Origin: an uncultured archaeon
GTDB lineage: Archaea; Asgardarchaeota; Lokiarchaeia; Sigyniarchaeales; SOKP01
DNA length: 47,844 nucleotides
Assembly: GCA_964525635.1 (NCBI GenBank)
Contig: CAZGJX010000017.1
Coordinates: 1 to 47,844, forward strand
Direction: 5' to 3'
Shown: positions 1 through 47,844 of the stretch, piece after piece
Position numbering within the stretch: position 1 is the stretch's first letter
Layout: the number at the start of each line of letters is the position of its first letter
Program-made: the position numbers and the translations under genes
Notes under the pieces: model-generated
Seen by the model: only the letters and a program-made list of their open reading frames with translations
Databases searched by the model: none
Told to the model about the DNA's origin: nothing

Positions 1-111
1 TCCCTCAGATTGGATTATTTTTGGGGATGGGTTGTTTCTTTCTTTTTCTTTGCGTTTATAATTGCTTTGATATATAACATAGTAAAGTCTAAAAGAAAGA
101 AATTATCATAA
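1..111 (+). CDS. 3' end of a membrane-anchored protein (truncated by the window edge)
   Basis: Frame 1 is open to TAA at 109-111 and reads SLRLDYFWGWVVSFFFFAFIIALIYNIVKSKRKKLS*, a hydrophobic helix followed by a basic tail. Confidence 0.55.
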   Translation, partial: SLRLDYFWGWVVSFFFFAFIIALIYNIVKSKRKKLS

Positions 112-644
112 GATTTTCTTATTTTGGATAAATATAATTTTTATTCTTTTCAATTGCTTTAAATAATATAAAGAAGGAAAAATTCTGTAAATATGAAAAC
201 CAAAGAAAAAATATTATAAAAAATATGGGAGGTTCGATTCCTTTTTTTGTTTTGAAAACTTGGAATCTTGGCACCCTATAGCTCATACATTGAAAATATA
301 GGGGATTCGAGTTGACGGAAATTGAACCTAAATTTTCTTTAAATTGAAATTTTTTTTCATATAAAACTTAGTAGTATACAAAAACTTACAACCTTTCTCA
401 TAGAGAATAAAAATGTAGTTTTATTAATTAAAAATATACAAAGATTTAGATTATTTATAATTATTTTACAGAGAATTTAATATAAAAATCAATATTTTCA
501 GTTAAGAATTCTTCAAAAAATTTTTCTTTAAAATTGATCTCCTCTAAACCTGTCAAGATGAAAATATTTATAGAAAAATTCTTACTTTATGTATTTATTC
601 ATGATTTCACCATATATTATTTTATTTAATGAATATTTTTAGAT

Positions 645-1142
645 GTGATTCAAATAGTTAGACCTTGGTATTGGCCCAAAGATGGAATGCCTGAACGTAC
701 AGAACCATTTACTTGGATAATAAGGGGTAAAATAGCTGCAAGTTGGTGGCCAGATCCCCCATTATTTAATATATATAAAAAAGAAGGAATTATAGTTATT
801 ATTAATGCAAGTGAATTTGATTATAGGGAAAATGTACCATATAGATTTGAGTACTATCATTTTAATATTCCAGACTATGGGATTCCTACTAGTTTTCAGA
901 TACAAAAATTCCTTGAAATAACAAAAAATCATGGTAGTAAGAAAGAACCAATAGTAATACATTGTGTGGCGGGTTGTGGAAGAACAGGACAGTTATTAGT
1001 AATTTGGGCTGCTTTTAATGGATATATTTCTCCTGATATAGACCCAGTAAAATGGATACGTAAAAAACGTCCATGTTGTTTGGAAACAATGGAACAAATG
1101 GAATTTGCTCGAAAAATGGCAAAAAAGTATCAAAATCGTTAA
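645..1142 (+). CDS. Dual-specificity/tyrosine protein phosphatase
   Basis: HCVAGCGRTG CX5R motif and IPDYGIP general-acid loop; GTG start. Confidence 0.9.
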   Translation: MIQIVRPWYWPKDGMPERTEPFTWIIRGKIAASWWPDPPLFNIYKKEGIIVIINASEFDYRENVPYRFEYYHFNIPDYGIPTSFQIQKFLEITKNHGSKKEPIVIHCVAGCGRTGQLLVIWAAFNGYISPDIDPVKWIRKKRPCCLETMEQMEFARKMAKKYQNR

Positions 1143-1288
1143 AAATTTAAGAAACTTCGATAATATGCTACTCCGCATACACTACAAAAATACTTTTCAT
1201 TGATTTTAATAGCTTTATCTAATGGTATTTTCTTTTGACAATTTTTAACACAACATTTTGTATAACCAGCAACAATTTCTTTAGACAT
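1139..1288 (-). CDS. 49-aa zinc-finger microprotein (not in the ORF track)
   Basis: Manual translation: MSKEIVAGYTKCCVKNCQKKIPLDKAIKINEKYFCSVCGVAYYRSFLNF*. Has two Cys pairs and an ATG start; shares TTAA with the phosphatase stop. Confidence 0.75.
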   Translation of the reverse strand: MSKEIVAGYTKCCVKNCQKKIPLDKAIKINEKYFCSVCGVAYYRSFLNF

Positions 1289-1401
1289 AATTTTAATAGA
1301 ATGATTTTTACTTTAATATAGATCAACAAATAATCATAAGATTTTAATGTCTTCTTTTGATATTTAAATTATTAATATAATTTTATTTTAGTGTATATTA
1401 A

Positions 1402-1683
1402 ATGGAAAGAAGACAACAATATAAAACTCAACAAAGACCAATTGATTATCTTAAAAATTCAGTAAATAAAATAATTTTAATAAAGGTCAAAAGAAATAGA
1501 CTTTTTAGAGGGCGTCTTGAAGGTTTTGACGAACATTTAAACCTCTATCTTGAAGATACAAGTCAACTTTTTGAATACCAAGATGAAGAAGGTAATGTTA
1601 AAGAAGAACATGAGGATTTAGGTTCCATCGTTGTACGGGGTGATAATGTAATTTTTGTCAACCTAGCAAATGCTGAAGAGTAG
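1402..1683 (+). CDS. Sm/LSm family RNA-binding protein
   Basis: Sm1 motif GRLEGFDEHLNLYL and Sm2 motif IVVRGDNV. Confidence 0.93.
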   Translation: MERRQQYKTQQRPIDYLKNSVNKIILIKVKRNRLFRGRLEGFDEHLNLYLEDTSQLFEYQDEEGNVKEEHEDLGSIVVRGDNVIFVNLANAEE

Positions 1684-1838
1684 TATATTTATATAATTTT
1701 TAGACATTTCTCTATTTTAGATAATTAATTTATTTTTCTAATTATTTTCTTATCTAATTTCAATTAGAATAAGATTTTAATAGATACATCTATTGTTTGT
1801 AATTATAATAAAATCTCTATATTACTACCCCCGTTGAG

Positions 1839-3863
1839 ATGAATGCATCAAATTCAATATATTTGAAAAAAATAATCGTAATTAGTCCTAATTTGGGTCA
1901 TCCAAGAATTATCAATGTAAATTCTTTAAAATTAAAAAAAGAAATTCAAATAGAATTATTATTGATAACAGATATTATTGATTCTGAAGAACTAAATAAA
2001 AAAATTAAAAAAAAAATCACTCTTTTTCCTATATTAGAATATAAATGGAAGTTAAAACGTATTTTAGAAGAAGAAAGAAAAAGAAAACTAACTCTATGGT
2101 TTAAAATAAAATCTATCTTTAAAAAACACACACACAAACAAAAAGAAATTAGTGAAGCAGTTAAGAAACTACATCCTAGAGGATATAGGGGGGAGGCAAT
2201 AACTTCATCCATTATTAATATTGAATTAGTAAAAGAACATTCGATAAGTGATCTCAAGTATTTAGAAGATAATTATTGTATACCTGAAAAAAATCTAACT
2301 GATAATGATGTCTTTAATGATTTAAATCATTTTTTTAAAATAAAAATAAAATTTCTTCTTTCAAAAGAAATATTAGACTATTTTAAAGACAAAAAGTTTA
2401 TTATGCTTGATATTGAAGGGCCACATAATCGAATTAATTATCATTCAATCGTTTTAACAAAACAAACATGGGAAAATTATACATTTATACAAATCACAGA
2501 CACACATTTAGCTGAAAGAAATGACAAAATTTATGATATTGTTTCAAAATGGTTAAAATCATCGATTAAATCGAATACTGAAAAATTATTCAAAAAATTA
2601 AAAAAAAAAATGAAATCAACTTTTAAAAAAAGCTCTGATGAAGATATAAAAATAATTCAAAAGCCATTAAGGAAAAGGTTAATCAATCCGAATAATCAAT
2701 TAAGAAAATTTATTAAATTAGCTAATAAAAAAGTACTTAAAAATGAATTAGATTTTATTGTTCTAACTGGTGATATAATCGATTATGTTATTAAAACTAG
2801 ATATAATAAAAAAGATATAGATCTTAATAAATTAGAATTTGAATATAGTAATTGGAATTTATTTAAGGACATTATATTAAATAGAAATATAAAAGAGAAA
2901 TATAAAGGTTTGATTAAAGGTGAAGAATTATTATGTCCTATTTTCACAATAGTAGGAAATCATGATTATAGACCTAATCATTATGATTTAACTTGGGCTG
3001 GATTATATAAAAAGTTAGGATTAAATTCTTCTGAAGCAATTGCTTTAAATGAATTACTTTCTGCCTCTCCAATCTCCGCGATAACTAAATCAAAAATAGC
3101 TTTAAAAAATTATTTAGTTGAAATTAATTCTTCATTGAATTACTCTTTAACTCTAGGAAATACTCAGTTAATATTCTTAGATACAGGTTCTGATTCTTTC
3201 AAAAATATACGTGATTTTTTATCAGGTCATCCATCAGTTACTGGTCTTAAAAATCATCAAATTAAATATTTGGAAAATATAATAAATTATAAATTAAGAG
3301 AAAATGAAAATATTATACTATTTATGCATGGTCCTCCTATTAATCCAGGTAAAAAGCCATATCTTAAACTGAGAATAAAGAGAGGGAAAAAAAGTAAGAT
3401 CAGAACAAAAATTGAAGAATTTAGGGAATCAATTTCATTGAATTTGGATAAAAAAATTGAGTCAAATAGGATTGATGGATTGTATAATGTTAAATTTGGA
3501 ACAATATCTTCTAACTGGGAGAAACTTATTAACTTCTGTAAAAATTATACTATCTTAACTCTCTCAGGACACACTCATCTTCAAAAAGAATTTAGATTGG
3601 CTGAATCGAAGAAAAAGACAAAAGTTTTTGATGCCCCTCCCTTTATATTAAAGAAAATTGAAAATCCTGCAGCAATATATTACGATATTTATTCTGAACT
3701 TTATACAAATTCAAAGGATATAGAAGTAAATGCTCCTTATATCTTTCAAACTCCTGCTTTAGGGCTAGGGAGTTATAATAATCCAAAATTGGCTGGAGCT
3801 TATCGTATTATAGAGATCAAGAGTAATAAAATAGAATCATTTAAAGTGAAGTTTATAAATTAA
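1839..3863 (+). CDS. Metallophosphoesterase (calcineurin-like) with a long N-terminal extension
   Basis: Motifs ITDTH, LTGDIID, GNHD, FMHGP and SGHTH. Confidence 0.85.
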   Translation: MNASNSIYLKKIIVISPNLGHPRIINVNSLKLKKEIQIELLLITDIIDSEELNKKIKKKITLFPILEYKWKLKRILEEERKRKLTLWFKIKSIFKKHTHKQKEISEAVKKLHPRGYRGEAITSSIINIELVKEHSISDLKYLEDNYCIPEKNLTDNDVFNDLNHFFKIKIKFLLSKEILDYFKDKKFIMLDIEGPHNRINYHSIVLTKQTWENYTFIQITDTHLAERNDKIYDIVSKWLKSSIKSNTEKLFKKLKKKMKSTFKKSSDEDIKIIQKPLRKRLINPNNQLRKFIKLANKKVLKNELDFIVLTGDIIDYVIKTRYNKKDIDLNKLEFEYSNWNLFKDIILNRNIKEKYKGLIKGEELLCPIFTIVGNHDYRPNHYDLTWAGLYKKLGLNSSEAIALNELLSASPISAITKSKIALKNYLVEINSSLNYSLTLGNTQLIFLDTGSDSFKNIRDFLSGHPSVTGLKNHQIKYLENIINYKLRENENIILFMHGPPINPGKKPYLKLRIKRGKKSKIRTKIEEFRESISLNLDKKIESNRIDGLYNVKFGTISSNWEKLINFCKNYTILTLSGHTHLQKEFRLAESKKKTKVFDAPPFILKKIENPAAIYYDIYSELYTNSKDIEVNAPYIFQTPALGLGSYNNPKLAGAYRIIEIKSNKIESFKVKFIN

Positions 3864-3892
3864 TAATTATTCTCAAGATTTTTTCTCTATTA

Positions 3893-4531
3893 TTATTCTT
3901 TAATTAAAGCATAGCCTAGTTCAAATGCATGAATGTTTTCATCAATTTTTTTAAGATTTTTATTTAATATTTGAAGAATGATATCTTTTGTAAAAATATC
4001 CTTAAATTGGCTTGTACCCGCTCCAAGGATAATAGTATTTGCATAAATAGGATTATCAAAATTATCTATACTTATTTGATTAAAATCAAGAGAAATAACC
4101 TTTCTTGCATATTTTTTAAGTAAATCGTTTATCTTTTCGATTGAGGGATATTTTTTATTTCTTTCTGAACCAATAATCACATTTTTTGGAAATCTTTTAT
4201 GAGTATTTAAAATAATCACGGAATTTTCTGATATATATTTTAAATTTCTAATAGTTTCTAAGGGTTCTAGTCCTAAAACTAAATGAGCATCATTAATAGG
4301 GATTAAAGGTGAAATTAAATTATTTTCTTCATATCTCTGATTATAATCTCCAATAAAATATCTTGAAGTTGAAATTACGGATCCTTCACGCTGAGAAACA
4401 CCTCTAGTTTCAGTTCCTACAACATTCGTTATTGAAAGGGATTTTAAACCATATTGACGTAAAATATTTCCTAAGAAAATTATACCTTGTCCTCCAACGC
4501 CCACAATTAGAATATTAAAGATATTCCCTAT
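3893..4531 (-). CDS. iorB: Indolepyruvate:ferredoxin oxidoreductase beta subunit
   Basis: Motifs ILIVGVGGQG, ETRGVSQREGSV and GLEPLE. The frame extends upstream of GTG 4504 to ATA at 4529-4531 (in-frame TGA at 4535-4537). Confidence 0.85.
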   Translation of the reverse strand: MGNIFNILIVGVGGQGIIFLGNILRQYGLKSLSITNVVGTETRGVSQREGSVISTSRYFIGDYNQRYEENNLISPLIPINDAHLVLGLEPLETIRNLKYISENSVIILNTHKRFPKNVIIGSERNKKYPSIEKINDLLKKYARKVISLDFNQISIDNFDNPIYANTIILGAGTSQFKDIFTKDIILQILNKNLKKIDENIHAFELGYALIKE

Positions 4532-4695
4532 AAATCATCACTTTATATGAAATTTTTATTACAACCTATTATTTCAAATTTGGTATAATCACTTTTTTTT
4601 AGTATAAATAAAATAAATACATTATTTTATATCAAACTTCATTTGTAAAAATAAAATGATATATTAAATAATTTTAGATGGTTTTTCTTTTAACG

Positions 4696-5196
4696 TCAAT
4701 AAATAATTGGAGATGGACAATCATTTCTTAATAAAACAAGCTCTCCCAGATTCATATGGTTATCATTTAACCAATGATCAGGTAATCCAATTTTAACTGA
4801 ATTTTGCTGTAGATTCTCTTCTTCTTCTGTATAATAATCTAAATCAAGAAATTCAAACATTTCATTATCAATAAGAAGTTGATTTATAAAGAGATAGAGG
4901 TTATTAAGATAATCTTTATCGATATGATATATATTTGTTAATTCAGTTATATATTTCCATATTTTTTTTATATAAACTATATTATCTCTAAAATGTTCTA
5001 TAAAAGGTAATAAAAGAAATTTTCCTTGAATATTTGAATGATTTATACTTTTAATATTCACATAACTACATGGATTGAGATTATATCTATTTATAGAATT
5101 AAAACTAACAATTACAATTTTTTCTTGTAAGTTAATACTTCCAATAATCTTGCTTAAAATCCAACCCTTTTTCTTTGAAATTGTATTTAAATCCAT
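4696..5196 (-). CDS. Hypothetical protein between iorA and iorB
   Basis: 166-aa ORF with ATG start; no recognised motif. Confidence 0.6.
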   Translation of the reverse strand: MDLNTISKKKGWILSKIIGSINLQEKIVIVSFNSINRYNLNPCSYVNIKSINHSNIQGKFLLLPFIEHFRDNIVYIKKIWKYITELTNIYHIDKDYLNNLYLFINQLLIDNEMFEFLDLDYYTEEEENLQQNSVKIGLPDHWLNDNHMNLGELVLLRNDCPSPIIY

Positions 5197-5577
5197 TTTA
5201 AATAAATTTACATTTTTAAATATGATTCTTTTTTTTAATTATATTTTAATTTCTTAACTAATATTTGTATCACAATAAGAATATTTAAAATTAATTATCT
5301 TTGGATTAAATCATGATATAGAGATCTATTTATATCATTATCCAAGTAGATTATTTTATTTTGATAATAATTAAAAAATATAATTAACCAATACACTTTA
5401 AAAATTGTTACATATGTGTTTATATTAAAAAAAATGATAAAAATTGAAATTTATGCTATATTTTTATTAAAAGTCATATTCTTTGCATGATATAATATTT
5501 TTGATTTTTAATTGTTTTAGGGTCTAAAGTTTAAGTTTTTAAAATATATTTTTCATATTATTTATTAGAATTATTAA

Positions 5578-7614
5578 TTAAATGTTGTCCCTATTATGTT
5601 TAATTATGGTTTTTAAGATCATACCATTTTTACATACATATTTGCATATACCAGGACATACATCTGATAGACACATACTTTCATCAATATAATAGACTAA
5701 ATCATTTTTATTTTTCATTACTCCTTCATGATTTATTTCTTTATCATATTTAATATTTATAGCTGGACAACCAAAGAATTCTATACATTCATTACATTTA
5801 TTACACGAAGAAGAGATTGTATAGTAAACATACTGATTTTTATGTAACTCTGATTTGGTCTTTTCTCTTTTAGTACGTCTTGATTTTTCTAAAGCACATT
5901 CTTCATTTATAACAATAACTTTTATTCCTTTTTTTTGAAGGTTTTCATAAAATATTTTTTCCAATTTCTCTAAATTGTATGCTGTGGTTGTTATAAAATT
6001 TTTAAGATTTAGACTTTTTATAATTTTCTCAAGAGATATCTCAAATGTATCCTTATTAGGATCTTTGATAATACTTTTGGGAGTCCCAACATGTTCCTGA
6101 TGGCCTGTCATAGCTGTCCAATAATTATTAAATAGTATTATTGTATAATCCAGATTATTTTTAATTGCCTCTATTATTGGAGGAATTCCACAATGATAAA
6201 AAGTACTATCTCCCATAAAAGCAATAATTTTTTGTTTGGTAGGATCTATCACTTTTACCATCCCATTGGCAATTCCAATACTAGCACCCATACATACAAC
6301 CCAATCCAATAATTGAAATGGATATGCTTCAGATAAAGTAGCACATGATATATCTCCCGAGAAAATAAACTCTATTCCACTTTCATTTTTTATTCGTTCT
6401 ATTGTTTTTTTAAGTATATAAAAAACAGGACGATATGGACATCCAGGACAGAAAGTAGGCTCTCTAATAGGTAAATTAAAAATAATTTTATCGATAATCT
6501 CTTCTTTTTGATTAATATCTGTTAGTATTTTTGTATTTTGAATATTGAAATACTTTGAAATAAATTTAATAATAATTTCTGTATTCAATTCTCCTATATT
6601 GGGCAAAAATTCTTTTCCGTGAATTTTTATGTCTTTCTTATTATATTCATAACATAGTATTTGTCGGACTACTGTTTCAATAAAAGGTTCTAGTTCTTCA
6701 AAAATTAAAAGTGATTTAAGTTCAAATTGATTAACAAAGTCGTAAATGCAATCTTTATTAATAGGATATATTAAACCTAATTTTAAAATGGGAGGATCGA
6801 TTCTTAATTTATAACATGCTTCAATTACATAACTATAACAAATTCCACTCGTAATTATACCTATTTTATTATTCTTTTTATTTTTAATCTGTCTTATATT
6901 ATTAAATAGATGGGATAACTTCTTGTCAGTTTCTATTTCTATAATTTTCTTAAAATATTTTTTTTGATTTGTCAATGCTCTATTTAATGTATTAATATAA
7001 CGATCTGGATCTCTTTCAAAAAATCCTTGTTTTTGAATTTCTGCAACTTTTCCCAATAATAGTATTCCATGACTATGACTTAACCTTGTAGTAAGATGAA
7101 TAATAATTGGGACTCTAAAGGATTCAGAAATTTTTAATCCTTCAATTATAAAATCTTTACATTCTTGAACAGTTGCAGGTTCAAGTATAGGGATTTTTGT
7201 ATGATGAGAATATAATCTATTATCTTGTGCATTTGTTGAAGAATGAATACCAGGATCATCTCCATATAAAATAAGCATACCCCCAACTATTCCCGAATAT
7301 GGGAACGTATGTAAGGGATCTGCGGTAACATTTAGACCAACATGTTTAAACATCACAACTGACCTAGTCCCTGCCCAACTTGCTCCAATACAAGACTCTA
7401 AAGCGACTTTCTCATTAATTGAATAGTTAAAGATAAAATTGTTGGATTTATCTGAAAGATATTTTAGAGAATCTCCCACTTCACTTAATGGAGTTCCAGG
7501 ATAATTTGCAGTGTAATAGACTCCTGCTTCATAAATTCCCCTAGCTAAAGCTTCATTACCACTCAATAATACTTTTTTCCCCGGAGAATTCTCAAATAAA
7601 TCCGACAGATGCAA
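5578..7614 (-). CDS. iorA: Indolepyruvate:ferredoxin oxidoreductase alpha subunit
   Basis: Motifs GNEALARG, YPGTPLSE, KHVGLNV, PTFCPGCPYR and GDSTFYH; C-terminal ferredoxin cysteines. Confidence 0.93.
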   Translation of the reverse strand: MHLSDLFENSPGKKVLLSGNEALARGIYEAGVYYTANYPGTPLSEVGDSLKYLSDKSNNFIFNYSINEKVALESCIGASWAGTRSVVMFKHVGLNVTADPLHTFPYSGIVGGMLILYGDDPGIHSSTNAQDNRLYSHHTKIPILEPATVQECKDFIIEGLKISESFRVPIIIHLTTRLSHSHGILLLGKVAEIQKQGFFERDPDRYINTLNRALTNQKKYFKKIIEIETDKKLSHLFNNIRQIKNKKNNKIGIITSGICYSYVIEACYKLRIDPPILKLGLIYPINKDCIYDFVNQFELKSLLIFEELEPFIETVVRQILCYEYNKKDIKIHGKEFLPNIGELNTEIIIKFISKYFNIQNTKILTDINQKEEIIDKIIFNLPIREPTFCPGCPYRPVFYILKKTIERIKNESGIEFIFSGDISCATLSEAYPFQLLDWVVCMGASIGIANGMVKVIDPTKQKIIAFMGDSTFYHCGIPPIIEAIKNNLDYTIILFNNYWTAMTGHQEHVGTPKSIIKDPNKDTFEISLEKIIKSLNLKNFITTTAYNLEKLEKIFYENLQKKGIKVIVINEECALEKSRRTKREKTKSELHKNQYVYYTISSSCNKCNECIEFFGCPAINIKYDKEINHEGVMKNKNDLVYYIDESMCLSDVCPGICKYVCKNGMILKTIIKHNRDNI

Positions 7615-7774
7615 GTTTAATTCATTAAATAAATATTAGTTTAAAATAAAGATCTTCTTATTTAATTAATTGCTTAGTTTTTAATAAAATTCTCATTAAT
7701 AATTAAAATAATTTTGAAAAACTAAATAAAAAAAAAAAAGTCCTTTTTATATAAATTTGATCTTTCATTATCTA

Positions 7775-8425
7775 TTATTCTGGACTTATACCAACTTGAA
7801 GATGACTTAGTAAAAGATCAATTTTCTTTGCTTTTTTATTAACATTAAGTATTGTAGGTAAATTAATAACTTCTCCTTTGTTTCCTGGTAATAATACAAT
7901 TAGACCTGCTCTTAAAAATAAAAACTCAAATACATCTGGAATTGATTTTTTGATTCTTAAATTATATACAGGAAATCTTTCTGCTTTACTAATTAGACCA
8001 CACTTATGATAAATTTCATTACTTTCAATAATCCAATAATTAAATCTTGTGTTTAATATAGCAATTGATATAACAAAGGCAAGTATCATTGTTGTTGATA
8101 AATAGAATTCAGTTGCCAATTTCATATTATTTAACTCTATAAAACTGAAATCAATTATTGGCATTAATAAGATTATAATTAAAATTGTAGATATGATAAC
8201 AATTAATATTAGAATAAAGACTTTTGTCAACTGAAAATCAAAAGAAACAATAAAAATGTTAATAAAAAACATGCCTACCCAAAAATATCCAAAGAAATCA
8301 ATAGCTTCACCTACAATCAATTGTATTCCCCATAATATGAAAGATATGAATAAAAGAGGCCAAAAAAAGATAACTTTTGAAAAATTTCTTAAATATATTC
8401 TATCTTTTTTCTCGGAATTAACCAT
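7775..8425 (-). CDS. Integral membrane protein with a C-terminal soluble (possibly bacterial PH-like) domain
   Basis: About 4 hydrophobic segments followed by a polar domain; SD GGAGGT upstream. Confidence 0.7.
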   Translation of the reverse strand: MVNSEKKDRIYLRNFSKVIFFWPLLFISFILWGIQLIVGEAIDFFGYFWVGMFFINIFIVSFDFQLTKVFILILIVIISTILIIILLMPIIDFSFIELNNMKLATEFYLSTTMILAFVISIAILNTRFNYWIIESNEIYHKCGLISKAERFPVYNLRIKKSIPDVFEFLFLRAGLIVLLPGNKGEVINLPTILNVNKKAKKIDLLLSHLQVGISPE

Positions 8426-8601
8426 ATTTTAATTCTACCTCCATTTTTTTTATTATTTTTTTTATTATATATTCCCCAATATATGAATATATACCTGAAT
8501 ATTTAAATGTTATGAAAAAATAAATTATGGATTCTTTCATAGAAAATTGATATAAGAAGCAGAATTACAATCTTTAAAAATATAATGAAAAATAAACGAA
8601 A

Positions 8602-10089
8602 TCAAATATTAAAGTTAGGACGCCCTCTCCTATTGATGGCCATCCCATAAACATCCTCTACACTTTCTATTACCATTTCAGAGATTGTGGGATGAGAATG
8701 AATAACTTCACTAATATCATGTACAGTTAATCCGTGTTTCATAGCTAATGCTAATTCAGCAATGAGTTCTGGTGCTTCAACTCCAATACATGATGCTCCT
8801 ATTATCTTACCATTCTCTTTATTAGCTAAAACCATAATAAAGCCTTCTTCTTCTCCCATACATTTTGCTTTTCCCAAAGAAGCATAAGCAAATTTACCCA
8901 TACCAATATTAATATTTTTATCTTTCGCATCTGCTCGTCTCATTCCTACAGATCCTATATTTGGATTTGTGAAAATAGTTGCTGGGACAACGGAATAGTC
9001 TGTTGTTTGTGGTTTTATTGGGAATCCACCAATGCTAGAGAGTACATTTGCTATAGCAATATCTGCTTCATAACTTGCTACATGAGCTAACATAAGGCCT
9101 CCAGTTACATCACCTATCGCATAAATTCCCTTTATAGGGGTTTCCAAAGAATTAGGATTCACTCGAATAGCTCCACGTATTGTTTCAATTCCTAATCTTT
9201 CTAAACCAATGTTTGAAGAATTTTTTTCACGACCAATTGATACTAAACAATAATCTGCTTCAAATATAGACTTTTCAGCTTCTTTAATTTCATTATTTGG
9301 AATTTTAGCAGAACAGGTCATTACTTTAATTCCACTACCCGTATTTTCAATTGATAAAACATTTTGTGAAATATGAAGTTCTATCCCCAATTGATCAAAC
9401 TTCTTCATGAGTTCTCTTATGATCATAGGTTCTTCTGTAGCAATGGGCAATGGTAAATATTCTAATAATGTTACTTTACTTCCAAATGTAGCAAAAATGT
9501 TAGCGAATTCACAACCAATAACTCCAGCACCTATAATTAGTAGACTTTTCGGAACTTCTTTAAATTCAGGGTGCAAGATATCTGAACTTGTTAAGATTTT
9601 TTTATGGTCAATATTAAATACTGGAATTAATTTAGATGATGAACCAGTCGCAATGATTATTCTTTTTGCTTTTATAAATGCATCATTATGGTCTCCCTCT
9701 ATTGCTAATTCAAAACCATTTTCAATATTTCCACCTATAATTCTTCCATGTCCTTTAAATACATCATTTTTCCATGATTTTTCTAATGCTTCAATTCCAT
9801 CAACTAGTTCCTTAACTATTTTATTTTTTCTTTCGACTGCTTTACTGAAATCAATTTTCATATCACATTTAATTCCAAATTCTTCTCCATGATCTCTTAT
9901 TTGTTGTATTAATTTAGACGAAGCATATAATGCTTTTGTAGGAATACACCCCCAATTTAAACAAGTACCACCTAAATTTTCTTTTTCTATCAATGCTATC
10001 TTCGCTCCATATTGAGCTGCTCTAATCGCAGCATGATATCCCCCTGGTCCTGCACCAATAATTGCTACATCATAAATCCCATCAGTCAT
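8602..10089 (-). CDS. lpdA: Dihydrolipoamide dehydrogenase
   Basis: GAGPGG FAD site, GGTCLNWGCIPTK redox disulfide, GAGVIG and HPTISE. Confidence 0.96.
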   Translation of the reverse strand: MTDGIYDVAIIGAGPGGYHAAIRAAQYGAKIALIEKENLGGTCLNWGCIPTKALYASSKLIQQIRDHGEEFGIKCDMKIDFSKAVERKNKIVKELVDGIEALEKSWKNDVFKGHGRIIGGNIENGFELAIEGDHNDAFIKAKRIIIATGSSSKLIPVFNIDHKKILTSSDILHPEFKEVPKSLLIIGAGVIGCEFANIFATFGSKVTLLEYLPLPIATEEPMIIRELMKKFDQLGIELHISQNVLSIENTGSGIKVMTCSAKIPNNEIKEAEKSIFEADYCLVSIGREKNSSNIGLERLGIETIRGAIRVNPNSLETPIKGIYAIGDVTGGLMLAHVASYEADIAIANVLSSIGGFPIKPQTTDYSVVPATIFTNPNIGSVGMRRADAKDKNINIGMGKFAYASLGKAKCMGEEEGFIMVLANKENGKIIGASCIGVEAPELIAELALAMKHGLTVHDISEVIHSHPTISEMVIESVEDVYGMAINRRGRPNFNI

Positions 10090-10253
10090 ATATTATAAAT
10101 CCCTCAAATAATTTTTAAGTATTATTAAAATATAATTTATCAAAATTCTACAAAAAAAATATTTTTTCAATACCTTAATTATCAGAATTGTGCAGTAAAT
10201 ATTAACTTTAATTTATTAGTTTAGTATTTAATTTCTAAACACACTTTTATATA

Positions 10254-11690
10254 TTGATTATATTGATAATAAAAAATTTTTCTCAATTAATTTCCAAAAA
10301 TTTACTAAATAAACAGACTGAACTTAGAAAAATAGGCTTAAACTGTATAGAGATTGCTATAGACACTATTAAACCAGAAAAATTAGTTAAAAATTCTGTA
10401 AAAATAATTGGAGAAAATTTGAAAATTCAAAAAGATCTATTTAACCTTAGAAAATTTAAAAATATTTATATAATTGGTGGGGGTAAAGCAACAGCTGATA
10501 TGGCTCTTTCATTAGAGGATATATTAAAAAATATCAAACTAAATCTTAATTATAAAGGATACATCAATATTCCAGAAGAGTTAGAATTTGGTCAATCTGG
10601 GCTCTCAGATAAAATTACCTTTAATTATGCTTCACATCCAATTCCAAATGAAAGAGGATTTATTGGGGTTAAAGAAATATTGAATATAGTTAAGAGAGCT
10701 AATGATAGCGATCTAATTTTCTGTCTTATTTCTGGTGGTGCCTCTTCTTTAATGCCTTTTCCTAGAAAGAATATAACTCTTGAAGATTTAAAAAAAATAA
10801 ATAGAGTACTTATAAAATCAGAAATCCCAATTCAAGAAATTAATATAATTAGGAAATATTTGTCAAATTTAAAGGGAGGTAAGTTATCAAAAATAATATA
10901 TGAATCAAGTAGAGCGACAATGATAGTTTTAATCATATCCGATGTTGTGGGTGATAGATTAGATTTGATAGGATCTGGTCCAACACTTCCTGATCCTACT
11001 AATAGCAAAGATGTTATTAGAATTTTAGAAAAATACAAATTACTAGAGAATATTCCCAAATCAATAAGAATCATATTTACTGATAGATTTAAAAAAAAAA
11101 ATCTTGAAAATCCAAAACAAAATGATCCTTGTTTTAAAAATGTTCATAATTACTTAATTGGTAGTGTTAAATCCGCTTTAAATGAGATTAATAAATATTT
11201 ATCAATAAAAGGATATTATACTATTTATTTCACAGATTTTTTATCAGGAGAAGCTAAAAAATTTGGTCAAAACCTTTATAAATATATAAAAGAGATAGCT
11301 GAAGATAAAATCTATAAAAAATATAATCGAATTGCTCTGATTGGATCAGGAGAATTAACTGTTAAAATACAAGGAGAGGGTATTGGAGGAAGAAATCAGG
11401 AGATGTTACTAAGTTTCTTAGAATATATAAAAAAGAAAAAAATCAATTATAATCTTTTAATAATAGGGGCAAATTTAGATGGAATTGAGGGTAATAGCAA
11501 TGCTATGGGTGCTTTAGTTGATAATCATGTTATTTCTGTTGTTAATAATTCAAACCTAAATTTGCATGAATATCTTAGAAATAATGATTCGAATTGTTTC
11601 TTTAAATTAATTGGTACTGAAATAATATCAGGTTCAACTGGATGTAATGTTAATGATATAATTATAATACTTATTTTAAGAAATAATTGA
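10254..11690 (+). CDS. Glycerate 2-kinase (MOFRL family)
   Basis: Motifs GGGKA, ASHPIP, ISGGASSL, SDVVGD, GGRNQE, DGIEG and TGCNVND. Confidence 0.9.
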   Translation: MIILIIKNFSQLISKNLLNKQTELRKIGLNCIEIAIDTIKPEKLVKNSVKIIGENLKIQKDLFNLRKFKNIYIIGGGKATADMALSLEDILKNIKLNLNYKGYINIPEELEFGQSGLSDKITFNYASHPIPNERGFIGVKEILNIVKRANDSDLIFCLISGGASSLMPFPRKNITLEDLKKINRVLIKSEIPIQEINIIRKYLSNLKGGKLSKIIYESSRATMIVLIISDVVGDRLDLIGSGPTLPDPTNSKDVIRILEKYKLLENIPKSIRIIFTDRFKKKNLENPKQNDPCFKNVHNYLIGSVKSALNEINKYLSIKGYYTIYFTDFLSGEAKKFGQNLYKYIKEIAEDKIYKKYNRIALIGSGELTVKIQGEGIGGRNQEMLLSFLEYIKKKKINYNLLIIGANLDGIEGNSNAMGALVDNHVISVVNNSNLNLHEYLRNNDSNCFFKLIGTEIISGSTGCNVNDIIIILILRNN

Positions 11691-11797
11691 ACTAACACTC
11701 CCTAAAGGAAGTGGCCTTCTTGTAATTAATTGGTAAAAAAATTCTAAATTAGAATAACCAAAATAAACATATTATTTACCAAGAAACCAGCCGACTC
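11687..11797 (-). mobile_element. IS200/IS605-family right-end remnant (hairpin plus TTCAA end)
   Basis: Minus strand reads CAAGAAGGCCACTTCC-TTTA-GGGAGTGTTAGTTCAA, the typical subterminal hairpin and TCAA-type end; a GC-richer island between convergent genes. Confidence 0.55.
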
Positions 11798-11799
11798 TA

Positions 11800-12228
11800 T
11801 CATGAGAAGTAATCCAACATCTCATCTTTAAATTCTTGAAATTTTTGTACTTCGGTAAAATCTTCACCTGAATACTTCTGGACAAAATAAGGAATAACAA
11901 AATCTAATTTTTCATAAAACTTCTTTACAAATCTATCTGAATTTCGTTTTCTCTTAGTTAATCCATATATTATGAAGGGTTCTTTCATGTTACTATCCCC
12001 TGCATGAACTTCACCTATTTTAAAAATAAACAAGTAATTCTGCATTTCTAAATATTCTAAAGAACAATTTTTAAATGTTGATTGAGCATAACTACTAATT
12101 GCTGAAATAAATGCCCCTCTTAAATCATCAACAATACTATTAGAATCTAGATTTGGATTATTTTTAAATTTATGATTTAATATCACAAAACCACGAAAGA
12201 CTATTCCTATTTCAAATAGATTTATCAT
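11800..12228 (-). CDS. Longin-like domain protein
   Basis: N-terminal beta strands, helix DDLRGAFISAISSYAQ, then beta strands and a C-terminal F..F helix, the pattern of Asgard longins. Confidence 0.6.
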   Translation of the reverse strand: MINLFEIGIVFRGFVILNHKFKNNPNLDSNSIVDDLRGAFISAISSYAQSTFKNCSLEYLEMQNYLFIFKIGEVHAGDSNMKEPFIIYGLTKRKRNSDRFVKKFYEKLDFVIPYFVQKYSGEDFTEVQKFQEFKDEMLDYFS

Positions 12229-12650
12229 AGTAATCTCAATTATTTATTGATTTAAGAATGGAATTTTCTTATAACTATTATTTTAAATAAAAAAATTTAT
12301 CTTAATAATTTTATCTAACTTTATAATAATTATTTTTTTTACAAAAATACCTTATTATCTTTAATGCTCACCTCTAAATCCTTATATGATATAAAAATTC
12401 AAGATTACTCAATTTAGTCTATCATAATCAGAAGATTCACCAAATTATACAATTATAAAAAATATAAAAAATAGAGATTATCAACTTAGAAATTATCTTA
12501 ATAATCAGATATTTTAAATAGAATTAATTCTAACTTTTTAATAAGTAAATTTTTAATTACTAATTAGAATAATTCAAAAATATTTATTAGTTTAATAATA
12601 TTTAATTCTAAGAGAATTTAAATCAATATCACTAAATTAGGTAATAGTTT

Positions 12651-12899
12651 ATGAGTGATGATGAAGAAAGAATAACTAAATGTCCTTATTGTGGCTTGGA
12701 ACTTAGACATCCCTATTGGGCACATGTTCAACAAACTCATCCAGAAGAATATAAAAAAAAACAGACCTGGATTAATTTATATCAAGATTATAGAAGTATG
12801 GGAATGGATCAATCAATATGCTTCACGGTTATTGGAGAATTATTTAATGTGGGACCAGAAGAAGTTAAATTTTTCTTGGAGAAAAATAAAGAAATATAA
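12651..12899 (+). CDS. Small C2H2-type zinc-binding protein
   Basis: CPYC...WAHVQQTHPE motif; SD-like AGGT upstream. Confidence 0.75.
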   Translation: MSDDEERITKCPYCGLELRHPYWAHVQQTHPEEYKKKQTWINLYQDYRSMGMDQSICFTVIGELFNVGPEEVKFFLEKNKEI

Positions 12900-13079
12900 A
12901 ATCTCTTTTTATTTTAACTAAAGAATAAAATCCAATATATTAATAAAATTAATCAATATTTCTCTTTATCTTATTAATAGATATAATTAATTTGATTATT
13001 CTAATGATTTTAAGAGAACAATAATTTATATTAAAAAAAGAATAAAATAAAAAGCTATATTTTCAAACTTTAAAAAGTG

Positions 13080-13367
13080 TTAAAATTCTTCTTCATCGGA
13101 ATCATCTTTTAGAAGACCTGATTGTTTTAAAAGATCTTCAATAGTGTCTTTTGCTTTAATAACTTGTTCATTTTCAGCAAGATTTAATTTATTTATAACA
13201 GAATCAGAAAATTCCATAAATTTTTTTATTGATTGAGAGGAAAAATCTTTTACCTTTTCTTGGGTTTTTTCAATAAATTCTTTGCCAGAATCACCAAAAA
13301 CTTTACCAACAAAATCAACGAGATTTTTATTTAATTTTTCAATAATATTTTCTTTTTCTTCACTCAT
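13080..13367 (-). CDS. Small helical hypothetical protein
   Basis: 95 aa, SD AGGAG upstream, acidic C-terminus. Confidence 0.75.
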   Translation of the reverse strand: MSEEKENIIEKLNKNLVDFVGKVFGDSGKEFIEKTQEKVKDFSSQSIKKFMEFSDSVINKLNLAENEQVIKAKDTIEDLLKQSGLLKDDSDEEEF

Positions 13368-13516
13368 GATAATTTACTCCTTTAGAAAATTACCTTGTTT
13401 AAAATAAAGTTCCAATTTTTAAATAACTTTATTAAAATACTCTATAATGAGTTTTTATAATTAAAAAATTAAACAAATAAAAAAAAACTTTATTTAGTAC
13501 TAAAATTATAGTAATT

Positions 13517-13640
13517 CTATATTAATAGATTTGTAAATTCTTTCGCAAAAGCTCTTATTCGGGCCCAATCTCTAAATTCATATTCTTTATCTTCTAGAGG
13601 AACTTTATAATCTCTTTTTGAAATTGATTTCTGTTGATAT
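13517..13640 (-). pseudogene. C-terminal remnant of a flavodoxin (HemG-like) gene
   Basis: Reads ...EDKEYEFRDWARIRAFAKEFTNLLI*, matching the 'D/E-x-R-D-W-x-x-I-x-x-F/W-A' C-terminus; no start codon and an in-frame stop upstream. Confidence 0.55.
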
Positions 13641-13814
13641 TAAAACATATAAATAAGAATATTATAAAAAGAGAATGTTTTTCAGTATTTGTGTACAAAA
13701 TTAAGAATATTGAACTTTATAAGTAAGTTCTTTTATAATTATAATGATAACAGGGATGCTTTTTGTTATTAATTAGTTATCAAAATTAATTTATTAATTA
13801 AAAAAAAAGACCTT

Positions 13815-14378
13815 ATGACTGACATAAATAAAATTTTCATGAAAATTTCAGCCAATCATGGAAGTAAAAATGCTAAATTTGCTATAGATAAGCAAAAGGA
13901 AAACAATAAAAAACAATTAATAAATTTTATTGAATTCATTGTTATGAATCTTCAGGCGGAATTGGAAAGGTTGTCTGGATTTACCTTAGGGCAATTAAAA
14001 ACTCAAGAGATTGGTAGTCATATTGTCTTAATAATAGAAGAATATTTAAATAAAGTTATATATCTTTTAGAGATAGAAAAAGAAGAAGGCCCCTATCTTG
14101 AAGACTTTCTTTATCATTTAATGGAAAAATACTTGGAAAAAATAAATCTTAGCAATAATGCAGAAATCATTACTCAAAAATTATCTGATCTTAACTTAAT
14201 TCATGATTTTCACATATTTGTCGATAATATAAAAGAACTTGAATTAAATGAGAAAAATAGAATCTTAACATATTTAACTATGTTAAATATTAAGAGAAGG
14301 ATTGATAGGAGATTATTTTTACCTAGTACTAAAACTAAGATATCAAATTTATTTGAAGGTAAGTTTAGTAAAAAATAA
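13815..14378 (+). CDS. Hypothetical helical protein
   Basis: 187-aa ORF with ATG start. Confidence 0.65.
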   Translation: MTDINKIFMKISANHGSKNAKFAIDKQKENNKKQLINFIEFIVMNLQAELERLSGFTLGQLKTQEIGSHIVLIIEEYLNKVIYLLEIEKEEGPYLEDFLYHLMEKYLEKINLSNNAEIITQKLSDLNLIHDFHIFVDNIKELELNEKNRILTYLTMLNIKRRIDRRLFLPSTKTKISNLFEGKFSKK

Positions 14379-14454
14379 CATTGAATAAAAAATTGAATTT
14401 TCAAATATATGAAATCATATATTCTATAAATTTACATCTAAATTAGATAATCCT

Positions 14455-15252
14455 CTATTCTGGAGTATTTTTGAATACTTTATTGTAAATACTATTTTTA
14501 ATACATGCTTTGACACATTTTCCACACACATCATGTTCTAAACCAAGTGAATAAATATATTTTCTGCAATTCTCTCTGTAATCGATTAAACCATACTTAT
14601 TATTCAAGAATTGACATACCTCTAAACATTCCCTACACGCACCACATTTACTATCTTTTTTTTTCCCTTGTATAATTGGTATATTTATTAAAATAGAAGC
14701 TAATCTAACTCCCGGACCAAATTGTTCTGTTATTAACAATTCATTTTTTCCACGCCATCCAATACCTGCATGTTCCGCAACAAGTCGATGTGAAATAGTT
14801 TTTGGAAAATAATCAATTACATTCGATACTTCTTTGGTAGGCGTCTCAGTTGTAGGTGGAATCGCATAACCCCCAAATTTTCTTGCTATTTTTAAGCTTA
14901 TCTCTTTTAACAAAATATTTAAATGATGATATTCCTGTCCATATTTATTCCAACTTTCTTTATCTATTTTTCCATATGTTTTATGATTAATACAATCAAT
15001 TATATCTTCATAATAAAATATTCCGATGCAAATGATTGAGCCTGATGATAAGAATTCATTGAATCGAGATTGAAGGAATATTCTAAGTCTTTTTTGTTGA
15101 TTAGGAATTAGATTATTATAGACTGAACTAAATTTAGCAACTCCAAAAATACCTCTATAATTTATTTTTTTAAGATAATTTTTAAAAAACTTATCAATTT
15201 TTGCGTTATTTATCCTTTTTTTCTCTATTTTAACTTCATTCATCAGAATCAA
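14455..15252 (-). CDS. Epoxyqueuosine reductase (QueG)-like Fe-S protein
   Basis: SHRLVAEHAGIGWRGKNELLI, GPGVRLASIL, CGACRECLEVC and CGKCVKAC. Confidence 0.8.
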   Translation of the reverse strand: MILMNEVKIEKKRINNAKIDKFFKNYLKKINYRGIFGVAKFSSVYNNLIPNQQKRLRIFLQSRFNEFLSSGSIICIGIFYYEDIIDCINHKTYGKIDKESWNKYGQEYHHLNILLKEISLKIARKFGGYAIPPTTETPTKEVSNVIDYFPKTISHRLVAEHAGIGWRGKNELLITEQFGPGVRLASILINIPIIQGKKKDSKCGACRECLEVCQFLNNKYGLIDYRENCRKYIYSLGLEHDVCGKCVKACIKNSIYNKVFKNTPE

Positions 15253-15361
15253 GATTTATTATTAGTTTTAAATAAAATTTTTTAATATTTTTTAAAAAAT
15301 TATATAGATTTAAAATCTATATAGGTTTGTCTTTAAAATAAAATTAATATACTTATACTTC

Positions 15362-18111
15362 TCAATTTAAATCTTCTGATATTGGTAATGAAATAAAAAA
15401 GGTTGTTCCCTTCATTCTTCCTTCTGACTCCCGCCAAATATTACCACTATGTAATTCAATAATCTTTTTAGTAATATATAAGCCAAATCCAGATCCTTCA
15501 TCTAAAATATCCATTCCTTGTCCGTAACGCTCAATTTTTCCAAACCTTTTGAAAATTTTATTTTTTTCATCTTCTGAAAAACCTATTCCATTATCTTTAA
15601 ATGAAATTATCATTTTATTCTCAATGAATTTTGACTCAATATCGATTTTGCCATTTGGAGGTGTATATTTAATAGCATTTGATATAATATTATACAGCGC
15701 TTTTTTCATTGTTTTTTTCTCTATATTAATTATCAAATTAGGATTCAGATTGAGAGTTATTTGATGATCTCTCTGATTTATATATTTTCTTAGGCGATCT
15801 ACACATGCAGATATTAATTCAGAAATATTATATTTAACTTTCTCTAATCTTAATAAATCTGATTTAAGTTCTGTTGCTATAATAATATCATTAATAAGTT
15901 CTTCTAAACGAGAACACCCTACTTCAATTCTTTCTATTATTGAATAAATTTCTTTATTCAATTTATCTTTGAAGCAAGTTAATATTAATTCTGTAAAGCC
16001 TTTTATAGAAACTAAAGGAGTTCTTAATTCATGGGATGTTCTATTAATTATCTCCGTTTTTAATTGATTTAATTTGTTTAACTCTTTCTCTGCTTTTTTT
16101 CGTGATGTTATATCAATATTAACTCCTAAAATTCCAGTTATGATTTCTTTTCTTTTGATTGGAGATATAATATTGTATATAAATTTTTCATCCTCTCCAA
16201 CTTTAAACTTAACCTCATTCTGAATAGTTTCACCTGAAAAAGCTTTTTCATTGTTATTTTGCCAAATTTCCAAAATATCATTATTTGGAGCTACATCTTG
16301 AGGTTTTTTTCCAATTATATCTCCCTAATTTTTCTTGCATATGGCATTTTGCATTGTATACTCTCCTTTAGTATTTAAAGCAAAAAAATCGGGTGCGTAC
16401 AAAATTCAGTGATGGAAGAATATATTCTTTTATTAAATTATAATTTTAGGAGAAATATTCTAAAATAAATCAATTTATGCATTTTTATCACTAACATTTG
16501 TACCTACCCAAAAAATCAAATGGTAAGCTTTCTATAGCTGTTCGTAATTTTATTTCACTTTCTTGAAGTGCTATTTCTGCTTTTTTTTGTTTTCTAGCAT
16601 CAAGAACATAGCTGAAAAGAGCGGATTTCTTATTTAATTCAATAATCTTTGTAAATACATCTACTATCTTAATTTCTCCAGATTTGGTAATAATACGATA
16701 GGTGAAGAGTGGGGATACATCTTTTGCTTCTTGTTGTGCACTAATACGATTTATAGCTTTGATTCTATCATCAGGTGTATATTATTTAGTATATCTTCTT
16801 TTGTCCATTTCATCATTTCCTCAATTGAATATCCTGCTATATTTGATTCTGCATTATTTAAATAAAGAATTCTGCTATTTTTTATAATAATAATCCCAAT
16901 AAGAGATTGATCTGCTATTGTTCTAAATTTTTCTTCAGATTCCTTTAATTTAAGTTCTATTTCCTTTCCTTTAGTAATATCACGATCAATACCTCGAAAT
17001 CCTAATAAAATTCCTTTATTATCAATTATAGGAACACCACTTGTTTCCAATGTTATATATCGACCATCTTTATGTAAATTAATATTCTCAAGTCTCTCGA
17101 ATGGTTTCTGAGATTTTATTATATCTAAGAAATAAGATTTTATTCGTTCTACTTCTTCTTGAGGCATAAAGTCGAATGGTGATTTACCAATAATTTCCTC
17201 TGGTTTATATCCTAAAAGATCATATACTTTTGGACTACAATAGGTGTAAATACTATTTTGATCCACTTCCCATATCCAGTCATTAATTGTTTCAACAAAA
17301 TTACGATATTTTTTTTCAGATTCTCTTAATTTTTGTTCAATTTTCTTATAATCAGTAATCTCTAATACCACTTCCGCAACTCTATCAATGCTTCCATCAG
17401 GATTTGGTAAAGGTGAGGATATAATTTCATAAAATCTTCCATCTAAACCCTTTAATTTCGATCTTTCTATTCTATTATTCTCGATCGCCTTTATCATAGG
17501 ACAATATTCACAAGGTTTATTCAATCCCATATATTTTTGATAACATAAAAATCCAACAAGATCTCCAAACTTCTCTTTTAAAGTCTTATTTTGGAACAGA
17601 ATATTAAAATTAATTCCAACAATATCAACGCCTATTCCTATTCTATTTAAACCATCCATTAAAGATTTATGTGTTTCAGCAATTTTTCTCAGTTCTTTTT
17701 CTCTTTCTAAATTATTTTCTTCTTTTCTATATTCTCTTATTATTAGAATGTAATTTCACTGTTCTTTATTTTTTGAATTAGTCCTCCCTTTATTTCATAA
17801 GTGATGAATTGATTATAGACACCTTTCATTTTTAATTTTAAAGAAAAAAATTTATTATTTTTACATTGCTTTAAACTCTCCTTTAATAGATCAATATCCT
17901 TATCATGAATATTATTAAAAATATTCCTTTCAAGAATATCACTTTTAGAATGGCTTAGACTATTTAAAAGAGAATTATCATTAAAGTATATAATATTAAA
18001 ATTTTTATCAATAATTATTATTAAATCATTTAAATTTTCAAAAATTATCCTACCTTCATTAGGCATGTCCCAATTAGATGGAATCTCTACTTCCAAAAAG
18101 ATCTCCTCCAA
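15362..18111 (-). pseudogene. Multi-PAS sensor histidine kinase, fragmented
   Basis: PAS pieces at 17743-18111, 16751-17659 and about 16518-16750, then the kinase domain (SHELRTPL, NAIKYT, DNGIG, GSGFGL). Disrupted by frameshifts near 17700-17760 and about 16770, a MITE at 16391-16509 and an in-frame TAG at 16325-16327. Confidence 0.88.
16391..16509. mobile_element. 119-bp MITE with 23-bp imperfect TIRs and an 8-bp TSD
   Basis: Left end GGGTGCGTACAAAATTCAGTGAT versus right end (reverse complement) GGGTAGGTACAAATGTTAGTGAT, 18/23 identical. AAAAAATC is duplicated at 16383-16390 and 16510-16517; removal restores ESLPFDFFALN in frame. Confidence 0.9.
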
Positions 18112-18329
18112 AAAATCTCTTATAAGATTTAATTTTGGATAAAATATACAACGAAATAGATAAATGTCGGATATTTAAACATTTGTTTAATAAAAATTAG
18201 GGATTTTTAAATAAATTAATTAATTCCTTTTTTATGTGCTTTTTTTTAATTAATATGATGAATAAAATGATGTATTTAAAATTTAAAAGAAAAAATAAAA
18301 TTAAAAATACAAAATTATTTAATTAAAAG

Positions 18330-18713
18330 TTAGATATCTAAAATTCTCCATATTACATCCCACTTATTATTGTTCAAGGAAAAAATAAATACTTCTTCAC
18401 CTTTCTGATTGAATTTTTCATTATTGGATATATATTCTATTTCAAAAGAGTATTTCACTATAGTTGTATTTCCAAATTCATTGATTAATGGATTAAATTG
18501 CTTAAATTTATCAATTTTAGCATTACTATTAAATATTTCATAACTTTTTATGCATGCATTCCTTCCCTCTCCTAAAATTTGAAATGAAGAATCTGAAAAA
18601 ATTATATTTTCATGGAAAAGATTATTTAAATTATTCAAATTATCATAAATCCATGAGTTACTAATTTCTTGCACTAACTTCCAGAAAAAATTATTTTCAA
18701 AATTATAGGACAT
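18330..18713 (-). CDS. NTF2/SnoaL-like (DUF4440-type) protein
   Basis: Pattern LFHENIIF...GRNACIKSY...FGNTTIV...WDVIW; starts 1 nt after the kptA stop. Confidence 0.75.
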   Translation of the reverse strand: MSYNFENNFFWKLVQEISNSWIYDNLNNLNNLFHENIIFSDSSFQILGEGRNACIKSYEIFNSNAKIDKFKQFNPLINEFGNTTIVKYSFEIEYISNNEKFNQKGEEVFIFSLNNNKWDVIWRILDI

Positions 18714-18714
18714 T

Positions 18715-19275
18715 TTAATCTATTTTTCTTTTATATATTGATATAAACTTCGGTGGTATATAATCTGCTAGATAAATTTCATGTGATTTATAGAACTTAA
18801 ATCCTTCACTTTTAGCTTTAATTACATCGATCTCAAGGATAATTGGATTTTTAACTCTTCTTCCACCAACAAGTTTAGCAGTTTCAATATCTTCTGATAA
18901 ATGAACATATTGGCGTTTTTTCTTTTTTAGACCTTCTTGTATTATAGATAAATACGCTTGTTTTGCTGTTCCATGATAAAGCTTATTAGGAGGATTTTCT
19001 ATTTCAGGCATTTCTATTTTCTTATTTATACTATGGCCATAAACAGCTCGTATTTTATTATGTATAATCTCAAATCTTATTTTATCTGAATTCTTAATGA
19101 TATCAAATATTAATTGCTTAGTTATTTCGATTTCTCTGTATCTTTCATTGAGAATATCCAATATTTTTTCAAGATCAGTAAACCCTTTTGAATCTAATTG
19201 AATATTAAACTTTTCAGGATGATGTCTTAGAATATAAGATAAAAATTTAGAAATACTAACATACAATTTCTTCAT
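18715..19275 (-). CDS. kptA: RNA 2'-phosphotransferase (Tpt1/KptA)
   Basis: Motifs SKFLSYILRH, RFEI, IRAVYGHS, LYHGT and RQYVHLS. Confidence 0.93.
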   Translation of the reverse strand: MKKLYVSISKFLSYILRHHPEKFNIQLDSKGFTDLEKILDILNERYREIEITKQLIFDIIKNSDKIRFEIIHNKIRAVYGHSINKKIEMPEIENPPNKLYHGTAKQAYLSIIQEGLKKKKRQYVHLSEDIETAKLVGGRRVKNPIILEIDVIKAKSEGFKFYKSHEIYLADYIPPKFISIYKRKID

Positions 19276-19337
19276 AATTGAGATAACTAGAATATTTTTA
19301 ATTAAGAAAAGAATAATATAATGATAAAAAACTTTTT

Positions 19338-21368
19338 TTAAAGTCTCTTTAAATAATTATCTATAGCACCACGCAAAGAATTCATTGCATCAATCATATT
19401 TATTTGAATTTTATCCCAATTTTGTTTATTCTTTAAACCCCCATCAGAAAGTTTGAATCTAATAAATTGATCTTCTCTATTCTCATGATAATTCCAATCC
19501 AAATCTCTTGAGAATTGCCATGCAATTTCATCAAATCTTTTCTGTATATTATCTTGATTTATCTTTAGAATATCAAATCTATTTCTATTTTGATCAATCT
19601 CATTGTGATTAAAATGAACTTCGACACCGTTCCAATCCTTATCAATCATATATCTATATTCTATACCCTCCAATTCAGTAGGTTCTGAAATCCACCATTC
19701 TTTTGTGATTTTTAAATTTGAATGTTCTGGTACGTTTATAGATAATTTTTCATTCAATGCAATCCAGAAATTAATTCTTAACATCTCAATTTTAGAAATA
19801 TTCTTATCGATTTTTAACATTCGTTTAGCTAATGAACTTTGTGGAGGGTCAACAACCATTTCTAATTTAGGGATAGGAGGATAATTCTCAATTTGTAAAA
19901 CTGTAATCTCTACAAGATAAAATAAAATATCTTCAGTAATCTTTTTATTTAACCATTTAACTGCTTCTTTATAATCTGGTAAGGCTTCTTCGCAAATCCA
20001 TATTACTATTTTAGCATTATGTTTAGCTATTTTAGAAAGTATAATTCCTAAATGATAATAATCTGTTTGTTGGAACTGGCACATTATTATTGCTTTATTT
20101 TCAAGTTCATCAAATGCTAATAGATCTAAGCTTGTACTTTCATGATTATCTTCTTCAGGTTTAAGAGAGATTTTTAATTCTTCATTAAGTACATCTATAT
20201 TTTCCTTTAACCAAGGAATTAAATCTCTTTCCAAATTCTCCCAAATCTTTTTTATTGGAACCTTAATATATTTAAGATCTTTTATCTCATCTTTATTTAC
20301 AGTTTCATATTTATTAATCTTGATATTCTTAGGTGTTTTCGATAAGATTTGATATACATCTTCTGTTTCCATAAATCTTTGTATTAATTGTAAAGCTAAC
20401 ATTTTAAAAGCTTCGTTAATGTTTTGATCCTTTTTAGCTGATGTTTCTATGTATGAAATCCCCAATTCTTTAGCCAAATCTTCTCCCTCTGAATGAGAAA
20501 CTACTCTTTTTTCTTCCAAATCTGTTTTATTTCCCGCAAGAATTAGAAAAATATCTGGTGGTGCGGATTTGATTATTTCATTATACCAATTTCTTATATT
20601 CTCAAATGATTCCCTATTTGAAACATCAAAAACGAGAATTCCTGCGCCCGACTCCGCTAAATAACTTGGTCTAATTCTTTTAAACTGTTCTTGGCCTGCT
20701 AGATCCCATATTACAAATCTTACAAGTGAATCTAATCCTTCGAATTTACATTCCTTTTTAGAAATGGATGTTCCAATTGTCGCTTTATAATTTTTCTGAA
20801 ATTTACCCTCCGTAAATCGCTTTACGATGCTAGTTTTACCAACAGCACCATCTCCACCTAAAATTAGTTTATAAACATTTTCTTTTGAATGTATTTTTAT
20901 TTTTTGTAGTGTTGATACTTTTCTTTCAATATTTTGTAAATGTTTATCAACAATTATTTTAGGAATTACAGGGCTTACAGGCTCGCCCTCAAAAATGCGC
21001 GCTATTTTCTCGGCAGCTAAATATGAATAAGCAAAATAAGGATCTATCATTGCTAAAGCATTTAAAACTGTTACAAGAATCAGTTCAGTTCCTGCTTCAC
21101 AAAAAATAAATCTGTATTTATCGGTATCAAATGTTCCCGCTCCAAATGTACCCAAATCAAAATCCTTTGTAATCTTTTTAAGTACTACTTCTACCAATGC
21201 ACCAAAAGCACCAATAAACTTTTCTTCTACTCTTTCCTCTAAATCTTTAGTAATCGTTTCTATAAGCAATCCTTCTCTATCAACAATTAAAGCTGCAATT
21301 AGATCATTTCCCATCTCATATTTATACCATTTGAGTAATGCAGCTAATCTTTTCTTGTCGAAAAACAC
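19338..21368 (-). CDS. Roadblock + Rab-like small GTPase + degenerate nuclease/DUF4268 fusion
   Basis: Roadblock LIAALIVDREGLLI; G1 GDGAVGKT, G3 WDLAGQE, G4 NKTD, G5 SAK; C-terminal IWENLERDLIPWL...TDYYHLG...IVIWI...WLN...FW. Confidence 0.85.
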   Translation of the reverse strand: MFFDKKRLAALLKWYKYEMGNDLIAALIVDREGLLIETITKDLEERVEEKFIGAFGALVEVVLKKITKDFDLGTFGAGTFDTDKYRFIFCEAGTELILVTVLNALAMIDPYFAYSYLAAEKIARIFEGEPVSPVIPKIIVDKHLQNIERKVSTLQKIKIHSKENVYKLILGGDGAVGKTSIVKRFTEGKFQKNYKATIGTSISKKECKFEGLDSLVRFVIWDLAGQEQFKRIRPSYLAESGAGILVFDVSNRESFENIRNWYNEIIKSAPPDIFLILAGNKTDLEEKRVVSHSEGEDLAKELGISYIETSAKKDQNINEAFKMLALQLIQRFMETEDVYQILSKTPKNIKINKYETVNKDEIKDLKYIKVPIKKIWENLERDLIPWLKENIDVLNEELKISLKPEEDNHESTSLDLLAFDELENKAIIMCQFQQTDYYHLGIILSKIAKHNAKIVIWICEEALPDYKEAVKWLNKKITEDILFYLVEITVLQIENYPPIPKLEMVVDPPQSSLAKRMLKIDKNISKIEMLRINFWIALNEKLSINVPEHSNLKITKEWWISEPTELEGIEYRYMIDKDWNGVEVHFNHNEIDQNRNRFDILKINQDNIQKRFDEIAWQFSRDLDWNYHENREDQFIRFKLSDGGLKNKQNWDKIQINMIDAMNSLRGAIDNYLKRL

Positions 21369-21662
21369 ACTTCTCTTAACTCTTTTATCTTAAATCATTT
21401 CATTTAAAGAAATTATATTTTATTATAGATATAATAGTTTTTGCTTTTTTCAATATTTCTAAATAAAATAGTTTTTTCTAAAAAAATAGGATGAAATATC
21501 GAATTTATTTGAATAAAGAATTATATCTCCCCCTTAAATCATATTTTGAGAAAAATAAGAATTTTCAAAAAAAAAAAGAGAATATGTCAATCTATAAATA
21601 TTAGGATTTAGTGTTATATATTTAGGATTAAGAAAAGTTATTTAATATAGTAAAAAATCTTT

Positions 21663-22079
21663 TTGATAGTAATGTTAGATATAGTTATTTTACAACATAT
21701 ACACACGGGGATAAATCTCGTAGAATACCGTCATGAAGAAACAAATTTAAATCCAAAACATTCGAGTGTTTTTAGTGCATTTCTTTCTGCTATACAAGCA
21801 ATGACTAAAGAATTAGAAATTGGAAATATTAGTTTAATTTCAACTGAAGGTGACAATGAACATAATTGTATTATCGTTACAAATGAACCTGTTTGTTTAA
21901 TATTGATTGTTGACCATAATGATTCAATTAAACTATGGAAATATACCGGAAATAGAATTTTAGATGTATTTTTCAAAATCTATGGGAAAGAATTTGATCC
22001 ACATGAAATATCTGAATTTAAAGATTTTTACGTAATTTTAAAAGAAATGTGTAATGTTCATAAAGAATCTCCTTATTAA
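21663..22079 (+). CDS. Longin-like domain protein
   Basis: TGINLVEY, VFSAFLSAIQAMTKEL and a C-terminal FKDF helix. Confidence 0.65.
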   Translation: MIVMLDIVILQHIHTGINLVEYRHEETNLNPKHSSVFSAFLSAIQAMTKELEIGNISLISTEGDNEHNCIIVTNEPVCLILIVDHNDSIKLWKYTGNRILDVFFKIYGKEFDPHEISEFKDFYVILKEMCNVHKESPY

Positions 22080-22202
22080 CGTATTTTATTTATCCTATTG
22101 GATTAATAAAAAAAGATTTCTGTAAAATAAAACAAATATAATTTACTTATAATATCCATTTATTGAAAGTAAATGTTATGAAAAAGTATAAAGAAAAAAA
22201 AA

Positions 22203-23018
22203 TTAAAGTTTTGTCTTTTTTTGGAATAGCATTAGTCCTATAAAGATAAAAGTCATCGTAAAGAATATTATTATAAATATTCCACCCAATATAGTAATTG
22301 AAATAGGATCAGAACTGTATCCAATCATACTTCCACTGTATAATTTATCAGAGAAGGAATGACCTAGAACTGTTGATTGGAGATAAACCTGCTTGACCCA
22401 AAATTGTGGCGTAAAATATACACACGGACTTTCAAATGGAAAAAATGAACCGGATGTAAACATTAAAATCATATGTGTCATCATTCCAATCCCATTAGCC
22501 GCTTCAGGAGAGTTAGTAAAGCTTGCAATAATCAGGCCTAATCCTATCGCTCCAATCCCATAAATCATTGCAATTATATATCCAAGGAAAAACATAGTTG
22601 GTTCAAAATATGCTCCTAAAATCCCATACCCAAATCCAAATACTAAAACTAGTTGAAGATTCATAAAAATTGTTTCAGAAAGCACTGCTCCTAAAAAGAT
22701 ATTTCCCCGACCTACAGGCATAGAATCTAAACGTTCTAAAGTTCCATTTTTTTTACTTACTGAGAACATAACTGCACTGGTCAATGTGGAGATCCCAATA
22801 GTATAAACAACAATTCCTGGAAACTCTAGATCAAACACAGTCAATCCATTTATTAACTCAGTACCATCATTGTTGCCATCATCAGTAAATACTAGCTTAT
22901 AGACGATTAACATCATAATTGGAAAAAAAATCGTCCAAAACATAGAACCATAATTCTTAAGTTTCTCTTTTACATTCTTCTTGGCAACATACCATGCTTT
23001 TGTATTAATAGAGTCCAT
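22203..23018 (-). CDS. ABC-2 type permease
   Basis: FWTIFFPI, GTLERLDSMPV and FTSGSFFP; 6 hydrophobic segments. Confidence 0.9.
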   Translation of the reverse strand: MDSINTKAWYVAKKNVKEKLKNYGSMFWTIFFPIMMLIVYKLVFTDDGNNDGTELINGLTVFDLEFPGIVVYTIGISTLTSAVMFSVSKKNGTLERLDSMPVGRGNIFLGAVLSETIFMNLQLVLVFGFGYGILGAYFEPTMFFLGYIIAMIYGIGAIGLGLIIASFTNSPEAANGIGMMTHMILMFTSGSFFPFESPCVYFTPQFWVKQVYLQSTVLGHSFSDKLYSGSMIGYSSDPISITILGGIFIIIFFTMTFIFIGLMLFQKKTKL

Positions 23019-24052
23019 TAGTCACGTAACCCCCTTCCTGTTAATTTTAGAAAAATATCCTCAAGAGTATCTTCTCGAAATTGTAATGTTTTGAATGAGT
23101 CTACGCAGTTTAAAATTTCTTCTTTAAATGTCTTTATCCCTCCAGAAAATGAAAGAACTAATTTATTATTCTCTATTTCTGTGATTTTTGTCACATTATC
23201 AATTTCTTTTAATTTTTTTTGCGCCTGAATAAGCTCTTTATTGGAAAAGAAACTGAATTCAAGAATATTTCCATTACTTGAACTATTTTTTAGTTCCTCT
23301 GAGGTTCCAAACGCAATAATTTTACCATGATCCATGATCGCAATATGATCACTAAGAACATCCGCTTCTATCATATCATGAGTAGTTAGAATAATCGTCA
23401 TTCCCGTCTTTTTAAGATCGTTAATAAAATCCCATACTAATCGTCGTCCTTGAGGATCTAATCCCGCACTTGGTTCATCAAGAAATAGTATTTGTGGATA
23501 ATGAATGAGACTCATTACAAGATTTAATCGTCGTTTCATCCCTCCAGAAAAGGATTTAGCTGCCTTTTTCCGTCCTGCAATATTCATTTTCTCTAACAGA
23601 GCTTTTGTGCGTATATTGATCTCATCGAAATCCATTCCATGCATATGAGCAACAAATTTCACGTTATCCTCTGCGGTTAGAGCTTCAAAAATAACATTTT
23701 CTTGAGGGCACACTCCTATAAGTGGTTTAATTTTCATTTTTTCTTTTATTAATCTATAATTATTAATTCTTGCATTCCCATTTGATGGTTTTAATACAGT
23801 AGTAAGCATTTTAATTGTAGTAGATTTTCCTGCACCATTAGGACCTAAAAGTGAAAATAATTCACCCTTACGTATATGCAGATTAATACCATCAACTGCT
23901 TTAAATCCACCAAATGTCTTCTCTAGACCTTGAACTTCAATAATAAATTCATCAGAATTTTTAGAATTACTGGATTGATCAGGATCTATATAAGTTTTTT
24001 GTACATCTTCTTTTATTGATGCATTCATATTTATATTCAAAATTGAATTCAA
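23018..24052 (-). CDS. ABC transporter ATP-binding protein (DrrA-like)
   Basis: Walker A GPNGAGKST, signature FSGGMKRR, LFLDEP and TTH. Confidence 0.93.
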   Translation of the reverse strand: MNSILNINMNASIKEDVQKTYIDPDQSSNSKNSDEFIIEVQGLEKTFGGFKAVDGINLHIRKGELFSLLGPNGAGKSTTIKMLTTVLKPSNGNARINNYRLIKEKMKIKPLIGVCPQENVIFEALTAEDNVKFVAHMHGMDFDEINIRTKALLEKMNIAGRKKAAKSFSGGMKRRLNLVMSLIHYPQILFLDEPSAGLDPQGRRLVWDFINDLKKTGMTIILTTHDMIEADVLSDHIAIMDHGKIIAFGTSEELKNSSSNGNILEFSFFSNKELIQAQKKLKEIDNVTKITEIENNKLVLSFSGGIKTFKEEILNCVDSFKTLQFREDTLEDIFLKLTGRGLRD

Positions 24053-24181
24053 TTAATTATTTCTGTAGACCAATATTTAATGTTAATTAGAAATTTGTTC
24101 TTCAAAAGAATTATAATTATCAAAAATATAGATTTTAAAAAGAAATAAGAAAAATATTATATTTTAAAATTCCAATATTAT

Positions 24182-24403
24182 TTATTCCCAAGCAGAATGC
24201 TTTAAGATTGCATTAGTTGGACAAATATCTTGACATGCTAAACAATCAGTGCATTCTCCAATGTTTTCGGCCATAACTTTTCCATCAATTAATACATATA
24301 CATCAACAGGACAAATATCAACACATTCTCCCGCACCTACACATTTATCAAGATCAATTTCAACCCAATGGTTTAAATCTTCCCATTTTTTTATATTCGT
24401 CAT
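24182..24403 (-). CDS. Ferredoxin
   Basis: CVGAGECVDICP and CTDCLACQDICP; the first motif has Ala in place of the second Cys, suggesting 3Fe-4S plus 4Fe-4S. Confidence 0.9.
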   Translation of the reverse strand: MTNIKKWEDLNHWVEIDLDKCVGAGECVDICPVDVYVLIDGKVMAENIGECTDCLACQDICPTNAILKHSAWE

Positions 24404-24881
24404 TTTATTAGCTTTTTTATATATTATAAATAATATATTTACATTTTATAATATTAAAAGACAATAAATTATATTAATTTAAAAAGATCATTCTTATACC
24501 CAATAAATATCCTATTACCTTAAAATTTCCTTAATTAAAAGATTATTACAAATAAAATGTATACAAAAAATTGAATTTAACGAAAATTTAATTGTTCTCT
24601 TTTAAATTTTTTTTTTGATATATTTTACTTTAAAATAGAAAGTATTATCCATAATCAAATTATTTTGAACTTATCTTTATTGTAATTAGAAAAACCTAGA
24701 ATGATTTCATTTATCTTATTTTCAATTAATAATTTATTGAAATCAATTGAGATTCTTAATAATTAAAAGTAAATAAAATAATCATATTTATTTATTAAAC
24801 GTTTTGGTTAAATCTTATTATAAATTTTAACAATAAAATTCATATTTATGAAAATCAATAGATAAATATCACGGTTTTGAG

Positions 24882-25247
24882 GTGAAAAAAATTAATTCAT
24901 GTATATGTATAGAAGCTTATGAAAAATTGAATCTAAGAAAAATAGAAGAATCAGAAAAAATAGTTATTTCACCAGAGATGTGTATGTTTGTGAATGACGA
25001 TGATTCAGGTTTTATTTTTGAATTTATATTACCAGGAGTGAAGAAGGACACGATTAAATTACTGATGAACGATAAACAGATTTTTATTAAAGGAGAATCT
25101 GAATTATTTATTTATACAAATTTTTATAGATTATCAGGCCCAGTACTGCACGATAAAGTAAAAGCAACATATGATAAAGGATTATTAAGAGTTGAAATAC
25201 CTTTTAAAGATTTAACAACAGATATGATGGATATAGAAATAAATTAA
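24882..25247 (+). CDS. Hsp20/alpha-crystallin family protein
   Basis: LPGVKKD and VKATYDKGLLRVEIP. Confidence 0.85.
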   Translation: MKKINSCICIEAYEKLNLRKIEESEKIVISPEMCMFVNDDDSGFIFEFILPGVKKDTIKLLMNDKQIFIKGESELFIYTNFYRLSGPVLHDKVKATYDKGLLRVEIPFKDLTTDMMDIEIN

Positions 25248-25339
25248 ACTAATTGAGTAAATTTTACTCTTAACTTTTTTTATTTTTTTTCCTTATTTTT
25301 CTATTAGTTAATTTCTTTATGAATATTCTATGCATTTCA

Positions 25340-27180
25340 GAATAATGTCGGAGGGTGCAAGACCGTTTTTAACGGATTATATAAGGAAGAAAATATGTTT
25401 CAAAACTATTATCTCTCTGCTTAATTTAATTATATAAAGTAGATTGATGGGCAATTAAATAAAATATTTTCCAATCGTCTAAATTATTTACCGAAAAGAT
25501 TAAATTGGTGTTTACATAATGTTTTATTATAGATCGTTAAAATGACGCATTATGATCATAATTCTATACAAAATTAAGCCCAGTATTTATCAAACTCAAT
25601 TAACGGATTTTATCGGACAGAGGAATGTTGAAAAATATGATATGAATATTCCTAAAGATTATAGAATTGCTCGAAAAAAATTCAAATGGATTCAAATACA
25701 TCCTACGTGGGGGCAGCGTAGAAAGAAAACTAAGAATTTCTCTTCCATGACACAAAAAAAGATTCAAGATTTTATTAATTGGGTTCCTAAAAAACAGGAG
25801 TATTACATTTATCGTTTTCCAAGGGTTAAAATCCCTTGTTTTGAGACTTTTGGAGTAAACACAATCTCAAAAATGGAATGGGATATGCACCGATATCTCA
25901 GATGATTTAATGGGTTCTTTGAAAACTTATTTGAATTTAATGATTTTACATATTTTCAAGACCTACAAGACATTTTAGAGGAAGAAGGAATATCTCTTAA
26001 AAACATGTTTATTGAAGATGTAATTGCGTATGAACTGCTTCGCATAAACTTGGGATTTAAAAATTACAAGGGAATTGAAAAAATGGGACGGTTTATGAGA
26101 TATCCTCCTTTATTCAGTAGAACTCACGATTATGAATTCTTTCCTAATGCCGCTGATCTCAGTTATGTACTAAAAAGAATTCCATCAGAAGCGTTATTTG
26201 AGTTTTTCCAGCTCTTAGTACAAGAATGTGTGGAACATGGAATAATTGTCCCAAGAATTCTAATTTGGGATGGTCAATTCATACGTTCTAATTGTAACAA
26301 TAATAAGCTAAAAAATAATCACGTTTACAATGATCCCGATGCGGGGTATTGCCGTCATAATGGTATTAAGAAGGGTGTAGGGTATGATCCTGGAATATTA
26401 TATGCTCATTGTTTTAATAGATGGTTCCCTATATATTTTAAGATGTTTTCGGGAAATCGGAGTGACATTCTTGCGTTTAAAGAGACCATGACGGAGTTCT
26501 TTCAAACTACTCCATACAAATGGGAGATACTCATAGCAGATTCAGGACCATATTCTCTGCAGAATCTCAAAACCATGCAGCATCGAGGATTAGTACCCAT
26601 TATTCGAGCGAGAAAGCATCTTAAAACCCATCCTATTAAGCAGTTAAAAAAGAATTTCTATTTTAATACCGACTTTATTCCAGAAGGTTGGTCAGATGAA
26701 CTTTTCCTTAAAATATATAGCTTTCGACCAATGATTGAACAAGGAAATTCCTATAATACTACCTATTATAATGCTTCTCGGATGAATACATGGGGAATGG
26801 ACGCAGCAATTAAACTTCGTTCTTTAATTTATATATTAGAACTTTTAAAAGCATTAACAGCTTATAAATTAGGACGCCCAGAGTTGATTATGAAACCTAC
26901 TGCGTTTGAGAACTCACGATATTGTAATTTTCGACTTATGCTTCCGTCTATGGCAAGAGATTCAGGATTTATTTTCTTTAATTCTAAGGAAGAACTCAAC
27001 CGACTAATTAAAAATTTGCATAGAATATAGTTCTCTCACTTAAAAATACACAAATTTATAAAAAAAAATAAAAATGATTAAAGGCAAAATTTACTCAATT
27101 AATTTTCTTTTTTCTTTTCAGTATTTAAGTTTTTATTTATTTTTCTTTTATTTTTTATGGTCAATAAGTCGACATTATTT
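25340..27180 (+). mobile_element. IS element (IS4/IS5-like DDE superfamily); transposase 25552-27030 has an in-frame TGA
   Basis: DDE motifs IWDGQF, IADSG and Y-SF-R-PMI-E. ORFs 25552-25905 and 26005-27030 share a frame. Inverted repeat AATAATGTCG (25341-25350) / CGACATTATT (27170-27179); possible decayed TSD GCATTTCA/GTATTTTA. Confidence 0.75.
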
Positions 27181-27304
27181 GTATTTTACCCGATCACTCC
27201 CTCTAATTTTTTCTCCATTGAAAGAAATGCTTTCTGTAATAAATCTTGATTTTGATATAATGTCCAAGTAATTATTCTCCCCTCTTTTTTTGATGTTTTT
27301 TAAT

Positions 27305-28656
27305 TTAAAGGAGTGTTTTATTCATTTTCCATGAGTTATAGAGAATTATCCTCGCTAACATGTCTATATAGCGTAAATTATTATGGTTCGACTTCCAACG
27401 ATTATTTATTCGATTTAAGTCGGAAAAGCCAGTTTCAATTAACCATCTTCGATGATAAAGGAGCGAAATACGGGACGCCCAAGAACAGGTATTTCCCTTA
27501 GGATTCTCAGTGATCATTATAGTAATGATTCTATGGTAAGCATCCTTTAAGGTAATCCTTCCCTTCTGAAAGGCTCTCTTAACACCTTGGAGAGTAAAAC
27601 CGCGTTTTGCTTTAATTATCACATAAACATTGGCAAAAAATCGACATTTTGCCTCAGTAGCGCTAGAAAACGTATATTTCCTAACCCGACCCCACTTTCC
27701 TTTGATATAATCTGTAATGAACTAATTGATCTTCTTATATTGCTTTGCAGGGATTAAGGTATCTCCTCCCATTCCTTTAATTTTATCTAAGAACTCAGCT
27801 CGATAGAATTCCCAATCCATCAACACGTAATTTAATTCAAAACCTAAATCAAGCAGATGATCAAGGAATTTAATGATAATTGATATTTTAGATTGACCCT
27901 TTGCTACGTGTTCTAATCCTGCGTAAAGATGAGTTTCACGAGAAAGAATCGAAAATCCCAAGTAATGACGCATCTTTTTTGTGTCCTTTTGCCGATTTGT
28001 TCCTTTAATGAATATATCATCACGTTTTCCATAATATGGATGCTCTATAAAGACAATCAAGACATTGACTTTTTTTGAGATGATATTCCATCTTACAGCG
28101 TTCATTAGTTGAGCATCCAGGCATTCTCGTAAAATACTATGAGCTCTCTGGTATCCTATCTTTCCTAAATACTTGTTAACCTCCGTTTGATGCGGTGTCG
28201 TTCGTCTTTTTCGTCCATCCGCAAATATTCTTTGTCTTCCTCTCCTACTCCCTAAGAAATACTCGTTTAGCATTTTACTGGTATCGTGAATCGACCTACC
28301 TATTATTTCAGAAAAGATGAACACCTTTAGAAAGTCGATATCGTTATATTTCCAATTTCTAGGTTTTTTATACTTCCAGATGCAAGATGTAATTGCATCA
28401 TAAAGCTTTTTAAAAAATGTCAGCATATATTCATTAGAAAGAAGTGATTTAATTCCCAAACTCAGAAATGACTTAGTAAAATTATTTTATATCAGCACAC
28501 ATAAATATTATCACTTTCTTCTATTAAACTTTATGCTAAATGATTTAAAGATGCTAAATAAAGAAAATAATACGCCATATAAATAATATCATTCTAAATT
28601 AAACTATATAAATTTACAGTTCAGCGGGATTCAGACTTTAAAATCCTTTGCTACTG
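27305..28656 (-). mobile_element. ISH3-like IS element with a pseudogenised transposase
   Basis: VLIVFIEHPYYG (first catalytic Asp appears replaced by Val), VLMDWEFY and YHRRWLIETGF. In-frame TAG at 27722-27724 joins the two ORFs. A putative end CAGTAGCAAAGG starts at 28656 on the minus strand; the other end was not found. Confidence 0.7.
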
Positions 28657-28877
28657 TTTCTTTTTTTTATTAGTTTAATACATGAAAAAATTAAATTTTA
28701 AAAAACAAAAGAGAAATCTACTTAATTTTAGAGAAATATTAATTTTTATAAAATCTCAATGAACTCTAGGAACAAAAATATTCTCTTTTGAAATTTATAT
28801 TTATTATTCAATAAATTAAAATTTTTTAATTCATTGACCTATGCAATTTGTTTTAAAAAAAATAAAATTGAATTGAA

Positions 28878-29867
28878 ATGTTAACTAAAGAAGAAATTCA
28901 AGACGCTCTGAAGGAAAACTGTATTAACCTTCGCTTCCATGCTAGAGGGGGACAAGGGGGAGTAACGGCCTCAAACCTATGTGTCGAAGCTTTTCATGGA
29001 TATGGTGTTTGTCAACCTAGATTTGGTGCTGAAAGAATGGGTAGTCCAACAGAGAGTTATGTAAGGCTAAGTTATAATGATGATTTAGTACGTAATAATG
29101 AGCAAGTTTATGGTCCTCATGCTGTTTCCGTATTGGATTCGTCTCTTCTTGGTGAAATTGATGTAACTGCTGGATTAGCTCCAGGGGGATGGTTAATAGT
29201 TAATACAACAATGGATCAAATATCATTACAAGAAATAGTAGGTAGAGATGATATTAACATTGCTACGATTGATGCATTAAATATTGCTATGGAGATACTA
29301 GGAAGAAATATTACCAATACGATAATTTTGGGCGCTTTAATTCGAGTGCTTCCTATGTTTACTATGGATGCTTTAGCTGATGCAATTATGATGAGATTTA
29401 AAGGTTCAATCGCAGGTAAAAATGTAGAAGCAATAAAAAGAGCTATTGATGATACATGTGTTTATGAAAACTCTAATGCTCCTAAGATAGATTTCTCAAA
29501 AGATACCAAAATTCAATGGCAACAAGTATCTCTTGGTTTACCTGGATATAAGGAATTAGATAAAGCGGGAGTATGGTATTGTGATGAGACTGTTATTGAA
29601 ATGGGAAGTAAATTAGTCAATACAGGTTCATGGGGTGAATGGGATATGATTTGGAATAAAGATACATGTACAGATTGTGCACAATGTTGGTATATATGCC
29701 CTGATTTTGCCATATTGAGAGAAAAAGGTGATGATGGATTATGGCATATGGTAGGAATCGATCAATATCATTGCAAATCATGTCTAAATTGTCTTGAAGT
29801 TTGCCCTGTTAAAGCAATTTCAAAAGAATTAAAACAAGGACCGGCCTCATGTGCCGCTCCACAATAG
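28878..29867 (+). CDS. porCD: Pyruvate/2-ketoisovalerate:ferredoxin oxidoreductase gamma-delta fusion
   Basis: Gamma motifs RFHARGGQGGVT and FGAERMGSP; delta motif NTGSW with CTDCAQCWYICP and CKSCLNCLEVCP. Confidence 0.9.
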   Translation: MLTKEEIQDALKENCINLRFHARGGQGGVTASNLCVEAFHGYGVCQPRFGAERMGSPTESYVRLSYNDDLVRNNEQVYGPHAVSVLDSSLLGEIDVTAGLAPGGWLIVNTTMDQISLQEIVGRDDINIATIDALNIAMEILGRNITNTIILGALIRVLPMFTMDALADAIMMRFKGSIAGKNVEAIKRAIDDTCVYENSNAPKIDFSKDTKIQWQQVSLGLPGYKELDKAGVWYCDETVIEMGSKLVNTGSWGEWDMIWNKDTCTDCAQCWYICPDFAILREKGDDGLWHMVGIDQYHCKSCLNCLEVCPVKAISKELKQGPASCAAPQ

Positions 29868-29880
29868 AAGAGGTAAAAAA

Positions 29881-31110
29881 ATGTCAGTAGAACCAATGAA
29901 ATTATTTTTTAAGGAAATTAAAGAACCTGTCGAAACAGCTATGATTGGAAATTACGCTGTTGCTGGTGGAGTTACTCAAACAGATCCAGATGTTATATGT
30001 GCTTTTCCAATAACGCCTCAAACACAATCTGTTGAGGGATTATCTGATGTAGTACATCAAGGAAGATTGAAAGCTGCCTTCGTCAATGTTGAATCAGAAT
30101 TAGCTGCTATGAGTTATGCTACAGCAGCATGCGCTGCAGGAGCAAGAGCTTTCACAGCTACAGCTAGCCAAGGTTATTTACTAATGGCAGAAGGACTTCC
30201 AATGGCGGTAGGATGGAGATTACCTTTAACGATGATGATTAGTGCAAGAGCTTTTAATGCTCCAAATTTAAGCATATGGAACCAATGGGAATATTGTCAA
30301 GTTAATTCTGAACTTGGTTGGAATATTATTGTATCTGAAAATGTTCAAGAGACTTATGATGCTTCAATTCTTTCAGTAATGATTTCTGAAGATTCGTTAT
30401 TTCCAACTATATTTGTTCATGATGGATTTATCATTTCTCATTCTGTCCAAAAATTAACTTTAATTCCAGATGAAATTGTAAGACGAATGACTCCTAAAAA
30501 ATCTCGACATACAATTGATCCATCAAAACCTGGTGTTTGGGGCGGTATTGTTACTCCTGATTATTTTATGGAAGGAAGAATAAGTCTTGATGAAGCAAAA
30601 AAGCCTGTTCTAGGACAAATGAAATCTACTTTTGATAAATTTAAATCAGAAACTGGGAGAGAGTACAATTTAATTGAAACCTATAATTTAGATAATTCAT
30701 CCAAAACTGCTATTTGTACAATGGGTTCATTGTGTGGTAATGTAATTAGTTGGATGACTAAAAATCAAGATATAGGATTGATTAAAATTCGAGCATATAG
30801 ACCTTTTCCAGTTGAAGAATTACGTAAAATTGTTGAAGAACATAATATTGAAAAGTTGATTCTTTTAGAGAAAAGTGATGCTCTAAATGGAATGCTCCCT
30901 CCTTTTTCAATGTCAGTAGCAACTGCTCTTTATCCTCTTAAAACATTATTTAGAAGCTTTATTGTTGGTTTGGGCGGTCGAGATGTGACGAGAGATGAAT
31001 TTAATATCGCTAAAAAGAAAATGGAAACTGTAACTGATATGAAAGGATCTCTTTATACATATCTTGGAGTTAGAGAAACAAAACAAAAAATAGTAGGAGT
31101 TGATCAATAA
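29881..31110 (+). CDS. porA: Pyruvate/2-ketoisovalerate:ferredoxin oxidoreductase alpha subunit
   Basis: FPITPQT, VESE, TATASQG, DGFIISH and GLGGRDV; ATG 29881 follows SD GAGGT. Confidence 0.92.
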   Translation: MSVEPMKLFFKEIKEPVETAMIGNYAVAGGVTQTDPDVICAFPITPQTQSVEGLSDVVHQGRLKAAFVNVESELAAMSYATAACAAGARAFTATASQGYLLMAEGLPMAVGWRLPLTMMISARAFNAPNLSIWNQWEYCQVNSELGWNIIVSENVQETYDASILSVMISEDSLFPTIFVHDGFIISHSVQKLTLIPDEIVRRMTPKKSRHTIDPSKPGVWGGIVTPDYFMEGRISLDEAKKPVLGQMKSTFDKFKSETGREYNLIETYNLDNSSKTAICTMGSLCGNVISWMTKNQDIGLIKIRAYRPFPVEELRKIVEEHNIEKLILLEKSDALNGMLPPFSMSVATALYPLKTLFRSFIVGLGGRDVTRDEFNIAKKKMETVTDMKGSLYTYLGVRETKQKIVGVDQ

Positions 31111-31111
31111 A

Positions 31112-32197
31112 ATGTCAAAACCAGAGAGAAATGTTATAGATTTTGAAGATGTACTTGCTCGAGATGAAAAATGTAATGTTTTATTTTTCAATTATGATAA
31201 TGAAGCATTCATGAATACTGGAATTCAAGAGTCAGGTTCAACACCTCCATTTGCTAGTACAACAACAGGACCTGCTGGAGAGAAAATACCCGGAAAGATA
31301 GGTGTAAAACAAGATTTAGTCACTCCATTTGCTTTTTACGGAACCAAGAAACTTTTTCTAGCTACTCTCAACCCTGCCTATCCTGCTGATTTTATTGGTA
31401 AGGTGGCAGATGCTTTAAAATCAAATGGTTCAGCTTTTCTGCAAGCTTATTCTGATTGTATGAGAGGTTGGAGACATGGAGCTTCAGCAGCATTACAAAT
31501 ATCAAAATTAGCAACTGATTGTGGATATTGGCCTTTATATACAATTCGCGTTGAAGATGGAATCCCTAAATTCACCTATTACCGAGGATTAGACATTGAT
31601 AAAGATAAATTTGTTGAATATCTTAAATCAATGGGAAAATTCAGCCATCTTTTTAGACCAGAATTTAGAGAAAAAGAAATAGATGAAATTATTTACATGA
31701 CGGAACAGAGAAATAATAAATTAAAAAAGCTTATAGAAATATTCCCAGCAGAAAAACCAATTGAATTTTATAAAGTCAATCGGAAAAAATTGGAACCTCA
31801 AACCCACTTACAACCTGGTCATGGATTATGTCCTGGATGTGGAGCAGGAATGGTTTTAAATCAATTAGCTACAGCAGCTCAAGCAGTTGCTGGGAAAAAT
31901 ATCATTTATGTAAATAATACCAGTTGTTCGGAAGTCTCAACTTCTAAAGATAATTTTACTTCTTGGAACGTTCCTTGGGTTCATCACCTTTTTGAATCTG
32001 GAGCAACCGTAGCAGATGCTATATCAACCACTAAAAAGATTCTAAAAACAAAGGGATTATACAATCAGGATATTCCATATGTTATTCATATTGGTGGAGA
32101 TGGTTCCACTTATGATATTGGATTCCAATTTCTCAAGGCCGCATTAATTAGAACCAGTAGTTTCCTTGAAATGAACGAATATCTAAATATTAAATAA
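31112..32197 (+). CDS. porB: Pyruvate/2-ketoisovalerate:ferredoxin oxidoreductase beta subunit, circularly permuted
   Basis: YDNEAFMNTGIQ lies at the N-terminus, while PGHGLCPGCG, TSCSEV, HHLFE and GGDGSTYDIG lie in the C-terminal part. Confidence 0.9.
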   Translation: MSKPERNVIDFEDVLARDEKCNVLFFNYDNEAFMNTGIQESGSTPPFASTTTGPAGEKIPGKIGVKQDLVTPFAFYGTKKLFLATLNPAYPADFIGKVADALKSNGSAFLQAYSDCMRGWRHGASAALQISKLATDCGYWPLYTIRVEDGIPKFTYYRGLDIDKDKFVEYLKSMGKFSHLFRPEFREKEIDEIIYMTEQRNNKLKKLIEIFPAEKPIEFYKVNRKKLEPQTHLQPGHGLCPGCGAGMVLNQLATAAQAVAGKNIIYVNNTSCSEVSTSKDNFTSWNVPWVHHLFESGATVADAISTTKKILKTKGLYNQDIPYVIHIGGDGSTYDIGFQFLKAALIRTSSFLEMNEYLNIK

Positions 32198-32438
32198 ATT
32201 TTTTAAATTCTAATTTATTTTCTTTTTATTTTAATTAAGCTATAATGTAGATCATTATTTACAGTTTAGATAATATTATAAAAATTTTTTCTTAAAATAT
32301 AAAAGCTTTTTTAAAACTCATTAATCACTATATAAAGATAATGGAGGATTCTTATATATATTAAAAAACTTCAGAATTACTCTTTTTAATTTAAAGTGGA
32401 AAAAAAAAAAATTTATTATAATTTGGAAATTTTAGAAT

Positions 32439-35285
32439 TTATTTATTCATCATATTAAGGATGAGATCTCTATCTTCTAAGTCAATAATACCATCTTGAT
32501 TAACATCAGATGCTTCTTCATCAAATATTTCAGGATTCAGACCATGAATATAATCAAATACCAAATTAGCATCTACAAGATCAATAGATCCGTCATAATT
32601 AACATCTCCCAATACATTTCTAATACTGATTTGATGGATTCCCCATGGATGAGAATAATTTACAGGTTGGAATACATGAAATCTATAATCTAATTTTTCT
32701 GGAGTGAATTTACCAAATATTTGGTTGAAATATACAGTAGCTTCTGAATAACTATATGAAATTCCAAACTTCACAAGACCAAAAAAAGAAAGATCAAATA
32801 TAGTATTCTCTCCTTCTTCCCATTCAATACTTACAAGTTCTTGGCTTAATGCATCTATATCTTTTACCATGTCAACCCACCGAACATCTGTAGGAACATT
32901 ACCATTATGGTGTTCACTGTAATTATAAAAAAATTCTCCTTGGGGTTTTTCTTCCCATATAAGATTAGGCCCATAATTTTCAGGTAAATCACCTAAATAT
33001 CCATAGTCATTATTAAAGTCAGTCACAGAATCATCTGTAAGAATAATAGATCCATCTCTGAAATTTGAAAGGACTGTCCGTACTATAATATCTGTATCTG
33101 GATATTTAATATTTAGTTTCGTTGCATAGCCAGAAACCTTATAATATACAATTACTGTTTCAGTAGTAGGCTCTTCACCTTCTTCGAAAGAAAAAGAGGA
33201 CCCTTCATAGAATATTTGTTTCTCATCATTATTATTATCATCCCATGTTGCAATTGGCCCTGACATAGGAATATACCCACCAATACCCGAACCACTAAAA
33301 ATAGGAATATTAACTGTTAAATCTAGATTGAAATGCTCAGAAGAATAATAATAAAAGATCATATTCGTAAAAGTATTAGCTATTTCTGGGGGTTCAATCC
33401 ATGCAATAGGAATTGGAAATTTAACAAATTCTTCAGAACTTTCCTCTATATCCATCAAATTACAATAAAAATTATCCAAATAATATTTAGAATAATAAGA
33501 AATTGAACCTGTTTTATGAATTATAGATAAATCTGTTATATCATATAGTGGTCCTATTGGTATGGTATAGATTCCTCTAAATATTCCATCTACATAAGCC
33601 TGACAAGTTGCAGAAACTATTCCCATGTCATTGATAAATGACAATGCTAACTCTACTGTAGTCATTGTATTTCCCAGAATAGGATTGTATATAAATGTGG
33701 TATCTGCATAAGTTTCACAATTCTTAATACCTAGTGTAGCGTGTGTTGAACATAGCATATATGTTATTATAAAACCAATATTTCCATTACTTAATTTTAT
33801 TTGTAACTCAGCAGCACCATCTTGGTCGGAGGGATCATAATTGTAATGTCCAATGTCGAACTTCAAATAAATTATTTTTGGTTCTTCTCCTTCCCCTCCT
33901 CTATAGTCTATATCTTGTAAATTAAGGTCTTTCGCGATTTGTTGTTTTAATGGATGACTTGCACTTCCTCCAGCAGCATAAAATTCGAGTAAATTACCGG
34001 GAGTATCACCTTTATTCAAGGAAACTTCATTAGAATTAACAACCTTTATATAACTATCAGCAGTATTTTGATCTGTGTATCCTGATTCAGGAGTAGTTCT
34101 TGTCCATCCCCAAGGTATGCTACCTGGGATATCATATTCAAAATCAAAGAAATTTTCGAGACCGGGATAAGATCCTTCTACTAAATTATTCCCTATTATT
34201 TCATCGGTATCTATGAGATAATGTCCGGGATGATCAGTATGATAGATGGAATCAATATATCCACTGGCATATACTTCTACTCTATAATTATAATTCCCTG
34301 GTAAATCAGGAGTAAAAGTATAAGATTGGAGATCTACACCATTAACGGTTGCGATTTGTGTCCATCCTTCACCATTTCGGCTTGTCATTACTTTTGTATA
34401 AACTCCATAAGGATATCTCCAATCTGTGTTATACGTAATTGCCCACCATTCAAGAGTTAATGATTCACCAAAATTAATATTTGTGTCTGAGATTGTGAGA
34501 TCTACACTTGTATGTAAATTTACTGTTATTATACCGCTTTCTTGTTGAGCAATAAAAAATGGACCATTAATCCTATAGTTTGTCATTGTATGCCAATCAT
34601 AATATCCTTTATATTCAGCATATTCTTTTAGTAAAAATCTGCATTCTCCAAGAAGAAGTAGTTTTTTATCAAAGTTTTTATCACCTAATCCATAAATCGT
34701 GTCGATCTTAGACCAACTACTCCAAATTCCAGTGGTTATGGGTTTTTCACTAAACCATATTTCTGTATAATAATTCTGAAACCAATATAAACCATCTCTA
34801 GGTTTATCTATTGCTGTCCAATCCACCTGGACAGTTTCTCCGAAATAAACATTAGTATCGGATATAGTAATATATAATGGTGCACTAGCAGCTAAATTAG
34901 GTTGAATGAAGTTAAAAATACTTACAGTATTTATCAGAAAAATAGCCAGAAATAATTGAGGGTATTTTAGAATTTAGGTAATGAATCTAAAATTAAAAAT
35001 CATTCAAATAATAGCGACAGAAATCCCCTTTATATCACCTCGAAATTTGTCGGAGTGAAAAGATCTTACAAGAATGAGGAAAAACGGCAATTTTATTATC
35101 GAAAATGGATAAAATGGCGATTTTCATTCAAAAAACATCACCCATATTCTTCCGACACTAAACGATTTGATATAGTCGAAATTAATGTCGGCTTTAAATT
35201 AATGATTCTTAAATTTCAATCAAAATGAAAGAATCAAAAATACCCTCAATTCAATATATATTTTTTTTAATTTTTGTTTTCTCAT
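32439..35285 (-). pseudogene. Secreted 850-aa beta-rich protein with a C-terminal dockerin, signal peptide interrupted by a MITE
   Basis: Dockerin loops GDVNYDGSIDLVD and SDVNQDGIIDLED. Removing 34958-35247 and one AATT gives the in-frame N-terminus MRKQKLKKIYIELFLAIFLINTVSIFNFIQPNLAASAP. Confidence 0.82.
34958..35247. mobile_element. 290-bp MITE with GAGGGTATTTT TIRs and an AATT TSD
   Basis: Perfect 11-bp TIRs; AATT at 34954-34957 and 35248-35251; AATCATT and CGACA occur at identical offsets from both ends; inner inverted repeat TGTCGGA (35048-35054) / TCCGACA (35151-35157). Confidence 0.9.
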
Positions 35286-35641
35286 TTTTTTTCAATTCTT
35301 ATATTAATTTAAGTAAAAACATCTTTATTGGTATATAAAGGTATTAGGGACAAAATTGAATATTATATAAAATTTAACAGAGTAATTAAAGAAAGTAAAG
35401 AATACTCATGAAAATATAGAAGTATATGATTTTTTTTATGAATGCTATATTTAATTATCTAATTTAACTTGAGGATTTTATTCATATTTTTAAAAATAAT
35501 ATTATTCCTAAATAATATCTATATTTTCTCTGTGAAGAGTTTATATGAAGAGAATTTGGATATTTTTATACGAAAGTATTAGAATTATTTCACAATTTTT
35601 AATTTATTGGTGTTAATTAAATTTACTCAATAATATCATAA

Positions 35642-36073
35642 ATGACAACTTTCAAGGATTTAGATAAAGATTCAGATTTATCAGAATTTAAAAAGCTTCG
35701 GCTCGGAGATCTCAGGCTTTTATGGCATAATAGTTTCTGGGATGGTCCAATTAATGGAATTCTAATATATCAAGGAAGAAAATGCTGGTTTGAGTCAATA
35801 GTTGATTTAGAAGAAGATATAAGACAATTTGTTATTATTGAATTAACTCCAGAACAACTTAAAGAGGAAGAGTATTGGCATAAACTTTTCCAAGAATATG
35901 TTGGAATGCATACAGATTATGATGAAAATAATAAGAGAACAGGGAAATGTAAACCTAAGGATTTATATGATAAATTTTATAATCCTTATAGATCATTTCG
36001 AGAGAAGAATCCTCGAGATTATTCTAATAATAAAGTTTTAGCTATATTTTCAATAGGTCAAATTGATGAATAA
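35642..36073 (+). CDS. Hypothetical protein
   Basis: 143 aa, Trp-rich segment LWHNSFWDGPINGI; family not recognised. Confidence 0.75.
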   Translation: MTTFKDLDKDSDLSEFKKLRLGDLRLLWHNSFWDGPINGILIYQGRKCWFESIVDLEEDIRQFVIIELTPEQLKEEEYWHKLFQEYVGMHTDYDENNKRTGKCKPKDLYDKFYNPYRSFREKNPRDYSNNKVLAIFSIGQIDE

Positions 36074-36287
36074 TACATAATCATATAGAAAACCAAAGGG
36101 GTCTAACAAATAAACACTTATAAAAAATTATATTATAAGTATGAAAACTGGAGAGGTGTGTCGATTATTGTAAATAACTAAAGTTACCCTCTATAAATAT
36201 CAGAAAGAAGGAAAACTCTTGGTACACAAACTCCCTAATGTATATTGGAATTGGGATGATGAATCTGTATATTCCTATTTTAATAAA

Positions 36288-36464
36288 ATCAATGCGGATG
36301 TGAATGCCGCAATGAATATTTTAAGAAAAGAGTTCCCACAGCCTTTGATGGTAAGGGAATAGCGGCGATGGTGTTATCGCCCCGAATTGTTAAAATTTGT
36401 TAAAAGTACAACAATTTTATATGATTCTTAATAGAACTTTATAAGTTATACTGGTTCTAATAAC
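36288..36464 (+). mobile_element. 3' remnant of a tnpB (IS200/IS605/IS607 OrfB) element
   Basis: INADVNAAMNILRK RuvC-III motif, a frameshifted tail ending at TAA 36401-36403, and hairpin GGCGATGG-TG-TTATCGCC at 36364-36381. Confidence 0.75.
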
Positions 36465-36544
36465 ATGAGATCTCAATTAGAAATTAAATAATTGTGTAAA
36501 TTAAAATTAAAATAAATGAGAAATAATTAGGTATTGATCTAAAA

Positions 36545-36952
36545 TTGTTATTAATTGAAGAGTTAAAAATTAAAACTCCTACAAAAGAGATTTTGATAGA
36601 TATAACTGATAAGATTCAGAATATTATAACAATATCAGGTATTTCTGAGGGAGTTTGTAGAATATTTATACCACATACAACTGCAGGAATTACAATTAAT
36701 GAGAACACGGATCCTTCTGTTAAAAAAGATATTATATCGTTTTTAAAAAAATTAGTACCTCAAAACGCTAATTTTGAACATTTGGAGGGAAATTCAGATG
36801 CTCATATTAAAAGTATTCTCATGGGATTTTCTTTGGAAATATTAATTTACAATAGAAAATTGAAGTTAGGGATTTGACAAGGAATTATGTTTGCAGAATT
36901 TGATGGTCCAAGACATAGAAAAGTTTTTTTACAAATCCAAGGAAGTAAATAA
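36545..36952 (+). pseudogene. yjbQ: YjbQ/UPF0047 family protein with an in-frame TGA
   Basis: PHTTAGITINEN and HLEGNSDAHIKS, then LGI*QGIMFAEFDGPRHRKV; TGA at 36875-36877 sits at the conserved Trp of LGTWQ. Confidence 0.85.
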
Positions 36953-37176
36953 AAGAGAATGTTAGATCTTTTACTCTTAATTGGTTTATAAAATTGGAAC
37001 CATGTTAATAATACAATCATACCATCTATTTTGTATATTAAGCTATTAATTAAATGATTTTAATTATAAATTTATGATATATTGCATATAAAAATAAAGT
37101 TTATTTCCGATTTAATAAATAACAATTAAAAGAACTAATCCAAAGTTTATATAATAAAAAAAAATAAAGCCTTTAT

Positions 37177-37749
37177 GTGGATATCTTGAATTATATACCA
37201 AATAATAAAAATCAAGAAGAAATTAATAGCACATGTTGGGATATTATTGAAGTCTCCAAGGTAGACGACATAATTTTAAAACGCCTGATTGATAAGTTAA
37301 ATTTAGGGATAAGTGATGATTTTTTTATTTCATTTGAAAGCTTAATAAAGTTAGGAAAGCAGGCTAAATCAGGTATTATTTCTTATATCGAAGAAAATAA
37401 TATAGATTCTTTCATAAAAAACGTTCTGATCTATATTCTTTATTATATTAATCATGATGAGTTTGATTTACCCCTTATTATAAATTTATACAATACAGAC
37501 TTTATAATTAGAGCAAAATCAATTATGAGTTTGGAGGAAACAGGTATTATACCATATTTAAATTTCGTTTTACCTCTCATAAATGATCCTGATGATTCTG
37601 TTCGTTGGGCAGTTATAAAATTATTAATTACAAATGATTTACTTAAAAATCCTTTAGTAAAAGAACACTTAGAAAATCATATAAAGCAAGAATTAAATCC
37701 AATAATCAAGAAAAATATAAGGACATTTCTTGATGAAGAAGAATTATAA
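37177..37749 (+). CDS. HEAT-repeat protein
   Basis: Repeats ESLIKLGKQA, DFIIRAKSIMSL and LINDPDDSVRWAVIKLL. Confidence 0.75.
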   Translation: MDILNYIPNNKNQEEINSTCWDIIEVSKVDDIILKRLIDKLNLGISDDFFISFESLIKLGKQAKSGIISYIEENNIDSFIKNVLIYILYYINHDEFDLPLIINLYNTDFIIRAKSIMSLEETGIIPYLNFVLPLINDPDDSVRWAVIKLLITNDLLKNPLVKEHLENHIKQELNPIIKKNIRTFLDEEEL

Positions 37750-37802
37750 AATTTTTAAAACTGCTATTTTTAAAATATATGAACAATTCTATTTAATCTG
37801 AA

Positions 37803-38612
37803 ATGTTATTGGGATTAAATCAAAATTCATGTAAAAATCTTACAACTTTAGAATTTATTAAAAAAACAAAACGATTTCAAGGAATTGAACTTGATTTTAA
37901 AAAAATAAGTAATGATATTTCTGATACTTTCACTTTATCAAATCTATTGGAATATATTGAGATGTATGATACTAAATTAATAAATTTATTCCAATTAGAA
38001 GACTTTTCACTTTGTTCTGATAAAAAATTTAAAACTACAATAATCCCCACTTTAAGGAAAATGATCCATTATTGTTATAAGTTAGAATGTGATTTAATTA
38101 CAATTACTCCTTCTTTTGAATCAAGAGATATACCTAAATGGAGAATTATTAGAAAAACAGAGAATAGAATAAGAGAAATTGTAAAAATTTCTTATAAGGA
38201 AGGTATAAGAATAGGGTTTGAATTTATAAATAGCCCTGATTCTTCAATTCAAACCCTCCAAGAGGCAAAAAAGGTACTAAATTCTTTTACTGATCAAGAT
38301 ACCTTAGGTTATATACTTGATACATATCATTTAGGAAAGAATAATGATATATTCGAAAATATAATTGATATTATTGATGATATTTACTTGATACAATTAA
38401 GTGATTTTATGAATACTCTTGAAGATATTGAGGATTCACCAGAAATAAATAAAAGATTTTTTCCAGGAGAAGGAATATTTAATTTTAAAGAATTTTTAAA
38501 CTTCACAGAAAAATATAGATATAAGAACTTTTTTTCTATTGAATTAAACCAAAATATATGCAAGATAGATTATTATAGAAAATTTTTAAAATCAGATTTT
38601 CTAAAATATTGA
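37803..38612 (+). CDS. Sugar phosphate isomerase/epimerase (xylose isomerase-like TIM barrel)
   Basis: Motifs GIEL, IGFEF, LDTYH, QLSD, RFFPGEG and SIEL. Confidence 0.8.
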   Translation: MLLGLNQNSCKNLTTLEFIKKTKRFQGIELDFKKISNDISDTFTLSNLLEYIEMYDTKLINLFQLEDFSLCSDKKFKTTIIPTLRKMIHYCYKLECDLITITPSFESRDIPKWRIIRKTENRIREIVKISYKEGIRIGFEFINSPDSSIQTLQEAKKVLNSFTDQDTLGYILDTYHLGKNNDIFENIIDIIDDIYLIQLSDFMNTLEDIEDSPEINKRFFPGEGIFNFKEFLNFTEKYRYKNFFSIELNQNICKIDYYRKFLKSDFLKY

Positions 38613-38985
38613 TTTTATTTTTAAATAGGAATTTTTATAAATATTTTTTAAATTATTAATCTAAAAATATATTTAAAATAAGATTAAAAGGTAATACTAA
38701 TAACTTAGTTATATTTTTTTTCAGAAAGAAAAGTAAAAAGTTATAATTGAAATGTCTATTAAATTATTATATATATAGAGTAATTTATAATAAAACAACT
38801 CAAAAATAAATAAAAAAAAACCCAAAATATAATTTAAATTATTTTTATAATTTATATTAAATTTAATAATAAAAACTGAAATAGAAAAAAGGTTATATAT
38901 TTTAGTAAAATAATATTGTTCTAAATATATATCCAACGTTAGGATAAAATAAAAAAAAAACTAATATTTCCATAGGTGTATACAA

Positions 38986-39531
38986 ATTCCTAATTATGAT
39001 TATACTTTTAAGATTCTGCTACTAGGGGATGCTAGTGTAGGTAAAACCTCATTTACAAAGAGATATTGTTATAATATCTTTAATCCAAGTGAACGCTTAA
39101 CTATTGGAGTAGATTTTCATGTAAAAACCATCGAACTAGAACATAAAGGAAGTAATAAAAAGATAAAACTTCAGATATGGGATATAGGCGGTGAGGAAAG
39201 ATTTCGCTTTTTACTCCCCACATACTGTCTTGGTGCAAATGCTGCCTTCCTTTTGTATGATATTACTAGACCTTCAACCTTAGATAATATCCCCGCATGG
39301 ACAACTATTGTAAGACAAAAAGGAGGGGCTATTCCTATTATGTTAGTGGGTGCCAAACTTGATTTAGCTACAGAACAACGAAAAATTCCACGTGAACAAG
39401 GAGTTCAAATTGCAGAGAGAAATAAATTATCTGGTTTTGTAGAAATTTCTGCTAAAAACGATAATAACGTAAATAAGGCATTTGAAAATTTAGCTGATCT
39501 GACTTTAGAGAAAATGGAAAGTAAAATGTAG
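38986..39531 (+). CDS. Rab-like small GTPase (181 aa, probable ATT start)
   Basis: The frame of ORF 39253-39531 extends upstream: (I)PNYDYTFKILLLGDASVGKTS...TIGVDF...WDIGGEERF...GAKLD...ISAK. SD AGGTG at 38974-38978. Confidence 0.88.
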   Translation: MPNYDYTFKILLLGDASVGKTSFTKRYCYNIFNPSERLTIGVDFHVKTIELEHKGSNKKIKLQIWDIGGEERFRFLLPTYCLGANAAFLLYDITRPSTLDNIPAWTTIVRQKGGAIPIMLVGAKLDLATEQRKIPREQGVQIAERNKLSGFVEISAKNDNNVNKAFENLADLTLEKMESKM

Positions 39532-39539
39532 GTGATATC

Positions 39540-40505
39540 ATGGGAGAGGATGTGTTTTTAGCCTTAAACCAACTATTCGATTCAATAGGTGTAATAGAGA
39601 AAGGAATTGAAAGACTTTATCATTATTTATTATTAAATAAAAGAATAGATAATCTTAAAGAAGTATGTACTCAATTTAATCTAACTCTAAAACGTGGATA
39701 TAAAATATGCTCTGTTTTATCAGATTTAGACCTTGTTCAAATTTATGATAGACCGATGAAGATTATTTTACAAACCCCTGTTATACCAATTTGGCAGAGA
39801 TTAATTAATAATCGAATTGAAGTGTTGAAGAATAGACTTAATGAACAAGTCGATTATTGTGAAGATACATTTGAAAAATTCTCTAAATTATATGATTTAA
39901 AGAAAGAAGAAGTAGAACAAGAACCTGTAGAATTTATAAGTTATAGTTTAGACCATATTGAAGATCTGTTTTATCCATTTTTAGCAAATAAGGAATGTAA
40001 AATTGCTGTCGGAATTAGATATGAAAATATATTCATTTCATCAATAAAAAATGAAACAATCGATAATATCAATAAGAAATATAAGGATAATTTCTTCAAG
40101 GCAATTACTAATATAATCAATAATTTACAAAATATCAATATTCAAGTAATTCTTAATCATGAACTTATAGATATGTTATTAAAAAGCAGAGAATATAGAA
40201 TTTTCTCAAGTATTTTAGAAAAGGTTGATTTTAAATTTAACCAATTTGAAATACGAGTAACTGATGAATTCTTTAGCAATTTTAGTATTATTGATGATGA
40301 ATTGATTCAACCAAGTTTTGATCCATCAAATAAATTAATGGGAGCATATATTTCAAGAAATAAAAATATTTATGATATTTTTGCTGAAAAATTTATAGAT
40401 TTATTTAAACAAGGAACACCTATAAATCAATTTATTGAACAAAGTAATGATATAAATGTTGAGACTTTATCTAATTTTCAGAGTTTTGTATTATGTTTAT
40501 TATAA
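39540..40505 (+). CDS. TrmB-like transcription regulator (putative)
   Basis: N-terminal winged-HTH-like YKICSVLSDLDLVQIYDRPM, a coiled coil, and C-terminal NFSIIDDE; SD AGGTGA overlaps the GTPase stop. Confidence 0.6.
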   Translation: MGEDVFLALNQLFDSIGVIEKGIERLYHYLLLNKRIDNLKEVCTQFNLTLKRGYKICSVLSDLDLVQIYDRPMKIILQTPVIPIWQRLINNRIEVLKNRLNEQVDYCEDTFEKFSKLYDLKKEEVEQEPVEFISYSLDHIEDLFYPFLANKECKIAVGIRYENIFISSIKNETIDNINKKYKDNFFKAITNIINNLQNINIQVILNHELIDMLLKSREYRIFSSILEKVDFKFNQFEIRVTDEFFSNFSIIDDELIQPSFDPSNKLMGAYISRNKNIYDIFAEKFIDLFKQGTPINQFIEQSNDINVETLSNFQSFVLCLL

Positions 40506-40631
40506 TTAGTTCTTTTTTCTCATAATTATTATGTTCAATATAAGTTGAAAACTATTTATATTTAAAATAAGTAAGAAAATAAAAAAAAATAAAAGATTAA
40601 AATTAGATTTGAATTAAAATTTATTTTTATT

Positions 40632-41051
40632 CTAATCATATCGTTTTCTTGTAAAAAGTAACCAGAAAAAGCCTAGGATTCCCACTATAATAGTTATAAT
40701 AGGAATATAATTGATCCATGCTTCATACCAGGTCTCTGATATATCTATGGCCAATAGGATTTGTGAAAGAGACACAACACACATCACAGGTAAAACTACA
40801 AGTGCTTGTCCCATTGCCCATTCTTCTTCCTTAAACATCCCAAGTGCAGAAATAATACCAAAAAGACCAACCACAAGCATTACTGACCAAAATGATCCCA
40901 ATGTACTTAGGAGATATTCTAATTCTTCAGGCATCCCTATGTTTATTTCAAAATATGATAACATATTTACTACTCCTAGGAATACAAAAAGTGCTCCTAA
41001 AAGCATCATAAGAATGTTTAATAATTCATTTGAGTCTTTTTTTTCACTCAT
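40632..41051 (-). CDS. Four-TM membrane protein
   Basis: Likely start MSEKKD at ATG 41051; four hydrophobic helices. Confidence 0.75.
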   Translation of the reverse strand: MSEKKDSNELLNILMMLLGALFVFLGVVNMLSYFEINIGMPEELEYLLSTLGSFWSVMLVVGLFGIISALGMFKEEEWAMGQALVVLPVMCVVSLSQILLAIDISETWYEAWINYIPIITIIVGILGFFWLLFTRKRYD

Positions 41052-41671
41052 TTTTTTAAACCTTTTTTTTAAAAAATTTAGTTTATAAATCTTAAATGGG
41101 TAACTAAAGTATTTAAACTTTAGTTTAAATATTTTTAAATAATTTTGCACTGTAAACTAACAAAATATTTTGACAAGAATAATATCTCTTTCTTTTATTA
41201 TTTCAATTTGCTAAAATTTGTTCAATTAGAATCCATAAATTTTAATAATCTTATATTAGCTTTGTAGTTTTGTTCAAGAAAAAATATATATTCCTGAAAT
41301 GGTTTTAATAATAAATACCTTTTTATTAAAATAATCTTTATAAATTATATAATATATGAAAACTTTTATAATATTTCAGAGGAATTATAATATATTAATT
41401 TTAATTCTTAATTGAATAAATTTTTAATAATATAGAAACAGTTCTAACAAAGGAAAAAATTAATATAAGAAATAAATCCTATAAAATTTAAGAGTTTTAT
41501 ATATTATTATAAATATCTGATAGTTCGATAATATTAAATGAAAAAAATAAACGTTTAGATAAATAAAAATAGGTAAAGTTGATAAAAGAACAAATGATTT
41601 AATTATATCTTTTATCTGTCCTAATACATATTTTTCTTAAAAATAAAATAATATATTAGAGGTATACTAAT

Positions 41672-42997
41672 TTGGATAATAAAATATATTTAATTGATGT
41701 AACAAATAGAGATGGAGTCCAGACTAGTCGATTAGGTCTAGCAAAATTAGAAAAAACAGTATTAAACATCTTACTTAACAAGATGGGTGTTTATCAATCC
41801 GAAATGGGCTTTCCCACAACATTGCATGAAACAAATTATATCAATGCTAATCTTGAACTTGCAGCTATAAAAGTGATCCATCCAATGATTCTTGAAGGTT
41901 GGATTCGAGCTGTTGAAGGAGATGTAAATCAAGCTGTAGTGCTTACAAGGGTTGAACATCTTAACCTATCCATATCAACATCTCAACAAATGATAAATGG
42001 TAAATTCCAAGGAAAATATAATAAAGATGATATTATTAACATGATGGTAGCTGCTGTAAAGAGAGCAAAAGAATTAGGGATTAAGACAATTGGTGTAAAT
42101 GCTGAAGATGCTAGTAGAACAAATATGGACTATTTGATTAAATTTTCTCAAGCAGCTAAAAAGGTGGGAGCTGATAGAATTCGCTATTGTGATACTTTAG
42201 GTTATGAAACACCTTATAGAATTCATATGAGATGCAAAGAATTAGCAAAAGAAGTGGGTATTGACATTGAAATACATTGCCATAATGATTTAGGTATGGC
42301 CGTAGCAAATTCTATTATGGGTGCTAAAGGTGTATTAGAAGAAGGATATGATTCTTATATAAATACAACAGTAAATAGCATGGGAGAGCGAAGTGGTAAT
42401 ACTGATTTAGTCTCTACTGTTCTTGCTTTAAAACATGGTGCTGAATGGGCTGATATAGATATGCTTGATCATAAAGTTAAACTAGATAAAGCTTGGCAAA
42501 TAGCTAAATATGCAGAACATGCTTTTGGAGTCCCAATTCCAGTTAACCAAGTTGGAGTTGGGGATAATGCTTTTGCTCATGAGTCCGGTATACACGCTGA
42601 CGGCGTACTTAAGGACCGGAAATTATACGAACTTTATGATTTCAGGGAATTGGGCAGAGGAGATAAAATATTAATAGAAACTGGGCGCTTAATTACAACG
42701 GGAGAGTATTCTGGGATAAAAGCATTTAAACACGTTTATGAGAATTTTGACTACACTTTCAAAAATGACGAAGAGGCAAGGCAAATCTTAGAATTAGTCC
42801 GGCATGCTAACGTACATAAACAGAAACCACTCGTTAAGGAAGAATTTCTCTTTATCGTAGAGCATCCAAAAATCACCCAGACACTCCTAACGATGCAACC
42901 CCCAAATATAACAATCTTTCGTCCATCTATTGAAAGAAAAATGGAGAGTCAGAAGAAAAAAGAAATAAAAAAAGAAGTAATAGAGAAAACTACTTAA
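41672..42997 (+). CDS. Homocitrate synthase-like enzyme (DRE-TIM family)
   Basis: DVTNRDGVQT, NAEDASR, CDTLG, HCHNDLG, GERSGN and FAHESGIHADG; SD GAGGT. Confidence 0.88.
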   Translation: MDNKIYLIDVTNRDGVQTSRLGLAKLEKTVLNILLNKMGVYQSEMGFPTTLHETNYINANLELAAIKVIHPMILEGWIRAVEGDVNQAVVLTRVEHLNLSISTSQQMINGKFQGKYNKDDIINMMVAAVKRAKELGIKTIGVNAEDASRTNMDYLIKFSQAAKKVGADRIRYCDTLGYETPYRIHMRCKELAKEVGIDIEIHCHNDLGMAVANSIMGAKGVLEEGYDSYINTTVNSMGERSGNTDLVSTVLALKHGAEWADIDMLDHKVKLDKAWQIAKYAEHAFGVPIPVNQVGVGDNAFAHESGIHADGVLKDRKLYELYDFRELGRGDKILIETGRLITTGEYSGIKAFKHVYENFDYTFKNDEEARQILELVRHANVHKQKPLVKEEFLFIVEHPKITQTLLTMQPPNITIFRPSIERKMESQKKKEIKKEVIEKTT

Positions 42998-43078
42998 TTT
43001 TTTTCCTCATTTTATTTTCTGTACTTCCTACTAATATATAATCATAATATTTGAATTTGTTTTTTAATTCTCAAAATT

Positions 43079-43423
43079 ATGTTTAGAAGAAAAACTAAAG
43101 ATATTATTGAAGAGGAAGTAACAAAAGCAGGTTCAACAAAAACAACAATAAGATGGCTAATTACAAAAGAAGATGGTTCTGAAAATTTTACTACAAGAAG
43201 TTTTGAAATAAAATCTGGTGGTGAAGTAGGACTCCATCAACATCCTGAAGAACATCACATATATGTTCTTGAAGGTGACGCCAAATTTATCAATGAAGAT
43301 GGAGAGATTGAATTCATAGCTTCAAAAGATGATGTAATTTACATACCCCCAAATGAATCTCATAGAATTAAAAATGACACAGAAGAAACGTTTAAATTCA
43401 TCTGTATTATTCCATATCTCTAA
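43079..43423 (+). CDS. Cupin domain protein
   Basis: HQHPEEHHIYVLEG and IPPNESH. Confidence 0.9.
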   Translation: MFRRKTKDIIEEEVTKAGSTKTTIRWLITKEDGSENFTTRSFEIKSGGEVGLHQHPEEHHIYVLEGDAKFINEDGEIEFIASKDDVIYIPPNESHRIKNDTEETFKFICIIPYL

Positions 43424-43717
43424 TAAATAATTTCTTTAATTATCATCATATTGAATTTACTATCTTATTTTTAAGATCTTCAATGTTTTACATAATATCT
43501 TTATATAATGTGAGATATATTTTTAGAATAGATAACAATAGAAAAATTAGATTTAATTTTAAAAGAAAATAAGCGTGGAATTAAATATAATAACGTGAAA
43601 AATAGTAGAATTTATGGAAAGATATGAGAATGATTAAAGAATAAGGTTATTAAAAATCACATTTAATTCTTTTGATAAATCTTATTTTATAAATCATATA
43701 AAAAAAGAGGATAAAAA

Positions 43718-44362
43718 ATGAAGACAAGACAAAAAATTATTATAGTTTTTATTGGTTTATTTATAATTCTTTCTGCAATCAGAATTTCCAACGCAGCCAC
43801 AGTTGGAATCTCAGAAGTGGGTGTCTGGGAAGGAGATGAAATTAGATGGTATGGAACCGCTTTAGGTAATACTGGTACGGTGAAGATAGCTATCGATTCT
43901 GTAAATGGAACAGGAAATGATTTAGTTGTTACAGGTGATTTATTAGGTTCTGATGGATCAGCTTTATATAATCAAATATTATTAGAATGGAATGCTGAAA
44001 CTGAAGAATTAAGTTTAGGAATTTTAAATGGGTCAGCTATACTTTTACAAGTTGTATATATCGCTCCAAAACTTAATTTAGATGCTGTGGTTACTTTTCT
44101 AGAAGATTATGGTTCTACTTGTGTTTTAAATGGTCTCGAAATATCTGCGATTAAAGGTGATTCAAATGTGGTCCTTAAATTTGATAATGATGGAATTTTA
44201 ATCTCTGCAAATGGAGATGCGCCTTCATATGGGGGTAAAATATCAATTAAAAGGGTATACGATGATGATGAAATTTCATTAGGATATACACTTTTCTTTG
44301 TAATTCCAGTTGCAATTATTCTAGTAATAATCAGAAAACGAAAAACCGTAAAATTAGCTTAA
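43718..44362 (+). CDS. Secreted surface protein with a C-terminal TM anchor (Loki-CTERM-like)
   Basis: Signal peptide MKTRQKIIIVFIGLFIILSAIRISNA; C-terminus ISLGY, TM helix, then RKRK. Confidence 0.75.
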   Translation: MKTRQKIIIVFIGLFIILSAIRISNAATVGISEVGVWEGDEIRWYGTALGNTGTVKIAIDSVNGTGNDLVVTGDLLGSDGSALYNQILLEWNAETEELSLGILNGSAILLQVVYIAPKLNLDAVVTFLEDYGSTCVLNGLEISAIKGDSNVVLKFDNDGILISANGDAPSYGGKISIKRVYDDDEISLGYTLFFVIPVAIILVIIRKRKTVKLA

Positions 44363-44558
44363 ATTGAATTTTAATTTAGAAAATTATTAAAGAAATTCCC
44401 TTTTTTTTTACTTTTTAAATTTATCCAAATGATATCTTATAATCATTTTAAAAATGGAAAATCAATTCATAATTCTTAATAAAAGTTAATAAGTTAATTT
44501 TTAAATTCTCTAATTATTTGTATTTATTATATATATAAATTAATTATTTTAAGATGAA

Positions 44559-46284
44559 ATGACAACTAATACAAAATTAATCTTCGTGACGGGAGGAGTG
44601 ATGAGTGGTATTGGTAAGGGTGTTGTCATAGCTAGCTTAGGAAAAATCCTTCAGTTTCGAGGATTTAAAATCTCTGTAGTTAAGATTGATCCTTACTTAA
44701 ATATTGATCCTGGAACGCTCAATCCAATTGAACATGGTGAATGTTTTATAACAGAAGAAGTATGGGATTTTAAGCCAGTACCCGATTCAGATGAGAGGGT
44801 ATATAAAATAAGTGAAATAGACCAAGATTTCGGTACATTTAATCATACGTATAGTATGATTTAGTAAAAACGAACGATTCTTGGGTATCACTATCCATCC
44901 CTCTAATAATATAACATCTGGACAAATATATTTATCAACGATTTTAAAAGAAAGAAAGGGTAAATTTTTAGGAAGAACCGTTCAGCTTATTCCACATGTT
45001 ACCAATATGATTAAAGAAAGATTATTTGAAATTGCTAAAAAAGAAGAATTAGATGTGCTTTTGGTTGAATGTGGGGGAACTGTGGGTGACTTAGAATCTA
45101 GCATCTTTTTAGAAAGTTTTAGACAATTAAGATTAGAATTACCAAAGAAACATACTGCTTTAGTTCATGTAACATTAATCCCATATTCTAGAGCAGTTGG
45201 TCAACAAAAATCAAAACCAACTCAACATTCTGTTAAAATGCTTCAGAGTGCAGGTTTACAACCAGATATTATAATAGGTAGAAGCGAATTTGTGTTAGAA
45301 GAGGATATTAAAACTAAGATATCCTTATTTTCTAATATTCCTAAAGAAGCCGTTATATCAAATCCAGATACAGAAAATATATATGAATTACCTTTGTTAT
45401 TTGAAGAGCAAAATCTAGGAGATCAATTGTGTGAAATCTTAGATCTAAAAGCTAAATTAGTATCTTTTAACAAAGTAACTAATTTCTCTGAATGGCAAAA
45501 AACAGTTGAATTATTCAAGAATGCTAAAGAATTAGTTAAAATAGCAATGCCAGGTAAATATTTCAATATAACTGATTCATATATTTCAATAAATGATGCT
45601 TTAGAGCATGCTGCGGTTCATCAAGGTTATAAAACAGATCTTAAAATGATTAATATTGATGAAAATCTTAATATTGAGAAAGAATTAAGTGAATGTGATG
45701 GGATTTTATTAACTCCTGGATTTGGAAGAAGAGCAGTAGAAGGAATGATTAAAAGCGCTGAATTTGCGATGGAGAAAAAAATCCCCTTCCTTGGTATATG
45801 TTTTGGAGCACAATTATTTTTTATTGCTTTCTGTAGAAAATATTTAGGATTAAAAGAAGCAAATTCTACTGAAATAAATCCTAATACTCCTTATCCTGTT
45901 GTTAATCTCTTAGAAAGTCAGAAAGAAGTAAAAGAAAAAGGAGGTACGATGAGATTAGGGGGCCTAAAAATTATATTAAATAAAGGAACCAATTTATATG
46001 GAGCCTATAGTAAAAAAGAGATTACTGAGCGTTTTCGACACAGATATCATATCATCTCAGATTATATCACAGAAGATGCTAAAGAAAAAGGATTAATTAT
46101 TTCTAGTACTGATGAGTCTGGAATGATTATTAACAGTATTGAATTAAATCGACCAGAACATTGGATGGTTGGAGTTCAATTTCATCCCGAATTTAAATCT
46201 CGTCCTTTTGCACCCTCAAGAATTTATTCAGAATTTATAAAGGAATGTATAAAGTATAGAAATAAGAGATTAGAATTCAGATAA
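44559..46284 (+). CDS. pyrG: CTP synthase, join(44559..44838,44870..46284), 564 aa after splicing
   Basis: [38 protein letters not shown] and QFHPEF are all intact; the two ORFs join when 31 nt are removed. Confidence 0.93.
44839..44869 (+). other. Putative bulge-helix-bulge (tRNA-type) intron in pyrG mRNA
   Basis: 5' strand TTCG|GTAC|AT^T|TAATCATAC pairs with 3' strand GTATGATTTA|GTAA|AA^A|CGAA; cuts after the second bulge base rebuild TAC (Tyr) in DFGTYERFLG. Confidence 0.85.
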
Positions 46285-47844
46285 TTCTCTAAATTTTAAA
46301 TCTTTTAAAATATTTAATGACTGATTTTCTGATAAAAATTTTTCTAAGTCTTTTTGTGTAATTGGATGAATTTTTGATAATTCTAATAGTTCTAACTCTG
46401 CATTTCTACTTAATAATTCCAATTTCTTAAAAAAATGATCATCATATAAACTTTTAGAGATATATTCTATTACTTCATTATAGAGTTTTAAATGCTTTCC
46501 GCGATATCCAATGTATCTAGCAAATTCTTCTCCATTTACTAATTTTATATTATTATAATGTGGTATTTTTATTCGTTTTGGTATCTTTTTTTTCAGTCGC
46601 TCAGTTAAAAGTACAATTATTAATATTCGATCAATACTTTGATAATTTTTATAAAATTTACTATATATAATTTTGAGATCTTTGGATATTGTATAATCAA
46701 TATTTATCATTTTAATATTATCTTCCAAGTCAATAAATGTATTATCAATTTTCGTGTCTCTATCAAATGTAGGACTTATTTCATAATAACCATTATATCC
46801 TTTTTCTAAACAAAATTTAATAAAAATTAACTCTAATACATTATGAACATATTTACCAATATTATTTGCTCTCTTATTGTTTGGAGAAAAAAAATCAATG
46901 TTCCAATTTTGAAAATTTTCCCCTTCATTTCTAAATTTGTTCTTTAATCTTTGAGATATAGTATTAGGAGAGGGAAAGTTATTTTTAATCATACTCAAGT
47001 ATTTTGATACAGAAGAAAAACTACCAATTTCTTCATATAACTTTTTCCATTCTTCAACATCCTCTTTTGAATATTGCTTTTGAAAATAACTAATTTTATC
47101 AACTTTATATTTTTCAAACCATTCATCATAATTCTTACTTTCTTTTTCAAATTTCTTTTGAATTCGATATTTAATTGCTGCTGGATCTGGACCAATTGCT
47201 TTGTGATTATTTTTTAAATATGAACTAACTCCATTAAAATATCCTATCTCTTCAAATATTATTATCCATTCATTTATTTCTTCATCTCTGTACTTTTGCT
47301 TAAATGTTGTAGGATTATCCGCTCTAAATTTATTTTGCCATTCCTTAAAATTTTTACTTTCTCTTATAAATTTCTTTTTTATACGGTTTTTAATGTTATT
47401 AGATGCAATTGTTAAATTATAGGTTTTTTCTAAATAACTACTTATCCCATGAAAACTACCAATTTCCTCAAATAATCTTATCCAATATTGTATTTCATTT
47501 TCATTGTGTTTTTGGAGTTTGATATTTCTTTTAAATTTCTTTTCCCAATTATTAAAATCTTGATTGTTTTTATTAAAATATTTATAGATTCTATCTTTAA
47601 TTGTTGTATCCGCTGGCCCTTTCCCTTTTGTTTTTTTTATATGATCTTTTACATGATTATAACTTCCCAATTCTTCATATAAACTTATCCATAGTTTTAC
47701 ATCTTCGTCAGAATATTTTTGAATACCATAGATTATTTTAGGTTTCCATTTTTCTATTTTAATACCTGCTACATTATGGAGTAAATTAATATATTTCAGT
47801 ATATAATTTTGTATAGGCGTTTTAGTTAAGCAAATATACTCCAT
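46270..47844 (-). CDS. Protein with four ~70-aa HTH-like repeats and a C-terminal PD-(D/E)xK-like domain (N-terminus may extend beyond the window)
   Basis: Repeat core YSxExxxxWxxLYEEIGSF...IxxRI...F..W occurs four times, followed by IGKYVHNVLE, YEISP, KIDNTF and INIDYT. Confidence 0.7.
   Translation of the reverse strand: MEYICLTKTPIQNYILKYINLLHNVAGIKIEKWKPKIIYGIQKYSDEDVKLWISLYEELGSYNHVKDHIKKTKGKGPADTTIKDRIYKYFNKNNQDFNNWEKKFKRNIKLQKHNENEIQYWIRLFEEIGSFHGISSYLEKTYNLTIASNNIKNRIKKKFIRESKNFKEWQNKFRADNPTTFKQKYRDEEINEWIIIFEEIGYFNGVSSYLKNNHKAIGPDPAAIKYRIQKKFEKESKNYDEWFEKYKVDKISYFQKQYSKEDVEEWKKLYEEIGSFSSVSKYLSMIKNNFPSPNTISQRLKNKFRNEGENFQNWNIDFFSPNNKRANNIGKYVHNVLELIFIKFCLEKGYNGYYEISPTFDRDTKIDNTFIDLEDNIKMINIDYTISKDLKIIYSKFYKNYQSIDRILIIVLLTERLKKKIPKRIKIPHYNNIKLVNGEEFARYIGYRGKHLKLYNEVIEYISKSLYDDHFFKKLELLSRNAELELLELSKIHPITQKDLEKFLSENQSLNILKDLKFRELSEF

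Follow-up and report, generated by a model that had tools for sequence, protein, structure and literature searches.

The beta subunit (PorB) of a 2-oxoacid:ferredoxin oxidoreductase (OFOR) from an uncultured archaeon of the Lokiarchaeia is a natural circular permutant in which the two halves of the canonical protein are swapped. Its gene is located in a stretch of DNA of 47,844 nucleotides (contig CAZGJX010000017.1, assembly GCA_964525635.1), here referred to as the window. We give a probability of roughly 85% to the reading that this porB encodes a working, circularly permuted beta subunit of a three-gene OFOR of the pyruvate/2-oxoisovalerate type. A wider reading is favoured by us with considerable reserve. 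According to it, this permutation would be the first natural one to be described within the pyrophosphate-binding (PP) domain of a ThDP enzyme, with the GDG...N motif split between the chain ends of an active enzyme. The permutation would then be a synapomorphy of the Lokiarchaeia, and the protein would belong to the only POR-annotated enzyme of those cultured archaea that are the closest known relatives of eukaryotes.

Segment order of the permuted porB

The permuted porB was found at 31112..32197 on the forward strand as one ORF of 361 amino acids that begins with ATG and is terminated by TAA. The first part of the protein contains the motifs YDNEAFMNTG (starting at aa 28), SDCMRGW (114), YWPLY (139) and GKFSHL (175). 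These are followed in the second part by PGHGLCPGCG (235), TSCSEV (270), HHLFE (291) and GGDGSTYDIG (328). The order of the motifs by position is the one given in the original prediction, which had been made from the letters of the window. Its statements about the surroundings and the integrity of the gene were equally accurate: a single clean ORF, all four Fe-S cysteines (C116, C240, C243 and C272), a Shine-Dalgarno sequence and the normal operon position were all recovered.

Because the halves are swapped, GDG (aa 329-331) and DN (aa 29-30) are situated at opposite ends of the chain. The canonical order CxxC, GDG, DN was present in a PorB from another Asgard class (L027) as well as in a paralog encoded elsewhere in the own genome (G000, contig C22). 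The contiguous GDG...N element with a spacing of about 25-30 residues, as expected of a member of the PorB family, is absent from the permuted protein.

In total, five segments can be distinguished. A new N-terminal extension (aa 1-22; 31112..31177, +) precedes the canonical back half (aa 23-207; 31178..31732, +), which aligns with residues 119-282 of Methanosarcina acetivorans PorB (9bt4 chain C) and with positions 121-297 of a canonical-PorB HMM. The back half carries a strand followed by YDNEAFMNTG (aa 28-37; 31193..31222, +), the half of the ThDP/Mg motif that contains DN (Mg/ThDP ligand side), as well as the cluster ligand C116, WPLY, GKFSHL and the C-terminal helix. A linker of about 16 residues (approximately aa 208-223; 31733..31780, +) connects the old C-terminus with the old N-terminus and lies between the alignment blocks of both the HMM and the PDB chain. 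It is followed by the canonical front half (aa 224-347; 31781..32152, +), which aligns with 9bt4_C residues 3-115 and HMM positions 4-124. Here, PGHGLCPGCG with C240 and C243, TSCSEV with C272, HHLFE and the GDG half of the motif, GGDGSTYDIG (aa 328-337; 32093..32122, +), are located together with the helix that follows. The gene ends with a new C-terminal tail of 14 residues (aa 348-361 plus the stop codon; 32153..32197, +), which in the structural model continues the post-GDG helix.

Separate alignment of the two halves to canonical PorB, which had been put forward as a check, gave clean swapped alignments with both references. With the HMM, built from 60 canonical beta subunits, aa 21-209 of the native protein corresponded to positions 121-297 and aa 224-352 to positions 4-124. 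In the comparison with 9bt4_C, residues 3-115 aligned to aa 226-347 and residues 119-282 to aa 23-193 (E 2.7e-46). When the sequence was rotated at the linker and the extensions were trimmed in silico, a single collinear domain spanning HMM positions 10-297 was obtained with 248 bits. None of the core segments of canonical PorB was missing. The chain is cut between the post-GDG helix and the strand before DN, corresponding to canonical residues ~115 to ~119. Pfam TPP_enzyme_C (PF02775) matched at aa 17-111 with its profile positions 69-150 only, that is with its back half.

Operon context and sequence conservation

The first gene of the operon (28878..29867, +) encodes a fused gamma-delta subunit composed of a POR domain (Pfam POR, 2e-24 at aa 24-190) and two 4Fe-4S ferredoxin motifs (Fer4 families, aa 257-319). 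It matched both the PorC and the PorD families of NCBIfam. The second gene, porA (29851..31110, +), encodes the alpha subunit with the ThDP pyrimidine-binding domain and core domain II (Pfam POR_N, 5.8e-54; PFOR_II, 3.7e-12; NCBIfam PorA_Arch, 294 bits). Its true start may be an ATG about 30 nt inside the listed ORF, which begins with GTG. The porA stop codon (31108-31110) lies 1 nt ahead of the porB ATG, and a Shine-Dalgarno-like GGAG (31096..31099, +) is placed within the 3'-terminal part of porA at a distance of 12 nt from this ATG.

The same junction was found in other genomes. In 13 of 14 loci the porA stop was located 0-3 nt ahead of the permuted porB start, and a Shine-Dalgarno-like motif of the GGAG/GAGG/GGGGTG type was present within the last ~25 nt upstream of porB in all 14. 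The gene order gamma-delta fusion, alpha, permuted beta is shared by the window, Promethearchaeum syntrophicum MK-D1 and the loci L124 and L184. In MK-D1 these genes and a neighbouring histone gene are DSAG12_00810, 00809, 00808 and 00807, respectively. By annotation only, DSAG12_00808-00810 have been listed as POR, EC 1.2.7.1 (Imachi et al., PMC7015854 supplement). The RPKM values reported for MK-D1 are 286 for the permuted beta subunit (DSAG12_00808), 372 for DSAG12_00809 and 314 for DSAG12_00810 (PMC7015854). In sequence records the permuted protein is mostly named 'hypothetical protein' at NCBI, while JGI and KEGG use OFOR/POR beta.

Directly upstream of the operon the window contains two DDE transposase genes (26005-27030, + and 27305-28459, -), the latter of which is split into two ORFs. 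The contigs of many relatives end at or near the por operon. Considering both observations, repeats close to the operon may often break assemblies.

Sequence conservation was analyzed in 106 full-length homologs. Around the GDG half G329, D330, G331, D335 and G337 were invariant, around the DN half Y28, D29, N30, E31, A32, N35, T36, G37 and Q39. The four cysteines of the proximal [4Fe-4S] cluster, representing the CxxC (C240, C243), the TxC (C272) and the distal C (C116), showed no exchange either. Conserved residues were also present in the new segments, namely N7, I9, L15 and R17 in the N-extension and S349, N355, Y357 and L358 in the C-terminal tail. Pairwise dN/dS ranged from 0.03 to 0.10 for the whole permuted gene (ten pairs), from 0.02 to 0.09 for the back half, from 0.025 to 0.09 for the front half, from 0.07 to 0.25 for the N-extension, from 0.12 to 0.47 for the linker and from 0.03 to 0.47 for N-extension, linker and tail together; these figures are rough because dS was saturated (at least 1.2 where computable, with 3 of the 10 pairs not computable). 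These values point to strong purifying selection on the permuted gene across the class.

Five nearly complete genomes of the class without a permuted porB were inspected. In two of these the contig ends right after the orthologous porA. In the other three the orthologous porA was absent too, so that the operon has been lost as a unit.

The original prediction had regarded the protein as a functional natural permutant. This view is supported by the invariant cofactor residues, the signs of purifying selection, the translational coupling to porA, the common loss with it, and the transcription in MK-D1. One could nevertheless think of a decaying relic or pseudogene whose work is done by canonical paralogs, since the source genome carries a further canonical alpha/beta set on contig C22 besides other OFOR alpha genes and since a few broken copies (P0311/P0312, see below) exist. 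However, a relic would hardly be expected to experience strong purifying selection, to keep its ligands invariant and to retain the porA junction throughout the class. Furthermore, it is transcribed at the level of its neighbours in MK-D1 and is lost together with porA, not alone. We consider decay to be very improbable and a working permuted subunit as the better description of this gene.

Predicted fold and role

An AlphaFold2 model of the permuted PorB was calculated from a family alignment of 49 sequences. It had a mean pLDDT of 81 and a pTM of 0.86 and represented a compact single domain. Confidence was low only for aa 32-65, 237-239 and 275-279, which directly follow the DN motif or lie beside the cluster cysteines; their ordering therefore probably depends on the cofactors or the alpha subunit. 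The new segments were modelled as follows: the N-extension as a strand (6-10) and a helix (11-15) with pLDDT 76-96, the linker as the end of a helix (187-210) followed by a strand (212-221) within a block of pLDDT 88-93, and the tail as continuation of the post-GDG helix (338-354), which runs to residue 354 with pLDDT 90-92.

The top matches of the model in Foldseek, with a probability of 1.0, were 9bt4_C, 5exd and 6cip, all of them beta chains of PFOR or oxalate oxidoreductase. Relative to the query, the TM-score did not exceed 0.39, and one half at a time was placed, which is the result expected when sequential aligners are applied to a permutant. VIA-align gave Z-scores of 10.4-12.2 over 157-172 residues for the model residues 19-209 and lower scores over 226-357. 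According to the model the fold of PorB is a PP domain like that of the solved PFOR beta chains.

The fold of the permuted chain would close as in canonical PorB, with the strands ending in GDG (323-329) and DN (23-29) adjacent again. Rossmann-like PP domains bind their cofactor at the C-terminal ends of parallel strands. Both the GDG and the DN strand would present such ends to Mg-ThDP. The helix-to-strand crossover that has been cut would lie at the opposite edge of the sheet, spatially far from the cofactor, and therefore a cut formally inside the motif would be tolerated. The ThDP itself would be bound at the alpha/beta interface as in canonical POR, with the four cysteines serving as ligands of the proximal [4Fe-4S] cluster. 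Electrons would then pass from ThDP via this proximal cluster to the two clusters of the fused ferredoxin-like delta domain. The conserved new termini together with the linker may have a structural role at the alpha/beta interface.

A different possibility is that the protein is functional but its role has changed. It could act on another 2-oxoacid or on oxalate, differ in its subunit interface or its electron partner, or form a new contact via its termini, and would then not simply be the 'POR' of MK-D1. The very long stem branch of the permuted clade (1.58 substitutions per site), the conservation of the new N- and C-terminal segments and the three-subunit layout with fused gamma and delta, as in oxalate oxidoreductase, fit such a change. 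Additionally, the family scores were ambiguous among POR, VOR and OOR. The NCBIfam PorB model NF008819 gave 201 bits in two stretches and did not reach its cutoff of 405, the OOR beta and VOR beta models gave 178 and 170, and likewise each remained below its own cutoff. With these scores the substrate may be that of POR, VOR or OOR. However, the alpha subunit matched best as archaeal PorA (294 bits compared to 139 for OOR alpha), and the nearest canonical relatives of the permuted protein were annotated PorB from Bathyarchaeia and other Asgard classes with 41-47% identity. The motifs of the catalytic site were all unchanged as well. A changed role thus appears unlikely to us, and we would rather retain the assignment as a beta subunit of the pyruvate/2-oxoisovalerate type.

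Distribution, origin and relation to known systems

The permuted porB was present in full length and collinear in 121 of the 151 sampled Lokiarchaeia genomes (~80%); these carriers are distributed over seven families, with identities of 53-92%. Among the 40 nearest relatives about 34 carried full-length collinear homologs; the original prediction had named close relatives that are all canonical as a result that would speak against it, and the opposite was found. Both cultured Lokiarchaeia strains encode the permuted PorB. Closed genomes with the gene are those of P. syntrophicum MK-D1 (NZ_CP042905.2), Ca. Lokiarchaeum ossiferum (CP104013.1) and Ca. Harpocratesius repetitus.

Across other Asgard classes, of which 190 genomes were sampled, the permuted order was not found, with the exception of one contig-end fragment with 89% identity from a genome with 8% contamination. 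The remaining matches in these classes covered one half only with 41-45% identity, which is the pattern of canonical proteins. The earlier suggestion of a possible lineage marker is in agreement with this class-wide distribution. The permuted PorB represents a clean and easily scored molecular marker of the Lokiarchaeia.

Permuted porB genes with 79-89% identity were also present on the contigs L088, L069, L099, L103, L047 and L051 and in genome G315, which are assigned outside of the Lokiarchaeia. Their labels name a bacterium, Nanopelagicaceae, as well as Odin-, Thor-, Hermod- and Hodarchaeota; the remaining case is a genome of another Asgard class with 8% contamination. It is likely that they are mislabelled bins or stray contigs.

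The distribution also bears on the question of an assembly or binning artefact, that is a chimeric ORF derived from misjoined reads of a canonical porB. Such an origin could be suspected from the DDE transposase genes directly upstream and from the many contigs of relatives ending at or near the operon. Nevertheless, more than 120 independent assemblies share this order, as do three closed genomes that different laboratories produced, and the sequences were collinear even at 53% identity. An artefact has a negligible probability in our opinion, and the swapped order is regarded as a natural property of the gene.

When 1.84 billion representatives of protein clusters were searched, 1,312 significant matches were obtained. 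Among the best 150 of these, collinearity with the permuted protein was limited to P0121, which represents the family itself, and to some fragments, and no tandem-fused porB intermediate was present. The candidates P0186, P0265, P0195, P0208, P0218 and P0179 were considered as distant permuted forms and rejected, as they have the canonical order and are frameshifted ORFs or alpha-beta fusions. A putative two-chain form, consisting of the adjacent ORFs P0311 (223 aa) and P0312 (104 aa) of a Helarchaeota-labelled MAG, was dismissed too, since 38 residues including the CxxC are missing. This pair probably represents a copy of the permuted porB that is frameshifted or broken. Finally, an apparent natural alpha-beta fusion with a frame of about 705-715 aa (L184:1115-3232; G060) turned out to contain a run of N's, representing a scaffold gap between porA and porB.

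A maximum-likelihood tree was built from 28 permuted (rotated) and 60 canonical sequences. The permuted proteins formed one clade with an SH-aLRT support of 100, and the length of its stem was 1.58 substitutions per site. The canonical paralogs of Lokiarchaeia were placed elsewhere in the tree, away from this clade. A monophyletic clade on a long stem indicates a single origin, and in the simplest reading the permutation would have arisen once, in or before the ancestor of the Lokiarchaeia. The nearest canonical PorB were those of Altiarchaeales (47% identity, a fused form), Bathyarchaeia (41%) and other Asgard classes (41-45%).

Duplication, fusion and trimming are the textbook route to a circular permutation. 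For porB a tandem duplication, followed by in-frame fusion and the trimming of both ends, would be the most likely route as well. Leftover duplicated segments at the termini were looked for as possible traces of it: in hhalign comparisons with the canonical profile the isolated N-extension and C-tail gave no significant match to the break region, and the anchored N-segment aligned to canonical positions 118-138 only weakly (E about 0.04). A canonical ortholog from before the permutation was also looked for in basal Lokiarchaeial genomes, all of which were 80-85% complete, and this candidate was discarded. G042 and G043 contained only paralogs with 34-36% identity, and G035 and G039 were without a match.

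Among characterized enzymes, the PorB of the four-subunit POR of M. acetivorans (9bt4 chain C) shares with the permuted protein the ThDP/Mg residues, the positions of the four cysteines, the operon partners and, according to Foldseek and VIA-align, the fold. The permuted PorB differs from it in the swapped order, the 22-aa N-extension, the linker of ~16 aa and the 14-aa C-tail, and gamma and delta are fused in the source archaeon. The second-best match in sequence and structure was the oxalate oxidoreductase of Moorella thermoacetica (5c4i, 5exd, 5exe; E 3.5e-41, Z 10.4). This enzyme likewise consists of three chains and has domains III and V on one subunit. Its beta subunit, however, is collinear whereas the permuted PorB is not, and the alpha and gamma-delta subunits of the source archaeon score far better as POR than as OOR.

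Within the own genome, the canonical paralog of the POR/VOR type on contig C22 (310 aa) belongs to the same family, has the same motifs and is adjacent to an alpha subunit as well. In contrast to the permuted PorB, with which it shares 32-36% identity, it is collinear and is found elsewhere in the tree. The source genome contains five POR_N-bearing genes in total. In the window, a further ORF of 678 aa (5578-7614, -) has a POR_N match at 6886-7539 and looks like the alpha subunit of an indolepyruvate-type OFOR.

Rearranged or split connectivity is tolerated elsewhere in the ThDP superfamily. Groups of ThDP enzymes differ in the order of whole domains, PP-PYR or PYR-PP (bioRxiv 10.1101/2021.03.21.436335), and transketolase encoded by a split gene is a ThDP enzyme in separate chains (PMC7661550). 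In these cases, though, whole domains are moved or separated and GDG...N stays contiguous, whereas the permuted PorB is cut inside the PP domain. The GDG...N motif has been described as strictly maintained and as one contiguous element (bioRxiv 10.1101/2021.03.21.436335). The permuted PorB would be a natural experiment demonstrating that this motif can be assembled from two chain termini, from which both enzyme engineering and family models based on motifs can profit. In a full-text literature search, with subscription journals outside its coverage, no paper on a permutation of PorB was found.

2-Oxoacid:ferredoxin oxidoreductases have been proposed as core energy-yielding enzymes of Lokiarchaeia (PMC7015854). 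In the set listed there as POR, the beta subunit has a chain topology that had gone unrecognized. The label 'hypothetical protein' at NCBI results from this, and automated metabolic reconstructions can therefore miss the permuted PorB.

Two kinds of insertions into porB genes were observed in addition. In 4 of 161 genomes of the class, belonging to three genera, the permuted porB carried an insert of 30 or 31 nt exactly between the NTG and IQ codons. These were G002 (31 nt; L089:4110-4145, corresponding to G002:C127:47956-48006), G011 (30 nt; L200:350-384), G133 (30 nt; L201:330-364) and G142 (30 nt; L203:279-313). Each of the 30-nt inserts brings in a TGA in frame, and the reading frame is disrupted by the one of 31 nt. 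Reading the TGA of G011, G133 and G142 as selenocysteine was rejected because it lies inside the insert and not at a Cys position. The porB of the source archaeon itself is free of an insert.

The inserts have a shape similar to a bulge-helix-bulge, in which CUGG of the exon pairs with NCAG at the 3' end of the insert and 3-nt bulges lie on either side. The three 30-nt inserts share an inner helix of 9 bp, with compensatory changes on both sides of four pairs between genomes, while the inner helix of the 31-nt insert of G002 consists of 2 bp, a 1-nt bulge and a 7-bp stem. Pairing of exon with exon in the outer helix is weak. Cuts after the second nucleotide of each bulge, placed by hand, remove exactly 30 or 31 nt and restore T-G-I-Q-E. 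The insert is probably a mini-intron of the tRNA type located in an mRNA.

The second kind was present in a metagenomic PorB-like protein of 413 aa (P0199). Its first ~215 residues resemble a homing endonuclease or intein remnant, and the PorB sequence resumes at '...DIGLQALSG...YDNEAYMNTG'. This arrangement suggests that an intein was inserted into a canonical PorB right at its GDG motif.

Follow-up and report, generated by a model that had tools for sequence, protein, structure and literature searches.

The closest described system is the bulge-helix-bulge (BHB) intron of the cbf5 pre-mRNA, found in the Desulfurococcales and Sulfolobales (Watanabe 2002; Yoshinari 2006; Yokobori 2009, PMC2738675). 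Most cbf5 introns are unconventional BHBs that are cut by a hetero-oligomeric EndA (PMC2738675). A BHB intron is also known from the 5′ untranslated region of Haloferax HVO_1309, and its description names cbf5 as the only other mRNA case (PMC7714728). In our own literature search, which covered few subscription papers, cbf5 was the only archaeal gene with an intron in its coding sequence, and predicted ones in other protein genes may be in print. Noncanonical introns with BHB boundaries and repeated gains have been described for Asgard tRNAs (PMC11291895; bioRxiv 10.64898/2026.10.13.758758). These papers cover tRNAs only; the preprint (bioRxiv 10.64898/2026.10.13.758758) deals with neither mRNA, pyrG nor cbf5, and did not identify a general path by which the introns arrived. 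Here we describe a 31-nt insert in the CTP synthase gene, pyrG, of an archaeon from the same lineage group, which is very probably a relaxed BHB intron of the pyrG mRNA that EndA and RtcB would splice.

By every feature that could be tested from sequence, the predicted pyrG intron belongs to the class of relaxed BHB introns. Like the cbf5 intron it is a relaxed BHB (PMC2738675), although in a different gene and a different phylum. The inner part of cbf5 introns is highly variable, whereas the length of 31 nt and the hairpin shape of the pyrG intron are nearly fixed, and cbf5 splicing was demonstrated by cDNA, whereas we infer that of pyrG. As in HVO_1309, the pyrG mRNA would be an EndA substrate, but the HVO_1309 intron lies in an untranslated region and leaves no frame to be restored. 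Compared with the known class, the new features are the host gene, the lineage, the fixed size, the co-occurrence of several other genes with such inserts in the same genome and signs of mobility, including a nuclease gene beside some pyrG loci.

The window analyzed here, a 47,844-nt stretch, is contig C17 of a 100%-complete, 4.45-Mb Promethearchaeia genome with 27% G+C (G000), whose close relatives are Promethearchaeota, in line with the Asgard host proposed in the initial annotation. On the plus strand, pyrG shows as two ORFs, 44559-44864 and 44881-46284, that match successive parts of the PyrG profile. The insert at 44839-44869 separates exon 1 (44559-44838; codons 1-93 and the first base of a Tyr codon, profile positions 2-66) from exon 2 (44870-46284; the remaining synthetase domain and the glutaminase domain, PRK05380, E 2e-158). 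Two tandem in-frame stops (44862-44867; TAG at 44862-44864 and TAA at 44865-44867) lie within it, so that unspliced translation stops after 101 residues.

To define the junctions, we enumerated frame-restoring deletions with starts from 44826 to 44849 and lengths of 25, 28, 31, 34 or 37 nt. Removal of 44839-44869 was the sole tested deletion that restored D-F-G-T-Y-E-R-F; it gave a 564-aa ORF in a single intact frame with all synthetase and glutaminase catalytic motifs present. At the junction site, x-Y is found in each of the 51 full-length relatives with a match to the motif. The cuts predicted by the BHB rule, after 44838 and 44869, are the same as the junction that gives this conserved Tyr, hence both routes lead to 44839-44869, as the initial annotation had proposed. 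Lokiarchaeia PyrG proteins also carry, relative to Thermus PyrG, an insertion of ∼16 residues immediately before the E-x-D-x-D motif (44752-44810 in the window), and they do so with and without the intron.

An assembly artefact, or a decaying copy beside a second intact pyrG, had been named as ways in which the proposal could fail. Contigs from three other samples (runs X3, X4, and X5) spanned the insert without differences, and none of the contigs of these runs held a DNA joint lacking it. This implies that the insert is present in the DNA and is not excised from it, which rules out an assembly error. The interrupted gene is the sole pyrG of this complete genome; a second copy was not found. 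The broken frame itself could still be read as a pseudogene. pyrG is generally regarded as essential; no copy was found in G013 and G022, two 99%-complete genomes of genus g11 in the same family, which suggests that its loss may be tolerated, and three other g11 genomes have an intact gene. However, besides its identity in the other samples, the insert recurs in 18 copies, and within the genus dN/dS is ∼0.06 (0.06-0.07), with dN of 0.07-0.10 at a saturated dS of 1.1-1.6. No second lesion was seen in the near-full-length copies compared, and the intron retains 23 to 26 of its 31 bases within the genus despite dS above 1. These values indicate strong purifying selection on the gene over a long period during which it already carried the insert, and we give a pseudogene or an artefact next to no weight. 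A separate observation concerns the intronless pyrG of genome G007, which contains one in-frame TAG and is otherwise intact.

We then considered the RNA predicted for 44822-44884. Its exons would pair in an outer helix, CCAAGA/TCTTGG (44822-44827 with 44879-44884), and in a helix that closes the BHB, TTCG/CGAA (44829-44832 with 44871-44874). The central helix, GTAC/GTAA (44833-44836 with 44864-44867), opens with a G44833·A44867 mismatch and is flanked by a 5′ bulge, ATT (44837-44839), and a 3′ bulge, AAA (44868-44870), with predicted cuts after the second base of each. The intron hairpin (44840-44863) comprises ∼3 bp, a 1-nt bulge, 6 bp, and a 5-nt loop; in the window copy the inner stem has 8 bp (44841-44848 with 44854-44861) around a 5-nt loop. 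Each of these elements, and the TAG-TAA pair, lay where the initial annotation had placed it. The fold has a z score of −3.3, and none of 200 shuffles was as stable. Pairing probabilities for the outer helices and the inner stem were ∼0.8-1.0 (0.8-1.0 for the outermost helix), apart from one end pair at 0.43, even in a 540-nt context. In contrast, nearest-neighbor energies gave the three central pairs a probability of just 0.02-0.04, and placed the exact BHB 4.8 kcal/mol above the minimum-energy fold; C at position 44867 would make the BHB the best fold.

The two 3-nt bulges stand on opposite strands, each 3′ of its central-helix strand and between exon and intron helices, as in BHB introns. 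The central helix departs from the strict canonical 4 bp, since it consists of three pairs plus G·A (15 copies) or G·U (3 copies). Judged by its predicted fold, this is a relaxed BHB, in which the enzyme would have to close the central helix. No Rfam family matched the insert at E values up to 1. A group I or group II self-splicing intron was ruled out by the length of 31 nt, as the ribozyme core takes several hundred bases, and by the absence of an Rfam match.

The pairing could be assessed in an alignment of pyrG across genomes and metagenomes, an approach that the initial annotation had suggested for covariation. Metagenome copies were located by sequence pattern and by their truncated 102-aa products. 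This gave 18 distinct same-site copies, 17 of 31 nt and one of 32 nt; as the copies are related, counts over them are not independent tests. Their inner intron sequences diverge widely with the pairing kept. Compensatory changes were found in 10 of the 17 pairs, and all nine intron pairs had changed on both sides in some copy. The covariation score was 0.386, compared with 0.175 for shuffled alignments (none of 500 reached the observed value) and at most 0.142 for slid registers. The outer exon-exon helix was paired in 85% of cells (9 copies) with no compensatory change, and the exon helix that closes the BHB in 98.5% (17 copies), where changes led to G·U only, bar one cell. In the central helix, a U-A pair has become C-G in 2 copies, which couples a synonymous Gly position of the exon to a base of the intron.

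Applying the BHB-rule cuts restored the mature sequence in 18 of 18 copies. Among these copies, the 5′ bulge has A or T as its third base and nearly invariant exon bases; in the 3′ bulge all four letters occur at the second base and only A at the third. Thus, variation begins and ends at the predicted cut sites and the bulge bases retained in the exons hardly vary or do not vary at all, which is what the predicted junctions demand. Where pairing calls for a particular letter, synonymous exon positions likewise keep it. For instance, the Tyr codon is TAC in all 18 intron copies, compared with 11 of 29 intronless genes. Taken together, the tRNA-intron shape and the compensating changes in relatives indicate that the pyrG mRNA is very probably cut and rejoined.

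These data also bear on two ways in which PyrG could be made from unspliced mRNA. In the first, the ribosome would bypass the insert by hopping from one Gly codon to a matched one, in the manner of phage T4 gene 60, or shift by +1 at the stop to give a full-length protein. A stop codon and a hairpin are indeed present, the fixed length of 31 nt could suit a hop, and several copies end the intron in GGT-AAA-T, repeating the upstream GGT, from which G-K-Y-E-R would follow. In this genome and its genus, however, the landing triplet is AGT rather than GGT, and the product would read K-N-E, with the conserved Tyr lost. A +1 shift would insert ∼10 residues of freely varying sequence into a motif where intronless relatives lack any insertion. 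Both versions leave the exon-exon pairing and the exon-intron compensatory change unexplained, and we consider them very unlikely. In the second, a 101-aa N-terminal piece and a 467-aa piece with a TTG start at 44881 would be made separately and then assemble. Gene finders do call both ORFs in many assemblies, but this arrangement would forfeit Y-E-R-F, whose codons all 18 copies conserve, and the short ORF's tail changes freely at the peptide level while its RNA pairing is conserved. We regard such a split protein as, if anything, slightly less probable still than a ribosomal hop or shift.

The predicted splicing would depend on EndA and RtcB, and the genome encodes two EndA subunits (contigs C18 and C105) and RtcB (contig C119). 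The C18 protein is an alpha subunit with the Tyr/His/Lys catalytic triad; it aligns best to EndA of Aeropyrum pernix and has a K-P-R loop motif matching K44/R46 of that enzyme. The C105 protein is without the catalytic Tyr and His, as for a structural, beta-like subunit. In crenarchaeal EndA, the ability to cleave relaxed motifs comes from this loop and its Lys44 (PMC3241643). Judging by these residues, the host appears to encode an EndA able to cut relaxed motifs, in addition to RtcB. Many of its tRNA genes carry introns. By ARAGORN, one of its contigs holds 22 mostly intronless tRNA genes in ∼7 kb and another cluster of 6; these clusters resemble a mobile tRNA array and differ from the host tRNA genes, which are scattered and intron-rich.

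For cleavage and ligation we rely on established archaeal splicing chemistry, set beside the sequence, its conservation and the enzymes encoded. The nascent RNA would form the exon helices and the intron hairpin, and a two-subunit (alpha-beta)2 EndA with the relaxed-substrate loop would close the weak central helix and cut after the second base of each bulge, at 44838 and 44869. RtcB would then ligate T to AC, giving the Tyr codon and the 564-aa CTP synthase, and the 31-nt intron would be released, possibly as a circle. Any mRNA left unspliced would terminate at the intron stops and yield a 101-aa fragment. A 63-nt RNA and the two endA genes would permit a direct in vitro test of these steps without culture.

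The initial annotation held that the tRNA machinery splices this mRNA and that the splicing might be regulatory. Its first part is strongly supported, on comparative grounds, by the BHB intron, EndA, and RtcB, with splicing itself predicted; regulation found no support. In the regulatory scheme, which is compatible with splicing, slow processing of a weak BHB or GTP-dependent ligation would tie CTP synthase output to the nucleotide or growth state. Three features would fit it. The first central pair is never Watson-Crick or G-C in the 18 copies (the opposing base is A in 15 and U in 3), even though a C there would turn the BHB into the most stable fold. The intron varies unusually little in length and shape despite saturation at synonymous sites. 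Finally, every one of the 18 introns contains an in-frame stop. Such stops are common by chance in inserts this A+T-rich, however, arising in 67% of shuffles and in a second frame in 15 of 18 copies, and the copies are related. Moreover, G·U replaces the G·A mismatch in three copies, most relatives are intronless (8 of 135 family genomes have the intron), similar inserts occur in unrelated genes, and an effect of GTP on RtcB would hit all introns alike. The role suggested for the imperfect helix and for GTP thus found no support here, and we judge a regulatory switch unlikely. The variant that the G·A mismatch is kept to preserve the TAA stop is weakened in the same way, as the three G·U copies terminate at an earlier stop and chance alone often yields stops. 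Most likely, the pyrG intron is a passenger that the host tolerates at a conserved motif, and one of several ∼30-nt mRNA introns of this genome.

The search for those other introns, likewise suggested in the initial annotation, succeeded in part. A genome-wide, homology-free scan for BHB inserts bridging two coding frames returned 976 candidates compared with 983 mirrored decoys, and in the absence of overall enrichment it does not establish the number of other introns. The pyrG intron ranked 3rd of the 976 and was the best of the 28-33-nt candidates, at −9.3 kcal/mol compared with −6.4 for the best mirrored decoy; the four best candidates of this size outscored every decoy of that size. Intact paralogues confirmed two convincing inserts, 32 nt in a thioredoxin gene (C1:45743-45712, minus strand) and 30 nt in a small GTPase gene (C27:33768-33797, plus strand). 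Five further candidates were recognized by motif only: in the genes for aIF2-gamma (C142:4695-4667, minus strand), with the P-loop rebuilt, for MoxR (C1:63101-63071, minus strand), with Walker A rebuilt, and for a molybdopterin-binding/CinA-like protein (C26:35491-35462, minus strand), in a second small GTPase gene (C62:3369-3399, plus strand), and in a gene without assigned identity (C44:13663-13693, plus strand). These BHB-shaped inserts in other coding genes measure 29-32 nt.

As a tentative generalization, for which we hold the chances to be somewhat short of even, many housekeeping genes of Lokiarchaeia may have conserved motifs interrupted by a class of mobile ∼30-nt mRNA introns that are spliced by the tRNA enzymes and spread by free-standing homing nucleases. 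If so, the closest prokaryotic relatives of eukaryotes would routinely carry out tRNA-type mRNA splicing, and introns would invade protein genes in the archaeal lineage closest to eukaryotes. This would bear on how intron-tolerant gene expression and RtcB-ligated mRNA splicing, which is of the IRE1/XBP1 type, originated. Because intron-split genes are annotated as fragments or hypothetical proteins, metabolic reconstructions are distorted as well.

We next turned to the distribution of the pyrG intron. The 8 family genomes with the same-site insert span four genera. The patterns used, which can miss diverged copies, did not find the intron in 265 other genomes of the phylum; one extra pattern match outside the family, in G191, proved not to be pyrG. 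No same-site intron occurred among genes with a Y-S-R variant of the motif. In a check for spliced transcripts among assembled sequences, no full-length protein in the best 120 matches was identical to an intron-bearing fragment (best 97%); P0016 and P0122, which stem from one sample, differ from each other. The split PyrG fragments P0068 and P0094 group with genus g2, where the same-site intron was not found; a break elsewhere or gene-calling artefacts are possible for these. At the same pyrG site, a longer insert starts in locus L081 (501-587; at least 87 nt, cut by the contig end), for which a long hairpin is possible, and it may be a full-size form of the intron.

On a PyrG tree, which was quick, was built from the C-terminal part only and had eight split database fragments scored as intron-bearing without individual checks, the intron was scattered, with at least 8 changes of state; a single origin without loss was rejected (AU p 1.7e-41). 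Such a patchy tree fits one old gain followed by many losses as well as it fits repeated homing or gain. Among loci with upstream DNA, which were sampled differently for the two states, 4 of ∼11 with the intron had a LAGLIDADG gene directly upstream of pyrG, compared with 0 of 26 without it. These genes are free-standing and of one close subfamily (L071:545-1624, L059, L078:254-601, and L079:158-1066, with L079 and L080 being one locus). In L071, the LAGLIDADG gene sits between pyrG and the gene for enoyl-CoA hydratase, a usual neighbor. Its presence beside pyrG in four intron loci suggests homing. The upstream gene was not found in the genus of the window itself. Of 161 genomes of the class, 33 carry more distant relatives (40-50% identity) at other loci, where no clear link to BHB inserts was seen (1 of 25 loci). 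In phage collaborative homing (PMC10448857), as in the four pyrG loci, a nuclease gene lies beside a conserved gene that an intron splits, and the distribution is patchy. The phage introns, however, are self-splicing group I introns without ORFs, whereas the pyrG intron would be a protein-spliced BHB mini-intron on an archaeal chromosome. We put the spread of the intron between lineages by DNA homing, through a free-standing nuclease next to pyrG, at a little below an even chance relative to inheritance with repeated loss only.

A second nuclease candidate lies in the window itself. The repeat-rich ORF at 46270-47844 on the minus strand, convergent with pyrG and cut by the contig end, encodes a putative free-standing PD-(D/E)XK-fold nuclease. 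The model of its C-terminal domain has a pLDDT of 91.5, and the best structural matches of this domain were mostly restriction-endonuclease-like folds with middling Z scores of 5-7; the ORF matched no Pfam family, and its Atlas leads were all under 0.9. A 607-aa database protein is identical to the product over the domain searched, and the family is patchy and multi-locus, found in 38 of 135 genomes. The same slot beside pyrG holds a gene of this kind in G011, which has the intron, and in G078, which has none. As it flanks pyrG with and without the intron, a link of this downstream nuclease gene to the intron is only putative. On the other side of pyrG, upstream and on the same strand (41672-44362), lie a homocitrate-synthase-like gene, a cupin gene, and a gene whose 214-aa product has hydrophobic ends. 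The cupin gene directly adjoins pyrG in two genomes of the same genus, which suggests that the 214-aa gene may be a later arrival.
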